A stretch of DNA of 64,000 nucleotides from Verrucomicrobiota bacterium (GTDB lineage Bacteria; Verrucomicrobiota; Verrucomicrobiia; Limisphaerales; CANJXF01), in the NCBI GenBank assembly GCA_038214755.1, contig JBBQRQ010000003.1, positions 1-64,000 of the forward strand. Reading direction: 5' to 3'. Made by a program: the position numbers and the translations under genes. The notes under the pieces are model-generated. The model searched no databases. It was not told the origin of the DNA and saw only the letters and a program-made list of their open reading frames with translations. Positions 1 to 64,000 of the stretch are shown piece by piece. The first letter of the stretch is position 1. Every line of letters begins with the position of its first letter.

Positions 1-81
1 AGTGAATTGGGCTCGAACCCAGGTTCCGAGTTGATTTCGGTCGATCTCCGAGAGTTGAACCGCCGCCGCCATTTTCGCCAT
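1..81 (-). CDS. IS630-family transposase, N-terminus (partial)
   Basis: Manual translation from ATG at 81 gives MAKMAAAVQLSEIDRNQLGTWVRAQFT, resembling the N-terminal pattern of IS630 transposases (AAA-I/V-x-LSE-x-ER-xx-L-xx-W-x-R). Not in the ORF track. Confidence 0.65.
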   Translation of the reverse strand, partial: MAKMAAAVQLSEIDRNQLGTWVRAQFT

Positions 82-136
82 GAATCCAATTTTGCACGGA
101 AAACCCAATATGTCTAGCTAATTACGGGACACTAGA
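1..136 (-). mobile_element. IS630-family insertion sequence, left end (element runs off the window)
   Basis: Minus strand reads CTAG-TCTAGTGTCCCGTAATTAG, then a transposase-like ATG about 50 nt inward. The junction lies at CTAG/TA (132-140) inside the giant surface-protein reading frame. Confidence 0.7.
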
Positions 137-3100
137 CTAGCGCCAGCATCGGTCACGATTCCGGGCGGTTCCAATTCGTGGACTTTCGCCTTGCAGGCAA
201 TGGATGATAATTTGATCGAGACGCCGACAATTGTTTCTGTGACCGCCTCGACGAGTGGATTTTCGAGCGGTTTCGCGAGCGTGACCATTCTGGATAACGA
301 TACGCCTATGATCAGGTTGAGTTTTGCTCAAACCAACCTCAGTGAAGGCGCGGGTCCCCAGGCCACCGTGGGTACGGTGACACGCAATTCAACGAATGGT
401 GGGGACGTTGTCATTGGTTTACAAAGCAGCGACCCGTCCAGAGTTTTAGTTCCCTCTTCTGTGACGATTCCGACTGGAAAAGCGTCGGCCAGCTTCTTTG
501 TTTCAGCAATCGATAACACGGCTGTGGATGGGCTGCACAATGTCAGAATCACTCCCTTTGTTCTCGCTTCGGCGGGCGGAACTGTGGTGGCGTCCGGTCA
601 TCCCGTAACTCTCACTCTTTTGGATGATGACGGCCCGACTCTAAAATTGGTAATCGCGAAGAAGCTGGTTCCGGAAGGGCAGAATCCCGCTACCACTGCC
701 ACGGTCACGCGCAACACGCCTGCGACCAACGAACTCATCGTGTCGCTTGTTTCCAGCGATGTAAATGAGGCGACCGTGCCTCCTTCTGTGACCATTCCAC
801 AAGGCCAGGTTTCAGCACAGTTCAACATCGTTAGCGTCAACGACGGAGTGACCGATGGTAATAAGACCGTGACCATCACCGCTACTACAGCGGGCTTTGC
901 TCCCGGTGTTGATACTCTGACCGTGAGTGATGTTAACCTGCCTGACCTTGTTGTTACCGACATCAGCACGTCCACCAACGTAACAACTGAATCCTACCTC
1001 AACGTGACCTACCGGGTGGCCAATCAAGGCGTTACTACTGCGGGGAGCAACTTCTTAACGCGTGTCTTTCTGAGCACCGATCCCATCGTGGGGAACGACA
1101 CGCTCCTCGGCCAATACACCTTCCCTGGCACGATGCCGCCGGGACTATATTTCTCGCAGACACTCCCGGTGTTGGCTCCTTCCACAGCGGGCAAGTATTG
1201 GATCGTTGTTAGCACAGACGTTGGTGACGTGATTCCGGAAGTTTTGGAAAATAACAACACCACGGTTAGCATTGCGCCAGTTACGGTGACCGCGGCGTAC
1301 GGGGCGACGATTCACGCTGACTTGCATAATGCCGTTGCGGGCACACCCGTGCCGATGCACGGTCATGCCACTAATAACTTCGGAGCGTCCGCGCCATTCA
1401 AGCTGGTGAATATCCACATCGGGTCGCGCGGTACCTTGCGTATCATTTCGGCGCTCACGGATGCGAGGGGAAATTTCTCGACTGTCTGGCAGCCACTGCT
1501 TAATGAAGCGGGCCACTACACATTGGGTGCGGATTATCTGGGAGCGGCCACGACCGTCGTGCAAGACGAGTTCACGCTTTACGGATTTAAAGCCAATCCG
1601 GCTAGTCCTTCGCTGACGGTGGCGGATAAGTCCAGTATCACTGGGGTCATCTCGTTACAAAATCAGAGTGAAGTGCCGTTGACTGGCATGGCGGCAAATA
1701 TTGTTAGCAAACCCTCAAATGTAACGGCAACGTTGAGCCTCAATACCAACCCGCTCGCAGGCGATGGCACAAACATGCTTGGTTATGCCATCACGGCAAA
1801 CGACGCCAGTACAACCGGCGGAACCGTTCTCATCCGCGTCACGAGTGCGGAAGGCGCGACTGTGGACATTCCATTCGCCATCACTGTGCAAGCATTGCAC
1901 CCCGTCCTGGTATCAAATCCGAACACCCTCTACGCTGGGATGATTCGGGGAAAGCAGGCCATCGTGACATTCGACGTGATCAACCAAGGAGCGGCGCCGA
2001 CCGGTCCCATAGGGGTTTCACTACCCGATGCCCCTTGGCTCCGCCTGGCCTCCACCAACCCGATGCCGCCCTTGCCAATCGGCCAAACGAATCAGGTGAC
2101 CCTCCAGTTGATCCCGGCAAACGATCTTCCTCTGACCTCCTATAGAGGAACTCTTGTTCTCGGCTCTGACTCAACCAGCGTCTCTGTCCCCTTCGAGTTC
2201 CGCAATCTTTCGGAAGGTAAAGGCGATCTTGGAGTTCAGGCGGAGGACGAATTCACCTATTTCGCCGCCGGTTTCCCAAAATTGGCAGGTGCGCGCGTGA
2301 GCCTGGCGGATGCTCTCACCGGCGTAACTGTCGCGACCGGGGCGACGGATACGAGCGGATCGTTCGTCGCAGGCCAGTTATCTGAAGGCTACTACACGCT
2401 CGACGTGACTGCCGATAGGCATAATCCCTACCATTCCACGATTTTTATCGGCGTGGCCAAGACCAACAGGGTGTCGGCATTTCTCTCTCGCCAAAGCGTC
2501 CACTATACGTGGACAGTCGATGAAATTCAAATCGAGGAACGAACACGCATCACTGTCGAAACGACCTTTGAAACATTTGTTCCGACACCCGTGATCGCGG
2601 TCAATCCGACCGTCATTGACCTCTCGCAGCTTACCAGCGCTGGTCAGCAAATGCAGGTGGACTTGAAGATTAGCAACCATGGGCTGATAGCTGCGCACAA
2701 GGGGCGACTCAGATTCGCAACCCATCCGTTGTATCAGGTCACTCCATTGATCGAGGATGTGGGGATACTTCCGGCCAATAGCGATTTAGTCGTACCATTG
2801 ACGATTACTCGGCTAGTGCCGCTAACCAACGGCACAGCGGCTAAAGACCGCGTGCGAGAGGAATCCATTTCCAAAGCGAAAGATGTTTTGATAGTGTGTG
2901 ATTTGCCCGGAAACTTTGATTGCGTCTGGACCTGCGGCCTCAACGAGGTCGATAATTTAACGGCAATCCTTTGCATCGGTCTTCAAGGCTGCCACGTCAT
3001 TCCCAATCCGAACCGGTCAATAGATCCTGACAATCCTAACGCCTATATCACTTATGTGGATTTGTCGCCAACACCTCAATGCGAATGCACAGTCGATTGT

Positions 3101-3562
3101 ATCAACCCCGGTCACCTTGATGTTGACGGAACTCCAAATGATACTGTGTACGCGTGTGAAGGCACAGAGCTTGAATTCCATCCCCCCACCGTTACCCACA
3201 AGGACGCAATGGTGCGCATCGTTTGTACAGACACGGCACCTCGGGAGGAACCAACAGCGGGGACGCCAGTCTTCAAGTGGACAATTATTCGTCCTAGTCC
3301 AGACAGCCCGATTTCGGGCGAATTACCACAACAGCCTGCGAAAGTTCTGGCGTCCCGTTCGGGCACTTATCGCTGCATATTTGAAGCGAGGATCGATAAA
3401 CCGCCGTGCATTCCTCCGCCATTAACTTTGCCGGAACAGATTGCGAATGTCTCTAAGATCCGATTCGTGACACCGTACGGCGATCCCGAAAAGCAGCCGA
3501 AGAGTTCTCCCGGTGAAGGACAGAATGAGTTTAGTTTTGACGACTCTATTCCCGGCAGCTGA
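122..3562 (+). pseudogene. Giant secreted/surface protein, segment 1 (Calx-beta-like repeats, CARDB-like and Ig-like domains), 5'-truncated by IS630
   Basis: Repeated VPSSVTIP..DD..DG units and a PDLVV..E.NN CARDB motif. The frame extends upstream of 191 as APASVTIPGGSNSWTFAL, an internal repeat, with no signal peptide. Confidence 0.8.
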
Positions 3563-4530
3563 CGATCGAGTTTGTTGCGAAACCCTGTGAAGGCCTCTCG
3601 TCCGAACAGATCGCTGAATTGACGGACCGCGTCCGATTCTCTGTTGACACCCTGGAGGGAACTGCGCTGGTTTGGTTAACGGGTGATAGCAAAGGTAAGG
3701 CTACTTATGACGGTGGACTGTGGAGGGCTACGGCGCAATTCGTCGGACTTCCCGCAAGGAATGATTCCTTTGGGAAAAAACGCGTGGTTGTAAAAATCGA
3801 TGGTACCGACATTGAAGTAGAGGGAATTTACGAAATCTTTTATTTGCGAGAGGCGACCAATCACCCGGATGGGCAAAACGGTTCACCAAATTGGTTTTAC
3901 TACTGGCTCCAGGCAATCAATGCATACGGCAATGTTCAATTCGCTGGCTCAGGGGGAACTGGTCCTTACGGTACGCTGCTGGGTGAGACTGGTATTGGAA
4001 ACATCTGGAACTGGAATGCTGCGCCCGATAAGACTCAAATTCGAATTTTCGAGCAGGCGTCTCATGAAGCGATCCCGTACCCTCAGGCAACGTCGATTAG
4101 GTACAGCGGGATTGACCTTTTTGCAAATATTGTGGTGCATGAAACGAGGCACCTATACCAACAGACGGAGGCCGATAGGCTAATTCCAAATTCGCCAGGT
4201 ACCTGCTTTCAGTACGGCTGGTCGTGGAATGCGCCCACGATACATAATCATTGGAAACCTGGACCCGACAGAGAGTGGGGAGTCGCTGGCAAAGACGATG
4301 ACTTCAACGGGGTCATAGATGACGCCAAACCAAATCCATTGGACTTCAATTCGCCCTATTTTGAACCAGGTTGGCAGGGCTCCGATGACGAAGATCTAAC
4401 TACTCATGAACCCAACGCTCGGGACTGGCCAAAGATATGGCAATTACCATCGCGCTATTGGCCGACAATTGAGGCAATCGAAGCTGACGCGGTAATCTAC
4501 GCGGAGGGATTCACAGCCGAATTGGCTTAG
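3559..4530 (+). pseudogene. Giant surface protein, segment 2 (central domain with HExxH motif)
   Basis: Shifted frame continues LTIEFVAKPCEGLSSEQIAELTDRVRF from 3559. Contains NIVVHETRH and GKDDDFNGVIDD. Confidence 0.65.
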
Positions 4531-4550
4531 TTGTTTTCTGGCTCAGCGCC

Positions 4551-7286
4551 TTGTCAGCGCCCGGCGGCGTTTGCGCCAAAGTTCGTCTTCGAACGAGCCA
4601 AGATGCCGTCATAACCCGAACTGCATTTCATGCACGCTTGGAACTTGTAAATGATAATCCAAGTTCTGCGCTCGAAGCGGTGGCTGCTACCGTCAGAATT
4701 CTCGATGAGGAGGGTTATCAAGCTAACGAGCGGTTTCTACTTCGGGCACCGGAGTTGTCCGGGTTGTCGGCTGTCGATGGAACAGGAAAAGTGGCTCCAA
4801 ATTCGAGTGGGAGTGCGAGTTGGGTCATCATTCTCACGGACGAAGCTGCTCCTCAGGCTCCGGCGGTGTATAAGGTGGGTGGCTCCTTCAGCTACACGCA
4901 AGACGGGACTGTCGTGACCGTTCCACTAACACCCGTCAGCATCACTGTCCGCCCTGACGCGGCGCTCGACATTAAGTATTTCCATCAACGCGACGTGATC
5001 GCCGATGATCCTTTTACAACTACAATTGAGCCAAGCATCCCTTATTCGCTGGTGGTCATGGTGCAAAATAAAGGATTTGGAGCGGCGCGAAGTCTCAGTC
5101 TGAGTTCCCCTCAACCCAATATTGTTGATAATAACAAAGGTCTTTTGATAGATTTCAAACTGGTCGGTGCGGAAATTAATGGGCAGCAATTTACCCCAAC
5201 TTTATCCGCCAATTTTGGGAGTATTTCTCCTGGGAAAATCTCTATCGCCAAATGGTTATTTACGTCCTCTCTCCAAGGGTTGTTCACGGATTACAAAGCA
5301 ACGTTTCAGCATCTGGACGACCTTGGCAGCACTCACCTATCGACTATAAAAAATGTCGAAATCCATGAAATGATTCATCTCGTGCAAGCGCCCGGGGCGT
5401 TCGAAGATAACAAACCAGATTTTCTGGTGAATGATATTCCTGATTCACCCTATGATTTGCCAGACACACTTTATTTTAGTGATGGAACGACCAATCCGGT
5501 TGCCGCAGTGACAAGTGGAATGATTGTCGGCGTTCTCTCGCCTACCAGTCTCATCGTAACTCAAACCGCCGTGATGTCTGCCGGTTGGTCATATCTGCGC
5601 GTGCCTGATCCCGGCCACGGGCAATATACCTTAACAAGAGCCGTGCGTTCGGATGGGGTTCAGATTTATTTCAATACAAATGTGTGGACGACAGACCGAA
5701 CGTTTATCGGCATGGGACAGCAACCCATTCGCGAAAATATCTTGCACCTACTGGATTATAACAGTCCGGGTAGCTACACGCTTTACTACACTGTGCCGCC
5801 TCCATCGGATACAACCGCGCCAGTAAGTTCGGTAGCGGCTTTGCCATCGGCAAGCTATCCGGGTTTTATTGTGAATTGGAACGGCGCGGATAATTCAGGC
5901 GGGAGCGTTCTGGCGTTTTTCGACATCTACGCGAGCGAAACAACGTGGCTGCAACATACCCCGTCGCGTAGCGCGCTTTATTCTGGAAATTTCGGCCATA
6001 GTTACGCTTTCTACAGCCGCGCGACGGATGCCAGCGGCAACGCAGAACCTGCCCCCTTCACTCCGCAGGCGCAGACCACCGTGAGCCTGAGCAATTCTCC
6101 GCCGACGATTTCTGTGATCTCAAACATTTTGATCGGCGCTGGCGAGACGCTATCGCTCAATGTATCGGCGAGTGATCCTGACGTGCAGGATGTTCTTTCG
6201 TTCAGCCTCGCTCCAGGAGCGCCGCCCGGCATGGTTATTAATCCGATGACAGGTCATGTATCGTGGTTGACGAGTGCGTCCATTCTTGGATCGGCACTGG
6301 TAACAACCAATCGCATCAACGTCGTCGTCAAAGATATCGGCCAGCCGCAACTCAGCGCCACTGGGATGGTCAGTGTGGTGTTGCATCAAATCAATACGGC
6401 ACCGAGGCTTGCGGCTATTCCGGACTCTTACGCCAATGTGCTGGCAGCGCTTATATTTACAAACCGCGTGGTAGATTCTGATGTTCCGACAAATCACTTG
6501 ACCTTTGCTCTCGGCACTAGCGCGCCTCTCGGCGTTCATCTCAACCCGACGAACGGGATATTCTCTTGGACGCCGAGCCGCTCGCAGGCAAACAGCACGA
6601 ATCTTATTTCCATAAGCGTTACGGACGACGGTATTCCGTTACTTAATGACACAAAATCTTTTACGGTGATTGTAAATCCTTATTTGGAATTGTTTCTGGG
6701 TTCGAGTGTGTTGCGTGCCGGTGAAACAGGCAGCATTCCGATCTCTATCGTTTCCAGTACGCTCATTACCAATCTTGGTTTTGCTTTTGGTTATCCGCAG
6801 AGTCGACTGACAAATTGGGAAATACAGCCGACCGCATCTCTTAGCGCGAGCACGTCCGGTTCAAATAACATGCTCTTCGTATCAATTTCTTCGCCTGACG
6901 GAATAGGATTAGTGGGAACTCAGGCGTTGGGTCAGATGAGTTTTGTTGCCGTAAGCAACCAATTGTCCGCATTCATTCCTTTGGTTTTCAGTAATGCTAT
7001 TGGCGTCGGAATCGATGGTGCGGTAATTCCTCGCAATCTTTTCAATGATGGCCGGGCTACTGTTCTTGGTACGCAGTCTCTTTTGGAAGGAGCTTTGGCA
7101 ACCAACGGCCAGCGATATCTCATCCTCTATGGTTTGCCCGGGACGAACTATATTCTTCAAGCTTCCCAGTCGCTTTTGACTCCTTCATGGATGGATATGG
7201 GATTCTTTTCTCCCAGCAACTTCACACTGCCTATCTTGGATATTGGGAATACGAACTCCCCTGTTTTCTATCGCGTAAGACAGTGA
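4551..7286 (+). pseudogene. Giant surface protein, segment 3 (cadherin/He_PIG Ig-like repeats, cohesin-like domain, C-terminal FYR domain)
   Basis: No signal peptide, so probably a continuation of the upstream segments. Has NSPP..SDPD..LSFSL..APPGM.IN..TG...W Ig repeats and ends VFYRVRQ. Confidence 0.7.
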
Positions 7287-7340
7287 GATTAGGAATGCTC
7301 GAAAAAACTTCGTGGCAATTGTCCTCAGGAGGGCAGTTGG

Positions 7341-8708
7341 TCAGGTAAGGACTTCGTCGATGGCCTCGCGCAAAACCGCCAGGCCGTCTCGCAACGCCTC
7401 CTCTGTGGTCGTCAGTGGCGGCGCGATTTTTACTGTTTGTCCCCAGGCTCCAACCGGCGAGAAAAACAAAAGTCCTTTGTGAAAACATTTTTCGATGATG
7501 GCGTGCGCCAGATCGTGATTGGGTTCTTTCACACCGGGTTTCAGAATTTGCATTCCGCCAACAAGGCCAGTGGCAGACACATGGCCGATGATGTTGGAAT
7601 GCTGACGTTTCATTTCTTCCAAACCGGCGAGCAGAATTTTTCCGAGGCGCGCGGCATTCTCGGTCAGCTTTTCGTTTTGGATTTTCCGCAAACTGGCGAG
7701 AGCGGCTGCAACACAGACCGGGTTTCCGGTGTGGGTGCTGGTCATCGAGCCGGGGGGAAATTGATCCATGATGTCGGCGCGGCCAATTACGGCGGAGAGT
7801 GGAAGCGAACTGCTGATTCCTTTTCCGCAGCAAATGATGTCGGGCGTGACGCCGTAATGTTCGAATGCCCAGAATTTTCCCGTGCGCCCAAAACCGGCCT
7901 GCACTTCGTCGAAAATTAAAACAATCCCGTTCGCGTCGCACCATTGACGGAGCTTTTGCACGTACTCGACTGGGGCGAAGTCTGGGCCGACGCCTTGATA
8001 ACTTTCCATCATGACCCCTGCAATATTTTCTGGGGACAGCCCTTTGCTCTGAATCGTTTTGAGCAACGCGTCGAAACTCGTGTCGGTCTGCCAGAAGCCG
8101 TCGGGGAAAGGCGCGTTGATGATCGCGGGGTCTTCGTTGACGATCCAATCTTTTTGCCCGGCCATGCCGCCGGCCTGTTGCGAGCCGAGGGTGCGTCCGT
8201 GAAATCCGCGCTCGAAACCGACGATGCCGATTTTCTTTTTCCCGCCGGTTTTGATCCCCCACGACCGCGCGAGTTTGATGGCGCATTCGGTCGCTTCGGA
8301 ACCGGTGGTGAGCAGAAAAACTTTCTCCAGATTTTTCGGCGCAAGGCTGATGAGATGTTCGGCCAGTTCAGCGCGTTCTTCGCTCGGAAAAACATAATTA
8401 TGCAGGAGGCCGCTGTTGACCTGGTCGATGATGGCCTTCTTGATTTCCGGCGCGCTGTGGCCGGCATTGGTGACGAGAACGCCCGAACTCCAATCGAGCC
8501 AGCAGTTGCCATATTTGTCATAGACCTGAAAATTTTCAGCGCGATCCCAGACGAGTGGGGGCTGGCCGCGCATGGAGAGCGGTTCGAATTTGCGCAGTTT
8601 TTCGAGAGTGGCGAGTGAATCCGGGTGCGGCAACGGCGTGATGATGCGGCGAAATTTCGTTTCAACTTTTGGAACGTTCTGCGGGGTGATGCTGAATTCT
8701 TTTCCCAT
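7341..8708 (-). CDS. Class III PLP aminotransferase (GabT/ArgD-like)
   Basis: TGSEATE, FHGRT, LIFDEVQAGFGRTG, CGKG (PLP lysine) and STHTGNP motifs. Confidence 0.93.
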   Translation of the reverse strand: MGKEFSITPQNVPKVETKFRRIITPLPHPDSLATLEKLRKFEPLSMRGQPPLVWDRAENFQVYDKYGNCWLDWSSGVLVTNAGHSAPEIKKAIIDQVNSGLLHNYVFPSEERAELAEHLISLAPKNLEKVFLLTTGSEATECAIKLARSWGIKTGGKKKIGIVGFERGFHGRTLGSQQAGGMAGQKDWIVNEDPAIINAPFPDGFWQTDTSFDALLKTIQSKGLSPENIAGVMMESYQGVGPDFAPVEYVQKLRQWCDANGIVLIFDEVQAGFGRTGKFWAFEHYGVTPDIICCGKGISSSLPLSAVIGRADIMDQFPPGSMTSTHTGNPVCVAAALASLRKIQNEKLTENAARLGKILLAGLEEMKRQHSNIIGHVSATGLVGGMQILKPGVKEPNHDLAHAIIEKCFHKGLLFFSPVGAWGQTVKIAPPLTTTEEALRDGLAVLREAIDEVLT

Positions 8709-8736
8709 GATTTAATTTTTAAATTTTAAAATTGAC

Positions 8737-8812
8737 GGAGCGCGACCGGGTCGAAGGCGACACACTATTTCCACCGTGCTGCGGCTGGTCGCGGACGACC
8801 CAGCCGCGCTCC
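8737..8812. repeat. REP-like palindromic element (GGAGCGCG...CGCGCTCC family)
   Basis: Terminal inverted repeat GGAGCGCG/CGCGCTCC with internal hairpin GCGGCTGG..CCAGCCGC. Confidence 0.65.
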
Positions 8813-8931
8813 AGCCGGTGACTGATCAAACACCGGTTGAAGACGGAAGAAAAGTGGGAAGTGACGGATGACATTTTAACGGGCGCATTTTCCTAAATTG
8901 AAGGGTTCAAGTCTTGGGAAAGAGCGGCAAT

Positions 8932-9001
8932 GGCACGCCGATCTCCCGTTCGACATTGGCATACTCCCATTTTCACGAGCCGATCAGGAGATCGGCGTTC
9001 C
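8932..9001. repeat. REP-like doublet (GGAACGCCGATCTCC family)
   Basis: Inverted arms GGCACGCCGATCTCC and GGAGATCGGCGTTCC. Second copy at 43243-43320. Confidence 0.8.
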
Positions 9002-9002
9002 G

Positions 9003-9872
9003 TTATTTGGCCAGCGCAACGAGGTAGCGTTGCAACCGGGAAATTTCTTCGTGCGCTTCAAGCTGCGTGTAAATCTGATGAAGGTTGGCGCAAATGCGGA
9101 GCAGAATCCGCCGCGCGCTCACCGGCATCAGATGGCCTTCCTGCAAACTGTGATTGGTGTGCTGTAAATATTTGACGCAATCGGCCTTGGTCAAAATTTT
9201 TCCGCGATTGAACGCATCAATGAAAAATTCGCTCTTCGTTGTTTGATAGCGGCAAACGAAATGTCCGGGCAAACCGATTCCCGTCAGCGGCAGTTTCAGG
9301 CGGCGAGCGACAAATAAATAAATCAGCGACAGACTGATCGGGTTTCCCGTGCGTCGATCCAGCACGCAGTTGATGAAACTATTCTCCGGCTCGTAATAAT
9401 GTTCCTCGTTCCCAGTGAAACCGAGTTGGCGAAAAAGAAAATCGTTGATCGTCGCTAGAATCTGCTCGGCTTCTCCGTCGAAAGGAATTTGCTCTCGCAG
9501 ATCGATGGCAAAACTATCCAGTAAAGCGCTGTAAGCCGCCCGGTTGATGCTCGGATACTGCGTTTGCGCCAGCAGCAAAACTCCTTCTTCGATATCAAAC
9601 TCTTCACCTTGACTCAGACAGAAAGCGAGGAACCGCGTATCTGCTTCCTGCCGCCCAAAATGGTCAATCACTTCTCTGGCGCGACGGCGCAAAATCGGGT
9701 CGCTGCTCAAAAGATGCGGGTGCAACCAACCGACGACCGGCGTGCCGCAGGAAATTAGTTTTGCGCGAACGGTCTGGTAAACCGCGGGGTCCTCGTCGGC
9801 GAGTAAACTGATCAATGCGGCGCGCTGACTTTCACTCAAAACGCTTTTGATTTTGGCGAGAGGAAGTTTCAT
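9003..9872 (-). CDS. SirB1 / transglutaminase-like domain protein
   Basis: LGFTGN..YY.PENSF...VLDRRTGNPISLS and GIGLPGHF motifs. Confidence 0.88.
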   Translation of the reverse strand: MKLPLAKIKSVLSESQRAALISLLADEDPAVYQTVRAKLISCGTPVVGWLHPHLLSSDPILRRRAREVIDHFGRQEADTRFLAFCLSQGEEFDIEEGVLLLAQTQYPSINRAAYSALLDSFAIDLREQIPFDGEAEQILATINDFLFRQLGFTGNEEHYYEPENSFINCVLDRRTGNPISLSLIYLFVARRLKLPLTGIGLPGHFVCRYQTTKSEFFIDAFNRGKILTKADCVKYLQHTNHSLQEGHLMPVSARRILLRICANLHQIYTQLEAHEEISRLQRYLVALAK

Positions 9873-9987
9873 GGGTTGTCCGCGTCAAGAATTTGGCAGA
9901 ACTGCTGGAGGAATTCAATCGTTGGCCGAATTAAGTTTTATAGTTGCTCGATGATTTGCCGGGTCGAGAAAAGCAGACCGACCAGGT

Positions 9988-10108
9988 TTAACGCAGAGGA
10001 CACAAAGGTTTTCGCAGAGGAACGCGGAGTTAAAACTTTCCTGCCAAACTCTTTTTTTCCCACATCTCTTTGCGAACTCTGCGTGAACCTTTGCGTCCTC
10101 TGCGTTAA
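9988..10108. repeat. Palindromic repeat (TTAACGCAGAGG family)
   Basis: Long inverted arms TTAACGCAGAGGAC.CAAAGGTT and AACCTTTGCGTCCTCTGCGTTAA. Related copy at 30496-30620. Confidence 0.8.
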
Positions 10109-10175
10109 TCGGGGAAATCAATGGCGAATCTCTCCAAAAATCCCATAACCACCAGAGAACCTCCAAGGAACAATA

Positions 10176-10460
10176 TTATTCTTTTTGCAATGATCCTTTT
10201 GCTTTCTCCGAGCGCGCGTCTTCCACCGTGGATTGAATGAGTTGCTGTTGTTCTTTGCGCAATTTTCGGCGAATGAGCGCGAGATCGGCCAATGCAGTAA
10301 TCGCGGCGATGCCGGTCAGTAAAAAACAAACCAACCAATAAGTCGCGAAGTTCACTCCCGCGAGTTTTGCTGAAAATAGGGTGAGGCCCAGGGCGAGCAT
10401 CAACAACGCGAGAAAAAGGAACAGGCCGGAGATCATGCGTCTGATCGCGCTAAAATTCAT
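10176..10460 (-). CDS. Small two-TM membrane protein
   Basis: Two hydrophobic segments followed by a basic coiled tail. ATG at 10460. Confidence 0.7.
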   Translation of the reverse strand: MNFSAIRRMISGLFLFLALLMLALGLTLFSAKLAGVNFATYWLVCFLLTGIAAITALADLALIRRKLRKEQQQLIQSTVEDARSEKAKGSLQKE

Positions 10461-10520
10461 GGGAAAAAATAACACGAGTTTTTTCAGAGGCCAAAATTTT
10501 TTCTATTTAGTGGAACAAGG

Positions 10521-10619
10521 TAGTGGGGCAGACATCCTGTCTGCCAACGGGGCTTCCAGCCCCAGACCACGATTCGCGGGCAAGATGCCCGTTTGGCAGG
10601 CTGGAAGCCTGCCCCACTA
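10521..10619. repeat. GTAG-like REP doublet (GGGCAGAC..GTCTGCC / GGCAGGCT..AGCCTGCC family)
   Basis: Four nested hairpins with ends TAGTGGGGCAG and CTGCCCCACTA. Same architecture as the element inside smc. Confidence 0.85.
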
Positions 10620-10714
10620 TTTGTCACGCATGACGGTCTCAGATGCGCCCAAATGGAATTGAAAACAAAAAGCCGATTGCACTGCGAAAGTGATCTGTTA
10701 ATTCTTTTCGGACA

Positions 10715-11107
10715 ATGAACATCACCCAGCAACTTGCGCTCTTCCTCGAAAATCGCCCTGGCGCTCTGGCCCGAGTCTGCGAAGCGTTGAGCAAAGAGAA
10801 AATAAATATCTACGCCATTTCCACCAGTGACACGATCGATCACAGCGTTGTTCGCATGGTGTTAAGCGACCCGCGGAAGGCGTTGCTGCTTTTTGAAGAG
10901 CACGGAACTTTAGTGGTGGAAGATGACGTGTTGATGATTGAGGGAGATAACAAACCTGGCTCGCTGGCCAGACTCGCCAACAAACTGGCGAACGCAAAGA
11001 TCAACATCGAATACGCCTACTCCGCCACCAATCCTGCCGCAAAAAAAGGCTTGCTGATTTTACGCGTGTCCGACGCGAAGAAAGCGTTGAAAGTGTTGAA
11101 CGCTTGA
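10715..11107 (+). CDS. Tandem ACT-domain protein
   Basis: Two ACT signatures: ENRPGAL..NI and DNKPGSL..NIEY. Confidence 0.9.
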   Translation: MNITQQLALFLENRPGALARVCEALSKEKINIYAISTSDTIDHSVVRMVLSDPRKALLLFEEHGTLVVEDDVLMIEGDNKPGSLARLANKLANAKINIEYAYSATNPAAKKGLLILRVSDAKKALKVLNA

Positions 11108-11243
11108 CCGGGTAGCATCTGCCTCCGGCGGGTGCGAAGATGTCTTCATTGGGTGTTGGGCATTCGATGTTCAGTTAATTTCACACATCGAACATCGAAC
11201 ATCGAATGTTTTGCCGCACCCGCCGGAGGCAGATGCTACCCGG
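11108..11243. repeat. REP-like doublet with 29-bp perfect arms and an internal (AACATCG)n heptamer spacer
   Basis: CCGGGTAGCATCTGCCTCCGGCGGGTGCG (11108-11136) and its exact reverse complement (11215-11243). Confidence 0.9.
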
Positions 11244-11359
11244 CGCAACGAAAATCAAAACTTCCCGCACAGAATTATTGCAGTCAGGGGATTTTGCAGT
11301 AAATACTAACAAAATTTTATACCGGGATTTTGCGGCACTGAATAGAATCAGTCACGACG

Positions 11360-14300
11360 ATGAGCGACGAAAAGAAAATCAGCGTTTCAAGAATGAGGTC
11401 AGGCAAACTGCCGCCGCCACAGGGTTTGTATGATCCGGCATTTGAGCATGACGCTTGCGGCGTCGGATTCATCGCGCACATCAAAGGAAAAAAATCCCAC
11501 CAGATCATCCGCGACGCGCTGCAAATTCTTTTGAACCTCGATCATCGCGGCGCGTGCGGCTGCGACCCGAACACCGGCGACGGCGCGGGAATTCTTCTGC
11601 AAATGCCGCACAGGTTTTTTGCGAAGATGTGCGCCGCTTCGAAAATCAATTTGCCCGCGCTCGGTGAGTACGGCGCAGGAATGGTTTTTCTCCCGCGCGA
11701 TGCCGACGAACGCGGGCGTTGCGAAAAAATTCTCGAAGAAATCGTCGTGGAAGAAGGCCAGACTCTTCTCGGCTGGAAAGATGTTCCCACCAATAATTCT
11801 TCCCTCGGCAAAACCGGAAAAGCCGCCGAGCCGCTGATGCGTTACGTGTTCATCGGGCGCAATCCGAAACTCAAAAATGATTTGGCGTTCGAGCGAAAAC
11901 TTTACGTCATTCGCAAACGCGCCGAAAATTCCATTCGTTACACGCCCGAACCGGAAGGCGACGCCTTTTACATGCCTAGCCTTTCCTGCAAAACTTTCAT
12001 TTACAAAGGTCTGCTCACGCCGTCGCAAGTAGATCAATATTTTCCCGACCTCTGTGATCCCGACATGGAGTCGGCTCTTGCTCTGGTCCATTCACGCTTT
12101 AGCACGAATACATTTCCAACGTGGGAGCGGGCGCATCCGTATCGCTACATTGCGCACAACGGCGAGATCAACACGCTGCGCGGCAACATCAATTGGATGC
12201 GCGCGCGAGAGGCGATGTTCGCGTCGGAGATTTTCGGCGACGACATCAAAAAAATTCTGCCAGTCATCAACACCGACGGCAGCGACTCCGCCATGTTCGA
12301 CAATTGTCTGGAAATGCTCGTGCTGACCGGCCGCTCATTGCCTCACGCGATGATGATGATGATTCCCGAGCCGTGGTCGAACCACGAATCGATGAGCGAT
12401 GAGAAAAAAGCGTTTTATGAATATCACAGTTGCCTGATGGAGCCGTGGGACGGTCCGGCTTCAATTGCTTTCACCGACGGCGTTCGCATCGGCGCGTCGC
12501 TGGATCGAAATGGACTTCGGCCATCGCGTTATTATGTGACGAAAGATGATTTGGTCATCATGGCTTCGGAAGTCGGCGTGCTCGATGTTCCGCCGGAACG
12601 CATTTTGCAAAAAGGTCGCTTGCAACCGGGCCGCATGTTTTTCATCGACACGGAGCAGGGGAGAATTGTCGCCGACGAAGAAATCAAAAACACGATTGCC
12701 GCCGAACATCCGTATCGCGAATGGCTCGACCAATACATGTTGGAACTCGCGCACGTTCCCGACGCGCCACATTTGCCCGCGCCGGATCACGACACCATTT
12801 TGCAACGGCAGCAGGCGTTTGGTTACACGTTTGAAGATCTGCGGATTCTCATGGCCCCAATGGCGCGCGATGGAAACGAGGCCGTTGGCTCGATGGGCAC
12901 CGACACGCCGCTCGCCGTTCTCTCGGACAAGCCGCAATCGCTTTTCAATTATTTCAAACAACTTTTCGCGCAGGTCACCAATCCGCCGATTGATTGTATT
13001 CGCGAAGAAATTGTCACCTCGACGGAAACGACCATCGGTTGCGAGCGAAATCTTTTGCAGCCCGAACCGGAGAGTTGTCATTTGATCGAACTCAAGTCAC
13101 CGATTTTGACGAACGCAGAATTCGCCAAGCTGAAACACCTCAATCATTCCGGTTTCAAATCGATTACGCTTCCGATTTTGTTCGACGTGAAAGATGGTGA
13201 AACCGCGCTCGCCAAAGCGATGGACGAACTTTGCGCGAAAGCGAGTGAAGCCATCACAAACGGGGTCAACATTTTGATTTTGTCCGACCAGGGCATCAAC
13301 AAAGACCGCGCGCCGATTCCCTCGCTGCTCGCGGTTTCCGGTTTGCATCATCATTTGATTCGGGAAGGCACGCGCACGCGGGTCGGGCTGGTGCTCGAAT
13401 CCGGCGAGCCGCGCGAAGTTCATCATTTTTCGCTGCTGGTCGGCTACGGCTGCGGCGCGATCAATCCGTATCTCGCGTTTGAAACTCTCGACGACATGAT
13501 TCGTCAAGGCTTGCTCAAGGGCATTGAACCCAAAGAAGCCTGCAAAAATTTCGCCAAAGCCGGAGTGAAAGGCGTCGTTAAAGTCATTTCCAAAATGGGC
13601 ATTTCGACGATTCAAAGTTATCGCGGCGCGCAAATTTTTGAAGCGATCGGCCTCAAGAAATCGGTCATCGAAAAATATTTCACATGGACTGCGTCGCGCG
13701 TCGAAGGCGTCGGTCTCGATGTTCTCGCCAAAGAAGTTCAGATTCGTCATCAACACGCTTTTCCCGACCGACAAGTCAACGGTCACACGCTCGATGTGGG
13801 CGGACAATATCAATGGCGCGCTGAGGGCGAAGCGCATCTGTTCAGCCCGCAAACGGTGCACAAATTGCAACTGGCTTGCCGCACGAATAATTACAAAGCG
13901 TTCAAGGAATATTCCGGGCTGGTCAACGATCAGACCAAAAAACATTTCACGTTTCGCGGGCTTTTGGATTTTAAACCGGCGACCGCGATTCCGATTGAAG
14001 AAGTGGAATCGGTCGAAACTATTTTGAAGCGATTCAAAAGCGGCGCGATGTCGTACGGTTCAATCAGCAAGGAAGCGCACGAAGGATTGGCCATCGCGAT
14101 GAATCGCATCGGCGGAAAAAGCAATACCGGGGAAGGCGGCGAAGACCCCGCGCGCTATGTTCTCGAACCGAACGGCGACTCGAAAAATTCCGCGATCAAA
14201 CAAGTCGCGTCCGGTCGTTTTGGCGTGACGAGTCTCTATCTCGTCAACGCGAAGGAACTGCAAATCAAAATGGCGCAAGGCGCGAAACCGGGCGAAGGCG

Positions 14301-15988
14301 GACAACTCCCCGGCACAAAAGTTTTTCCTGAGATTGCCAAGACGCGCCACTCCACTCCGGGCGTCGGGTTGATTTCTCCTCCGCCGCATCACGATATTTA
14401 TTCCATCGAAGATTTGGCGGAGCTGATTCACGACTTGAAAAACGCAAACCACCACGCGCGCATCAGCGTGAAACTCGTGGCGGAAGTCGGTGTCGGAACC
14501 ATAGCGGCCGGAGTAGCGAAAGCGCACGCGGATGTGGTTTTGATCAGCGGTTACGACGGCGGCACCGGCGCGTCGCCGCAAACTTCCATCAAACACGCGG
14601 GCATTCCGTGGGAACTCGGCCTTGCGGAAACGCACCAGACTTTAGTTTTAAATGGACTGCGCAGTCGCATCGCGGTGGAAACGGACGGACAATTGAAAAC
14701 AGGCCGGGATGTAATTGTTGCTGCGTTCCTGGGCGCCGAAGAATTCGGTTTCGCCACTGCCCCCCTCGTTGCGCTCGGCTGCATTATGATGCGGGTTTGT
14801 CATTTGAATACATGTCCCGTTGGCGTTGCGACCCAAGACCCGGAATTGCGAAAAAATTTCACGGGAGATCCCGCGCACGCCGTGAACTTCATGAAATTTA
14901 TCGCCGAAGAAGTTCGCGAACTGATGGCAGAACTCGGCTTCCGCACCATCAACGAAATGGTTGGCCGCGCGGACCGACTCGAACCGAGAAAGGCCATCGA
15001 GCATTGGAAAGCCAAAGGATTGGATTTCTCCAAAATTCTTTTCCAACCAGAAGCGAGCGAGGAAGTGGGGCGTTTTCAGACAGTCGCGCAGGATCATTCC
15101 ATCGACAAATCGCTCGACATGCTGCAGTTGCTCAAAATCTGCGAACCAGCGATTGAGCGGAAAGAAAAAGTCATCGCTGATCTGCCAATTAGAAATGTGA
15201 ACCGGGTCGTGGGCACAATTCTCGGCAGTGAAATTACGCGGCGGCATGGCGTCAACGGGCTGGCCGAAGATACGATTCGTTTGAACTTCACCGGTTCGGC
15301 GGGCCAAAGTTTTGGCGGATTTATTCCACGCGGGATCACGCTCACTCTCGCCGGCGACGCCAATGATTATCTCGGAAAAGGATTGTCCGGCGGAAAAATA
15401 ATTTTGTATCCGCCCAACGGCTCAACTTTTGTTGCGGACCAGAATATGATCACGGGCAACGTGGCGCTTTACGGCGCGACTGGCGGAGAAGTTTACATTT
15501 GCGGCATGGCGGGCGAACGATTTGCGGTGCGCAACTCCGGTGTGAACGCGGTTGTCGAATCCGTCGGCGATCACGGCTGCGAATACATGACCGGCGGGCG
15601 CGTGGTAATTCTCGGTTGCACCGGAAGAAATTTCGCGGCGGGCATGTCGGGCGGCATCGCATACGTTCTCGATGGAGACTGCGACTTCGCCCGCAACTGC
15701 AATCAACAAATGGTTCTGCTGGAAAAATTGACTGACGAAAAAGAAATCGCCGAAGTGCGTGGCATGATTCAACGCCACGCCGATTATACGAAAAGCGAAC
15801 GCGCAAAAAATATTTTGGAGAATTGGGAAACTTATTTACCGAAATTTGTGCGCGTCATCCCGAAAGATTACAAACGCATGTTGCAACTGGTGGCGGAGAT
15901 GGAGCAAAAAGGTTTGAGCGGCGAGGAGGCGTTGATGGCGGCGTTTGAAGCGAACGCGAAAGATGCGTCGCGCGTCGGTGGAGGATGA
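11360..15988 (+). CDS. gltB: Glutamate synthase large subunit
   Basis: HDACGVG Ntn cysteine, [25 protein letters not shown] and the [15 protein letters not shown] 3Fe-4S motif; 1542 aa. Confidence 0.99.
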
Positions 15989-16021
15989 TTTATTGAGTCG
16001 AAATTCGAGACCCTCGAGACT

Positions 16022-16276
16022 CTAAAAGTTTTCGGCTTTGGTTTTTTCCGTATTTGCTGGACGTAATAATTTATTAAGAGAGACATCCAAGACTTCTGCC
16101 ATTTTAAAGAAAATTAAACGTCCGGGAAGTTTTCCTGTTCTTTCCCAATAGGCCAGCGTGGTCTGAGGCACGCCTATCCGCGCTGCCAATTGTTCCTGGG
16201 TCAGCTTTTGTTCCTTTCGGAGATAGTGCAACCATGCTCCATAAGAGTGGCGGCGTGTCTTTGGTTTTCGGCCCAT
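16022..16276 (-). CDS. Xre-family HTH transcriptional regulator
   Basis: LRKEQKLTQEQLAARIGVPQTTLAYWERTG matches the HTH_3 pattern. Confidence 0.9.
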   Translation of the reverse strand: MGRKPKTRRHSYGAWLHYLRKEQKLTQEQLAARIGVPQTTLAYWERTGKLPGRLIFFKMAEVLDVSLNKLLRPANTEKTKAENF

Positions 16277-16316
16277 GCGAAGCGAAATGCTAGGCGCGGT
16301 CCAAAAAAAGATTGTG

Positions 16317-16338
16317 TTTTAACAATGTATTGTTAAAA
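16317..16338. promoter_or_regulatory. Perfect palindrome, candidate operator for the Xre regulator
   Basis: TTTTAACAAT-GT-ATTGTTAAAA in the divergent intergenic region. Confidence 0.55.
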
Positions 16339-16451
16339 ACTCTGGGTGATTTAAGTCCTTCGTGAATCTTGACCCGAAAAATTGGGACGTTGTGACTTAA
16401 GCTTTGAGCAACCTAAAAAACCCCGCTGAAATCAGCTAACACAATTGACGA

Positions 16452-17219
16452 ATGAAAAAACTAAATCTTCTAACCCTCTTTTTTTCCCTGACCAGCCTGA
16501 GCGTTTTCATCTCTCAGGTTCACGCGCAACAACTGACCAAGGTTTCCTCCCCACCGTTTTCCGGAACATTTTTTTCTGCGAAATTCCCGGACCAACCGCC
16601 GGTACCATTCAATTTTGGCTTGGAACTTGGACTGGAAATTTTTTCGTTTGGGAATGTTTTTATCGTAGATGATAGACAGGCTTACAGCGCGCAAAAGTTC
16701 ACGTCTCCCTTTGCCATGAATGCGTCAGAGGAAAGCGGTCCGCCGGCATCGGGAAAAGGTGGTGGCGAAGAGACGCCCGATAATTTCGATCCGGCTTACG
16801 ACTATTCGAGTTCAGATCTCTGGCTAGAAATCTTTAACGGCACGAATACTGCGCCGATAACTTTGCATAACACGACTCAGGGGGTGCGCTACCAGCTCTT
16901 GAGCCGACCGGAGGTGGCCCAGCCTCCGTGGCTCGTTGAACAAACTCTCTTTGGCGCGGTCGGAACCAATACCCTTACGACAGTCCCTTTCAACGAGAGG
17001 CCCATCCTGTTTTTCTGGGCGGGCGTGGACACCGATGGCGACGGCTTGATTGATTATCTGGAGACGCTCTACGGTACCGATTCACAAATCACCGACTCGG
17101 ATTCCGATGGCGTCAATGATTACATCGAGGTAGTCCAGGGACGCAACCCGACCAATGGTGCGCCTGTGTCGGATACAACCGGACTGGTCAACTTGCAAGT
17201 TTACACCCCGCTCCGCTGA
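16452..17219 (+). CDS. Secreted protein with thrombospondin type-3-like Ca-binding repeats
   Basis: Signal peptide MKKLNLL..VHA; DTDGDGL and DSDSDGVND..E...GRNP motifs. Confidence 0.8.
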   Translation: MKKLNLLTLFFSLTSLSVFISQVHAQQLTKVSSPPFSGTFFSAKFPDQPPVPFNFGLELGLEIFSFGNVFIVDDRQAYSAQKFTSPFAMNASEESGPPASGKGGGEETPDNFDPAYDYSSSDLWLEIFNGTNTAPITLHNTTQGVRYQLLSRPEVAQPPWLVEQTLFGAVGTNTLTTVPFNERPILFFWAGVDTDGDGLIDYLETLYGTDSQITDSDSDGVNDYIEVVQGRNPTNGAPVSDTTGLVNLQVYTPLR

Positions 17220-17256
17220 TTCCGCCTCGCCGCCACACTCTACGCAAATACATCCC

Positions 17257-20200
17257 ATGAAAACACAAACCTTACTTTGGAAACTTCCTCTCGCCCTTCT
17301 GCTCGCTGGCAATCTGCAAGCCGCTACTGTCAGCTTCCAACTCTTGGGATCGGTGCAAGCCTTGGACCCGTTTCCGAATCCTTCTGCCTATAAGGTCGAT
17401 GCCTATCTTGACGAGGATGGAGGGAGCCAACTCGCACACCTGAACATCGCCAATACGGAAGAGTATTTTGACACGGTGGCTTGTCATGACACTATGCATC
17501 CAAGCTATTGTGGTTGCCATTGCGGCTGCGATATTCGTCCAACGGTTAGCTTGTCCGTCAACATCAGTTGCGGCAAGACTTACACCCTTACCTTGAACGG
17601 AACGGCCTGTGCCATCGGAGTCACCGCCCGTTTCAGTACAGCACCCGCTGGTTATATTTATGAGTTCCGGGATAACAGCAACAATACTCTCTCTGACAAC
17701 AAGACTTCAGTTAAGATCACCAGTAGCCAAACCAAGACCTGGAAAGTGTCTCTTAAACCAAAACGAATTTCGTTCACGGTGGAATCGCTTTCTCCTGATG
17801 GCCGCAGCCAGACCCAATCCAAACTGAGCTTCCTTAACGGCACTGGCGGCTACTTCACCGGCAATCCGGCTTGGTCCATCGTCGGCGACAATCTCGGTTG
17901 CACGATTGATTCGAGCAGCGGATGGATTCGCGCCGGCCTTGAGACAGGCGAAATCATCGTGCGCGCGACGGACTCGACCACCGGCCGTATTGTCAGTGGC
18001 GCTCTGCGACTCGGCTGTCAATCCTGCGATTTATCGTGCGGTGTCGGTCAAGGGACGATTGGAAATTTGCGTAACGCGCTCACTGTCGGCTTGGGCCAGT
18101 TTCCATGCGATAACTCGTTCATGGGGTCTATTCGACTACCACTCACCAGTCCAGCCGCGTCGTTGAGCACGCCGACTGGTCTGGCCTATGACGCGACGAA
18201 CAATGATAACACCTTGCCGGAAGTGCTGCGCGATGGAACGGGTGCGCTGCGTCAAGTGCTCGCGGCCCAATGTCTGGCCGATGTCGTCACCACAGTCGCG
18301 AACTCAGAGTATGAAATCCGTTTCTATTGGCCGGAGAACGCTGGCTCTAAGGTGAGCGGCTTCTATCAACCCATCAATTCCCCGTTCAAGACTTGGCGCG
18401 TGACCAGTCTGGCGAGCGGAAACACCCAGTTTCAAATCGTGGAGGATCCGGCGGGAGCCAACACCACTAATACCTTTACTTGGAATGCGGATGACAACGG
18501 TTGGACGCTCAATCACAGCAACCTGAGTCAGGAGCGAAAGATAGTTCGAGACAATCTCCCGGCGGTGGCCCCGCGTGAAGTATCGCGCCGCACGGAGACG
18601 AACGAAGTCAGTGCGCCCGGAGACTCCGCCATCGCTGCAAGAGCAACGAAGACCTATGCTACTCTCAGCCTCAACAGCGGCTCTTTGCAACGCACCAACG
18701 TGTTGGTAGAAGAACGGCTTGATGGCCGCAAGGCAGACGGTTCGGCAGCGAATCCCGACCAGGTGACTTCTTATTTCTACGCGGCGACCGCGACGGCGGA
18801 CGGACATGAAAAACTACAACGAGTCACCCGCTCCGATGGATCATGGGAACATTACGAGTATGATGCCAGTAACCGAATAGCGACGGCTTATAGCCCGTGG
18901 CTCGATTCTACACCACCCTCAGACATTGACGTAGTGCCTACGTCAGTACCGCATCGTAAGATTGTTTACGCCTACTCACCGCTTACCAGCTCGGGCGATC
19001 CTGGAACCAATGACTTCGTTACGCCACGGCAAATTGAAACTTACGTAAACGACTCGGCAACGGTCCAATTGGTGTCCCGCTCTTTCGTGACACTTACCAC
19101 CGACACCAACCGCTACCCCGCCGCTGACGTGCGCAAGGACATTGGCGCGCGCAACTCTTCCGTTCAGTGGAGTGACACCAATAACCTGGTGACCATCACC
19201 CGCACGTTGGCCAGCGGCTCATTCAAGGGAGCCGTTCAATCCATCGACCGGCCAGATGGCACTCGCACAGTCTATTCCTATACGGAAACTACTCAAGATG
19301 TGCGCGACGGCGCGGCGGGAGTCGCGCAGGACTCGGTTACCGATGGTCGGCGAACAACTACCACTAAGACTAGTCGAGGCTACATTCAAACCAATGCCGT
19401 GGTTGACATCCTGACGAACAAGAAACTCGTCTCAGATGTTTGGTCCGTGCCCAGCACAAACGATCCGCAAGGACGGTTCACACTACTCACTCATTTGGAT
19501 GGCACGACAGAAACCTACACCTATGACTGCTGTAACCTCACTCAGAGCACGGACCGCGATGGCGCTACCACCGTGTTCACACCCGACGCCTTGAAGCGCA
19601 TCTGGAAGACGACGGTCTATTACTCGGCGAGTTTAGTAAATGGTATCGAAACCCGCAACACGTTGGATGCCCAAGGTAATGTGACTCGCACCACGCGCGT
19701 CGGCACCGATAGCTCGATGATTGATACCTTGCCATTGCGCGAGTACGACCGGGCGGGACGGCCTGTCCGCGAACAAAATGCCTTGAGTGGATACACAACT
19801 ATCGTTGAAGGGACTAATGCCAGCGGCGGGCGCAAGGTGACTACCACTTACCCCGACGGCGGGTCTGCTATTGAGGAACATTACCATGACGGACGGCTGG
19901 CGAAGATTTACGGAACCGCCGTGAAACCGGCACAGTACGATTACCTGCTTAACGCCAGCGGCGAACTTGTCCTAAAGGAAACCAAGCTCGACACCGCCTA
20001 TGCTCCTACTTCGGAATGGGTCAAAACCTACACCGATTTCTTAGGCCAGGATTACAAGACCGTTTTTGCAGATGCGACGACCGGAACCGAAACCGATAAT
20101 CCCTATAGCCAGCGATTTTTTAAGGACAACGGTCAGCTCTGGAAAGAGCGCGATCCTGATGGCGTCCTGACTGTTTCAATCTACAACGTGCGCGGAGAAC

Positions 20201-23200
20201 CGGAATACACGATGGTGGGACAAAAGACCGAGCCGACCACGCCCCCCACCGCGCCAGATACCAGCGGCGAGCATCGTCTGACGCGCGTGGAAAGGTCGGT
20301 TAGCACCTACACGGATGGCTCCATTTACGACACCCTGCGAACGCGCATCACCGAGTGGACTAATCTCAACTCCGCGAACACCATTGTTTCTTCGGAAACA
20401 CACACCTCGCTTGACGGCTTGCGCGAATGGAGTGTGGCCTATCCAAACGACACCTTCAAACAGGTCGTAAAAACCGTGACCCAATACGGCAGCGCTGGCG
20501 CACGAACCGCAACCACTACCTATCCCGACAACTCCTACCAGATCAGCCTCTTTTCTTATGGCCGTTCTTCTTCCGCGATCCGTTACGATTCTCTCAACAA
20601 TCAACTCTCATCTCTCAACTATTCCTACGACACGCATGGGCGGCTCTGGAAATCCATCGACGCCCGCAATGGCACGACCACTTTTGCCTACAACAATGCC
20701 GATCAAGCGAGTTCAGTCACCAGTCCGCCTTCGGCGATTGGCCAAGCCGCGCAGGTGCGCCTCATCGGTTACGATTCGACGCGCCGTCCTAATCAGGTAA
20801 CAGAACCTGACGGCGGCATCATTTACACTCGCTACTACAGTAATGGACTGGCGAAGCTAACCTGGGGCGCGCGCACAGTTCCGAGCGGTTATGAGTATGA
20901 TGCCCAGCAACGCACGACCAAGCTCTACACCTGGCAATCCTTCACCGCGCCTGATCCGGCCTATACTGTCCCGCCTTTCCCCAGCGGCTCAGTTACTACA
21001 AGCTGGCATTACGACTCGTATCGCGGCTGGCTCATAGACAAACGTTACCCCGACAATACCGGCCCAGACTACACTTATACTCTAAGTGGCCGACCCAAGA
21101 CGCGAAGTTGGTGGAGAGGTATTCCCGGAAATCCGAGCACGCGCGTGACAAGCACGAACACCTACGACTTTGATCCAGCGGGCGATAATTCAAACCGCAA
21201 AGCCGGTTATCTCGCCCGCATCGATTACAACGATGGGACGGCATCCCTTGTTTTCGATTATGACCGGCGCGGTCGTGGCCGCACCATTACGCAGGGAACT
21301 GGCGGCTCGACAATCACGACTACTTTGGCTTGGCATCCGGCTGGACCACTCGATAGTGAAAGCTACGCCGGCAGCTTTCTGGATACGCTTTCGGTAGTAG
21401 CTGACAACATTGATCCCGCCAATCTCTTGCGAAGGGAAAGCTTGGAAACGCGAAAAGCTGGCGCAGCCATCGGCGGCACTGTGACTTACGGCTATGATAA
21501 CGCCTCGCGCTTGCAAAGCCTTACCAACGGCGCGTTCTCCGCCAATTATGCCTTCGCCGCTAATTCCAGCCTCATAGCCACCAATACCTTTAAGCAAAGC
21601 GGCACGACACGCCTGACTACCAGCCGCCAGTTCGATTTCCTGAACCGACTCCAATCCGTTTCGCATGGTTCATTGCCTATCGGCTATTCCTACGCGTACA
21701 ACCAAGCTAACCAACGCATAAGCCGAACGGAGGCAGACTCCTCCTCCTGGCAATACCTTTATGATTCGCTAGGCCAAGTCAACTCTGCCAAACGAAACTG
21801 GAGCGATGGAAAACCCGTAACTGGTCAGCAGTTTGAATACGCCTTCGATTGGATCGGCAACCGACTCTCCACCGCTGCGGGCGGCGATGAAAGTGGGGCA
21901 AGCCTTCGCCCTGCCTTTTATACTCCGAACTCTCTCAACCAATACCCCCAGCGCACGGTGCCAACCTGGGTCGGCATCCTGGGCGAAGCTAGCAGCAACG
22001 CCACCGTTACCATTAATCGGCATCGCGAAGCCAGCAGCAACGTCACGGTCACGGTTGACGTCCAGCCCACCAAGCGCCACGGCGATTACTTTTGGACCGA
22101 ACTATGGCTTAACAACAGCACCGGGGCCGTCTATCAAACCATCACCAATGTCGCAGCGTTGCGGCGCACAAACCTACCCGACGTTGTTTCCTCCACGATC
22201 GGTTCTCTCTTCCAACCCAAGACGCCCGAACTTTTCTTGCACGATGCAGACGGCAACCTAACCAACGATGGGCGGTGGACTCTGACATGGGACGCGGAGA
22301 ATCGCGTGACCGCCTTCACCGCCTTTGCCAGCGCGCCTTCGGCTTCTAAAAAGAAAGTCGATTGCGCTTACGATTACGGCTGGCGCAGAAATCAAAAGAT
22401 TGTCTCAACTTGGAATGGCTCCGCCTACGTCGCGCAAAGCACGAACCGTTTCCTCTATGATGGATGGAACTTGATGGCAGTGCTCAATGAGACGAACGGC
22501 TTGGTTTATTCCTTCGCATGGGGAACAGATGTAAGCGGCACACAGCAAGGCGCGGGCGGAGTCGGCGGTTTGATCTCCATGACCGTGCAGAGCGGCACTC
22601 TCGCAGGAACCTATTTCTACTGCTTTGATGACAACGGCAACGTCGTCGCGCTGGTCAACGGCGCTGACGGCACGATTGCCGCGCGCTACGAATACACGCC
22701 CTTCGGCGAACTGCTCCGCGCCACTGGCCCCATGGCGTTCATCAATCCATTCCGTTTCAGCACCAAATACCAGGATGATGAAACAGGTTTCCTTTATTAC
22801 GGCTACCGCTATTACAATCCGAGCACAGGGCGTTGGCTAAGCCGCGATCCGATTGGGGAAGAGGGCGGAATAAACGTCTATGCCTTTGTCGTTAACGATC
22901 CACTCAGCTTTGTTGACCCACTTGGGGACGACTTCATCGCTGTATCCGATCGCCCAGTGAAAGGAACACTGGGACTTTTCTATCACTACTCGGTTCAATA
23001 TTGGATTTCATGCGACGACATCGAACTGAACACTGAATACGATATTGAGAAGTGGTTGAAAACTCACGTCGCGAAAAAGAAGGCGGGCACCGAACTTCTC
23101 GCGGATGAGGGATGGAAGGTTTGGCGCGTAAATGGCGGCACCAAATGGAAACTGGAGGACACGAAAGTCTCCCTCATCTACTACAGGGACAGCGGCACCA

Positions 23201-23556
23201 AGTTCGCAGCGATTTACAAGGGCACGCCTCAACAGGTGAAGCAACAATGGGCCAAAGTCATCCAACAGGCCAACGGCTACAAATACGCAGAACAACCCGG
23301 CTTCAACGGTGCCTTCAAGAACTGGCCAAACTCCAAGTATGACGTTGGCGATGACGTCAACAACAGCAACACCTACATTCGAGACATTGTCACGAAGTCC
23401 GGCATGACAATGAAGGAGCTTGGAGGCTCACATCCCGGTAGAAACTCTCCGCAGCCGATACCGGACGATTACGGAGGACAAAAACCGTTCAAGGGACCGA
23501 CGCCTGCGCAACCACCCACACCCACGCCGGGCCGTAACAGCCAACCCAACCCATGA
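17257..23556 (+). CDS. Rhs/YD-repeat polymorphic toxin with Sec signal peptide
   Basis: ATG at 17257 with signal peptide; YD repeats; core RFSTKYQDDETG..YYGYRYY...GRWLSRDPIGE; DPLG junction followed by a C-terminal domain of about 210 aa. Confidence 0.95.
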   Translation: MKTQTLLWKLPLALLLAGNLQAATVSFQLLGSVQALDPFPNPSAYKVDAYLDEDGGSQLAHLNIANTEEYFDTVACHDTMHPSYCGCHCGCDIRPTVSLSVNISCGKTYTLTLNGTACAIGVTARFSTAPAGYIYEFRDNSNNTLSDNKTSVKITSSQTKTWKVSLKPKRISFTVESLSPDGRSQTQSKLSFLNGTGGYFTGNPAWSIVGDNLGCTIDSSSGWIRAGLETGEIIVRATDSTTGRIVSGALRLGCQSCDLSCGVGQGTIGNLRNALTVGLGQFPCDNSFMGSIRLPLTSPAASLSTPTGLAYDATNNDNTLPEVLRDGTGALRQVLAAQCLADVVTTVANSEYEIRFYWPENAGSKVSGFYQPINSPFKTWRVTSLASGNTQFQIVEDPAGANTTNTFTWNADDNGWTLNHSNLSQERKIVRDNLPAVAPREVSRRTETNEVSAPGDSAIAARATKTYATLSLNSGSLQRTNVLVEERLDGRKADGSAANPDQVTSYFYAATATADGHEKLQRVTRSDGSWEHYEYDASNRIATAYSPWLDSTPPSDIDVVPTSVPHRKIVYAYSPLTSSGDPGTNDFVTPRQIETYVNDSATVQLVSRSFVTLTTDTNRYPAADVRKDIGARNSSVQWSDTNNLVTITRTLASGSFKGAVQSIDRPDGTRTVYSYTETTQDVRDGAAGVAQDSVTDGRRTTTTKTSRGYIQTNAVVDILTNKKLVSDVWSVPSTNDPQGRFTLLTHLDGTTETYTYDCCNLTQSTDRDGATTVFTPDALKRIWKTTVYYSASLVNGIETRNTLDAQGNVTRTTRVGTDSSMIDTLPLREYDRAGRPVREQNALSGYTTIVEGTNASGGRKVTTTYPDGGSAIEEHYHDGRLAKIYGTAVKPAQYDYLLNASGELVLKETKLDTAYAPTSEWVKTYTDFLGQDYKTVFADATTGTETDNPYSQRFFKDNGQLWKERDPDGVLTVSIYNVRGEPEYTMVGQKTEPTTPPTAPDTSGEHRLTRVERSVSTYTDGSIYDTLRTRITEWTNLNSANTIVSSETHTSLDGLREWSVAYPNDTFKQVVKTVTQYGSAGARTATTTYPDNSYQISLFSYGRSSSAIRYDSLNNQLSSLNYSYDTHGRLWKSIDARNGTTTFAYNNADQASSVTSPPSAIGQAAQVRLIGYDSTRRPNQVTEPDGGIIYTRYYSNGLAKLTWGARTVPSGYEYDAQQRTTKLYTWQSFTAPDPAYTVPPFPSGSVTTSWHYDSYRGWLIDKRYPDNTGPDYTYTLSGRPKTRSWWRGIPGNPSTRVTSTNTYDFDPAGDNSNRKAGYLARIDYNDGTASLVFDYDRRGRGRTITQGTGGSTITTTLAWHPAGPLDSESYAGSFLDTLSVVADNIDPANLLRRESLETRKAGAAIGGTVTYGYDNASRLQSLTNGAFSANYAFAANSSLIATNTFKQSGTTRLTTSRQFDFLNRLQSVSHGSLPIGYSYAYNQANQRISRTEADSSSWQYLYDSLGQVNSAKRNWSDGKPVTGQQFEYAFDWIGNRLSTAAGGDESGASLRPAFYTPNSLNQYPQRTVPTWVGILGEASSNATVTINRHREASSNVTVTVDVQPTKRHGDYFWTELWLNNSTGAVYQTITNVAALRRTNLPDVVSSTIGSLFQPKTPELFLHDADGNLTNDGRWTLTWDAENRVTAFTAFASAPSASKKKVDCAYDYGWRRNQKIVSTWNGSAYVAQSTNRFLYDGWNLMAVLNETNGLVYSFAWGTDVSGTQQGAGGVGGLISMTVQSGTLAGTYFYCFDDNGNVVALVNGADGTIAARYEYTPFGELLRATGPMAFINPFRFSTKYQDDETGFLYYGYRYYNPSTGRWLSRDPIGEEGGINVYAFVVNDPLSFVDPLGDDFIAVSDRPVKGTLGLFYHYSVQYWISCDDIELNTEYDIEKWLKTHVAKKKAGTELLADEGWKVWRVNGGTKWKLEDTKVSLIYYRDSGTKFAAIYKGTPQQVKQQWAKVIQQANGYKYAEQPGFNGAFKNWPNSKYDVGDDVNNSNTYIRDIVTKSGMTMKELGGSHPGRNSPQPIPDDYGGQKPFKGPTPAQPPTPTPGRNSQPNP

Positions 23557-23924
23557 GCCTGATAGCACGAATCTCTATTCAGGTTGTCGTCGTTGTTCTC
23601 GGCTTATTAACTGGATGTATGGCACAAAAAACACAACCCCAAGTGAGCGACCTGTTGGGAAGTTGGAAGACTGGCACGATCCGGACCGAGTGGGGACCAA
23701 TGGTTATGGAAGTCACCTTCCACAAGCCATCTGACATTGAGATCAAAATGACACCCACTGAGGGAGGGAAGAGTTTCGTCCAAAAAGGCAAATATCGGTT
23801 GAGTGGCAAGCAGTTAATCTCGGAAGCCATCAACAAAGGAGAGCCGGTCTCGATCTGGCTGGAAGACAATCAGCTTGTAATCCAAACTCCGTCCGAGCCG
23901 CCTCAGTGCTTCACCCGCCAATGA
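23553..23924 (+). CDS. Putative immunity lipoprotein for the Rhs toxin
   Basis: ATGA overlap with the toxin stop codon; lipobox LLTGC. Confidence 0.75.
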   Translation: MSLIARISIQVVVVVLGLLTGCMAQKTQPQVSDLLGSWKTGTIRTEWGPMVMEVTFHKPSDIEIKMTPTEGGKSFVQKGKYRLSGKQLISEAINKGEPVSIWLEDNQLVIQTPSEPPQCFTRQ

Positions 23925-23939
23925 AGAATTGACAAAGAT

Positions 23940-24401
23940 ATGCTCACACTACTTTTGACTTTAGGAACAATCGTTTTCTATTTCTCAGCGGAATTTTTAG
24001 TAAAACGGAGAACCTTTAGATGCATCTTACAAGTTGTTTTGATGTTTGCTCTCGCGATGATAACACTTAATGTTGGACGAGGAGTCGGCAGTGACCTCGC
24101 TCGGGATGATGTTGCTCGGGCAGTTCGAGAAGTAGCTGACGAGTTGTTGGAGATGTCTCGATCGAATACAGTTAGTCAATTGCAAGACAGCTTGAAAATC
24201 GTCAAAGTGGACCTGCCAAACGCTACTGGAGCGATGGCGCGCCCGTGGCCGGGCAGCAGTTCGAATACACCTTCGACTGGATTGGCAATCGACTCTCCAC
24301 CGCTGCGGGCGGCGATGAAAGTGGAGCAGGCCTCCGGCCTGCCTCTTATACGCCGAACTCTCTCAACCAATACACCCAACGCACTGTGCCAACCTGGGTA
24401 A
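23940..24401 (+). pseudogene. Membrane protein (orphan immunity-like), true C-terminus replaced at 24213 by Rhs core DNA read out of frame
   Basis: Two TM segments. From 24213 the DNA matches the Rhs core copy starting at 21785. Confidence 0.55.
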
Positions 24402-25954
24402 GCGTCCAAGGCGAAGCCAGCAGCAATGCCACGGTCACAGTCAACCTGCACCGCGAAGCCAGCAGCAACGTCACGGTCACGGTTGACGTCCAGCCCACCA
24501 AGCGCCACGGCGATTACTTTTGGACCGAACTATGGCTCAACAACAGCACCGGCGCGGTCTATCAGGCCATGACCAACGTCGCCGCGTTGCGCCGCACCAA
24601 TCTGCCGGACGTTGTCTCCTCCACAGTCGGCTCTCTGTTCCAGCCCAAGACACCGGAGCTATTCCAGCACGATGCCGATGGCAACCTAACTAACGATGGG
24701 CGCTGGACCCTGACTTGGGACGCAGAGAATCGTTTGGTTGCGATTGAAGGCAAGCCTAACATCCCGGATGGAGCGAAGAAAAAGGTTGATTGCACTTACG
24801 ATTACCGTTCGCGTCGAACGCAAAAGACCGTTTCGACTTGGAATGGTTCGGCTTATGTCGCGCAAAGCACGAACCGATTTCTGTACGACGGGTGGAATCT
24901 AGTCGCTGTCCTCAACGGAACCAATGGTTTACTCTATTCCTTCACTTGGGGTGCCGACTTGAACGGCAGCCTCCAAGGTGCTGGTGGCATTGGCGGGCTT
25001 ATCTCGATGACGGTCCAGAGCGGCACTCTCGCAGGAACCTACTTCTACTGCTACGATGGGAATGGGAATGTCGTGGCACTTGTTAATGCAGCCGACGGAA
25101 CGCTTGCCGCGCAATATGAATACGGCGCCTTCGGCGAACTCATCCGAGCCACCGGCCCGCTCGCCTTCCTCAATCCGTTTCGTTTCTCGACAAAATATCA
25201 GGATGATGAAACAGGCTTCCTCTATTACGGCTACCGCTATTACAACCCGACTACGGGCAGATGGTTGAGTCGCGACCCGTTGGGCGAAATTGGGTTTGAA
25301 CTGTTACGCGGAAGGCGGTCACAGGTTCTCAATACTGCTGGTAATCTTTACAATTTCGCCAAAAACCAGCCGGTGAATCTGTTCGATCCTTCCGGGTTAT
25401 ATGACCTTCAATTTGACTCGTTCAACGGTTTTACAGATCAGGACAAAAAAGATATCGCTAATAGCATCTCTCGTACTGGAGGATCGGCTACAAAGCTTCG
25501 GGATGAGGCAAAAACCTTGCTCGATAAACTGAAGCAATCTTCGTGTCCCTGTCCAAAATTGCAGGACGAGTTGAACAAGCTAATCAAGATCGCCAACAAG
25601 GTTATCAACGGAGTCAATTCCAAATCTGAGAATCTGGAAATTGAACAAGGAGAAATTTCCGGCGGCACGTATGCGCTGACTACGATCTCCCTTGTTCCCG
25701 GTTATGATCCAGTGCTCAGATTCAATAATAAAAGTCTAGATTGGCACAAAGCCCCGCAAAATAATTTGGGTCTTACAGTGCTGCATGAACTGACCCATCT
25801 CTATGGGACGGAGGACAATGATAGTGCAGGCCGTTTTATGAATGCCCACACCATCGAAATATTGGTCGAGGGGATTGAGAAGCATATTTACTACAAAGAC
25901 ATGCTTAGAGAGTGCCAGAAAGCTCAAAAGAAAGCGCAAGAACAGAAGAAATGA
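24213..25954 (+). CDS. Orphan Rhs C-terminal cassette with HExxH metallopeptidase-like toxin domain
   Basis: 24213-25288 is a 1076-bp diverged copy of 21785-22860. After the DPSG junction comes a different CT containing VLHELTHLYGTED. Confidence 0.88.
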
Positions 25955-26424
25955 AGCGAGCCGTGTGCATTTTGTGTGTCGGGCTTTTGTCTATCGCCGT
26001 GGCAACGATTGCTTTGGATTATTTTGGAGAGTGGCGGGTTTTTGGTTATGAAGATCAGGTGGACACAGGGTCAGGAAAAACACGTCACATCGAGTATATC
26101 CTTTTCCTTAAAAGATCGGTGACTGTCCAAACAAATACGATTGCCCAGCTTGCAGAATCTCTTCGAGCTAACACAGTTGAACATTGGGAAGTTGCTGTGA
26201 GGCGTCCAGCCCTCAGGAGAAAGGCTGAAGAACTAGGAGCCGCAAAGCTGTTAAATTCGGTCAATATTATGTCCGCGCTTTTACGAACGGCGCGTCTCGA
26301 CGACGATCAGCAGAAGGAACTGGTTTCGCAATTCCTGGAACTAATGGCGACGAAATCTCCAAAAGAAGTGGACCAATGGGTTGATGCTCAACAGGCCTTG
26401 TATATGCCAACGCCGACTCGTTGA
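25951..26424 (+). CDS. Putative immunity protein 1 of the orphan cassette
   Basis: ATGA overlap with the orphan CT stop; N-terminal TM; paralog of the next gene. Confidence 0.7.
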   Translation: MKRAVCILCVGLLSIAVATIALDYFGEWRVFGYEDQVDTGSGKTRHIEYILFLKRSVTVQTNTIAQLAESLRANTVEHWEVAVRRPALRRKAEELGAAKLLNSVNIMSALLRTARLDDDQQKELVSQFLELMATKSPKEVDQWVDAQQALYMPTPTR

Positions 26425-26433
26425 AGGGCGCAA

Positions 26434-26919
26434 ATGAACAAAATCTTGAAAGCAAAGGTCTGCGCTATACTTGCAGCAGGTATTGTTTTACTGATGTTTG
26501 TTGCTGATTTTTTCGGCGAACACAGGATATTTGGGTATGAGATGCAAGTGGATGTTGCCTCCGCTCGCACTCGGTATATTCGTTATTTTGTATTCATTCC
26601 GATTAAGGATCGAATCGAGATCAATGCTGTGGCCGTTGAAGCGCTTGCGTTACGGCCGAATATTCGAAGCGACTGGAGAGTCGCCGTTGAACGGCCTCTG
26701 CTCCGTAGGCGAAGCGAGAGAACACAGAATGCGAGGCTGCTCATTTCAATCAAGATTATCGCTGGAATATTGGAGCATTCAAAACTTTCTGTAGCCGACC
26801 GGAAACAACTGACACTGTCATTTTTAGACAAGCTTCAGAACAAAGAGCCGCGAGAGGTTGGTAAGTGGGTTGACTCCATGTGGGATCGGTATCAGTCCAC
26901 CTTTGGCTTAGATCGTTGA
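26434..26919 (+). CDS. Putative immunity protein 2 (paralog)
   Basis: Shares D.FGE.R.FGYE.QVD, W.VAV.RP.LRR and P.EV..WVD with 25951-26424. Confidence 0.7.
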   Translation: MNKILKAKVCAILAAGIVLLMFVADFFGEHRIFGYEMQVDVASARTRYIRYFVFIPIKDRIEINAVAVEALALRPNIRSDWRVAVERPLLRRRSERTQNARLLISIKIIAGILEHSKLSVADRKQLTLSFLDKLQNKEPREVGKWVDSMWDRYQSTFGLDR

Positions 26920-27166
26920 ATTCGGAACGGCAACTAGTTGGAAAGCCTAAACCCACTTTGAAAGTCAATACCGGCGCAGCTTCCCGTTACTGACCTGTTC
27001 TATCACCACGGAGAGGAGTTTTTCACTGGTCATTCCGAACGTCTCATCGTGGGGTGGCTAGCCTTCCCAATACTTTTGCTCTTGCCTGAATTCCGTTTTC
27101 GTTCCAAGTTTTCCTCTCGAAAAAAACGAATGTAACAATAACTAAAAAACAATCTGCGTCTTCAGC

Positions 27167-27303
27167 CGCTGTCCACGTCGAAACTTGGAAATTTCACGGA
27201 CTACAAGTGGCGCTCGAAGCACTCCCAAGTTGGGCGTGGTGAAAGCGTTCTTGTAGAGGCCTCCAAGTGCCTGACGTGGAGCGTGAGTAATCACGTCCTT
27301 TTT
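27167..27303 (+). ncRNA. Candidate structured RNA leader (long nested hairpin plus terminator-like stem)
   Basis: Paired segments 27172-79/27273-80, 27183-89/27262-68, 27201-07/27250-56, 27211-14/27244-47 and 27224-27/27231-34, then CGTGA-GTAA-TCACG and a T-run. Confidence 0.45.
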
Positions 27304-27339
27304 CGTTTCAGGCCGAGGTCAAGCCGCAAGAAAGCTGAT

Positions 27340-27612
27340 ATGAAAAAAGCACCCTCAAGTTCGCATGATACGAAAGTTCACATTACAAAACACATTGATT
27401 TAATGGATCAAGCGGCGGATTGCTGCGCGAATATTTCCACGCTCGGAAAATTACTTTCCGTCTCCGGCCACCAAATTTCCGAGGGTTGGGTAGAGGCTGA
27501 GATCATCGTTCAGGCCGGGCGGATGATAATGCTTGAAGCGGAGAAATTAAATGGTCTATTGCGGATGAGGACAGCAACTTTTCAAAAACGGAACCACCGG
27601 ATTAACGCTTGA
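27340..27612 (+). CDS. Hypothetical protein
   Basis: ATG at 27340; helical-looking 90-aa ORF with no recognised motif. Confidence 0.5.
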   Translation: MKKAPSSSHDTKVHITKHIDLMDQAADCCANISTLGKLLSVSGHQISEGWVEAEIIVQAGRMIMLEAEKLNGLLRMRTATFQKRNHRINA

Positions 27613-27671
27613 TGAAATCTGCTGACGGGTCAAAATGTATTCGCAGTTAGAATTCAAAAAAATTAACCCTA

Positions 27672-28229
27672 GTGAAAACTCTTGCTTCCAAAAAACTCTG
27701 GACCGATGACAAGTTGATGGCGCTCAAGCCCGCCGACCACAAACACGAACTTTGGTTTGGAAAAATTATTGCTATGCCTCCCGCCGGCGCTGAACACGGA
27801 GATGTTATCGCGCAACTTCTTATCGCGATCGGTGCCCACGTTTATGAACATAACCTCGGACGGATTTACGATGGCCAAACGGGCTTTCGCCTCAGCCTTG
27901 ACCTTTGTTTTTCTCCAGATATTTCTTTTGTGAGCAAGGCGCGTTTGAAATTAATTTTGCCCGACAAAGAAAAACTTTTTCACGGCGCGCCGGACTTGGC
28001 CGTAGAAGTTTTGTCGCCCTCGGATTCCATCACCAAGACCGAAGAAAAAATCAATCTGTATCTGACCCACGGCACGCAGCTTGCCTGGATGGTCGATATC
28101 AAACATCAGTCTGTGCGCGCCTATCGCAAGCCCGGCGAATTTGAGTTGCTGCGCCGCGGACGTTTTCTCAGCGGCAATTCCGTGCTGCCCGGTTTTCGCT
28201 TTGCCGTTTCCAAACTTTTCGGAGAGTAG
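27672..28229 (+). CDS. Uma2-family (DUF820) putative endonuclease
   Basis: PDISFVS, APDLAVEVLSPSD, K...Y...G...W.VD and LPGF motifs. Confidence 0.92.
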   Translation: MKTLASKKLWTDDKLMALKPADHKHELWFGKIIAMPPAGAEHGDVIAQLLIAIGAHVYEHNLGRIYDGQTGFRLSLDLCFSPDISFVSKARLKLILPDKEKLFHGAPDLAVEVLSPSDSITKTEEKINLYLTHGTQLAWMVDIKHQSVRAYRKPGEFELLRRGRFLSGNSVLPGFRFAVSKLFGE

Positions 28230-28329
28230 AGAGGCGCTTGACGGAAATTATTCGACAGACCAAACAACCTGAGGCCGGATGATTTTATTCGTCGAAAATC
28301 GAAATCAAAACGGCTAAATCATTTTCATC

Positions 28330-28728
28330 TTGATTGATTACATCTATGCAGCGATGCGACACGCCAAATACGAAGTGATGGAAGACAATCGTTTTTTCGC
28401 GAGCATTGCCGAATGTCCGGGCGCGTGGAGCGATGGTGACACCCTCCAACTATGCCGCGAAGAATTACAAAGCGTGTTGGAAGAGTGGGCTGTTTTCAGA
28501 GTGAGCCGGAGCCTGAACGTTTCCTCCGTGGAGGGAATCGGTCCGGCGCTCGTGCGCATTGGGCGGACTCCAGTTGCCGACGGCGAACATTTATTCATGC
28601 AAAAAGATGATCGAACTTTTCGTATTCCAAATCCAAACGGAAAAGACATTGAGTGGAGTTTGATGAAAAGAATTTTGCAGCAGGGAAATATCGACCCCCA
28701 ACAGTGGGAAGAAATTGAACAAAACTAA
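28330..28728 (+). CDS. HicB-HicA fusion protein
   Basis: N-terminal half is HicB-like (FFASIAECPGAWSDGDTL..CREELQSVLEEW). C-terminal half is HicA-like (GEHLFMQK....RIPNP.GKDI...L..RILQQG.I....W). Confidence 0.7.
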   Translation: MIDYIYAAMRHAKYEVMEDNRFFASIAECPGAWSDGDTLQLCREELQSVLEEWAVFRVSRSLNVSSVEGIGPALVRIGRTPVADGEHLFMQKDDRTFRIPNPNGKDIEWSLMKRILQQGNIDPQQWEEIEQN

Positions 28729-30213
28729 ATGGGCAAGCCCACAGGATTCATCGAATATTTGCGCGAGTTGCCGCTCGACCGCTCCGCCGTTGAACGCATC
28801 CGCGACTGGAACGAATTCCATTTTCACATGGAGGAAGGGAAGCTCCGCGAGCAAGGCGCGCGCTGCATGGATTGCGGGATTCCTTTTTGCCACACCGGAA
28901 CGTTGCTCAGCGGGATGGCGAGTGGTTGCCCGATCAATAATTTAATTCCCGAATGGAACGACCTTGTTTATCGCGGACTTTGGAAAGACGCGCTCGACCG
29001 CCTGCACAAGACGAATAATTTTCCTGAGTTCACCGGCCGTGTTTGTCCCGCGCCGTGCGAAGGCTCCTGCGTTCTCGGCATCAACAAACCGCCGGTCACA
29101 ATTAAAAATATTGAAAACGCCATCGCCGATCGCGGTTGGGATGAAGGCTGGATTACCGCCGAGCCGCCCAAAATTCGCACTGGAAAAAAAGTAGCCATCA
29201 TCGGTTCCGGGCCGGCTGGACTTTGCGCGGCGGCGCAACTCAACAAAGCCGGTCACACCGTCACTGTTTTCGAGCGGGCGGATCGCGTCGGTGGATTGCT
29301 CATGTATGGAATACCGAACATGAAGCTGGATAAAAAAGCGGTGGTGCAACGACGCATTGATCAGATGACAGAGGAAGGAATTTCGTTTCTCACCAACACC
29401 GAAGTTGGAACAAATTATCCTGCGGAAAAGTTGCTTCGCGAATTTGACGCCATCGTTCTTTGCACAGGGGCAACGAACGGACGCGATCTGCCAATCGAAG
29501 GGCGCGCGCTCAAAGGCATCCATTTCGCGATGGAGTTTCTGACGGCGAATACGAAGTCCCTTCTCGATAATCACAAGAACGGCGATTTTATTTCTGCGGC
29601 GGGCAAAGATGTCATCGTCATCGGCGGCGGCGACACGGGCACCGATTGCGTCGGAACTTCCATGCGCCACGATTGCAAGAGTTTGGTGCAACTGGAAATT
29701 TTGCCCAAGCCACCGATGGACCGCGCGAAGGACAATCCGTGGCCGGAGTGGCCGAAAGTTTACAAACTGGATTACGGTCAGGAGGAGGCGGCGGCGAAAT
29801 TCGGCGGCGACCCGCGCGTTTACCTGACAACTGCGAAAAAATTTGTCGGCGACGATCACGGTGACGTCAAAGAAATTCACACCGTCGAGATTCAATGGGA
29901 GAAAAATGACAAAGGCCAGTTCGTGCCGAAAGAAATAGCCGGCACAAAAAAAATTCTTCCCGCCCAACTCGTTTTGCTCGCGATGGGTTTTCTGGGGCCG
30001 GAACAAACGCTCCTCGGACAACTCGGCATCGAGCGCGATCCGCGTTCCAATGCAAAAGCGGAGTTCAATAAATACAACACGAACATCCCAAAAGTTTTTG
30101 CGGCGGGCGATTGTCGTCGCGGGCAAAGTCTGGTGGTCTGGGCTTTCAATGAAGGTCGCGGAGCAGCGCGCGAATGTGATCGTTATCTGATGGGGCAAAC
30201 CGATCTGCCGTAG
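28729..30213 (+). CDS. gltD: Glutamate synthase small subunit
   Basis: [38 protein letters not shown] and [13 protein letters not shown]. Confidence 0.99.
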
Positions 30214-30260
30214 TCATAAGATTCAGTAGAGAAAGATTGCTCGCCCTCAAAATTTCTCGC

Positions 30261-30440
30261 CCTCACCCTAACCCTCTCCCCCAAGTAAGTTACCGCCCCT
30301 CCTGGATGGAACGCGCGCCCTGTCATTCCCGCCTTTCTGGTTATTCGCAAAGAAAAAGCGCATGCCGAGCCGGTGCATCAATGTTACCCCGATGCAGCGA
30401 ATAATTCCCCCTCTCCTCCGAGGGGAGGGCCGGGGTGAGG
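30261..30440. repeat. Palindromic repeat (CCTCACCC..CCCTCTCC / GGAGGG..GGGTGAGG family)
   Basis: Inverted arms at 30261-30282 and 30420-30440. Confidence 0.75.
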
Positions 30441-30495
30441 TCGAACGTTTCTTTTCACTGAATAGTTCCCGCTTAGAGTAACTCAATGTTCCCGA

Positions 30496-30620
30496 TTAAA
30501 CGCAGTGGAAGCGAAGGTTCACGCTGAGGTCGCAAGGCAAGCAGTGAAAAAGATTGGAGCGTCCAAGGAAGATTGTCGCCCCGCGTTCTTTGCGAAAACC
30601 TCTGCGGCCTTTGCGTTAAA
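30496..30620. repeat. Palindromic repeat (AACGCAGAGG family, diverged copy)
   Basis: Similar to 9988-10108. Confidence 0.65.
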
Positions 30621-30733
30621 AAACTGATGCTTCGGATACGCTATTCACAAGAAGCATCGAGTGACAGGATGCTTTAAGTTCGTGGCGACGGGTTTCCAAT
30701 CCCACCCGTGCATCTGTGCGCGTCAAATTTTTT

Positions 30734-31822
30734 TCATCCCATCCACTCAGGATGATGCGCCGTCCCATCGAAGTTCGTGTTCGTTTTGAAAAGCTCGAAC
30801 TTGCCGGTTTTCGCCGCGTCACTCGTGCGCGCCAGCAGCGCGAACGTCGCTTCTTCATTCATCGGCTTGAACGTGCGAACGGCTTCGAGCGCCTGTTCGA
30901 GATTCTCCATCGTCTCCATCCCGGTGATGACGACTGATGTCGGCAGATTGAGCGCGTAATGCAGACACTCGATTGGCTTGACCATCTGGCTTTTTAAGAT
31001 GAGGCCGCTGCCGAGCGGTTTCATTCCGAGCACGCCGATCTCGTCTTTGACGAGGCGAGGAAGGACTTCATGTTCGAAACTACGAAAGTGCGCGTCCATC
31101 ACATTCAAAGGCATCTGCACCGCATCGAAACGAAATTTGTGTTCCGCCGCAATTTGCAACATGCGCAAATGGATCGCCGGATCTTTGTGCCCAGTGAAAC
31201 CAATGAAACGAATTTTCCCCGCCTTCTTCGCCTCCAAAAAAACCTTCAACGCTCCGTTCTCCGCGAAAAATCGATCCGGGTCTTCCATGCGAATGACCTC
31301 ATGAAACTGCATCAGATCAATGTGGTCAGTCTGCAAACGTTTCAATGACTCATCGATTTGTTTGGCCGCAGCGGCTTTGTTGCGTCCATCGATTTTCGTC
31401 ATCAAAAAAACTTTGTCACGATAGCCATCGCGCAACGCTTTGCCCATCCGCACCTCGCTCGCGCCCTCGTTGTAATCCCAGCAGTTGTCCATGAAAGTTA
31501 TCCCGCGATCAATCGCGCTGCGCATGATCTTGATGCTATCCTGCTCGTCTTTCTGTTTGCCGATGTGAAAACCGCCGAGGCCGATGGCGGAAACTTTTTC
31601 TCCAGTGCGACCGAGCGCGCGATAGGTCATTCCATTTTTATTTTCCTCCGCCAACAGGCGCGGCGCAGTGGCGGCGATGACTCCGCTGGCCAGAGTCATT
31701 TTAACAAACCTTCGCCGAGTCAGCGAAGCGGCGGCAACGGTTGATCTTTCCACGTTCCTGTTATTTTCGGGATCAAGTGGTTCGCGCATAAAAGTCCTTT
31801 CCCCACGAGCATCATGGCTCAA
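30734..31822 (-). CDS. Aldo/keto reductase with Tat signal peptide
   Basis: TRRRFVK twin-arginine motif; YRALGRTGEKVSAIGLG, DNCWDY and SLKRLQTDHIDL. Exact start uncertain. Confidence 0.92.
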   Translation of the reverse strand: MSHDARGERTFMREPLDPENNRNVERSTVAAASLTRRRFVKMTLASGVIAATAPRLLAEENKNGMTYRALGRTGEKVSAIGLGGFHIGKQKDEQDSIKIMRSAIDRGITFMDNCWDYNEGASEVRMGKALRDGYRDKVFLMTKIDGRNKAAAAKQIDESLKRLQTDHIDLMQFHEVIRMEDPDRFFAENGALKVFLEAKKAGKIRFIGFTGHKDPAIHLRMLQIAAEHKFRFDAVQMPLNVMDAHFRSFEHEVLPRLVKDEIGVLGMKPLGSGLILKSQMVKPIECLHYALNLPTSVVITGMETMENLEQALEAVRTFKPMNEEATFALLARTSDAAKTGKFELFKTNTNFDGTAHHPEWMG

Positions 31823-31885
31823 TCGCTTTGGTTCAATCGCATACCTTTAGTCTTTACGCGGATAGTTTTCTCAGTAGCAAGCTGA

Positions 31886-32020
31886 CGTGGAGGTTGAGAG
31901 TTGAGAGTCAGAGCGTACTTCCCACTCAACACTCAACTTTCAACACTCAACTAAATTAGTGGAAGGTTGAGGGTTGAGAAGGTAAAACCAGTCCCGTCAC
32001 TCAACTCTCAACTATCAACC
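31886..32020. repeat. Inverted pairs of heptamer microsatellite (GTTGAGA)n/(CTCAACT)n
   Basis: Two inverted pairs immediately upstream of the four-helix-bundle gene. Confidence 0.85.
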
Positions 32021-32030
32021 CTTCCCCATC

Positions 32031-32275
32031 ATGTTCAACTTTGAAAACCTTGAAACCTGGCACGAAGCCATCTCCTTCGCCGACCTGGTTTATATACTCA
32101 CGCGCCGTTTTCCCGACGAGGAACGATTCGCCTTACCCATCAGATGCGGCGCGCTGCGGTCTCCATCTCATCGAACATCGCCGAAGGTTGCTCCCGATCT
32201 GCCCGCATGGATTACGCGCTTCGTGGAAATTGCGACCGGCAGTGTTTTTGAAGTCGTTTCCCAAGCTACCATCGT
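32031..32275 (+). pseudogene. Four-helix-bundle protein (23S rRNA IVS-protein/Avd-like), frameshifted and truncated
   Basis: MFNFENLETW..FPDEERF, then in a shifted frame QMRRAAVSISSNIAEG, then back in frame FVEIATGSVFEV. The last helix is missing. Confidence 0.85.
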
Positions 32276-32344
32276 GAAGTTCCCCCGAAACGGTGGACAA
32301 GGGGCATTGAATCTATTCTCCATGGTTCTCCAAAGTAGCGGTTT

Positions 32345-33337
32345 TTACGGCACCGGCAATTCGTTAAAAATTTTCTGCACGATCGTCTCGCTCGTTTTTT
32401 CTTCTGCTTCGGCTTCGTAGGTGATGGCGACCCGGTGGCGCAGGACATCCATGCCGATGCTTTTTACGTCTTGCGGGGTGACGTAGCCGCGTCCGCGTAG
32501 AAACGCAAAAGCTTTCGCCGCGAGCGTGAGGGCAATCGTCGCGCGCGGCGATGCGCCGAGTTGAATCATGCCTTGCAATCCTCGAAGTTTGTAAGTGTCC
32601 GGCTCGCGCGTCGCGCAGACGACATCGACGATGTAATCCTTCACTTTGTCGTCGATGTAGATGTCGTTGACTACGCGTCGCGCGTCGAAAATTTCGTTCG
32701 CGGTGACGACGGGTTGTGCGCTCGGTGGCGGACCGGTGCGCGCCATCAAATCCAAAACCTGCCGTTCTTCCGCGCGCGATGGATAAACAATTTTCAATTT
32801 CAACATGAAGCGATCCACCTGCGCTTCGGGCAGCGGATAAGTTCCTTCCTGCTCAATTGGATTTTGCGTGGCGAGAACGAGAAACGGTTCTTCCAATTTA
32901 AAAGTTTGATCGCCGATGGTGACCTGCTTTTCCTGCATTGCTTCAAGCAACGCGCTTTGCACTTTGGCCGGCGCACGATTGATTTCGTCCGCGAGAACGA
33001 GGTTCGCGAAAATCGGGCCTTTGCGCGTGGTGAAGCCGCCGCTTTGCGGATTGTAAATTTGCGTTCCAATTAAATCGGCGGGCAAAAGGTCGGGCGTGAA
33101 TTGCAAGCGGGCGAATTTCACGCTGAGACATTGCGCCAGCGTTTTGACGGAAAGCGTCTTGGCGAGACCAGGAACGCCTTCAAGCAAAACGTGGCCGTTG
33201 GCGAGCAGGCCGATGATGAGCCGCTCGACCAGATAAGTTTGGCCGACGATGACATGGCTCATTTCGTTCATGAGCGGGCGCACGAACGCGCTGGCGCGTT
33301 GGACTTCTTCGTTTATCGCAGTGATGCCTGTATTCAT
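32345..33337 (-). CDS. MoxR-family AAA+ ATPase
   Basis: GHVLLEGVPGLAKT, QFTPDLLPAD, LADEINRAPAKVQSALLE and ATQNPIEQEGTYPLPEAQ.DRF. Confidence 0.96.
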   Translation of the reverse strand: MNTGITAINEEVQRASAFVRPLMNEMSHVIVGQTYLVERLIIGLLANGHVLLEGVPGLAKTLSVKTLAQCLSVKFARLQFTPDLLPADLIGTQIYNPQSGGFTTRKGPIFANLVLADEINRAPAKVQSALLEAMQEKQVTIGDQTFKLEEPFLVLATQNPIEQEGTYPLPEAQVDRFMLKLKIVYPSRAEERQVLDLMARTGPPPSAQPVVTANEIFDARRVVNDIYIDDKVKDYIVDVVCATREPDTYKLRGLQGMIQLGASPRATIALTLAAKAFAFLRGRGYVTPQDVKSIGMDVLRHRVAITYEAEAEEKTSETIVQKIFNELPVP

Positions 33338-33405
33338 AAATTGATTTGCAAACTTGTATCGCCAAATGGACAGCAAAAGCAAAAAAACTGTTCAGAGAAT
33401 TTTTT

Positions 33406-33430
33406 GGTAGGGCGAGACTCCGTCGAGCCT
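33406..33430. repeat. GTAG-type REP (GGTAGGGCGAGACTCCGTCGAGCC family)
   Basis: Related copies at about 34522-34546, 44740-44763 and 60913-60938 (the last inside a CHAT gene). Confidence 0.75.
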
Positions 33431-33543
33431 GATTAAATTCCCAAGCGAACTTAAGGCCACGCTTCGACCAAGTTCGCAAGTAAATGACTGAAAGTACCTG
33501 ACACCCTTCTGGGAATAGACTTAACATCCAAGGAAGCTAATCA

Positions 33544-34503
33544 GTGAAGATCAATCCCGAAATTCAAATTCCGAAATCCGAGAGTCGAAAGACATCGGAA
33601 ACCCGAAAGCCGAAAGTGCTGCGGAGCTGTGCTGATCCCAAAGCATTTTTTCGGGCGCCTGCCGGAAATCATTTTCGGCGTTCGGATTTCGGCCTTCTTT
33701 CGGATTTCGGGGATTCGGATTGCGGAGTTCACGCTAATAATTCATCTCCGACTGGTTCCGGCCATAACCCACGCTGGTCTGGTTTTACTCTGATTGAACT
33801 TCTGGTCGTGATTGCGATTATCGCTCTACTCGCCAGCCTCTTGCTCCCCGCGTTATCGAGCGCCAAAGAAAAAGCCCGCCGCACCAACTGTGTGAGCAAC
33901 CTCCGGCAACTCGGCTTGGCGGTTCACACTTACGCCCTGGACAACAGGGACTTTTTATTCGATGGAATCCGAGATCGAGGTGATTCATTTTTGATTAGCA
34001 TTTCGAGTCCCATGTACGTCGCCATCCGGAGCCAGTTTGGGGAAAAGGTGTTTGATTGTCCTAACATCTATCCGGTGCACTTTCCGGGAATCACCGATGA
34101 TCCGAATGGACGCTATCAAACGGGTATCGGCTATTATATCGGCTACCATTATCATGGAGGGCGGACATTTCCGCTCCAAGCGCGCTGGAAATCGCCCTTA
34201 AAAACCACGGATCGTCCTTCTCCCGACACTAATTTTATCTCCACGTCTCAACTGGTGCTTTATTCGGATTTGAATAGCTGGAGCCAGGAATGGGTAACCG
34301 TCCCTCACACAAAATCCGGTGCCTATAAAAGAAATGGCGAATTTTATATCAGACCGTCCGGGGGAATGACCCCACTACAACTGGGAAGTGTCGGGGGTAA
34401 TGTCGCTTACCTGGACGGCTCGGTAAGCTGGAAAAAAATCCAGGCAATGTATCAAAATTATTGGACCTACTCGGAAGATGGCAGTCATCGGGGCGCTTGG
34501 TAG
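33544..34503 (+). CDS. Prepilin-type N-terminal cleavage/methylation protein (DUF1559-like)
   Basis: [41 protein letters not shown]-terminal H...[12 protein letters not shown]. Confidence 0.93.
33553..33720. repeat. Inverted heptamer microsatellite (TCCGAAA)n/(TTTCGGA)n inside the prepilin leader
   Basis: CCGAAA/TCGAAA units at 33557-33616 and TTCGG units at 33674-33720. Confidence 0.8.
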
Positions 34504-34557
34504 TCCTGCAGGAGTTTTCTCGGGTAGGGAGACTTCCGTCGAGTCGTGACAAACCGA

Positions 34558-35481
34558 TTAAAAAAATTTCTTCGCCGCTTCAACGTCTTTCGCGATTTGT
34601 TGTTTCAAAGTTTCCGCTGAAGAAAATTTTTGTTCGTCGCGCAACTTTTCGACAAAAGTTAATTCCATTTCCTTCCCGTAAATTTCGCCGGAGAAATCGA
34701 GCAGATGTGCTTCGACGTGCAGCTGCGGGGAAGAAATCTTCATCGTTGGTCGTAACCCAATGTTGACGGCGGCGCGGAAAATTTTTCCACCCACTTGCGC
34801 GTGCGCCGCGTAAACTCCGTTGGGCGGAAGAGCGAGATTTGTCACGTCGAGATTAGCCGTGGGAAATCCGAGTCGCCGTCCGACTTTGTCGCCTTCAATG
34901 ATTTTTCCAACGAGCGAATAGGCGCGGCCCAACATTTGACTTGCTTGATCCAAATTTCCGGCGCGAATGGCCTCGCGGATACGCGTGCTGCTGACGCGCT
35001 CGCCGTCGAGCGAAACCGCGGCAAGCCCATGCACGATAAAGTTAAAATCTTCACCGAGTTTTTTCAGAAGATCCACATTGCCCAGGCGTTTGTGCCCGAA
35101 AGTAAACGAGCTTCCGACGCAAATGCTGTGAATGCTTTTAAAATCATGGACAAGTCCGGCAATGAATTCTTCAGCGGGAACTTCGCTAAACGATTTGTCA
35201 AAATGAATAAGCAACGTCGTGTCGATGCCGAGCGATTCGATGACACGAAGTTTCTTTGTCAAAGAATAAATCAGCGGCGGCGCGCGGTCAGGAGCGACGA
35301 CGGAACTCGGATGGCAATCAAATGTGACGACCACGGAGATGGCTTCGTGCTGTTGCGCATCGGTAATAGTTTGGCGAACGACTTGTTGGTGTCCGAGATG
35401 CACTCCGTCAAAAACGCCGATAGCCATGCAAACTTTGCGATTGCGGGAATTTATTTGTTCGGCGGAGCGAATGACGTTCAT
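34558..35481 (-). CDS. ribF: Riboflavin kinase / FAD synthetase
   Basis: GVFDGVHLGHQ, VSSTRIR, GRRLGFPTAN and EAHLLDF. Confidence 0.98.
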   Translation of the reverse strand: MNVIRSAEQINSRNRKVCMAIGVFDGVHLGHQQVVRQTITDAQQHEAISVVVTFDCHPSSVVAPDRAPPLIYSLTKKLRVIESLGIDTTLLIHFDKSFSEVPAEEFIAGLVHDFKSIHSICVGSSFTFGHKRLGNVDLLKKLGEDFNFIVHGLAAVSLDGERVSSTRIREAIRAGNLDQASQMLGRAYSLVGKIIEGDKVGRRLGFPTANLDVTNLALPPNGVYAAHAQVGGKIFRAAVNIGLRPTMKISSPQLHVEAHLLDFSGEIYGKEMELTFVEKLRDEQKFSSAETLKQQIAKDVEAAKKFF

Positions 35482-35500
35482 GGGAAAATTCGACTTCCTA

Positions 35501-35570
35501 GTAGCCGCCGACGTGAGGAGGCGGATTTTCGGTTGCCCGGCCTAATCCGCCTCCTTACGTCGGCGGCTAC
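35501..35570. repeat. GTAG REP doublet (GTAGCCGCCGACGTGAGGAGGC family)
   Basis: Near-perfect inverted arms. Intergenic relative of the elements inside the CHAT genes. Confidence 0.9.
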
Positions 35571-35592
35571 GAATGGCAAGTTCATGGGAAAA

Positions 35593-36309
35593 TTATTCCG
35601 CCGTCGCGAGTTTGAGAAAAGGAATTACGCGCCTCTCCAATTCACCAAGAGAAAGTATCAAAATGTTTTCCAACGGGATTGCGTCTTTCACATCGAAACT
35701 TCCTGACACCAGCCGCCGCAAAGTTTGCAAGTGAGCGCCACAACCCACCTTTTGCCCGAGATCATGCGCGATGCTGCGGACATAAGTTCCCTTCGTGCAG
35801 GCAACGCGAAACTGTCCAATGGGTTCTTCGTAATTTGAAAAACGAAAACTGTAGATGCGAACCAGGCGCGGCTTGCGTTCCACTTCGATTCCTTTGCGCG
35901 CGAGTTTGTAGAGCGGAACGCCGCCAATTTTTATCGCGGAAACCATCGGCGGCATTTGCATTTGATCGCCTTGAAACGTGGCGGCGGCTTCGTTCAATTC
36001 CGGCAACGTCATCGGCGGGACGGGCAGGGAAGCTACGAGTTCGCCATCGGCGTCGTAACTCGCGGTGGTTTCGCCAAACTTAATTGTGCCTTCATAGACT
36101 TTGTCGCCGCCCATGAGTTTCTCCGAAAGTTTTGTTCCTTTTCCGAGGACGATGATGAGAAGTCCGGTCGCGTTGGGATCGAGAGTTCCGCAATGGCCGA
36201 CTTTTTTAATTCCGAATTTCCGGCGAATCGCATCCACGACATCGTGCGAAGTGGGACCCGCAGGTTTGTCGATGAGGACAGCGCCGTCGAGGGAGTCAAA
36301 TTCTAGCAT
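35593..36309 (-). CDS. truB: tRNA pseudouridine(55) synthase
   Basis: DKPAGPTSHDVV, KVGHCGTLDP.ATGLL and CTKGTYVRS. Confidence 0.98.
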   Translation of the reverse strand: MLEFDSLDGAVLIDKPAGPTSHDVVDAIRRKFGIKKVGHCGTLDPNATGLLIIVLGKGTKLSEKLMGGDKVYEGTIKFGETTASYDADGELVASLPVPPMTLPELNEAAATFQGDQMQMPPMVSAIKIGGVPLYKLARKGIEVERKPRLVRIYSFRFSNYEEPIGQFRVACTKGTYVRSIAHDLGQKVGCGAHLQTLRRLVSGSFDVKDAIPLENILILSLGELERRVIPFLKLATAE

Positions 36310-36314
36310 GACAG

Positions 36315-36509
36315 TTAGCGAGATGAAGGAACGGAGACGGAGAGTTTGCGGCAGATTTTTTTGGCGAGAAAAAAGTCTATCTCAACATGGCGCGGGACAG
36401 GTTCAATTGCGCCGGTCACTGGATTGCGCCAGATGGAATGAGGTCCCGTATCACGCGCGCAAAAACAACCTTCGGCTTCCAAGTGCCGAAGCAATTCGCG
36501 TCGTTTCAT
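36315..36509 (-). CDS. hicA: HicA-family toxin
   Basis: MKRRELLRHL...GC...R..GPHSIW.NP......VPRH.EI. Confidence 0.88.
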   Translation of the reverse strand: MKRRELLRHLEAEGCFCARDTGPHSIWRNPVTGAIEPVPRHVEIDFFLAKKICRKLSVSVPSSR

Positions 36510-36721
36510 TCGGAGGTCAATGTGGTTTTTTCCGCCTGCGGAGGAATGTGCGCGAGTCCTTCGTCACGCTTGAATTCCAAAACAGATTGGATGGATGCCT
36601 CCAAATCTTTCAAACATTCCTCACGGGTTAATCCCTGTCCGTTGGCTTCAGGAACTTCGGGGCAAGAACCGATGAGGTATTTTTCTCCTGGCTCGATAAC
36701 AGCGGTAAACTGATATTTCAT
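36506..36721 (-). CDS. hicB: HicB-family antitoxin
   Basis: ATG at 36721; FTAVIE....CPEVPEANGQG.T.EEC...L; 4-bp overlap with hicA. Confidence 0.88.
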   Translation of the reverse strand: MKYQFTAVIEPGEKYLIGSCPEVPEANGQGLTREECLKDLEASIQSVLEFKRDEGLAHIPPQAEKTTLTSE

Positions 36722-36849
36722 TTGTGGGACACTAAGCTTTTCCCAGTTTGAAATCAATGACCACGACTCGCGCAATGGAGCAACTCGCCCTTTTCCGTCA
36801 CCTCGCGCAGAAAAAAATCTCCGTTGGCCAGGCTGGCGATTGCATGAAA

Positions 36850-37620
36850 TCATTTCCAAACTTCATCGAGCGCCTCGATGAAAAGTTTGTTTAATTCGGC
36901 AGTGTCCACTTGAGCGGCGGATTTCAATTTCTCGACGTTGGATAATCGTTCGAGTTCAACCTCGATAAAATTGTTCAACACTGGAATCTTAGGTTCAAGA
37001 TCGAGTTCGTGGCCGCTCTTCTTACGTTCCAGCAACGCGTGGATTTCCTGTTTCAGAGGGACGGAGAGAACTAACCTTTCCAACAACATGTCGAACTCCA
37101 TCGGCACGGGACCCAAGTCGGCTTCAATCCATTTGCAGCCCAACAAGGGGCGCAACACATAAAAATATTTCTTCACTCGCACAATGTCGCCTCTCAAATA
37201 TTCCCGGAAATTTCCCCTCGCCATATGAAAGTAATGGCTCAAGCAACTTGATGGAGAATAGTACGCTGGAATCAGATTCCTAAGTTTTTCGATCGCGAAA
37301 AATTTTTGTTGATAGATCACCGGAGAACGCAGCCATTCCAAAAGAGGTGGGTTCGACTTTCGGAAAAGACGAAGTGCTTTGCGAATTTCCCAGCCGCTGA
37401 GATCAATATTTTCGGTGAGCGGGCGCTCAATTACCTCTCGCTGTTCGTCAATCGAAAGATACCAGTCGCGCGGATGAAGGTAGATAAATCGAACGTCATA
37501 ATCGCTATTTTCAGAAGGGAAACCCCAAGCTCGGCTGCCGGATTCGCACGCGTAAAAAATGGAAATATTTTCCTGGCGCTCAACTTCCAGGAGCTTTTCT
37601 TTGATGATGTCTTTGACCAT
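36850..37620 (-). CDS. Nucleotidyltransferase (YcgL-like, pol-beta superfamily)
   Basis: ACESGSRAWGFPSENSDYDVRFIY, KSNPPLLEWL.SP and KKYFYVLRP. Confidence 0.9.
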   Translation of the reverse strand: MVKDIIKEKLLEVERQENISIFYACESGSRAWGFPSENSDYDVRFIYLHPRDWYLSIDEQREVIERPLTENIDLSGWEIRKALRLFRKSNPPLLEWLRSPVIYQQKFFAIEKLRNLIPAYYSPSSCLSHYFHMARGNFREYLRGDIVRVKKYFYVLRPLLGCKWIEADLGPVPMEFDMLLERLVLSVPLKQEIHALLERKKSGHELDLEPKIPVLNNFIEVELERLSNVEKLKSAAQVDTAELNKLFIEALDEVWK

Positions 37621-37638
37621 GTAGCTGAACAGCGTTTC

Positions 37639-38622
37639 TCATTTTGCGGAATCGAGCGCTTTTTTGATCGCGGCGATGACCCGGCGTTGCGCGGAGAGGG
37701 GACTTCCAGAAATCTTCGCGCCCGCCGCCGCTTGATGTCCGCCGCCTCCGAACAGCGCGGCGATTTCGCTCACGTTCACTTTGTTGTTTTTGGAACGGAG
37801 ACTGATACGGGTCATATCTGGCTCGATCTCTTCAAAGACGCACGCAATTTCCACGGGCCGCATGTCGCGAATATGATCGATCAAACCTTCCGACTCCGTG
37901 GTGTCCGCGCCGGTGCGGGAGAAATCTTTTTTCTTAAGCCAGAGATATGCGATCTGGTCGTTGTGCGTCAGACGAAATTTATTGTAGAGATGTTTCAGCA
38001 ACCGGACACGCGACATCGGATAGGATTGATAAACTTCATCGCAAATTTTGGCGACGTTGGCGCCGCGCTTCACCAGTTCGCCGGCGGTGTTGTAGGTCAT
38101 CGGCTTCGTCGTCGCGTATTGGAACGAGCCAGTGTCGGTTGAGACAGCCGTGAACAAACAATCTGCAATCTTCGGCGTGATCGGCCAGGAAGCGGCCTTC
38201 AAAAGTTTGAAAATGAGTTCGCCCGTGGAAGCTTCGCGCGCGGAAATCCAATTGATGTCACCGTAGCGAGTGTTGCTTTGGTGATGATCGATGTTGATTA
38301 AAAGTTTTCGTTGCTCGATGGCGGGAACACATTTGCCCAAACGCTCGTAACTCGCGCAATCGGTGGCGATGACGCAGTCGAAATCCATTCCGCGTTCTGG
38401 TTTTTCCAGCAAATGATCGGGGTCAAGAAACGCCAGTTTGTCGGGAACAGAATCTTCATTCCAGCAGGAGACTTTTCTCCCTTCGTTTTTCAACGCCAGT
38501 GAAAGCGCCAGTTGCGAACCGATGCAATCGCCATCGGGACGGACGTGGCCCACGACACAAATAGTTTTACTGGCGCGAAGTTGCTCGATGATCCGGCCAA
38601 CGACCTGCGGGTAAGATTTCAT
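37639..38622 (-). CDS. nrnA: DHH-family oligoribonuclease / pAp phosphatase
   Basis: HVRPDGDCIGS, NIDHH, DTGSF, SLRS and GGGGHQAAAG; lies between rbfA and truB. Confidence 0.93.
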   Translation of the reverse strand: MKSYPQVVGRIIEQLRASKTICVVGHVRPDGDCIGSQLALSLALKNEGRKVSCWNEDSVPDKLAFLDPDHLLEKPERGMDFDCVIATDCASYERLGKCVPAIEQRKLLINIDHHQSNTRYGDINWISAREASTGELIFKLLKAASWPITPKIADCLFTAVSTDTGSFQYATTKPMTYNTAGELVKRGANVAKICDEVYQSYPMSRVRLLKHLYNKFRLTHNDQIAYLWLKKKDFSRTGADTTESEGLIDHIRDMRPVEIACVFEEIEPDMTRISLRSKNNKVNVSEIAALFGGGGHQAAAGAKISGSPLSAQRRVIAAIKKALDSAK

Positions 38623-38999
38623 TCCTCCAGTTCCTGCGGTTGCGGCGCCTCCAGAGGAGAAGACTTGTCGAGTTCTCCGAGTATTTCCAGGACGCGATTT
38701 CCTTTTTCAATGGAATCGTCAACGATGAAGCGGAGTCGTGGCGTGTATTTGAGAACAACCGCTTTTCCGACAAGTCCTTGAAGGCGCTTTTGTTCTTTAT
38801 GCAACAGGGCCGCGCCGCGTTTTTTTTGCTCGGCGGTTCCAAAAATTCCGACATAGACCAGCGCCGAATGCAGATCACTCGAGACCATCACGTCGTTGAT
38901 GTTAATCAAGCCGGCTTCGCTGACGGGAAGTTCGCGGCGGATGACTTCGCCGATTTCGCGTTTCAAAAGTTCTCGAACCCGTTGGAGCCGGAGCGACAT
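38619..38999 (-). CDS. rbfA: Ribosome-binding factor A
   Basis: R..RV.ELLKREI, V.VS.DL..A.VY and LKYTP.L.F..D.SIE.G. Confidence 0.96.
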   Translation of the reverse strand: MSLRLQRVRELLKREIGEVIRRELPVSEAGLININDVMVSSDLHSALVYVGIFGTAEQKKRGAALLHKEQKRLQGLVGKAVVLKYTPRLRFIVDDSIEKGNRVLEILGELDKSSPLEAPQPQELEE

Positions 39000-39017
39000 A
39001 AAAACCTCCCGTTGGAA

Positions 39018-41405
39018 TTAAAGTTTGGAAGCAGCGACCTTCTCGACGGTGTAACACTCAATGGCATCGCCGATTTGAAATTCATTAAAACCATCGAGAC
39101 GAATGCCGCATTCCATTCCCGCGCGCACCTCGTTGACCTCGTCCTGGAATCGGCGCAACGATTGCGTCACGCCTTCGTAGATCAAACCCTTCTTGCGCAT
39201 AACGCGGACTTTCCCGCGAACAATGCGGCCGCTCGAAACCATGCAACCGGCGACGCTGCCGCCCTTGGACAATTCGAAAAGTTTGCGGACTTCCGCTGAA
39301 CCGATGACCACTTCTTTACTGATTGGATCAAGCAAGCCGGCCATCGCGTCTTTCACGTGATCGATCAATTCGTAAATGATGGCGTAAAGTTTGACCTGCA
39401 CGCCTTCGCGCTTGGCGGCCTCTGAGACTCCGTTGTCGATGCGCGTGTGGAAACCAAGAATAATCGCGTTCGACGCCGAGGCGAGTGACACATCGGATTC
39501 GGTAATCGTGCCGACGGCGCTGTGAATTATTTCCAGCGAAACTTTTTCGGACTCGATTTTTTTCAACGCTTCGACAATCGCTTCGACAGAACCTTGCGTG
39601 TCGGCTTTGACCACGACCTTCAACATTTTGGAAGCGTTGGCGTCGAGCGTGGCGAAGAGAGTTTCGAGCGTGACTTTGGTGCGGGCTTCACCGGCGAGTT
39701 TTCGCGCGTCTTGAAAACGTTGCTCTCCTAAATCGCGCGCCGCTTTTTCGTTCTCGACGGCGCTGAATTCCAATCCGGCTTCCGGGATGCCATTGAGTCC
39801 GAGTAATTTCACGGCGACCGACGGACCCGCTTCTTTTAAGCGCTGGCCTTCCTCGTTGATGAGTGCCCGAACTTTCCCCCAGTACTGTCCGCAAATCACG
39901 ACATCCCCAACCCGCAAAATTCCTTTGCGAACCAGAACAGTCGCCGTCGGGCCGCCCGCTTCCAAACCGGATTCGATGACGTTGCCTTTCGCACGGCGAT
40001 TCGGATTCGCTTTCAGTTCGAGCAAATCCGCCTGGAGCAAAATCATTTCGAGCAACTTGTCCACGCCCTGTTTGGTCAACGCAGAACAATCCACGAAAAT
40101 GGTGTCGCCGCCCCAATCGTCGGGCACGAGACCTTTGTCTTGAAGTTGCTGGCGCACCTTCATTGGATTGGCGTTGGGGTGATCCATTTTGTTGACCGCA
40201 ACGAGGATGGGCACTTTCGCCGCTTGCGCGTGACTGAGCGCTTCGAGGGTTTGGGGCATCACGCCGTCATTGGCGGCAACAACGAGAATGACAACATCGG
40301 TGACATTCGCCCCGCGCGCGCGCATCGCGCTGAACGCGGCGTGGCCCGGTGTGTCGAGAAAAGTAATTTGTTGAACTTCGCCTTTTCGTTCCGGATGCGG
40401 AAACGAAATCGTGTAAGCGCCGATGTGTTGCGTGATTCCGCCCGATTCTCCGGCGGCAACATTGGCCTTACGGATCACGTCGAGCAAACTCGTTTTGCCA
40501 TGATCGACGTGCCCCATGATCGTAACCACCGGAGCGCGGGGCTTCATTTCTTCCGGCTTATCTTCGCTGTCCAGTTCAACTTTTTTAATCGGCGCGTGAA
40601 CCACTCCACCGCCGCGTTCCCGTTTCTCAACTTCAAATCGAAAGCCGTACTTCGCGCATATTTTTTGCGCCGCTTCTTCGTCGATGGATTGATTGACGGT
40701 GGCGAAGACGCCCAATCCCATCAAGTCAGCGATTAATTGAAAGGGTTTGCGATTGAGTTGCTCGGCCAGTTCGCGAACGACCACCGGCGGTTTGAGCGTG
40801 ATCAATGTTCCAGTGGTGGGCGGGACGAATTTTGGCGCGGTCGGTTTTTGCGGTTCGACTTTTCGGACGGGCAGGGCGGGCGCGCCGGGGGCGGACGTTC
40901 CTCCTTGCACCGAGCGAATATCGCCGCGCCGGGTAAAATCAGTGCGAGTGCCGGACTGGTATCGATTCGGAGCGCCTGGTCCGCTGCTCGGTCTTTCGCC
41001 TGTTCGCGGAGCGGCTTTGGTGGGCAACTGCACAAACCCAACTTTTTCGCCAAGCTGCGGCCCGGTGGGGGGTGGAGGAAGTTCGGGAACGGGCGGCGGT
41101 GCGGTAATGGTTTCGACAACGGTCTCTTTGGTTTCCGCCAGAATCTCAACTGGTTTTTCTTCGATGACGGGCGGCTGGGAAATTATTTTAATCGGAGCAG
41201 GTTCCGGCGCTGGGGCAGGGGGTGGTTCGGGCGCGGGGGTGACGTGTTTGACTCCGCCGAGTTGTTGCTCAAGAAATTCAGCGGTGATTTTATCGAGCGA
41301 ACTGGACGGGACTTTTGCGGCAATGCCCAACTCCTTGGCTTTGGCCAAAACTTCCTTGTTCTCGATTCCGAGTTTCTTTGAAATTTCGTAAATACGAACG
41401 GGCAT
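39018..41405 (-). CDS. infB: Translation initiation factor IF-2
   Basis: [31 protein letters not shown] and NKMD. Confidence 0.99.
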
Positions 41406-41472
41406 AATTTTTTTTCCGCAAACTGTGCGACCAGGTCATCATGCGCGTAACATGTTGAGGCCGCTTTTCATT

Positions 41473-42756
41473 TTAAGCTGCTGTCAATTGTCCAGCGCCG
41501 CCACTCTCGCCGCGTTTAGCCGCTTCAGCTTTGGCGGCTTCAATAATTTCACCGGCACTTTCTTTCAACGCTTCGATTTGTTCGAGGTCGCTCACTTCAA
41601 CCTGCAACAAATCTTCCAAACTCAAAAAGCCCGCGTGAACCAGAGCGTCGGCTTGCTCGCGGGAAATTCCTGGAATGGCCGCAAGCGTCTGCACAGCCTG
41701 CGCTACTTTTTCCTCGAAGCCAAAAGTCACCACCGCTTCCGGTTCGATATCAATTTGCCAACCGGTCAGCTTGGAAGTGAGGCGCGCGTTTTGTCCGCGT
41801 TTGCCGATAGCGAGGGACAACTGATCTTCGGCCACTAAAATTTTTACGCGTTTGCGCGCTTCATCCATTTCAAATGCTTTTATTTTCGCAGGCGAAAGGG
41901 CGTTGGCGATAAAAGTTTTGGAATTCGCGTCCCACTTGATGATGTCCACTTTTTCATTGTTCAACTCGCGCACTATATTTTTCACACGCTGACCGCGCAG
42001 GCCGACGCACGCGCCGACGGGATCGACTTTTTCATCGCGCGTGTAAACCGCCAGCTTGGTGCGAAAACCCGGCTCGCGCGCGATGCCTTTGATCTCAATC
42101 GTGCCGTCGCTGATCTCCGAAACTTCCAGCTTGAAAAGTTTCACGACGAACTGCGGATCCGCGCGGGACAAAATAATTTCGGGACCGTGCGGGCCATTCT
42201 CCACGGCTTTGACGAAGCAACGAATTCGCTCGCCGATTTGATATTCCTCGGTGGGAACACGTTCGCGATTTGGCAAAAGCGCTTCGTATTTTCCCAAATC
42301 AATCGTCACGTCCGAGCGTTCAAAACGACGAACAACTCCGCTGATAATATCTCCGACGCGATCCTTAAATTCCGCGAAGATCATCTGCTTTTCCACGCGG
42401 CGCATGTGGGTCATCAGTGATTGTTTGGCGTATTGCGCGGCGATGCGGCCAAAACCCGTCGGCGTCACTTCGACTTCAACTTCGTCGCCAACTTTTGCAT
42501 CGGGCTTGATTCGGCGCGCGTCGAAAACCGAAATCTCGTCATGCTTGGAAACGACTTTTTCCGAAACCTGCAACTTGGCAAAAGCGCGGATGTCGCCGGA
42601 TTTTTGATCGATCACGCAACGCAGTTCGCGCGCGGGTCCGATCGCTTTTTTCGCGGCAGACAAAAGCGCTTCCTCCACCGCTCCGATCAAAATCTCGCGG
42701 CTGATACCTTTTTCCCGTTCCCAGAAATCCAGGACTGCTAAAAAATCTGCGTTCAT
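41473..42756 (-). CDS. nusA: Transcription termination/antitermination factor NusA
   Basis: FGRIAAQ, AREPG.RTK.AV, DPVGACVG.RG and QLSLAIGKRGQN.RL. Confidence 0.99.
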   Translation of the reverse strand: MNADFLAVLDFWEREKGISREILIGAVEEALLSAAKKAIGPARELRCVIDQKSGDIRAFAKLQVSEKVVSKHDEISVFDARRIKPDAKVGDEVEVEVTPTGFGRIAAQYAKQSLMTHMRRVEKQMIFAEFKDRVGDIISGVVRRFERSDVTIDLGKYEALLPNRERVPTEEYQIGERIRCFVKAVENGPHGPEIILSRADPQFVVKLFKLEVSEISDGTIEIKGIAREPGFRTKLAVYTRDEKVDPVGACVGLRGQRVKNIVRELNNEKVDIIKWDANSKTFIANALSPAKIKAFEMDEARKRVKILVAEDQLSLAIGKRGQNARLTSKLTGWQIDIEPEAVVTFGFEEKVAQAVQTLAAIPGISREQADALVHAGFLSLEDLLQVEVSDLEQIEALKESAGEIIEAAKAEAAKRGESGGAGQLTAA

Positions 42757-42941
42757 ATTTCAATTTTTCCCCACGTGGGGAACAAAAAAGCCGGTAGAAT
42801 AATTTCTCCGACTTGGCGCGCTGGCGAACCAGCAAAAACTTTACGGCAAGGCAAACCATGCCAATGCTTTCTCGCGTCGTCAAGTTGCAATTCCTTCGCG
42901 CGAGTGCGCAGGACGCATCTCACTTTCTTGCAACTTTCTTT

Positions 42942-43125
42942 CGTCCCGGAGGGGCGTTTGAGAATAGCCCGGCGTTTCAACGCCGGGTTGGCGTTATACA
43001 TTGGAGAAGTCCCGGAGGGACGGCTGAGAGGCGGAGAGGACTCCTTGGCAATCGTTTTTTCAGCCGTCCCTTCGGGACTCGTTCTGTTTCCACCACGATC
43101 CGGCGTTGAAACGCCGGGTTATTTT
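42942..43125. repeat. Compound palindromic element (GTCCCGGAGGGAC / CCCGGCGTTTCAACGCCGGG family)
   Basis: Inverted pair of the same hairpin units that flank the HUH transposase remnants at 54060-54320 and 57130-57220. Confidence 0.85.
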
Positions 43126-43242
43126 CGATTGTCGGACAACCGCACTGGCGAACATCTTGCAAAAAATTGAGATGCACTGTTCGCGCGACGTTATGCGGCG
43201 CATCTCACCAAATTGCAGGTTTCGATTCTCGAAAGAGGTGGC

Positions 43243-43320
43243 AACGGAACGCCGATCTCCTGATCGGCATTGGGAACCCTCCATCTTTCCGCGAGCCGAT
43301 CCGGAGATCGGCGTTCCGTT
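43243..43320. repeat. REP-like doublet (GGAACGCCGATCTCC family)
   Basis: 18-bp perfect arms AACGGAACGCCGATCTCC and GGAGATCGGCGTTCCGTT. Confidence 0.88.
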
Positions 43321-43476
43321 AATTTTGCAAAAATTGAGATGCGCTCGAGGTTTGTAAAATTTGGGGAACGCGGATGGTCTGCAACACAGCGTGCCTCCTG
43401 CTCAATTATCCAATTCACCGCGCGAATTTTTTTTAATTTTTTGCAATTTGCCGCGCTCTGTTTCAATGTCTGGGCC

Positions 43477-43851
43477 ATGACTGAACCGCTGGCTCTGGTG
43501 TTTTACGAAAAATTGCTGCCCGGCCAACAACTGGTCAATCGTTTGCAGGATTTGGGCTATCGCGTCGAGGCCGTGACGGACGCGGCGTTGCTGGAAGAAC
43601 AGGCGCAACAACAAAGCCCGATGCTGCTCGTCGCAGAATTTCCCGCCGAGAAAAGTGCCGTGCCCGATGTTGTTACCGCGTTGAAAAAAAATCCGGCGAC
43701 CGCGCACATTCCGGTGCTCGCCTATGTGGTGGAAGCCAGTCCGGCGTTTCAGGAAATTGCCCGGAACGCCGGGGCAAATTTAATTGCCAGCGAGGCGCAT
43801 GTCCTCGATCAATTGCCTCAATTGCTCGAACAAGTTTTACGGCTGGACTAA
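43477..43851 (+). CDS. Atypical single-domain receiver (CheY-like) protein
   Basis: L...GYRV, P.LLV and LKKNPAT.HIPVLA...A..AGA pattern. The expected phospho-Asp position looks like Glu. Confidence 0.7.
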   Translation: MTEPLALVFYEKLLPGQQLVNRLQDLGYRVEAVTDAALLEEQAQQQSPMLLVAEFPAEKSAVPDVVTALKKNPATAHIPVLAYVVEASPAFQEIARNAGANLIASEAHVLDQLPQLLEQVLRLD

Positions 43852-43891
43852 AAGATTCCTCAACCGAGATTCGAATTCGTCACTTCAAAAT

Positions 43892-44707
43892 ATGTCTATC
43901 CCCGTCGTCAAACTGGATCGCGGCATTCACGCAATACATCTGTTTTATCGGATTGATCGCGTTCGCTGGACGCAATTACCGGCCGGCGAATCGCAAAGGA
44001 CCCGTGAAAAACTGGAGAAACTTTGCTCGGCGAATTCCGCCGTGTCGCATCCGCAATTGCGAAGTTACGCGACGGTCGGCGGCAAAGCAGACCTCGCATT
44101 TTTTCTCCTTGCCGCTGAGTTGGCGCAGATCAGCCAATTGCATCGCGATTTGGAAAATTGTTTTCCCGCCGGAACATTGGTTTCCGTTTTCAGTTATCTC
44201 AGCGTGACGGAGCTTTCCGAATACATGACGAGCGATGAGGAAAATCAGCGGATGCTTTTGCTCGAAGAAAAATTATTGCCCGACTCCGACGAATTCAAGA
44301 AACGCCTCGCCGAAATTCGCGACCGCATGGCCAAGTACGAACATTACCGGCTGTATCCAGAGTTGCCCGATTGGGAAGTGATGGGTTTTTATCCGATGAG
44401 CAAACGGCGCCTGGGAAATGACAATTGGTATTCTCAGGATTTCGCCACGCGCAAAAAATTGATGGCCGGACACGCGCGAGTCGGGCGAAAATTTTCCGGC
44501 CGCATTTCCCAACTCATTACCGGCTCGACGGGTCTCGACGATTGGGAATGGGGCGTCACTTTGATGGCCCATCAGGTCGACGCGCTCAAAGATATTGTTT
44601 ACGAAATGCGTTTCGATGAAGTGACCGCGCGCTTCGGCGACTTCGGGCCTTTCCACGTAAATCTGCGTTTGTCTCCCGAAGATTTGTGGGCGCATTTGCA
44701 TTTGTGA
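43892..44707 (+). CDS. chdC: Coproheme decarboxylase / chlorite dismutase family protein
   Basis: FYPMSKRR...NWY, M.GH..VGR, GSTGLDDWEWGVTL and VYEMRFDEV. Confidence 0.88.
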   Translation: MSIPVVKLDRGIHAIHLFYRIDRVRWTQLPAGESQRTREKLEKLCSANSAVSHPQLRSYATVGGKADLAFFLLAAELAQISQLHRDLENCFPAGTLVSVFSYLSVTELSEYMTSDEENQRMLLLEEKLLPDSDEFKKRLAEIRDRMAKYEHYRLYPELPDWEVMGFYPMSKRRLGNDNWYSQDFATRKKLMAGHARVGRKFSGRISQLITGSTGLDDWEWGVTLMAHQVDALKDIVYEMRFDEVTARFGDFGPFHVNLRLSPEDLWAHLHL

Positions 44708-44904
44708 AATTCTCAAAGGTGGAGCGGAATTCCCCCAAAGTAGCGCGAGACTCCGTCAAGCCCTGACATTTTCCTCCCGCGCAAAAATTTTAAGATTGAT
44801 CTGGACGAAATCGCGCTCCGCCGTTTTTTGCTAGCGGACAAAGCCTTCCTCATTCCTTGAGAATTGGTTTGCCCTGCGCGGGGAAATCGCGGTTTACTGG
44901 AGCG

Positions 44905-45942
44905 GTGATTGACGAGTTTGTCCCCGACATCGACATTCTAAATTCCGAAGGCGCAATCCAGCACCGGCTGCATCAGCGCGCGGCCAGTGTCGCCTTGGAG
45001 CAATTTGGCCGTCGCGTTTTTATCCGCGCCGTGGTCGAGATCTCGAATTTTTGCCGCGAGAATTGTTCTTACTGCGGGATGCGTCGGGACAATCGCACCC
45101 TCGCCCGCTTTCGGGCGCACCATGAACAAATCGCTCAACTGCTCATTCATCATCGGCCCAAAAGTGTGACCGATGTAAACATTCAAGCTGGCGAGGATCC
45201 GGTGGGGGTTCGCGAAATTGTCATCCCGCTGATCAGGACACTTCGCCGTGAAACCTCCCTCGGCATCAGCGTTTGTCTTGGCAGCCTGAATCCAATTCTT
45301 TACTCCGAACTGCAAGCGGCGGGCGCTTCCATTTATATCATCAAGTTTGAAATCGGAGATCCCGCCCATTACCGCGAAATGTTGGCGCCCGGAACCTATG
45401 CAGAACGAATTGAAAATATTCGTTATCTCGCCGGACACGGCTGGAAAGTCAGTTCCGGTTTTATCGCAGGATTGCCCGGCCAAACTGCAAATCGTCTGCT
45501 CGCTAATTTTAAATTGGCGCGTGAGTTGCCCCTTGATGGATGCAGTGTGAGTCCATTTATTCCCGGCGACGAAACGCCCTTGAGCACCGAGCCGACGGCC
45601 AGCATTGATTTGACTTTGAATTGCATGGCATCGCTTCGTTTGATGCGCCCGGACTGGGTCATTCCCGCCGTCAGCGCGTTGAATCTGGCGGAACCGGGAT
45701 GTGGCTATCAACGCGGGCTCCGCACTGGCGCAAATTTGGTCACGATTAACCTGACTCCATCGGAAATGCGGGACGATTATCTCCTCTACAAACGCGATCG
45801 GTTCATTATGACCGAGGAAAAAATTCTTTCCGCAATTTCTGCCGAAAGTTTGGTTCCATCGCAGCAAAGTCTCTCCGAATTTTATCGGGCGCAAAATCCG
45901 ACGGCGATTTTTTCCCGCCCATCCATCGCGGCTCTCGCCTAG
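44905..45942 (+). CDS. Radical SAM protein, HydE/PylB/BioB-like
   Basis: RAVVEISNFCRENCSYCGMR (CxxxCxxC), QAGED, SGFIAGLPGQT, PFIP...TPL and GAN....NLTP...R..Y.LY. Confidence 0.88.
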   Translation: MIDEFVPDIDILNSEGAIQHRLHQRAASVALEQFGRRVFIRAVVEISNFCRENCSYCGMRRDNRTLARFRAHHEQIAQLLIHHRPKSVTDVNIQAGEDPVGVREIVIPLIRTLRRETSLGISVCLGSLNPILYSELQAAGASIYIIKFEIGDPAHYREMLAPGTYAERIENIRYLAGHGWKVSSGFIAGLPGQTANRLLANFKLARELPLDGCSVSPFIPGDETPLSTEPTASIDLTLNCMASLRLMRPDWVIPAVSALNLAEPGCGYQRGLRTGANLVTINLTPSEMRDDYLLYKRDRFIMTEEKILSAISAESLVPSQQSLSEFYRAQNPTAIFSRPSIAALA

Positions 45943-45952
45943 CTGACTGTGA

Positions 45953-46049
45953 GGAGCGCGGACAGCCTTGTCCGCGCGAATTCAGAGGAATGAAAAACGC
46001 TTAGGTTTTCGTCTATTTCAAAACGCACAGACAAGGCTGTCCGCGCTCC
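45953..46049. repeat. REP-like doublet (GGAGCGCGGACAGCCTTGTC family)
   Basis: Inverted arms GGAGCGCGGACAGCCTTGTC and GACAAGGCTGTCCGCGCTCC. Confidence 0.88.
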
Positions 46050-46124
46050 ACTTGGTTTGGTCACGGCCCAGGATGCGTCCCGAATGAACGAGTGTGATTC
46101 AAACTGGCGGTCAGTTGCTCGGTT

Positions 46125-46275
46125 GTAGCGCAGGATTGCATCCTGCCGTATCGCAGGTTTTCAACCTGCGTGATGTCGCGAGAACGGGAGGCCTTCGGGA
46201 ACCAGAGACTTTTTATCGTTGCGACATTCAGCCGGTTTCAAACCGGCGATAGGGCTGGATGCAATCCTGCGCTAC
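46125..46275. repeat. GTAG REP doublet (GTAGCGCAGGATTGCATCC family)
   Basis: 19-bp perfect arms plus internal hairpins GCAGGTT..AACCTGC and GCCGGTTT.AAACCGGC. Confidence 0.88.
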
Positions 46276-46358
46276 GTTTGACCGCCACTTGAAATCACAC
46301 CCGGAATGAAGTGTCTTCTTTCTTTTTTGGTGGGAGGCATTTACCTTTTCGCAAAGCC

Positions 46359-46691
46359 ATGTTGCACGAAACCATTTCAAAAATCGAAGCCAAACTCCGA
46401 ACGGCCAATTCAATCAAGGAGGAACATCGATCAGAACTTCTCGGTCTCCTTTCCACTCTGAAAAATGAAGTCGGCGCTCTCTCGCGCACCCACGATGAGC
46501 AGGCGCAAAGCATTGCCGGTTTCGCCGAACTTTCCGCGCACGAAGCGACCCGCGCGAAAAAAGATCCAGAGTTATTGAAGGTTTCTCTGCAAGGACTCGC
46601 CTCCTCGGTGGATGGATTTGAGAAATCTCATCCAGAACTGGTGGGCATTGTGAATCGCATTTGCACGACGCTCTCGAACATGGGTATTTAA
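46359..46691 (+). CDS. DUF4404-like helical protein
   Basis: C-terminal FEKSHPEL..IVNRI...LSNMGI. Confidence 0.75.
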   Translation: MLHETISKIEAKLRTANSIKEEHRSELLGLLSTLKNEVGALSRTHDEQAQSIAGFAELSAHEATRAKKDPELLKVSLQGLASSVDGFEKSHPELVGIVNRICTTLSNMGI

Positions 46692-46724
46692 AAAAGAACC
46701 GCGGCAAAAGCCGCGGCTCCTTTT
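46692..46724. terminator. Probable bidirectional intrinsic terminator
   Basis: AAAAG-AACCGCGGC-AAAA-GCCGCGGCTC-CTTTT between convergent genes. Confidence 0.65.
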
Positions 46725-46781
46725 ACTAATTCACAACGCTGGAACAACGCCGAGTGGGTCAGGTTCCGCGACGCTTGGGAG

Positions 46782-47399
46782 TTATTTCACTTCGAGACGA
46801 TTATCGACAGAGGTAACGCCGGAAACCGCTTTGGCCTGCGTTTCGAGATTTTGTTTTTCAGTTTCACTGCGCACGGCGCCTTTCAACGTCACCTTTCCAT
46901 CCCGGGTGATGATGGTGATATTTTTGGCGGCGATAGAATTGTCCGTTCCCAGCGAGTTGACAATGGTCCGCCGAATATCCCGGGTGATTTGTCGATCAGC
47001 GTCAGACTTGCCTTGATCTTGAGCGGTCAACCCAGTGGATTTCGTATTCGCAGTGCCAGCGGCCTCGTCGATTTTTACTTGAGAATTGACCCCAGCTTTT
47101 GCCGCGTCAGCTTGCGCTTCGACTCGTTTCTTCTCTTCGTTGATCTGAGCTTTTTGCGCGTCGGACAATTCTTCGATTTGTTTTTTCTCGGCTTTGGCTT
47201 GCGCGTTTATTTGGGACTTCGCCTGATCGGAGGCCTGCTCAATATTTTTTTTCTCCTGATTCAGCGCTTCCTTTTGCGCATCTTTGGATTGCTCGATTTG
47301 ATCCTTCTCGGTCTTGGCCGACTCTTTCACTCCATTGTCCTGTTTATTGCAGCCCACGAGAGCCAATGAGGCTGTGGCTAGAACGATTATCTTTTTCAT
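46782..47399 (-). CDS. BON-domain lipoprotein
   Basis: MKKIIVLATASLALVGC lipobox; coiled region; D..IT..I and GKVTLKG.V...A..VSGV.SVDN.LEV. Confidence 0.9.
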   Translation of the reverse strand: MKKIIVLATASLALVGCNKQDNGVKESAKTEKDQIEQSKDAQKEALNQEKKNIEQASDQAKSQINAQAKAEKKQIEELSDAQKAQINEEKKRVEAQADAAKAGVNSQVKIDEAAGTANTKSTGLTAQDQGKSDADRQITRDIRRTIVNSLGTDNSIAAKNITIITRDGKVTLKGAVRSETEKQNLETQAKAVSGVTSVDNRLEVK

Positions 47400-47679
47400 G
47401 TTGCTCCTTTTTAAGTTATTTTGTTGCGACCTATTGATCATAGCATCACGGCGAGAAACGATTCGGTTCAAGAGGCGAAGCCCTGTTTTTTTATCGGGGA
47501 GAAAACTGACAGGGCGATGAGCAACACGGCGTCAGTCGATTGTATTTGTTTTTAGCCATTGCGAGACGACGCGAAAATTGAAGCAGCCAAAAGCGGGTTC
47601 CGGCTCCAACTCACTGAATCAAGAAACAGAACTATGGCGATCCCCGGGTGTTGAGTTCGCTCGAAGAATTTGAAACGCG

Positions 47680-50600
47680 CTATTTTGCCGTGACAATCTC
47701 CAGCGTCTCCTCGCGGGTGTGCGGCGCGTCTTCTTCCGCTTCGATGGAATCGCTCGCGGTCATGTTGACCAGCGACATCGCCGTGTGATCGGTTACGTCT
47801 TTTTCCGCTTTATGGAATTTCACACTCACGATTTTGCTCACGCCATGTTCCTGCATCGTCACGCCATACAAAACGTCCGCCATGCCGATCGTGCGTTTGT
47901 TGTGGGTGATGATGACGAATTGTGAGTGCGCGAGGAAACGTTGCAGCACGCGCACAAACCGATTGATGTTTGATTCGTCGAGTGGCGCGTCCAATTCGTC
48001 GAGCACGCAGAACGGGCTGGGCTTCACCTGGTAAATCGAGAAGAGCAGCGCGACGGCGGTCATCGTTTGTTCGCCCCCGGACAAAAGTGAAATGGTCTGC
48101 AATTGTTTCCCCGGAGGACGCGCCACGATGTCGATGCCGCTTTCCAAAACATCACCTTCATTCACAAGAATCAAATCCGCTTTTCCACCGCCGAAAATTT
48201 CGGTGAACAACAACCGGAAGTTGTCGCGGATTTTCTCAAACGTCTCCGCGAACATCTCCTGCGTCTGCGTGTTGATGCGATTGATCACTTCGAGCAATTG
48301 TGTTTTTGCCTGGGTCAAGTCGTCGTGTTGCGTGGTGAGGAAGGTGTGGCGCTGTTCGGTTTCTTCGTATTCTTCAATCGCGACAAGATTCACCGGCCCC
48401 ATTTCCTCAATCCGTTTTTGTAACGCGCTGACTTGCTCGGCGACCGCATTCCAATCCGTCGAAGCGCCGTGCGCCGCCATTTCTTCTGGAGTGAGCGTAT
48501 GAATTTTCGCTGCGCCTTCATCGGCGAAAGTAATCGTGATGCACTCGCTGCGAACGTCGTCGAGATTCACCTGATATTTTTGCTGAACTCGTTCGCGCAA
48601 ATTTTGCACCGACATATTTTTCTGCGCCAACTCCACTTCGAGGGAGCCCCGCTGCTGTTGAATTTCACTCAGGCGTCGGCGTTGCTCGCGCAAATTTTCT
48701 TCACGCGTCGAAACTTCGTTGTCCTCCGTTTCCTTCTGTCCCATCAACTCGGCGGCTTGCGTGTTCACTTGATCGCGGTCGTGTTGCAACGAATCAATCT
48801 TCTGACGCGACTCAGCAATTTCCGATTCCGCCTGCGCTTTGCGATTTAGAAACGAAGCGATTTCATTTCGACGCTGCTCGGCGAGATGAGTCAGTTCGCG
48901 AATTCGATTTTCCAATGGCTGTTTCTGATTGCGGAATGACGAACAAAGTTGTTCCTCCGTCGCGAGCGCGACTTTGGTTTCCGTCAAAGCGGTGTTCGCC
49001 GCGTCTCGCTGCTGCCTCAATTGTTCCAGCGCGGCATTAAATTCATTCACCTGCGCCTGGAGTTCGCGCTCGCGATTTTCGAAATCGCCAATTTGCGACG
49101 CCAATGCTTCGCGCTTCTGATTACCTTCCTGCTCCTGCGCTGCGAGACTCGTCACTTCGTAAACCACCGTGTCGATTTTCTGGTGCAACACGCGTTGTGA
49201 ATTTTGCAGCGCGTTGAATTCGCCCTGCCGCGTCGCAATCGCCACTTCCTGCGTGCGCAAATCCGTTTGCGCCTGCTGCAAGCTCGCCTGCAACTCGGTC
49301 TGTTCGTTGAGCAACGCGCCTTTGTTGCGGCTGATTTCATTGACCTGTTCTTGCAGTGCGCTCGCCGCAGTTTGCAACTCGGCGATTTGATTTTTGCGTC
49401 CGAGAATCGACGACGCATTTCCAGAACCGTTGCCGTTCGCATTTCCGCCCGTGAAAATTCCGTGGCGATTGAGCAACTCGCCGGTTTGTGTAACGAAATC
49501 AAACGCGCCATTGCTCTCGCGAAAAGCGGAAATGGCCGTGGCTAAATCAGGAACAATCAAAGTCTCTCCGAGCAAACGTTGGAGCAGAGGTTGAATAGAA
49601 GGATCGGCTTCGATGATCCGTAGGGCAGACATTCCTGTCTGCCGGTGCGCGGGACTTCCTAGTCCCGCGTTTTCAGATGGCGCCGTCTCGGAACTGGAGA
49701 CTAGGGAGTCTCCCCCACCGGCAGGCTGGAAAGCCTGCCCTACGAGTCCGAGCGCCGCAATGCTCGCGCGACCTTTTTTGTTCGCGCTCAAATCCGTCAG
49801 AATTTGCTGCGCGGATTCCGGTTGCTCGGTGAGAACCAGTTGAAGGTTGTGGCCAAGTGCGGCTTCGACCGCGACGACATATTCGTTGGGGACTTTGATT
49901 TTGTCTGCGAGCGAGCCGAGAACATTTTGCGCGGTCTTCAAAGCAGCCAAAGTTCCCGCGCTGAAACCTTCATGCGATTCATTCAGTTGTTCGAGCACAT
50001 TGAGCCGCGAACGCTTTTCCGCTTGCTGGCGCAAAACATCGTCAAGCCGTTGCGTGATCTGCGTCAGTTCGATTTGAATTTCCTTCAGACGTTCTTGGCG
50101 TTGTTCGACGGTGCCGCGCTGCGTTTGCACGCTGAGTTTCTCCGCCTCAACATTCGTCGCAAATTCATGCAAGCGCGTTTCGAGGCGTGTGCGTTCTTCT
50201 TCCAACTGAATTTTTTCCGCGGAAAGTTTTTCGAGCCGAACGACGTTGCCTTGCTTCTGCATGTCGAGCGCATTGATTTCGTTGCGGACGCGCGTGAGTT
50301 GTTGCGCGGCGGCGAACAAATCCGACTGCGCTTTGCGAATCGCTTCCTGTTTTGCCGACAATTCACTCTCAACACCTGTGAGCGCAGTACGTTTTGTTTC
50401 CAGATTTTGTTTCTGTTGTTCCAGCGCACTTTGCGACGCCGTCAATTTCTCGGTGACGACCGCGAGTTCCTGTTCCGCCGCGAACCGCCGCTCCTCGGAT
50501 TGCGTGATTTCCGTCAGCGCCTTGTGATTCTGCGATTCGAATTCCCGCAAACGTTCCTCATTGAAATGAATCCGGCTCTCGTGCCGATCAATCTGGCTCT

Positions 50601-51498
50601 TCAATTCCAACCCGCGTTGCTGCGTCTGATTGATCTGCTGCTCCAATTCGGAAAGGCGTTCCCGCAATTGCGCGATTTCATTTTCGCCTCGCAAAACACT
50701 TTCGGAACAAACCTCGATTTCCACGCGCAATTTTTCCACCGACAACTGCCGCTCGCTGATTTCACCCTGCAAAACATCGAACTGATGCCGCGCCAGTTGC
50801 GTGTCGAGATGCTGCAATTCCTGCGCGAGTTGTTTGTAGCGTTTCGCCTTGCCCGCCTGCCGTTGCAACGAACCGATCTGCCGCTTCACTTCGCGAATCA
50901 AATCCGCCACGCGCAAAAGATTTTGGTCGGTGCTTTCCAATTTGCGCAGCGCCTCTTTTTTCTGCGACTTGAACTTCGTGATACCCGCCGCTTCCTCGAA
51001 AACCATCCGGCGATCATCCGGTTTGCTGGAAAGAATCTGCGTAATATTTCCCTGCGCCATGATGCTGTAACTCGTCCGCCCGACGCCCGTGCCCATGAAA
51101 AGTTGCTGAACATCCTTGAGGCGGCACGGCGTTTTGTTGATGAAATATTCGCTGCCGCCATCGCGAAAAACGCGCCGCGTCAAAGTCACTTCGTCGTAAG
51201 CCACCTCCACACCCGCTGTCGTCAGATGTTCGCCATCGACGCCCCCAATCGTCAGGGAAACTTCCGCCATGCCGAGCGGCTTGCGACCGTCCGTGCCGTT
51301 GAAAATCACGTCCGCCATTTCGCCGCCGCGCAACGCCTTGGCCGATTGCTCGCCCAGCACCCAGCGAATCGCGTCCGAAACATTCGATTTGCCACAGCCA
51401 TTCGGCCCGACAATCGCGGTGACGCCGGGCTGGAAATTGAGGGAAGTTTTGTCCGCAAACGACTTGAAACCGAGCACGGTCAAATTCTTCAGATACAT
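47680..51498 (-). CDS. smc: Chromosome segregation protein SMC
   Basis: GFKSFAD, GPNGCGKSN, coiled coils, hinge, LSGGE and LDELDAPLD. ATG at 51498. Confidence 0.98.
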   Translation of the reverse strand: MYLKNLTVLGFKSFADKTSLNFQPGVTAIVGPNGCGKSNVSDAIRWVLGEQSAKALRGGEMADVIFNGTDGRKPLGMAEVSLTIGGVDGEHLTTAGVEVAYDEVTLTRRVFRDGGSEYFINKTPCRLKDVQQLFMGTGVGRTSYSIMAQGNITQILSSKPDDRRMVFEEAAGITKFKSQKKEALRKLESTDQNLLRVADLIREVKRQIGSLQRQAGKAKRYKQLAQELQHLDTQLARHQFDVLQGEISERQLSVEKLRVEIEVCSESVLRGENEIAQLRERLSELEQQINQTQQRGLELKSQIDRHESRIHFNEERLREFESQNHKALTEITQSEERRFAAEQELAVVTEKLTASQSALEQQKQNLETKRTALTGVESELSAKQEAIRKAQSDLFAAAQQLTRVRNEINALDMQKQGNVVRLEKLSAEKIQLEEERTRLETRLHEFATNVEAEKLSVQTQRGTVEQRQERLKEIQIELTQITQRLDDVLRQQAEKRSRLNVLEQLNESHEGFSAGTLAALKTAQNVLGSLADKIKVPNEYVVAVEAALGHNLQLVLTEQPESAQQILTDLSANKKGRASIAALGLVGQAFQPAGGGDSLVSSSETAPSENAGLGSPAHRQTGMSALRIIEADPSIQPLLQRLLGETLIVPDLATAISAFRESNGAFDFVTQTGELLNRHGIFTGGNANGNGSGNASSILGRKNQIAELQTAASALQEQVNEISRNKGALLNEQTELQASLQQAQTDLRTQEVAIATRQGEFNALQNSQRVLHQKIDTVVYEVTSLAAQEQEGNQKREALASQIGDFENRERELQAQVNEFNAALEQLRQQRDAANTALTETKVALATEEQLCSSFRNQKQPLENRIRELTHLAEQRRNEIASFLNRKAQAESEIAESRQKIDSLQHDRDQVNTQAAELMGQKETEDNEVSTREENLREQRRRLSEIQQQRGSLEVELAQKNMSVQNLRERVQQKYQVNLDDVRSECITITFADEGAAKIHTLTPEEMAAHGASTDWNAVAEQVSALQKRIEEMGPVNLVAIEEYEETEQRHTFLTTQHDDLTQAKTQLLEVINRINTQTQEMFAETFEKIRDNFRLLFTEIFGGGKADLILVNEGDVLESGIDIVARPPGKQLQTISLLSGGEQTMTAVALLFSIYQVKPSPFCVLDELDAPLDESNINRFVRVLQRFLAHSQFVIITHNKRTIGMADVLYGVTMQEHGVSKIVSVKFHKAEKDVTDHTAMSLVNMTASDSIEAEEDAPHTREETLEIVTAK
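49619..49744. repeat. 126-bp GTAG REP doublet translated in frame within the SMC hinge
   Basis: CGTAGGGCAG...CTGCCCTACG with four internal hairpins. Encodes VGQAFQPAGG...QTGMSALR. Confidence 0.92.
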
Positions 51499-51692
51499 GG
51501 CGAATAAGAAGCCAAAATCGCGAAATAAAGTAAAGTGAAAAACACCATATGAAGGGGTAAGTTGGTTGGAAACGCACAAGTAATGGGCAATTCTCCCAGT
51601 GGCTTAAAAAGCTTCTTCTTTTTCGCACTCGACAAGAACAGCACCCAACACGCTAATCTTGTCTCAAGATATTCAATTCCCCCAACGACGTT

Positions 51693-52688
51693 ATGGCCAT
51701 CGTTCAGAAATATCCACGAATCGACGAACCGGATAAATACGCTGGTTATCTTGACGACAGGAAACTAGTTTCCCATACGGAAACTCTCGAAGAAGACGTT
51801 CTGAAAAAAATCATTGAGCGTTCAGTTGATTACGCCAGTAAAAAATCGAGTCGCGCCATTCTCGAAATCCCAGAGAAAGCCACGGATGAACAAGTACGCG
51901 AAATATATCTTAAAGAGGGAGAATCTCTTCTGATTTATTTCCGGAAGTATTGTGGCGACCCCGCTTCAACGGCCTATGAGTGTCATGGACGGCACTTTTC
52001 CGAAATAGCGAAAGAACAGTTTCACAGTCGGACGCTTCAAAAAGAGCGAATGAACTCTGGTTGGCGTTACCAGCGCATAGCTTACCAATGCGCTGAGGCA
52101 TCTAAGCGCTTCAAATCAGTTTCTGATATCGGTGCCATTGAAGCAGATTTTAATATGACGGTAGAAACGGTGGACTGTCCCGGAATTCCTGTTGTGAATA
52201 TTTACATTTCGGTGAAAAATCGTACGAATACGCTCGGTGGACAGGATTGGCCGAAGGCGATCTACGCACTTGAAGAGGTCGCCTAGAGCGACAAAAACCG
52301 AAGCGGTCCCTACCTTTGTGTTTTTGGTATTGCTATGGAACACGGTCAACGAAATATCAAAAGGAAGCGTAAAACCAAACAGCCCTATTCATTCAACACA
52401 GAGATTTGGCTGTCAGATTTCTTATGGCCATTTGTGGCGAATTATCCTTATGAAGCAATGATGCTCGCTGTGTCAGACTTTTTTGCCGAACAAGGTGTTA
52501 CGATAGAAAACCGAACAATCGGGGTTCCAGTTCCCGACGTATTGATTGAATCTTTTGGCGAAGAATGTCGCAAGCTCGGTCTGGTGGACGGGGAAGGTAA
52601 ATTTAATGATCGGCGAAAGCTGGTAACTTTCTTCTGTACGAAGGCGCAAAAAGCGCTCAGAGTTAAGAAGGCGAAATCACCGACATGA
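51693..52688 (+). pseudogene. Putative type II restriction endonuclease with in-frame TAG at 52284-52286
   Basis: ORFs 51693-52286 and 52335-52688 share a frame (EEVA*SDKNRSGPYLCVFGIAM). Has an EADF...ISVKNR nuclease-like motif and overlaps the methylase start. Confidence 0.7.
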
Positions 52689-53644
52689 ACAAAAATTCCA
52701 ACGGTCATATGCAGGATTGCCGCATTGTCTGCGGTGATAGTCGGTTGGAAATGATTCCATTAAAGAGCCAGGTTGACCTCATAGTAACTTCGCCTCCTTA
52801 CGCCGATGCACGGCGGAGTCACTACGACAGTATTCATCCTGACCAGTTCAAAAATTGGTTTCTCACTTTCCACGAACCATTCTTTGAAGCACTCAAACCA
52901 GAAGGTAGTCTGGTTATCAATATTAAGGACAAAGTCGTTGAGGGTGTCCGGCATCGTTATGTTTGGCGCACGATTGAAGCTCTTTGTGAGAAAGGCTGGT
53001 TTGCTATCGATGATTACATTTGGAGGAAACCGAATCCTATGCCGGGATATTGGCCGACTCGCATGAGAGACGGTTGGGAGTATTGCTTCCATCTAGCAAA
53101 GTCAAAGCGACCCTACATGAATCAGGATGCAGTCCGAATCGCCGTAGGTGACTGGGTAACATCACGCCTCGCAAAGCTTGGAGAGAATGATTTGTCCCGA
53201 CATAATTCAGCAAATAAAAGCGGATTTGGTCGTGATCTTTCTCGGTGGGTCGGGAAACAAACCGTTTTACCTCCGAATGTAATAAGCGCAGCTTTGGTGG
53301 GAAAAAACAAAGGTCATCCAGCCGTCTTTCCAGTCGATTTACCGGCATTCTTCATCAAGCTGCTTTGCCCTGAAAATGGGTTGGTTGTTGATCCATTCGG
53401 CGGAAGCGGAACCACCGGTATAGCTGCTCTGGCACTTTCGCGCCGATGTGTTTTGATAGATAACAACCAAGAATATTGCCGAGTGGCAAAGGAAAGGCTC
53501 AAAAAAGAAGCCGCTGCGCTCCCCGGAGAAATAGTCATTACCAAAAATTCTCTTTATCCACATTGTGGCGTGCCAGTGCCGGATGATCCTGCAAAACAAA
53601 TCGCCTTCTTTGAGAAACCGCCGAAATACCGAATCAAAAAATAG
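52685..53644 (+). CDS. DNA amino-methyltransferase (N4-C/N6-A, beta class)
   Basis: Motif IV TSPPY precedes HPAVFP and motif I VDPFGGSGTT. Confidence 0.93.
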   Translation: MNKNSNGHMQDCRIVCGDSRLEMIPLKSQVDLIVTSPPYADARRSHYDSIHPDQFKNWFLTFHEPFFEALKPEGSLVINIKDKVVEGVRHRYVWRTIEALCEKGWFAIDDYIWRKPNPMPGYWPTRMRDGWEYCFHLAKSKRPYMNQDAVRIAVGDWVTSRLAKLGENDLSRHNSANKSGFGRDLSRWVGKQTVLPPNVISAALVGKNKGHPAVFPVDLPAFFIKLLCPENGLVVDPFGGSGTTGIAALALSRRCVLIDNNQEYCRVAKERLKKEAAALPGEIVITKNSLYPHCGVPVPDDPAKQIAFFEKPPKYRIKK

Positions 53645-53660
53645 GTTCAGAGTGCGGTTC

Positions 53661-54150
53661 GGTTACGAAGGAACATCTGATGATACCGCGGCGTTTTGAT
53701 GATCTCTTCCGGTTCGGGGCGATGATTGTATCGAGTTGCGAAACGCTGACGCTGAATGCGCCATACTTTTCCTGCCACGCAAATAATCTTTGGTCAGGAA
53801 AATTTTCGTGAATCCATTTCGAGGAACCGCCTTTGATGAGTTGCATGGCTTTGGCGATGGGCATGGTGGCGGGCAGCGAGAGAAGAATATGCACATGATC
53901 TGCAGCTCCGCCGATTTCCATGGCGCGCATTTTATTTTGCCGCGCGATGCCGCCAAGAAATGGCCAAAGTCGTTCTCTTAATTGCGCAGTGATGAGTGGA
54001 CGGCGTTCTTTGGTGCTGAAAACGCAATGGTGATACGAACTCACGTAGGACATGGCGATATTTCTGCCGTCCCTTCGGGACTTGTCACGTTGGAATTCCA
54101 ACCCGGCGTTGAAACGCCGAGCTATTTGCGGAACGTCCCTTCGGGACGGG
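53661..54150 (-). mobile_element. tnpA: IS200/RAYT-like HUH transposase remnant with flanking hairpins (ATG 54053, 3' end deleted)
   Basis: HCVFSTK.R.P, DHVH (HUH), KGGSSKWI and WQ.KYGAFSVS. Degenerates before YI.NQ. Hairpin repeats at 54060-54150 and a remnant at 53661-53685. Confidence 0.88.
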
Positions 54151-54169
54151 GAATGATGCGCGAGTGTTG

Positions 54170-54430
54170 TCGAGAATTTTACATCCATTTGTTTCTGAAA
54201 AGGCTCCACCAGTTTCAGTTTGGAATCTTACCGCTGTTCCGAAGGAACATCTGACCATAGCCCGGCGTTTGAACGCCGGGTTTCATGCGCCAAGATGCCG
54301 AGTCCCGAGGGGACGGCTGAAATCAACTTCACCAATAATATCCCGTTGTCTTTCATCTCGTGATTTTTTGACCACGACGTGAACTCCTTCGAAAATTTTA
54401 TCGATGATGTTGTGCCCGGTTCAGGAACAT
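54170..54430 (-). repeat. Decayed tnpA 3' end plus hairpin unit, copy 1 of an approximately 250-bp direct repeat
   Basis: Aligns by eye with 57070-57317. Minus strand encodes EFTSWSKNHEMK, resembling a tnpA C-terminus. Confidence 0.75.
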
Positions 54431-54557
54431 GATCGATGTCCTTTTCGGGACTCGAAAAATTCCCTCGACAAGATGCGGGGCAAAAATCAAAGTCGGGCGT
54501 TTCCTCGCGACAACGTGGTCCTTGGATTCCCAAAAAAAAACGTTAACGCTTACTTAT

Positions 54558-56999
54558 ATGTCATGCCAATCCATTCATCTCCTGCGTCATCGCATCGTCC
54601 AGATTCAACGCGCCGCCGTCAGCAAACTGAGCCTGCTCGTTTGCTTTGGTTTGACGGCTTTGCATCTGCACGGTCAACCGAGTCCGACGGCTGACCAAAA
54701 ATTCTGGACGCCGGATGGACCGATTAATTCCATCCTGGTCACAAACAACACCGTTTACCTCGGCGGCGATTTTTCTTATTTAGGGCCGCGCACCGGACCC
54801 GCAGTGGTGTTTGACCAGACGACGGGACAATTTCTTTTTTCGCCGCAACGAATCAGCGGCATCGTCAAGGCGATTGTGCCTGATGACGCCGGTGGCTGGT
54901 TTATCGGAGGAACGTTTACGAGGATTGGCGACGTCGCCATCACCAACATTGCCCGACTCAATTCTGATTTGTCATTGGATACGAGTTGGAATGCGCGCAT
55001 GGTCGGTACGACCGTGAACGCGCTTCTTTTGGATAGCGGGCGGCTCTATATCGGGGGACAGTTCACTCGCATCAACGGCCAAACTATTGGAAATCTCGCC
55101 GGGGTGAATGCCAGCAATGCCAGCGTGGCGTGGAATCCGCAACTCTCGGGCACGGTGAACGCGATGCGAATTTCCGCCGGTTTGCTCTATGCGGGTGGGA
55201 GCTTCTTTAGCGTGGGGAGTTCGAACGTGCAAAATCTCGTGGCCATTTCGACCGCGACGGCGTTGGCCACAGGTTGGAATCCCGCGCCCGATGCAGCCGT
55301 GCTCGCTTTGGAAGTTTTGGGCAACACCGTCTATGCGGGCGGACAATTCTCCACCATCGGCACGCGGCCTCGGAATCGGCTCGCTTCCGTGGACGCCACC
55401 ACTGGCATCGCTTTCCAAACGTGGAATCCGAATCCGAATGGAGTTGTCCGCGCGATCTCGGTCGTCGGCAGCACCGTTTATGTGGGCGGTGACTTTACCA
55501 CCGTCAGCGCGCAGAACCGACGTGGTTTTGCCGCGCTCAATTCGGGAAATGGCGCAGCGCAGGCATTGAATCTTCAACTCGAAAGTGTGACCACCGCCAA
55601 TCTTGTCCGATCAATCCTGATTCAGGGCAACTCGCTTTACGTGAGCGGTCTTTTCACCAATGCGTTGGGCGCGCCGCATCTCATGGTGGTGGGGATCGAT
55701 ATTCCTTCCGTCACCGCCCTGCCCGTGCCGCTGGCTTCCGATTTCAATGGACCGTTTGGCGCGGCTTTTGGAGCGAACGCGTTGGCCATCGCGAACGGGA
55801 AAGTCTTTGTCGGCGGTGATTTTTTCTCATTTGGCGGTGTCGCCCGCCAACGCGCGGCGGCTCTTTCGTTGACGACTGGAGCCGCTTTACCGTGGGCGCC
55901 GAAATTTTCCGCGCCGGTCTTGAGCATGGCTTACGGGACGAACCGCATTTATGTGGGAGGCAGTTTCACCAACGTGAACACGACCAATTTTGCGCAAGGG
56001 CTGGTGGCGGTAGATCCGCTTATTGGAGATTTGACGCCGTTCAATTTTTTAGGCACGAACCTATCTCAGAACGTCTCGATTCGATCTTTGATCGTTTCTT
56101 CCAACACATTGTATGTCGGCGGTGACTTCACCATCGTCGGCAGTCAACCACGCCGCTTTGTGGCCGCAGTCGATCCCGCCACGGCGGCGCCCAACGCCGG
56201 TTTTAATGCCCGGTTAGGCGGCGGATTTTCCGGTATCAATGCGATGGTATTGGCCGGAACAAATCTCTACATCGCAGGTGATTTTACCACGGTGAATTCA
56301 TTGGCCATTCCACGTCTGGCTGCCGTTTCACGCACCGATGGAACAAACGTGAATTGGATCCCTAATCCAAACCAATCACCGAATGCTTTGGCCGCTACGG
56401 CGGACACTCTTTACGTGGGCGGGTTATTCTCGCAAATCAGCGGAGTCGCGTTGAAAAACTTTGCCGCCTTCAGTCTCCCGGATAATTCGCTTCTGGGCGT
56501 CGATGCCGCGCTGCCTCCCTTTGCGAATGGTGTGACCGCCATTGCCGCGTCACCCGTCACACTTTATGTGGGCGGCTCGTTCGATTCAATCGGGGGAGAA
56601 TTCAGGTTCAACCTCGCGTGTCTGGCCTCATTCAACGCCTCGGCTTACGATTGGGATCCGGCGCCCGACCAACCTCCCACCGTGATTACCTTGACGGACG
56701 ATAGGGCCTTCATAGGCGGTCCCTTTAGATTTCTCGGACGATCTCCTACGAATACGATCAATGCATTTTTGGCGGTGTTTTCGAGAGCGCCTCAATTTAT
56801 CCAAAGCTCGCTTTCGCCAAACAATATTCACCTCGTCACTACGACCGGTGATCGGACTGATGCGGTTTTGCAGGCGGCGACGGACCTGGCCGGTCCGTGG
56901 ATCAGCATTGCCACCAATGATATACCCGGGTTTCGTTGGACAGTGGATTATCCGACGATCTCGCCTCCCCAAAGATTCTTCCGCACCGTCGCGCGGTGA
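54558..56999 (+). CDS. Secreted beta-propeller repeat protein (delta-60-like)
   Basis: About 14 repeats of LYVGGxF..R..LA.V...TG....WNP; signal-like N-terminus; ends RFFRTVAR. Confidence 0.85.
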   Translation: MSCQSIHLLRHRIVQIQRAAVSKLSLLVCFGLTALHLHGQPSPTADQKFWTPDGPINSILVTNNTVYLGGDFSYLGPRTGPAVVFDQTTGQFLFSPQRISGIVKAIVPDDAGGWFIGGTFTRIGDVAITNIARLNSDLSLDTSWNARMVGTTVNALLLDSGRLYIGGQFTRINGQTIGNLAGVNASNASVAWNPQLSGTVNAMRISAGLLYAGGSFFSVGSSNVQNLVAISTATALATGWNPAPDAAVLALEVLGNTVYAGGQFSTIGTRPRNRLASVDATTGIAFQTWNPNPNGVVRAISVVGSTVYVGGDFTTVSAQNRRGFAALNSGNGAAQALNLQLESVTTANLVRSILIQGNSLYVSGLFTNALGAPHLMVVGIDIPSVTALPVPLASDFNGPFGAAFGANALAIANGKVFVGGDFFSFGGVARQRAAALSLTTGAALPWAPKFSAPVLSMAYGTNRIYVGGSFTNVNTTNFAQGLVAVDPLIGDLTPFNFLGTNLSQNVSIRSLIVSSNTLYVGGDFTIVGSQPRRFVAAVDPATAAPNAGFNARLGGGFSGINAMVLAGTNLYIAGDFTTVNSLAIPRLAAVSRTDGTNVNWIPNPNQSPNALAATADTLYVGGLFSQISGVALKNFAAFSLPDNSLLGVDAALPPFANGVTAIAASPVTLYVGGSFDSIGGEFRFNLACLASFNASAYDWDPAPDQPPTVITLTDDRAFIGGPFRFLGRSPTNTINAFLAVFSRAPQFIQSSLSPNNIHLVTTTGDRTDAVLQAATDLAGPWISIATNDIPGFRWTVDYPTISPPQRFFRTVAR

Positions 57000-57069
57000 A
57001 ATGAAATTCACGCAGGGACGTGGCGAAATTTCAACTATCTCTCGGGGACAGGAGAAAAACGCGAATTTG

Positions 57070-57317
57070 CAGCGAGTTTTAAATCGATTTGTTTCCGAAA
57101 GGCTCCGCCACTTTAGGGTTTGGAATCTGACCGCCGTTCCGAAGAAACATTTGACCATAGCCCGGCGTTAACGCCGGGTATCACGCGACAAGACGTCGAG
57201 TCCCGAAGGGACGGCCGAAATCAATCCCACAAAAATGTTTCGTTGTGTTTCATCTCGTGATTTTTCAAAAACGACGTGAACTCTTTCTCAAAAATTACCG
57301 ATAATGTTCCGCCCAGC
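57070..57317 (-). repeat. Decayed tnpA 3' end plus hairpin unit, copy 2
   Basis: Shares GTTTGGAATCT.ACCGC.GTTCCGAAG.AACAT.TGACCATAGCCCGGCGTT and TTTCATCTCGTGATTTTT with copy 1. Confidence 0.75.
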
Positions 57318-57318
57318 T

Positions 57319-57921
57319 TTATTTTGGTTCCAATCGTTGACGCCAAAACTCGGCCAGCGGTTTCCAATCCAATTGGTCCGCAGCTCGTAAAGCGCGGATG
57401 TAGATACGCCGGACTTCATCAGTTTCGGGAGCGAGTTCGACCAGCGGTAAATCAAGGTGCCGAAGCAGTTCTGCCAAGAACAATCTTGTCACCCGTCCGT
57501 TGAAATCAGGAAACGGATGAATGGAAAGCAACTGTCCTTCGGCAAAGGCGAGCGTTTCGAGAAGCAACGGATCGTCTGGCGCTGTGATCGCCTCAAGACG
57601 AGCATTCAAATCGGCAAAATAATTCCGAAGGAGAATCGGAATTTGATGCGCCGCCGGAGGCTGATGTTCGCCCACTTTCACTTCCCTGGCGCGAAGGCGT
57701 CCAGCCCACTCGGGAATCAAATCTCCGCAGATTGCTTGGTGAAGTTGGCAGAGCAGGGATTCATCCAATGGCTTTGCAGAAAAAAAGCCTTCTTCAATAT
57801 CCTCTTGTGTTCGCAACACCCGCTCGGCCAGCAATGGCGCAAGCTGAGAATAAGAAAGAATGTCGCGCGTGGTTTCTACGAAACGCGTGGCGTGCGGCGG
57901 TTGTGTAGAGCCTTCAGCCAT
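57319..57921 (-). CDS. Fic-domain toxin (class I)
   Basis: IHPFPDFNGRVTR Fic motif; WAGRLR..EV.VG. Confidence 0.9.
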   Translation of the reverse strand: MAEGSTQPPHATRFVETTRDILSYSQLAPLLAERVLRTQEDIEEGFFSAKPLDESLLCQLHQAICGDLIPEWAGRLRAREVKVGEHQPPAAHQIPILLRNYFADLNARLEAITAPDDPLLLETLAFAEGQLLSIHPFPDFNGRVTRLFLAELLRHLDLPLVELAPETDEVRRIYIRALRAADQLDWKPLAEFWRQRLEPK

Positions 57922-58052
57922 TCGAGATCAACGGGTTCACCTTCAAAAGCCATGCTGGCGGCAACTTGTCGCGGAATTTCCTTCCAACGCCGCGCCTTGC
58001 GTTCTGCTGGCGAAAGTTTTCGCCAATGCGCAATGTTTTGTTGCCAAGTCAT
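57876..58052 (-). CDS. Fic antitoxin (VbhA-like)
   Basis: 58 aa with inhibitory motif SMAFEG, matching (S/T)xxxE(G/N); overlaps the fic start. Confidence 0.8.
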   Translation of the reverse strand: MTWQQNIAHWRKLSPAERKARRWKEIPRQVAASMAFEGEPVDLEWLKALHNRRTPRVS

Positions 58053-58079
58053 GACGGGAACGTAGCGGAACAATACGAG

Positions 58080-58298
58080 TTAAGGAAGCAGGACTTTCCA
58101 GAATGCGAACGTGTGCTTTTTCAACAACGCGGTGAACTCCTCTTGAAAAGTCATTTTCCGATGATGTTCCTCCTGGTTCTTGATGTAGGCGATGATCGTT
58201 TCGAGTTGCGAAACGCTGACGCTGAATGCGCCATACTTTATCTGCCACGCAAATAATCTTTGGTCAGGAAAATTCTCATGAATCCATTTCGAGGAACC
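58080..58298 (-). pseudogene. tnpA: Second fragment of the same HUH transposase (C-terminal half)
   Basis: GSSKWIHENFPDQRLFAWQIKYGAFSVSVSQLETIIAYIKNQEEHHRKMTFQEEF. Nearly identical to 53717-53830 where they overlap. Confidence 0.85.
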
Positions 58299-58315
58299 GT
58301 GGTGCCGAATCGTAT

Positions 58316-58345
58316 CGTAGGGCAGGCTTTCGAGCCTGCCGGTGA
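58316..58345. repeat. Single REP of the smc-insert family
   Basis: CGTAGGGCAGGCTTTCGAGCCTGCCGGTG matches the reverse complement of 49716-49744 apart from two loop bases. Confidence 0.85.
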
Positions 58346-58428
58346 GCGCGAATTCCTAGCCCGACTTGGCGGATTCGAGGAGTTTAGCTGAATTGGATTT
58401 GCAAAAAAAAATCTATTTCAACAACGCC

Positions 58429-59441
58429 TTAAAGCGCGCGGCTCAACGTGATTTCGTCGGCGAATTCCAAACCGCCGACACGCCTTCCCGCGCCACTTGC
58501 CAGGGAATTCCCCCGCCGCCAGCGCCGCATGAATTCCGTCATCAACTCGCTGGTGCCCTTGTCGCTGACTTTCCAATGACTGGCCAACACGCTCTCCGCT
58601 CCCTTAATCCTAAACGCGCGGCGCAACGACATCACGCCTTCGCCAATCTTCACCTCGCCCGAACCGGAGTCGCACGCGCTGAGGATCACCAATTCCGTTC
58701 CCTGCAAATTGAGCAGCGACGCCTCCAATCCGGTGAGCACGCCGTCTTCCGCGTCAAACCTCGTAGCAGCCGACGTGAGGAGGCTCTGAACTCCCGGTTG
58801 AGAGTTGGTAGTTGAGAGGTGAGAGGTTGAGGTTAGAGCCTCCTCACGTCGGCTGCTACCAACCAGATTCGTCGCGTGATTCGCCCCGGCCAACGCGATG
58901 CCGTAACGCACCAGCGGATTTTCCCAATCGTTTTGTGGTAGGGAAGCGTTCCACCGCGTCCCTGAATTCCTCACGAATGAATCCAATGAATCCATCGAAT
59001 TCGTATGTTTCAATTCCTGATCGCTCAGAAAAAATCCATGCGTGGCCAGATGCAACACGCGCGGCGAAACTACCGCTTTCAATTCCGCCTCACGCGCTTC
59101 GGCGCCGAGTTTCAAAACAGCGTCATCGCCCAGCAACTTCGCCACCGAACGCGCTTCTTCCGCCGCGCTCGGCAACGGTGTAAATTTGAACCCACGAAAC
59201 GAACGGCTCAAAAACTTCATCGGAGGGACGCGCTCCACAAGTCCCAAACCTTTTTTCGGAGAAATGGTCTCCGCAGGTCCCGAACCCGTTCCGTTTTTCC
59301 CAATTAAATCAGGGACTTGCGGAGCGCGTCCCTCCGGAAATGAATTCAAATCCAAATCGAAATCTGGTTTGCCCATGACCAGCGATTTTGAACTTTGAAC
59401 CTTAAACTTTGAACTCGTTCGCGCGAGCCGGACAATACCTT
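58429..59441 (-). pseudogene. CHAT (caspase HetF-associated) domain, partial copy B (5'-less, altered C-terminus)
   Basis: VLHLATHGFF, LVILSACDSG and GEGV.SLRRAF..GA.SVLASHWKVSD. Homology with copy A starts at IVRLA. Confidence 0.85.
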
Positions 59442-59488
59442 GACGAACACCTTGCCACTCGGGACGCCGATAGATTAAGTTTGTGACC

Positions 59489-59797
59489 ATGACAACAGCA
59501 GCCACCGTTCCCCACATTCGCCTCGATGACCGAGGACGCACCTGGGTGGACGACACGAATGTGAAAGTCATCGAGATTGCGCTGGATCATCTCGCTTACG
59601 GCTGGAGCGCGGAAACCATCCAGGAAAATCATCCTCATCTTTCGCTGGCCCAGGCTTATGCCGCACTGGCGTGGTATTATGACCATCAAACGGAAATGGA
59701 TGCCGAGATTAAGCGGCAAGGAGAGCGGGTAAAAGCCCTTCGCGCCGAGGCCAAACCGTCGCCTCTCGCCCAACGAGTTTTGCGTCGCGGCGCATGA
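59489..59797 (+). CDS. DUF433 antitoxin
   Basis: G.S.E.I...HPHLSLAQ.YAALAWYYDH; overlaps the PIN gene. Confidence 0.88.
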   Translation: MTTAATVPHIRLDDRGRTWVDDTNVKVIEIALDHLAYGWSAETIQENHPHLSLAQAYAALAWYYDHQTEMDAEIKRQGERVKALRAEAKPSPLAQRVLRRGA

Positions 59798-60135
59798 GCC
59801 TCGGCCTTTATATGGATGTTCATGTTCCGCTGCCCGTCACGCGTGGTTTGCGGCGACGCGGGGTGGACGTGCTGACCGCTCAGGAGGACAAAACCACGAG
59901 CCTTCCCGATCCAGAATTGCTCGACCGGGCCACTGCGCTGGGCCGCATCCTCTTCTCGCAGGATGACGATTTGGTGGCGGAAGCTGTGCGTCGCCAACGG
60001 AAGGGAGAACCATTCGCCACCGTCGTCTATGCGCGACAACTCGACCTCTCGATTGGACGTTGCATCATGGATTTGGAAGCCCTGGCCAAAGCGGCTGAAC
60101 CCGGCGATGAGCAAGGTCAGATCATCTTTCTGTGA
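59794..60135 (+). CDS. DUF5615 PIN-like toxin
   Basis: LYMDVHV....LR..GVDV..A...DPELL..A...GRIL.SQD.D. Confidence 0.88.
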   Translation: MSLGLYMDVHVPLPVTRGLRRRGVDVLTAQEDKTTSLPDPELLDRATALGRILFSQDDDLVAEAVRRQRKGEPFATVVYARQLDLSIGRCIMDLEALAKAAEPGDEQGQIIFL

Positions 60136-60362
60136 AGAAATTCTGGCGAATGGCCGGAAAGCCGCCAGAACTTACCCAGAGCCGGGACTGATGCCTTTGG
60201 AGCCAAGCAGATTTCTTTGACTGGGAAAAAATGTGAAGCGCTCTTCGGTGGTTGGAAAGAAGCCCAAAAAACTCTCCGTAACCGACCAAGGCGAGAAAGT
60301 TGTCATTACTTTTGACTCACCCCTTTCAGGGTAATGAGCTTCACGAAGATGTTAACGGAATG

Positions 60363-61799
60363 TCATCGCCACTGCCCCGTCAACGTGAACGCGGCCCAAA
60401 AGTAGGGATTGGAGTAATCACTTTTCATTCCCTTCGAGCGCAAAGACGACAACTGCGCCTCGCGCCAAGCCTTCGCGCGCGGTTCGCCCGAATGCCAGCG
60501 ACGCATGAATTCTGTCATCAACTCGCTGGTGGCCTTGTCGCTCACTTTCCAATGACTGGCCAATACGCTCTCCGCTCCCGCAATCCTGAACGCGCGGCGC
60601 AACGACATTACGCCTTCGCCGATCTTCACCTCGCCGGAACCGGACTCGCACGCGCTGAGGATCACCAATTCCGTTCCCTGCAAATTGAGCAGCGACGCTT
60701 CCAATCCGGTGAGCACGCCGTCCTCGGCGTCAAACCTCGTAGCAGCCGACGTGAGGAGGCTCTGAACTCCCGGTTGAGAGTTGGTAGTTGAAGGTTGAGA
60801 GGTTGAGGTTAGAGCCTCCTCACGTCGGCTGCTACCAATCAGATTCGTCGCATGATTCGCGCCCGCCAGCGCGATGCCGCAACGCACCAGCGGATTTTCC
60901 CAATCATTATTCGGTACGGCGAGACTCCGTCGAGCCGTGAAATTATTTCCGGCCAGCAACGAATCGCCCATCGAATTCGTCTGTTTCAATTCCTGATCGC
61001 TCAGAAAAAAACCATGCGTGGCCAGGTGCAACACGCGCGGAGAAACCACCGCCTTCAATTCCGCCTCACGCGCGTCGACGCCAAGTTTCAAAACCGCGTC
61101 GTCGCTCAGCAATTTCGCCACCGAACGCGCTTCATCCGCCGCGCTCGGCAACGGCGTAAAGTTGAACCCGCGAAACGAACGGCTCAAAAACTTCGTAGCA
61201 GCCGACGTGAGGAGGCTCTGATTTCCGGGTTGAGAGTTGAAAGTTGGGAGTTGAGAGTTTGATTTCAGAGCCTCCTCACGTCGGCTGCTACGTGGCGCTG
61301 GCAAATCCAAATCGAAATCCGGATTGCCCATGACCAACGACTTTGAACTTTGAACTTTAGACTTTGAACTCGCTTGGTTTGCCAAGCGAACAATCTCCCG
61401 CCCACTTGTGACGTAGCTGATGGTTTTTTCTTCCAGCAAAAACTTATTGCCGACAGGAAGTATCTCGAACGGCAAGCGACTCAACTGGCCATCGGGACAA
61501 ATAATCAGGTGCGAAACATTCGTCAGATATTTGGCGAGCGGCGCATAAACCAATTCGCTCAAGCGTTGCAAAGCGGGCGGCAAATCGCGCGCGGCAAATT
61601 GTCCAGCGGACATCCGTTTGCAAATCAACTCCACAGTCTCATTGACCGGCGCAGCTTCGCCCAAATCCACGCGCTCGACGATGATGTTGGTGGAGTCACG
61701 CGCCAGCGGAAAAGTGAGATACGCGGCGTAACGTCGCTCCTTCCATTGGTTCGTCTTGGCGGCAAAATCGTAATGCTGATACTGAATGAAATCCACTAG
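60363..61799 (-). pseudogene. CHAT-domain protein copy A, 5' part removed at the IS1182 junction
   Basis: LIICPDGQL..LPFE.L, HLATHGFF, LSACESG and NPYFWAAFTLTG. The frame runs into the IS terminal repeat at CTAG 61796-61799. Confidence 0.88.
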
Positions 61800-63420
61800 C
61801 AGCCTGTCGGACTTAGCCGAAAGATTTTTTAAAAATTTTTGAATGCGAGGAGGCGTGCGAGCATCAGTAAAATATGCCTGCACGATTCGTCAATCTCGAC
61901 CGCCAAACACCGATGTTCCTGCCGTGCGATCTGCGGGATTGGATTCCCGACGGTCACATCGTTCACTTCATCCTGGAGGCCGTCGAGCAGATGCCCCTGG
62001 CCCATTTTCACGTCAATCATCGGGGCACCGGCAGCGAACAATACCCTCCGGCCATGATGCTGGCCCTGCTGATTTACTGTTAGGCCACCGGGCGCTTTGG
62101 CTCGCGCACCATCGAAGCGGCGACTTACAGCGACGTGGCCGTGCGCTACCTTTGCGCCAACACGCATCCCGATCACGATTCGATTTGCACGTTCCGCACC
62201 CAGCATGAAACGGCCTTTCGCGCGGCGTTTGTCCGCGTGCTGCAACTGGCGCAGGAATTGCGCCTGAGCAAAGTCGGGGCGGTCAGCGTGGATGGAACCA
62301 AAATTCAAGCCAACGCCAGCAAACATGCGGCGGTGAGCTATCAGCGCGCCGGTGAAATGATCGCGCAATTGGAACTGGAAGTGAATCAACTGCTGGAGCG
62401 GGCCCAACAAGCCGAGGCGCAGGAAAGCCAGGAGCCGCTGGACATCCCCGCCGAACTTAAACGGCGCGAGAACCGTAAAGCGGCGTTGCAAAAAGCGCGG
62501 CAGATCATCGAGGAACGGGCCAAGGAAATGGCCGCGGCGCAGCAAGCCGACTACGAAGCCAAACAGGCGGCGCGACAACAGCAACGCGACGCGGGGAAAA
62601 AGCCGCGCGGCAAGGAGCCAAAGCCACCGAGTGCGGAGCCTGAGCCCAAAGCGCAATATAATTTTACCGATCCGCAGAGCCGGATCATGAAAGCCGGCAG
62701 CGGGAACCATTTCGAGCAGGCGTATAACGCGCAAGCGGCGGTGGACCAAGCGATGTTGATTGTGGGAGAGCGAGTGAGCGAGGCTCCCAATGACAAAGAG
62801 GAACTGGCGCCGACGGTGGCAGCGATCAGCCCGGTGGTGGCAGCCGAAGTCAAGGCGGTGTTGGCGGACAGCGGATTTTACAGCGAGGCGGCGGTGGCGG
62901 CGGTGGAGCAAAACGCCGATGGGACACCGAGCGGTCTCACGGTTTATGCGGCGGTGGAAAAACATTCCCATCACAAAACGGTGGAAGACTTATTGCCGCA
63001 AGCCGAACCTGATGCGCCGGGATCGGAAGCTGGCGCCAAAGAGAAGATGGCGCACCGATTGAAAACGGAGAAGGGAAAGGCGCTTTACAAATTACGCAAG
63101 CAAACGGTGGAGCCGGTGTTTGGGATCATCAAGGAAGTGATGGGCTTTCGGAGGTTTTTACTGAGGGGGCGGGCGAAAGTAAGTTTGGAATGGACGCTGG
63201 TGTGCGTGAGTTACAATCTCAAGCGGTTGTTCGCGCTCAAAAACCTGGCGATGGCGGGATAAAAAGGAGCCCAAGCGGTCGGGTTGGGCAAAAAGAGGGA
63301 GGAACGATGTCCCAAAGCGTATCCGGGCCATGATGAGATAACTAAAAATGAATTTTCCCAGCGGGCTGGCAACATACAAAAACCCGCGACTGAAATTTTT
63401 TTCTCAAGCCCGACAGGCTG
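61800..63420 (+). mobile_element. IS1182-family insertion sequence (1621 bp)
   Basis: TIRs CAGCCTGTCGG(A/G)CTT at both ends; CTAG on both sides (61796-99 and 63421-24). Confidence 0.92.
61874..63262 (+). pseudogene. IS1182 transposase with in-frame TAG at 62081-62083
   Basis: LLIYC*ATGRFGSR (Tyr expected); PDHDSI..FR, VDGTKI.ANASK, YNAQAAVD, ADSGFYS and RKQTVEPVFG.IK. Confidence 0.92.
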
Positions 63421-64000
63421 CTAGAGGATCCCCAACAAGTATTTGAAGCTGCCTTTGCTGCGGATGGAAACTTCCTGGTGACCTCAGGTAAACATCATGC
63501 CCGGCTATATCAACTGAAGGTGGACGGTGAGAAGTTGAGCCTGCTCGGACACACTCGCGCCGTCCCCGGAGTCGCTTTCAGTCCCGATGGAACTCAGCTT
63601 GCCTCTGTCAGCCCAGACAAGACCGTGAGAGCATGGGATGCGGTTACAGGTCGCAAAGTTTGGGACGATGTCGCACTTCCAGGGCGTGGCCAAGCCTTGG
63701 CCTACAGCCCGGACGGAGAGTTGTTAGCGGCTGCCGATTTACAGACCCATTGGGTATGGGTGTTGGATGCCCGCACTGGAAAGCGGCTCCTCGAATTGGG
63801 AACGAACGAATATGGCGCGACGCACTCGGTCCAGTTCAGTCCAGACGGTCGCTGCTTGGCAACTGCGAGCTCTGTTCACGGAATCGAAGTTTGGGCGATT
63901 GAGCGCCGGGCACTTACAAATGGAGGAATTGGCGTCATCGCCTCAGTCGTAAAATCAACGCCTGGCCGCTTTCATAGCCTTGTTTTTGCACCAGACAGTC
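63421..64000 (+). pseudogene. WD40-repeat protein fragment, 5' end lost at the IS junction, runs off the window
   Basis: Open frame from 63421: GHTRAVPGVAFSPDGTQLASVSPDKTVRAWD, ALAYSPDG and VQFSPDG. Upstream in-frame stop at 63391 inside the IS. Confidence 0.85.

Follow-up and report, generated by a model that had tools for sequence, protein, structure and literature searches.

Palindromic repeats that lie in frame within functional genes are known from Rickettsia as RPEs (RPE-1 and others). To our knowledge, the tagged ones among them are of the CGTC type, and no dedicated transposase has been reported for them. In the REPIN-RAYT systems, also called REPtrons, two inverted REPs with a GTAG tag stand about 100 bp apart, and a cognate RAYT is flanked by the same repeats (PMC8266576; bioRxiv 10.1101/2021.07.10.451892; 4ER8). 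According to Bertels and Rainey, REPINs are almost exclusively extragenic (bioRxiv 10.1101/2021.07.10.451892), and the mechanism by which they spread is described as unresolved (Corneloup 2021, PMC8266576). In Pseudomonas chlororaphis, the REPORTH study found that the REPIN family at a conserved extragenic site follows the prevailing RAYT, and its authors consider that REPINs may be overwritten (bioRxiv 10.1101/2024.10.14.618302). The insertion of GTAG REPs into reading frames of a verrucomicrobium is already published: Di Nocera, De Gregorio and Rocco (2013) tabulate, in about 70 rows, GTAG REPs that lie in frame in genes of Opitutus terrae, many of these genes being concerned with DNA repair. 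Dimers or groups make up over half of all inserts in that study, in-frame dimers code for 15-50 residues in housekeeping and DNA-repair genes, and REPs are also found at nearly the same site in two Xanthomonas recB genes (PMC3733652).

The element described here lies in the smc gene of a Verrucomicrobiota bacterium of the order Limisphaerales (GenBank assembly GCA_038214755.1; genome G000 below), in a window of 64,000 nucleotides that corresponds to positions 1 to 64,000 of contig JBBQRQ010000003.1. The names of homologues likewise point to Verrucomicrobiota, near Limisphaerales. The features of the window are collected in Table 1. As with the Rickettsia RPEs, a palindrome is found in frame in a functional gene; unlike them, it is of the GTAG type and has a RAYT. 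Identity with a CGTC-tagged RPE was rejected because the tags of the smc element are GTAG and CTAC. The likeness to the O. terrae repeats extends to the GTAG tag, the short stems and the heterodimers, and the O. terrae GTAG-19 peptides match the repeat in the smc loop of genome G005 (family C, see below). Unlike the O. terrae REPs, the subfamily of the smc element (family A) has extra inner hairpins, and smc is absent from the O. terrae table (term search of the whole Additional file 3); the accessible text of that paper reports no loss of native codons, no occurrence of several families in one loop and no REP-coded conserved residue (PMC3733652). The smc loop resembles the REPORTH sites in that one place carries different REPIN families in different genomes; unlike those sites, which are intergenic and belong to one species, the sites described here belong to essential proteins, extend over a genus and an order, and are constrained by reading frame and folding (bioRxiv 10.1101/2024.10.14.618302).

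Table 1. Repeats and coding features of the smc locus and related repeats, in window coordinates.
Feature	Position	Strand	Remarks
smc, chromosome segregation protein	47680..51495	-	1271 aa from ATG at 51495; open frame to TTG at 51579
REP heterodimer (REPIN)	49620..49743		124 bp, GTAG to CTAC
REP arm 1, first in mRNA	49720..49743	-	GTAG tag + 7-bp stem; codes insert start
Inner hairpin, 7-bp stem	49696..49713		DNA folding
Inner hairpin, 9-bp stem	49648..49669		DNA folding
REP arm 2	49620..49643	+	GTAG tag + variant 7-bp stem; reverse strand codes insert end
Codons M-S-A-L-R	49618..49632	-	REP sequence except last two bases
Intergenic doublet, sister subfamily (GTGG tag)	10523..10617		pattern search + folding
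Single arm, same subfamily as smc element	58317..58340	+	adjoins IS200-type transposase gene fragment

The smc gene is intact around the element, as had been predicted. Its open frame (47680-51579, minus strand) matches SMC_N at 4e-67 and SMC_hinge at 2e-20, and the element lies in the hinge between KGRASIAAL and IIEADP without closing the frame. The product has the SMC_N head, the coiled coils and the standard-fold hinge of an SMC protein, and G000 has a single hinge match at E<=1e-15; across 401 genomes, the hinge search covers the best 150 of 465 matches. In SMC hinges, an extended linker connects the two subdomains (PMC5290277), and from its position the REP-bearing loop is presumably that linker. 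The AlphaFold model of the hinge (40 rows, pLDDT 85.7) has the standard hinge fold, with 5H69 as its best structural match (Z 20.6, rmsd 3.5, 235 residues aligned). Residues 121-150 of the model have a pLDDT of about 50, and the block holding the REP-coded M-S-A has a pLDDT of 81, with a strand at 157-158 and a helix at 159-162. The model suggests that the insert, which is expected to be translated because smc is a core gene present once and its frame is open, would likely form a mostly disordered loop whose last residues fill a conserved position of the hinge. Three of the four CTA codons of smc fall in the element.

The element is read on the minus strand in frame with smc and lies within residues 583-626 of the 1271-residue protein. 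Each arm has a GTAG tag with a 7-bp stem, and an inner hairpin comes next to it, which makes four hairpins: the outer REP stems at 49624-49643 and 49720-49739, and the two inner ones. Either DNA strand folds at about -44 kcal/mol (z -8.5 and -8.3), a value equalled by 0 of 200 shuffles. The original prediction described an element of 126 bp at 49619..49744, a multiple of three, with four hairpins. Its place and hairpins stand, and its length has to be corrected: GTAG and CTAC are constant across 26 doublets of the subfamily while the adjoining outer bases vary, which sets the conserved unit at 124 bp. Divisibility by three is thus a matter of where the boundary is drawn, and the reading frame is kept because native codons have been lost. 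A multiple-of-three rule is also at odds with the lengths of the coding doublets, which leave a remainder of 1, 0 and 2 in 18, 6 and 2 cases, against 36, 21 and 14 for the other doublets. The differences between the arms had been attributed to compensatory changes. Both arm variants recur throughout the genome, in 26 and 4 exact copies, which points to a heterodimer of two REP variants rather than to compensatory change at the smc locus; arm 1 is the commonest unit of its subfamily. A MITE with target-site duplication was also rejected, as there is no duplication at the smc copy and no repeated target in the flanks of the 26 doublets.

The two relatives that had been noticed at 10521-10619 and 58316-58345 are indeed present (Table 1), and for neither of them does an open frame extend 60 codons to both sides. 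A diverged lone unit of the wider family is found at 24321-24343. Two broken IS200-type transposase genes of the window, at 53634-54209 and 58083-58355 (both on the minus strand), share a near-identical stretch. The former lacks the usual C-terminal part; the latter is a C-terminal fragment that ends at the single REP arm.

A fuzzy pattern search of G000 found 249 units of the wider family in 145 elements, of which 97 are inverted doublets; a single shuffled genome gave no units. Family A accounts for 53 units and 26 doublets (reversed control, 0). Unlike the extragenic REPINs, 40 of the 145 elements, the smc copy among them, are found where the frame is open over 100 codons or more to either side, and RAYT cassettes occur in frame in host genes; the other 105 are outside such frames, so that the family is mostly extragenic. 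Among 21 such host frames that were scanned, four had no match at E 1e-40, and the named matches include MutS, IleRS, AlaRS, NrdJ, ArgD, SucA, CysJ, CopA, DnaE2, UvrA and RecJ. The genome has 17 matches to Y1 transposases. One of them, an intact RAYT on contig C149, has doublets of family A on both sides; it scores 94.7 bits against NF047646, the REP-associated tyrosine transposase (cut-off 80), and it matches the E. coli TnpA-REP (4ER8) at E 3e-8 with the HUH and Tyr motifs aligned. As the doublets flank this RAYT, and in view of the established biology of REPtrons, the C149 protein is the probable mobiliser of family A. The smc element thus has the features of a GTAG-type REPIN, namely a tag at the foot of the stem-loop, an inverted pair within 200 bp, dispersed copies and a RAYT with the same repeats, and its interpretation as a GTAG-type REP doublet that is predicted to be translated in frame is upheld.

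The loop between the two anchors has 44 residues in G000, compared with 22 in the congeners G001 and G004 and in P0003. In 120 homologues its length varies from 20 to 65 residues, and 22 is the commonest value (19/120). A 22-residue loop of the LQ[ST]LDF type is found in 10 of the 120, both within and beyond the genus. Together these observations suggest that the 22-residue loop is likely the ancestral state. When the two lengths are compared, the 42 codons of the element are seen to replace about 20 native codons, with a net gain of 22 residues and not 42, so that the event was no plain insertion.

The codons M-S-A-L-R stand in for the conserved x-A-L-x, and the alanine three places before the right anchor, which is kept in 120 of 120 homologues including the query, is coded by the REP in G000. 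It aligns with alanines in the solved hinges of P. furiosus and G. stearothermophilus. The suggestion that MSALR replaces native hinge sequence is thus borne out by the loop alignment, by the REP-coded alanine and by the ordered block of the model. Excision of 124 bp would shift the frame, and excision of 126 bp would leave two linker residues, as compared with at least 20 in 120 of 120 homologues. Since the REP codes for the invariant alanine, a clean excision would break the hinge. A self-splicing intron or an intein was rejected on similar grounds, as taking the element out would either change the frame or cost the protein its invariant alanine and at least 18 linker residues. The native codons of G004 at the 3' edge match the end of the REP at 9-10 of 11 bases, which suggests microhomology as the route by which the REP could have taken over the edge codons.

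The same loop carries other repeats in relatives of G000: a family B doublet in G003, two B doublets in tandem in G034, a family C doublet in G005, and family D doublets in G024, G101 and G147. Each family is abundant in the genomes in which it fills the loop. Counted with at most one mismatch in 61 genomes, family A has 53 units in G000 and none in G001, G003, G004 and G005, and is present in 7/61 genomes; family B has 63 units in G003, 76 in G034, 1 in G000 and none in G001 and G004 (27/61); and family C has 15 in G005, 1 in G000 and none in G001 and G004 (11/61). Family D, counted with at most two mismatches in five genomes, reaches 51 units in G024, 81 in G101 and 177 in G147, with none in G001 and G042. 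These three bearers are of one genus and may share a single event. In G003 and G005, a RAYT-like gene stands between doublets of family B and family C, respectively; both genes score below the curated cut-off. Comparison of orthologs had been proposed as a check on whether the loop is empty or carries other families, and both situations are found. The four genomes G001, G003, G004 and G005, which have no family A units, all have different loops, so that the refuting case, the same peptide in genomes without this REP family, is not seen among them.

Each family starts two to three codons past the left anchor and leaves zero to six native codons on the right; the hairpin is intact and the flanks are gone. 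In P0009, a family A peptide with a shorter middle part occupies the same two junctions as in G000, and the tree test rejects G000 and P0009 as a clade (p-AU 2e-12). It does not reject clades that unite the REP-bearing congeners (p-AU 0.11 and 0.44); a single loss of the native loop and repeated losses are both compatible with the tree. Judged by the repeats themselves, the smc loop has received at least three families within the genus. Possession of a family does not entail its presence in the loop: G016, with 19 family A units, and G052, with 90 family B units, have no doublet there. A hairpin screen was passed by 10 of 113 distinct smc loops, one of the ten being from G009, a genome on which none of the main conclusions rests. 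The linker is found to hold 20-79 residues, a range that marks it as tolerant of such lengths. No SMC domain was found in any of 104 long RAYT-containing proteins, a weak negative because long proteins crowd that search, and no RAYT was found in the retrieved smc loci. Tandem arrays of a 7-base unit occur in the same loops as REP doublets, both in smc (L007, L052, L054, L060) and in uvrA (L290, L292, L293). Many rows (L068-L122) belong to a large clade with a conserved smc loop of 38-39 residues and no hairpin, apparently a stabilised longer linker.

Twelve further in-frame sites of G000 in recognisable housekeeping genes were compared, four of them in 30 relatives and eight in five congeners; CysJ had a distant match in just one of the five congeners and was left out of the count, so that 11 sites were scored. 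At six of these (IleRS, AlaRS, RecJ, ArgD, MutS, UvrA), the loop carries another repeat in one or more congeners; such repeats were recognised by eye as hairpin doublets or 7-base arrays, genome-wide counts being confined to families B, C and D and to the MutS type of G004, which has 1 unit in G004 and 8 in G007. The other five (SucA, NrdJ, DnaE2, CopA, rhamnulose aldolase) show no second family. In G005 and G024, the loop of AlaRS is occupied by an entire in-frame RAYT cassette. The number of native codons lost, estimated by eye, is 20 at SMC, about 7 at IleRS and RecJ, 6 at AlaRS, 5 at ArgD, about 4 at the aldolase and about 3 at NrdJ; DnaE2 carries a clean insert, no loss is evident at CopA, and SucA is ambiguous. 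Target DNA of about 3-20 codons has thus been lost at seven of the ten sites that have a native comparison; MutS and UvrA were left unscored, every congener having a repeat there.

By joining these observations, the history of the smc element can be outlined. It is a GTAG-type REP doublet that replaces about 20 native codons; it was probably placed by the RAYT of its family and would be translated as a mostly disordered loop with an end predicted to fill the hinge position. The RAYT would cut and transfer strands on single-stranded DNA, bringing the doublet into the loop, and target DNA would be lost during its arrival or soon afterwards. Purifying selection would then retain only those events that are in frame and spare the structural edges of the loop. 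At the 3' edge, the native P/S-A-L-R codons resemble the REP end at 9-10 bases, and this likeness might let the REP take over the A-L codons. The result would be a ratchet, in which the element is locked against a clean exit and yet open to overwriting by the next family. The smc loop is likely, then, to be a standing niche that is repeatedly refilled by a hairpin-cutting transposase system.

An alternative is that doublets insert anywhere and survive in tolerant loops, and that native codons are lost later by ordinary deletions, with no need for one family to overwrite another. This possibility, which we consider unlikely, overlaps with the explanation by RAYT placement and differs from it solely in the route of the loss of native DNA. 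The clean insertion at DnaE2 and the small losses at NrdJ and the aldolase agree with it, as does the position of the native-loop congeners, which are interspersed in the best tree. The shared sites also accept unrelated 7-base arrays and whole RAYT cassettes, which speaks for tolerance of the loop and not for sequence targeting, and Di Nocera et al. suggest neutrality in flexible loops (PMC3733652). Random small deletions, however, would more often strike the hairpin or leave native residues in the middle, unlike what is seen at the smc edges.

Whole loop alleles might also pass from one lineage to another when the conserved flanks recombine, with the REP carried along, which would account for edge-to-edge replacement and for the identical junctions that G000 shares with the distant P0009. 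Such homologous exchange is nevertheless very improbable, as the P0009 flanks resemble G000 no more than the flanks of other homologues do, each loop matches a family abundant in its own genome, and the identity of the left-flank DNA to congeners is flat up to the loop (46-55/60 in all bins); the nearest right-flank bins are lower against G001 and G004 (41-43/60) and not against G005. Hardly any weight can be given to removal or bypass of the hairpin at the RNA level, or to an assembly error at the repeat. The mRNA strand of the element does fold strongly (-89 kcal/mol, z -6.7), and the assembly graph branches in the left arm. Yet the frame is open unaided, removal would shift it or delete the invariant alanine, and the same arrangement is found in other genomes. 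In the one public sequencing run that contains this DNA, possibly its source, two error-free contigs of equal depth (20 and 20.7) extend from 48600 to 49648 and from 49620 to 50800. Their overlap falls within the left arm, and the element is not bypassed by any joint. At the left junction, only 30 bases are covered inside the element, just below the 31-base bridging rule. The contigs support the insert, lack of support from reads having been named as a refuting case.

The explanation by RAYT placement and overwriting can be extended, more tentatively, to the order as a whole. The RAYT systems of the Limisphaerales might hold fixed loops of essential proteins (SMC, IleRS, AlaRS, MutS, UvrA, RecJ, ArgD) as heritable niches in which new families overwrite old ones edge to edge. 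In-frame RAYT cassettes could be the source of the doublets or an intermediate, and REP ends might be recruited for conserved residues and thereby locked in. This wider proposal is possible rather than probable. If it holds, coding sites with their fixed frames and edges would record the positions at which REPIN movement cuts and joins DNA. Unlike extragenic sites, orthologous coding sites provide an empty allele that is conserved, edges that are known to the codon and more than one family per place. Arrival usually costs target DNA, and any model of RAYT action must account for that. The smc case would also represent a small exaptation, in which selfish DNA supplies an invariant residue of a core protein. 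A search of the published literature, with most subscription papers and the bioRxiv supplements outside its scope, found no paper on REPs in SMC, none in which one family replaces another within essential proteins and none in which a REP takes over a structural residue that is conserved.

The surroundings of smc contain further genes. Just upstream, on the opposite strand (51693-53644, plus), two open reading frames without a Pfam match are followed by an N6/N4 DNA methylase, and the group looks like a restriction-modification module. Downstream (43784-47471) lie a chlorite dismutase-family gene, a radical SAM gene, a DUF4404 gene and a gene for a BON-domain lipoprotein. Elsewhere, a RAYT cassette with family C doublets lies in frame in a host gene of G005 (L328, G005:C13:14900-16000), the frame of which, judging by its motifs, reads like that of a replicative DNA polymerase III alpha subunit. 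RAYT domains are likewise found in frame within a DinG-like helicase (G000:C64:9583-12492) and PriA (G000:C88:17593-20601). An open frame of 1440 codons that includes a UDP-glucose pyrophosphorylase domain contains, in frame, a whole REP-RAYT-REP cassette (L329, G000:C33:13406-17725); a similarly named protein of O. terrae has a GTAG-19 dimer at residues 715-734 (PMC3733652). Quentin (2018) set aside RAYT proteins of unexpected length, regarding them as fusions or errors of annotation (PMC6006769). Long RAYT-domain proteins recur among P0123-P0223 in methionine synthase, IspG, the Val, Leu and Ala tRNA ligases, DinG, DnaE, CarB and subunits of type I restriction enzymes.
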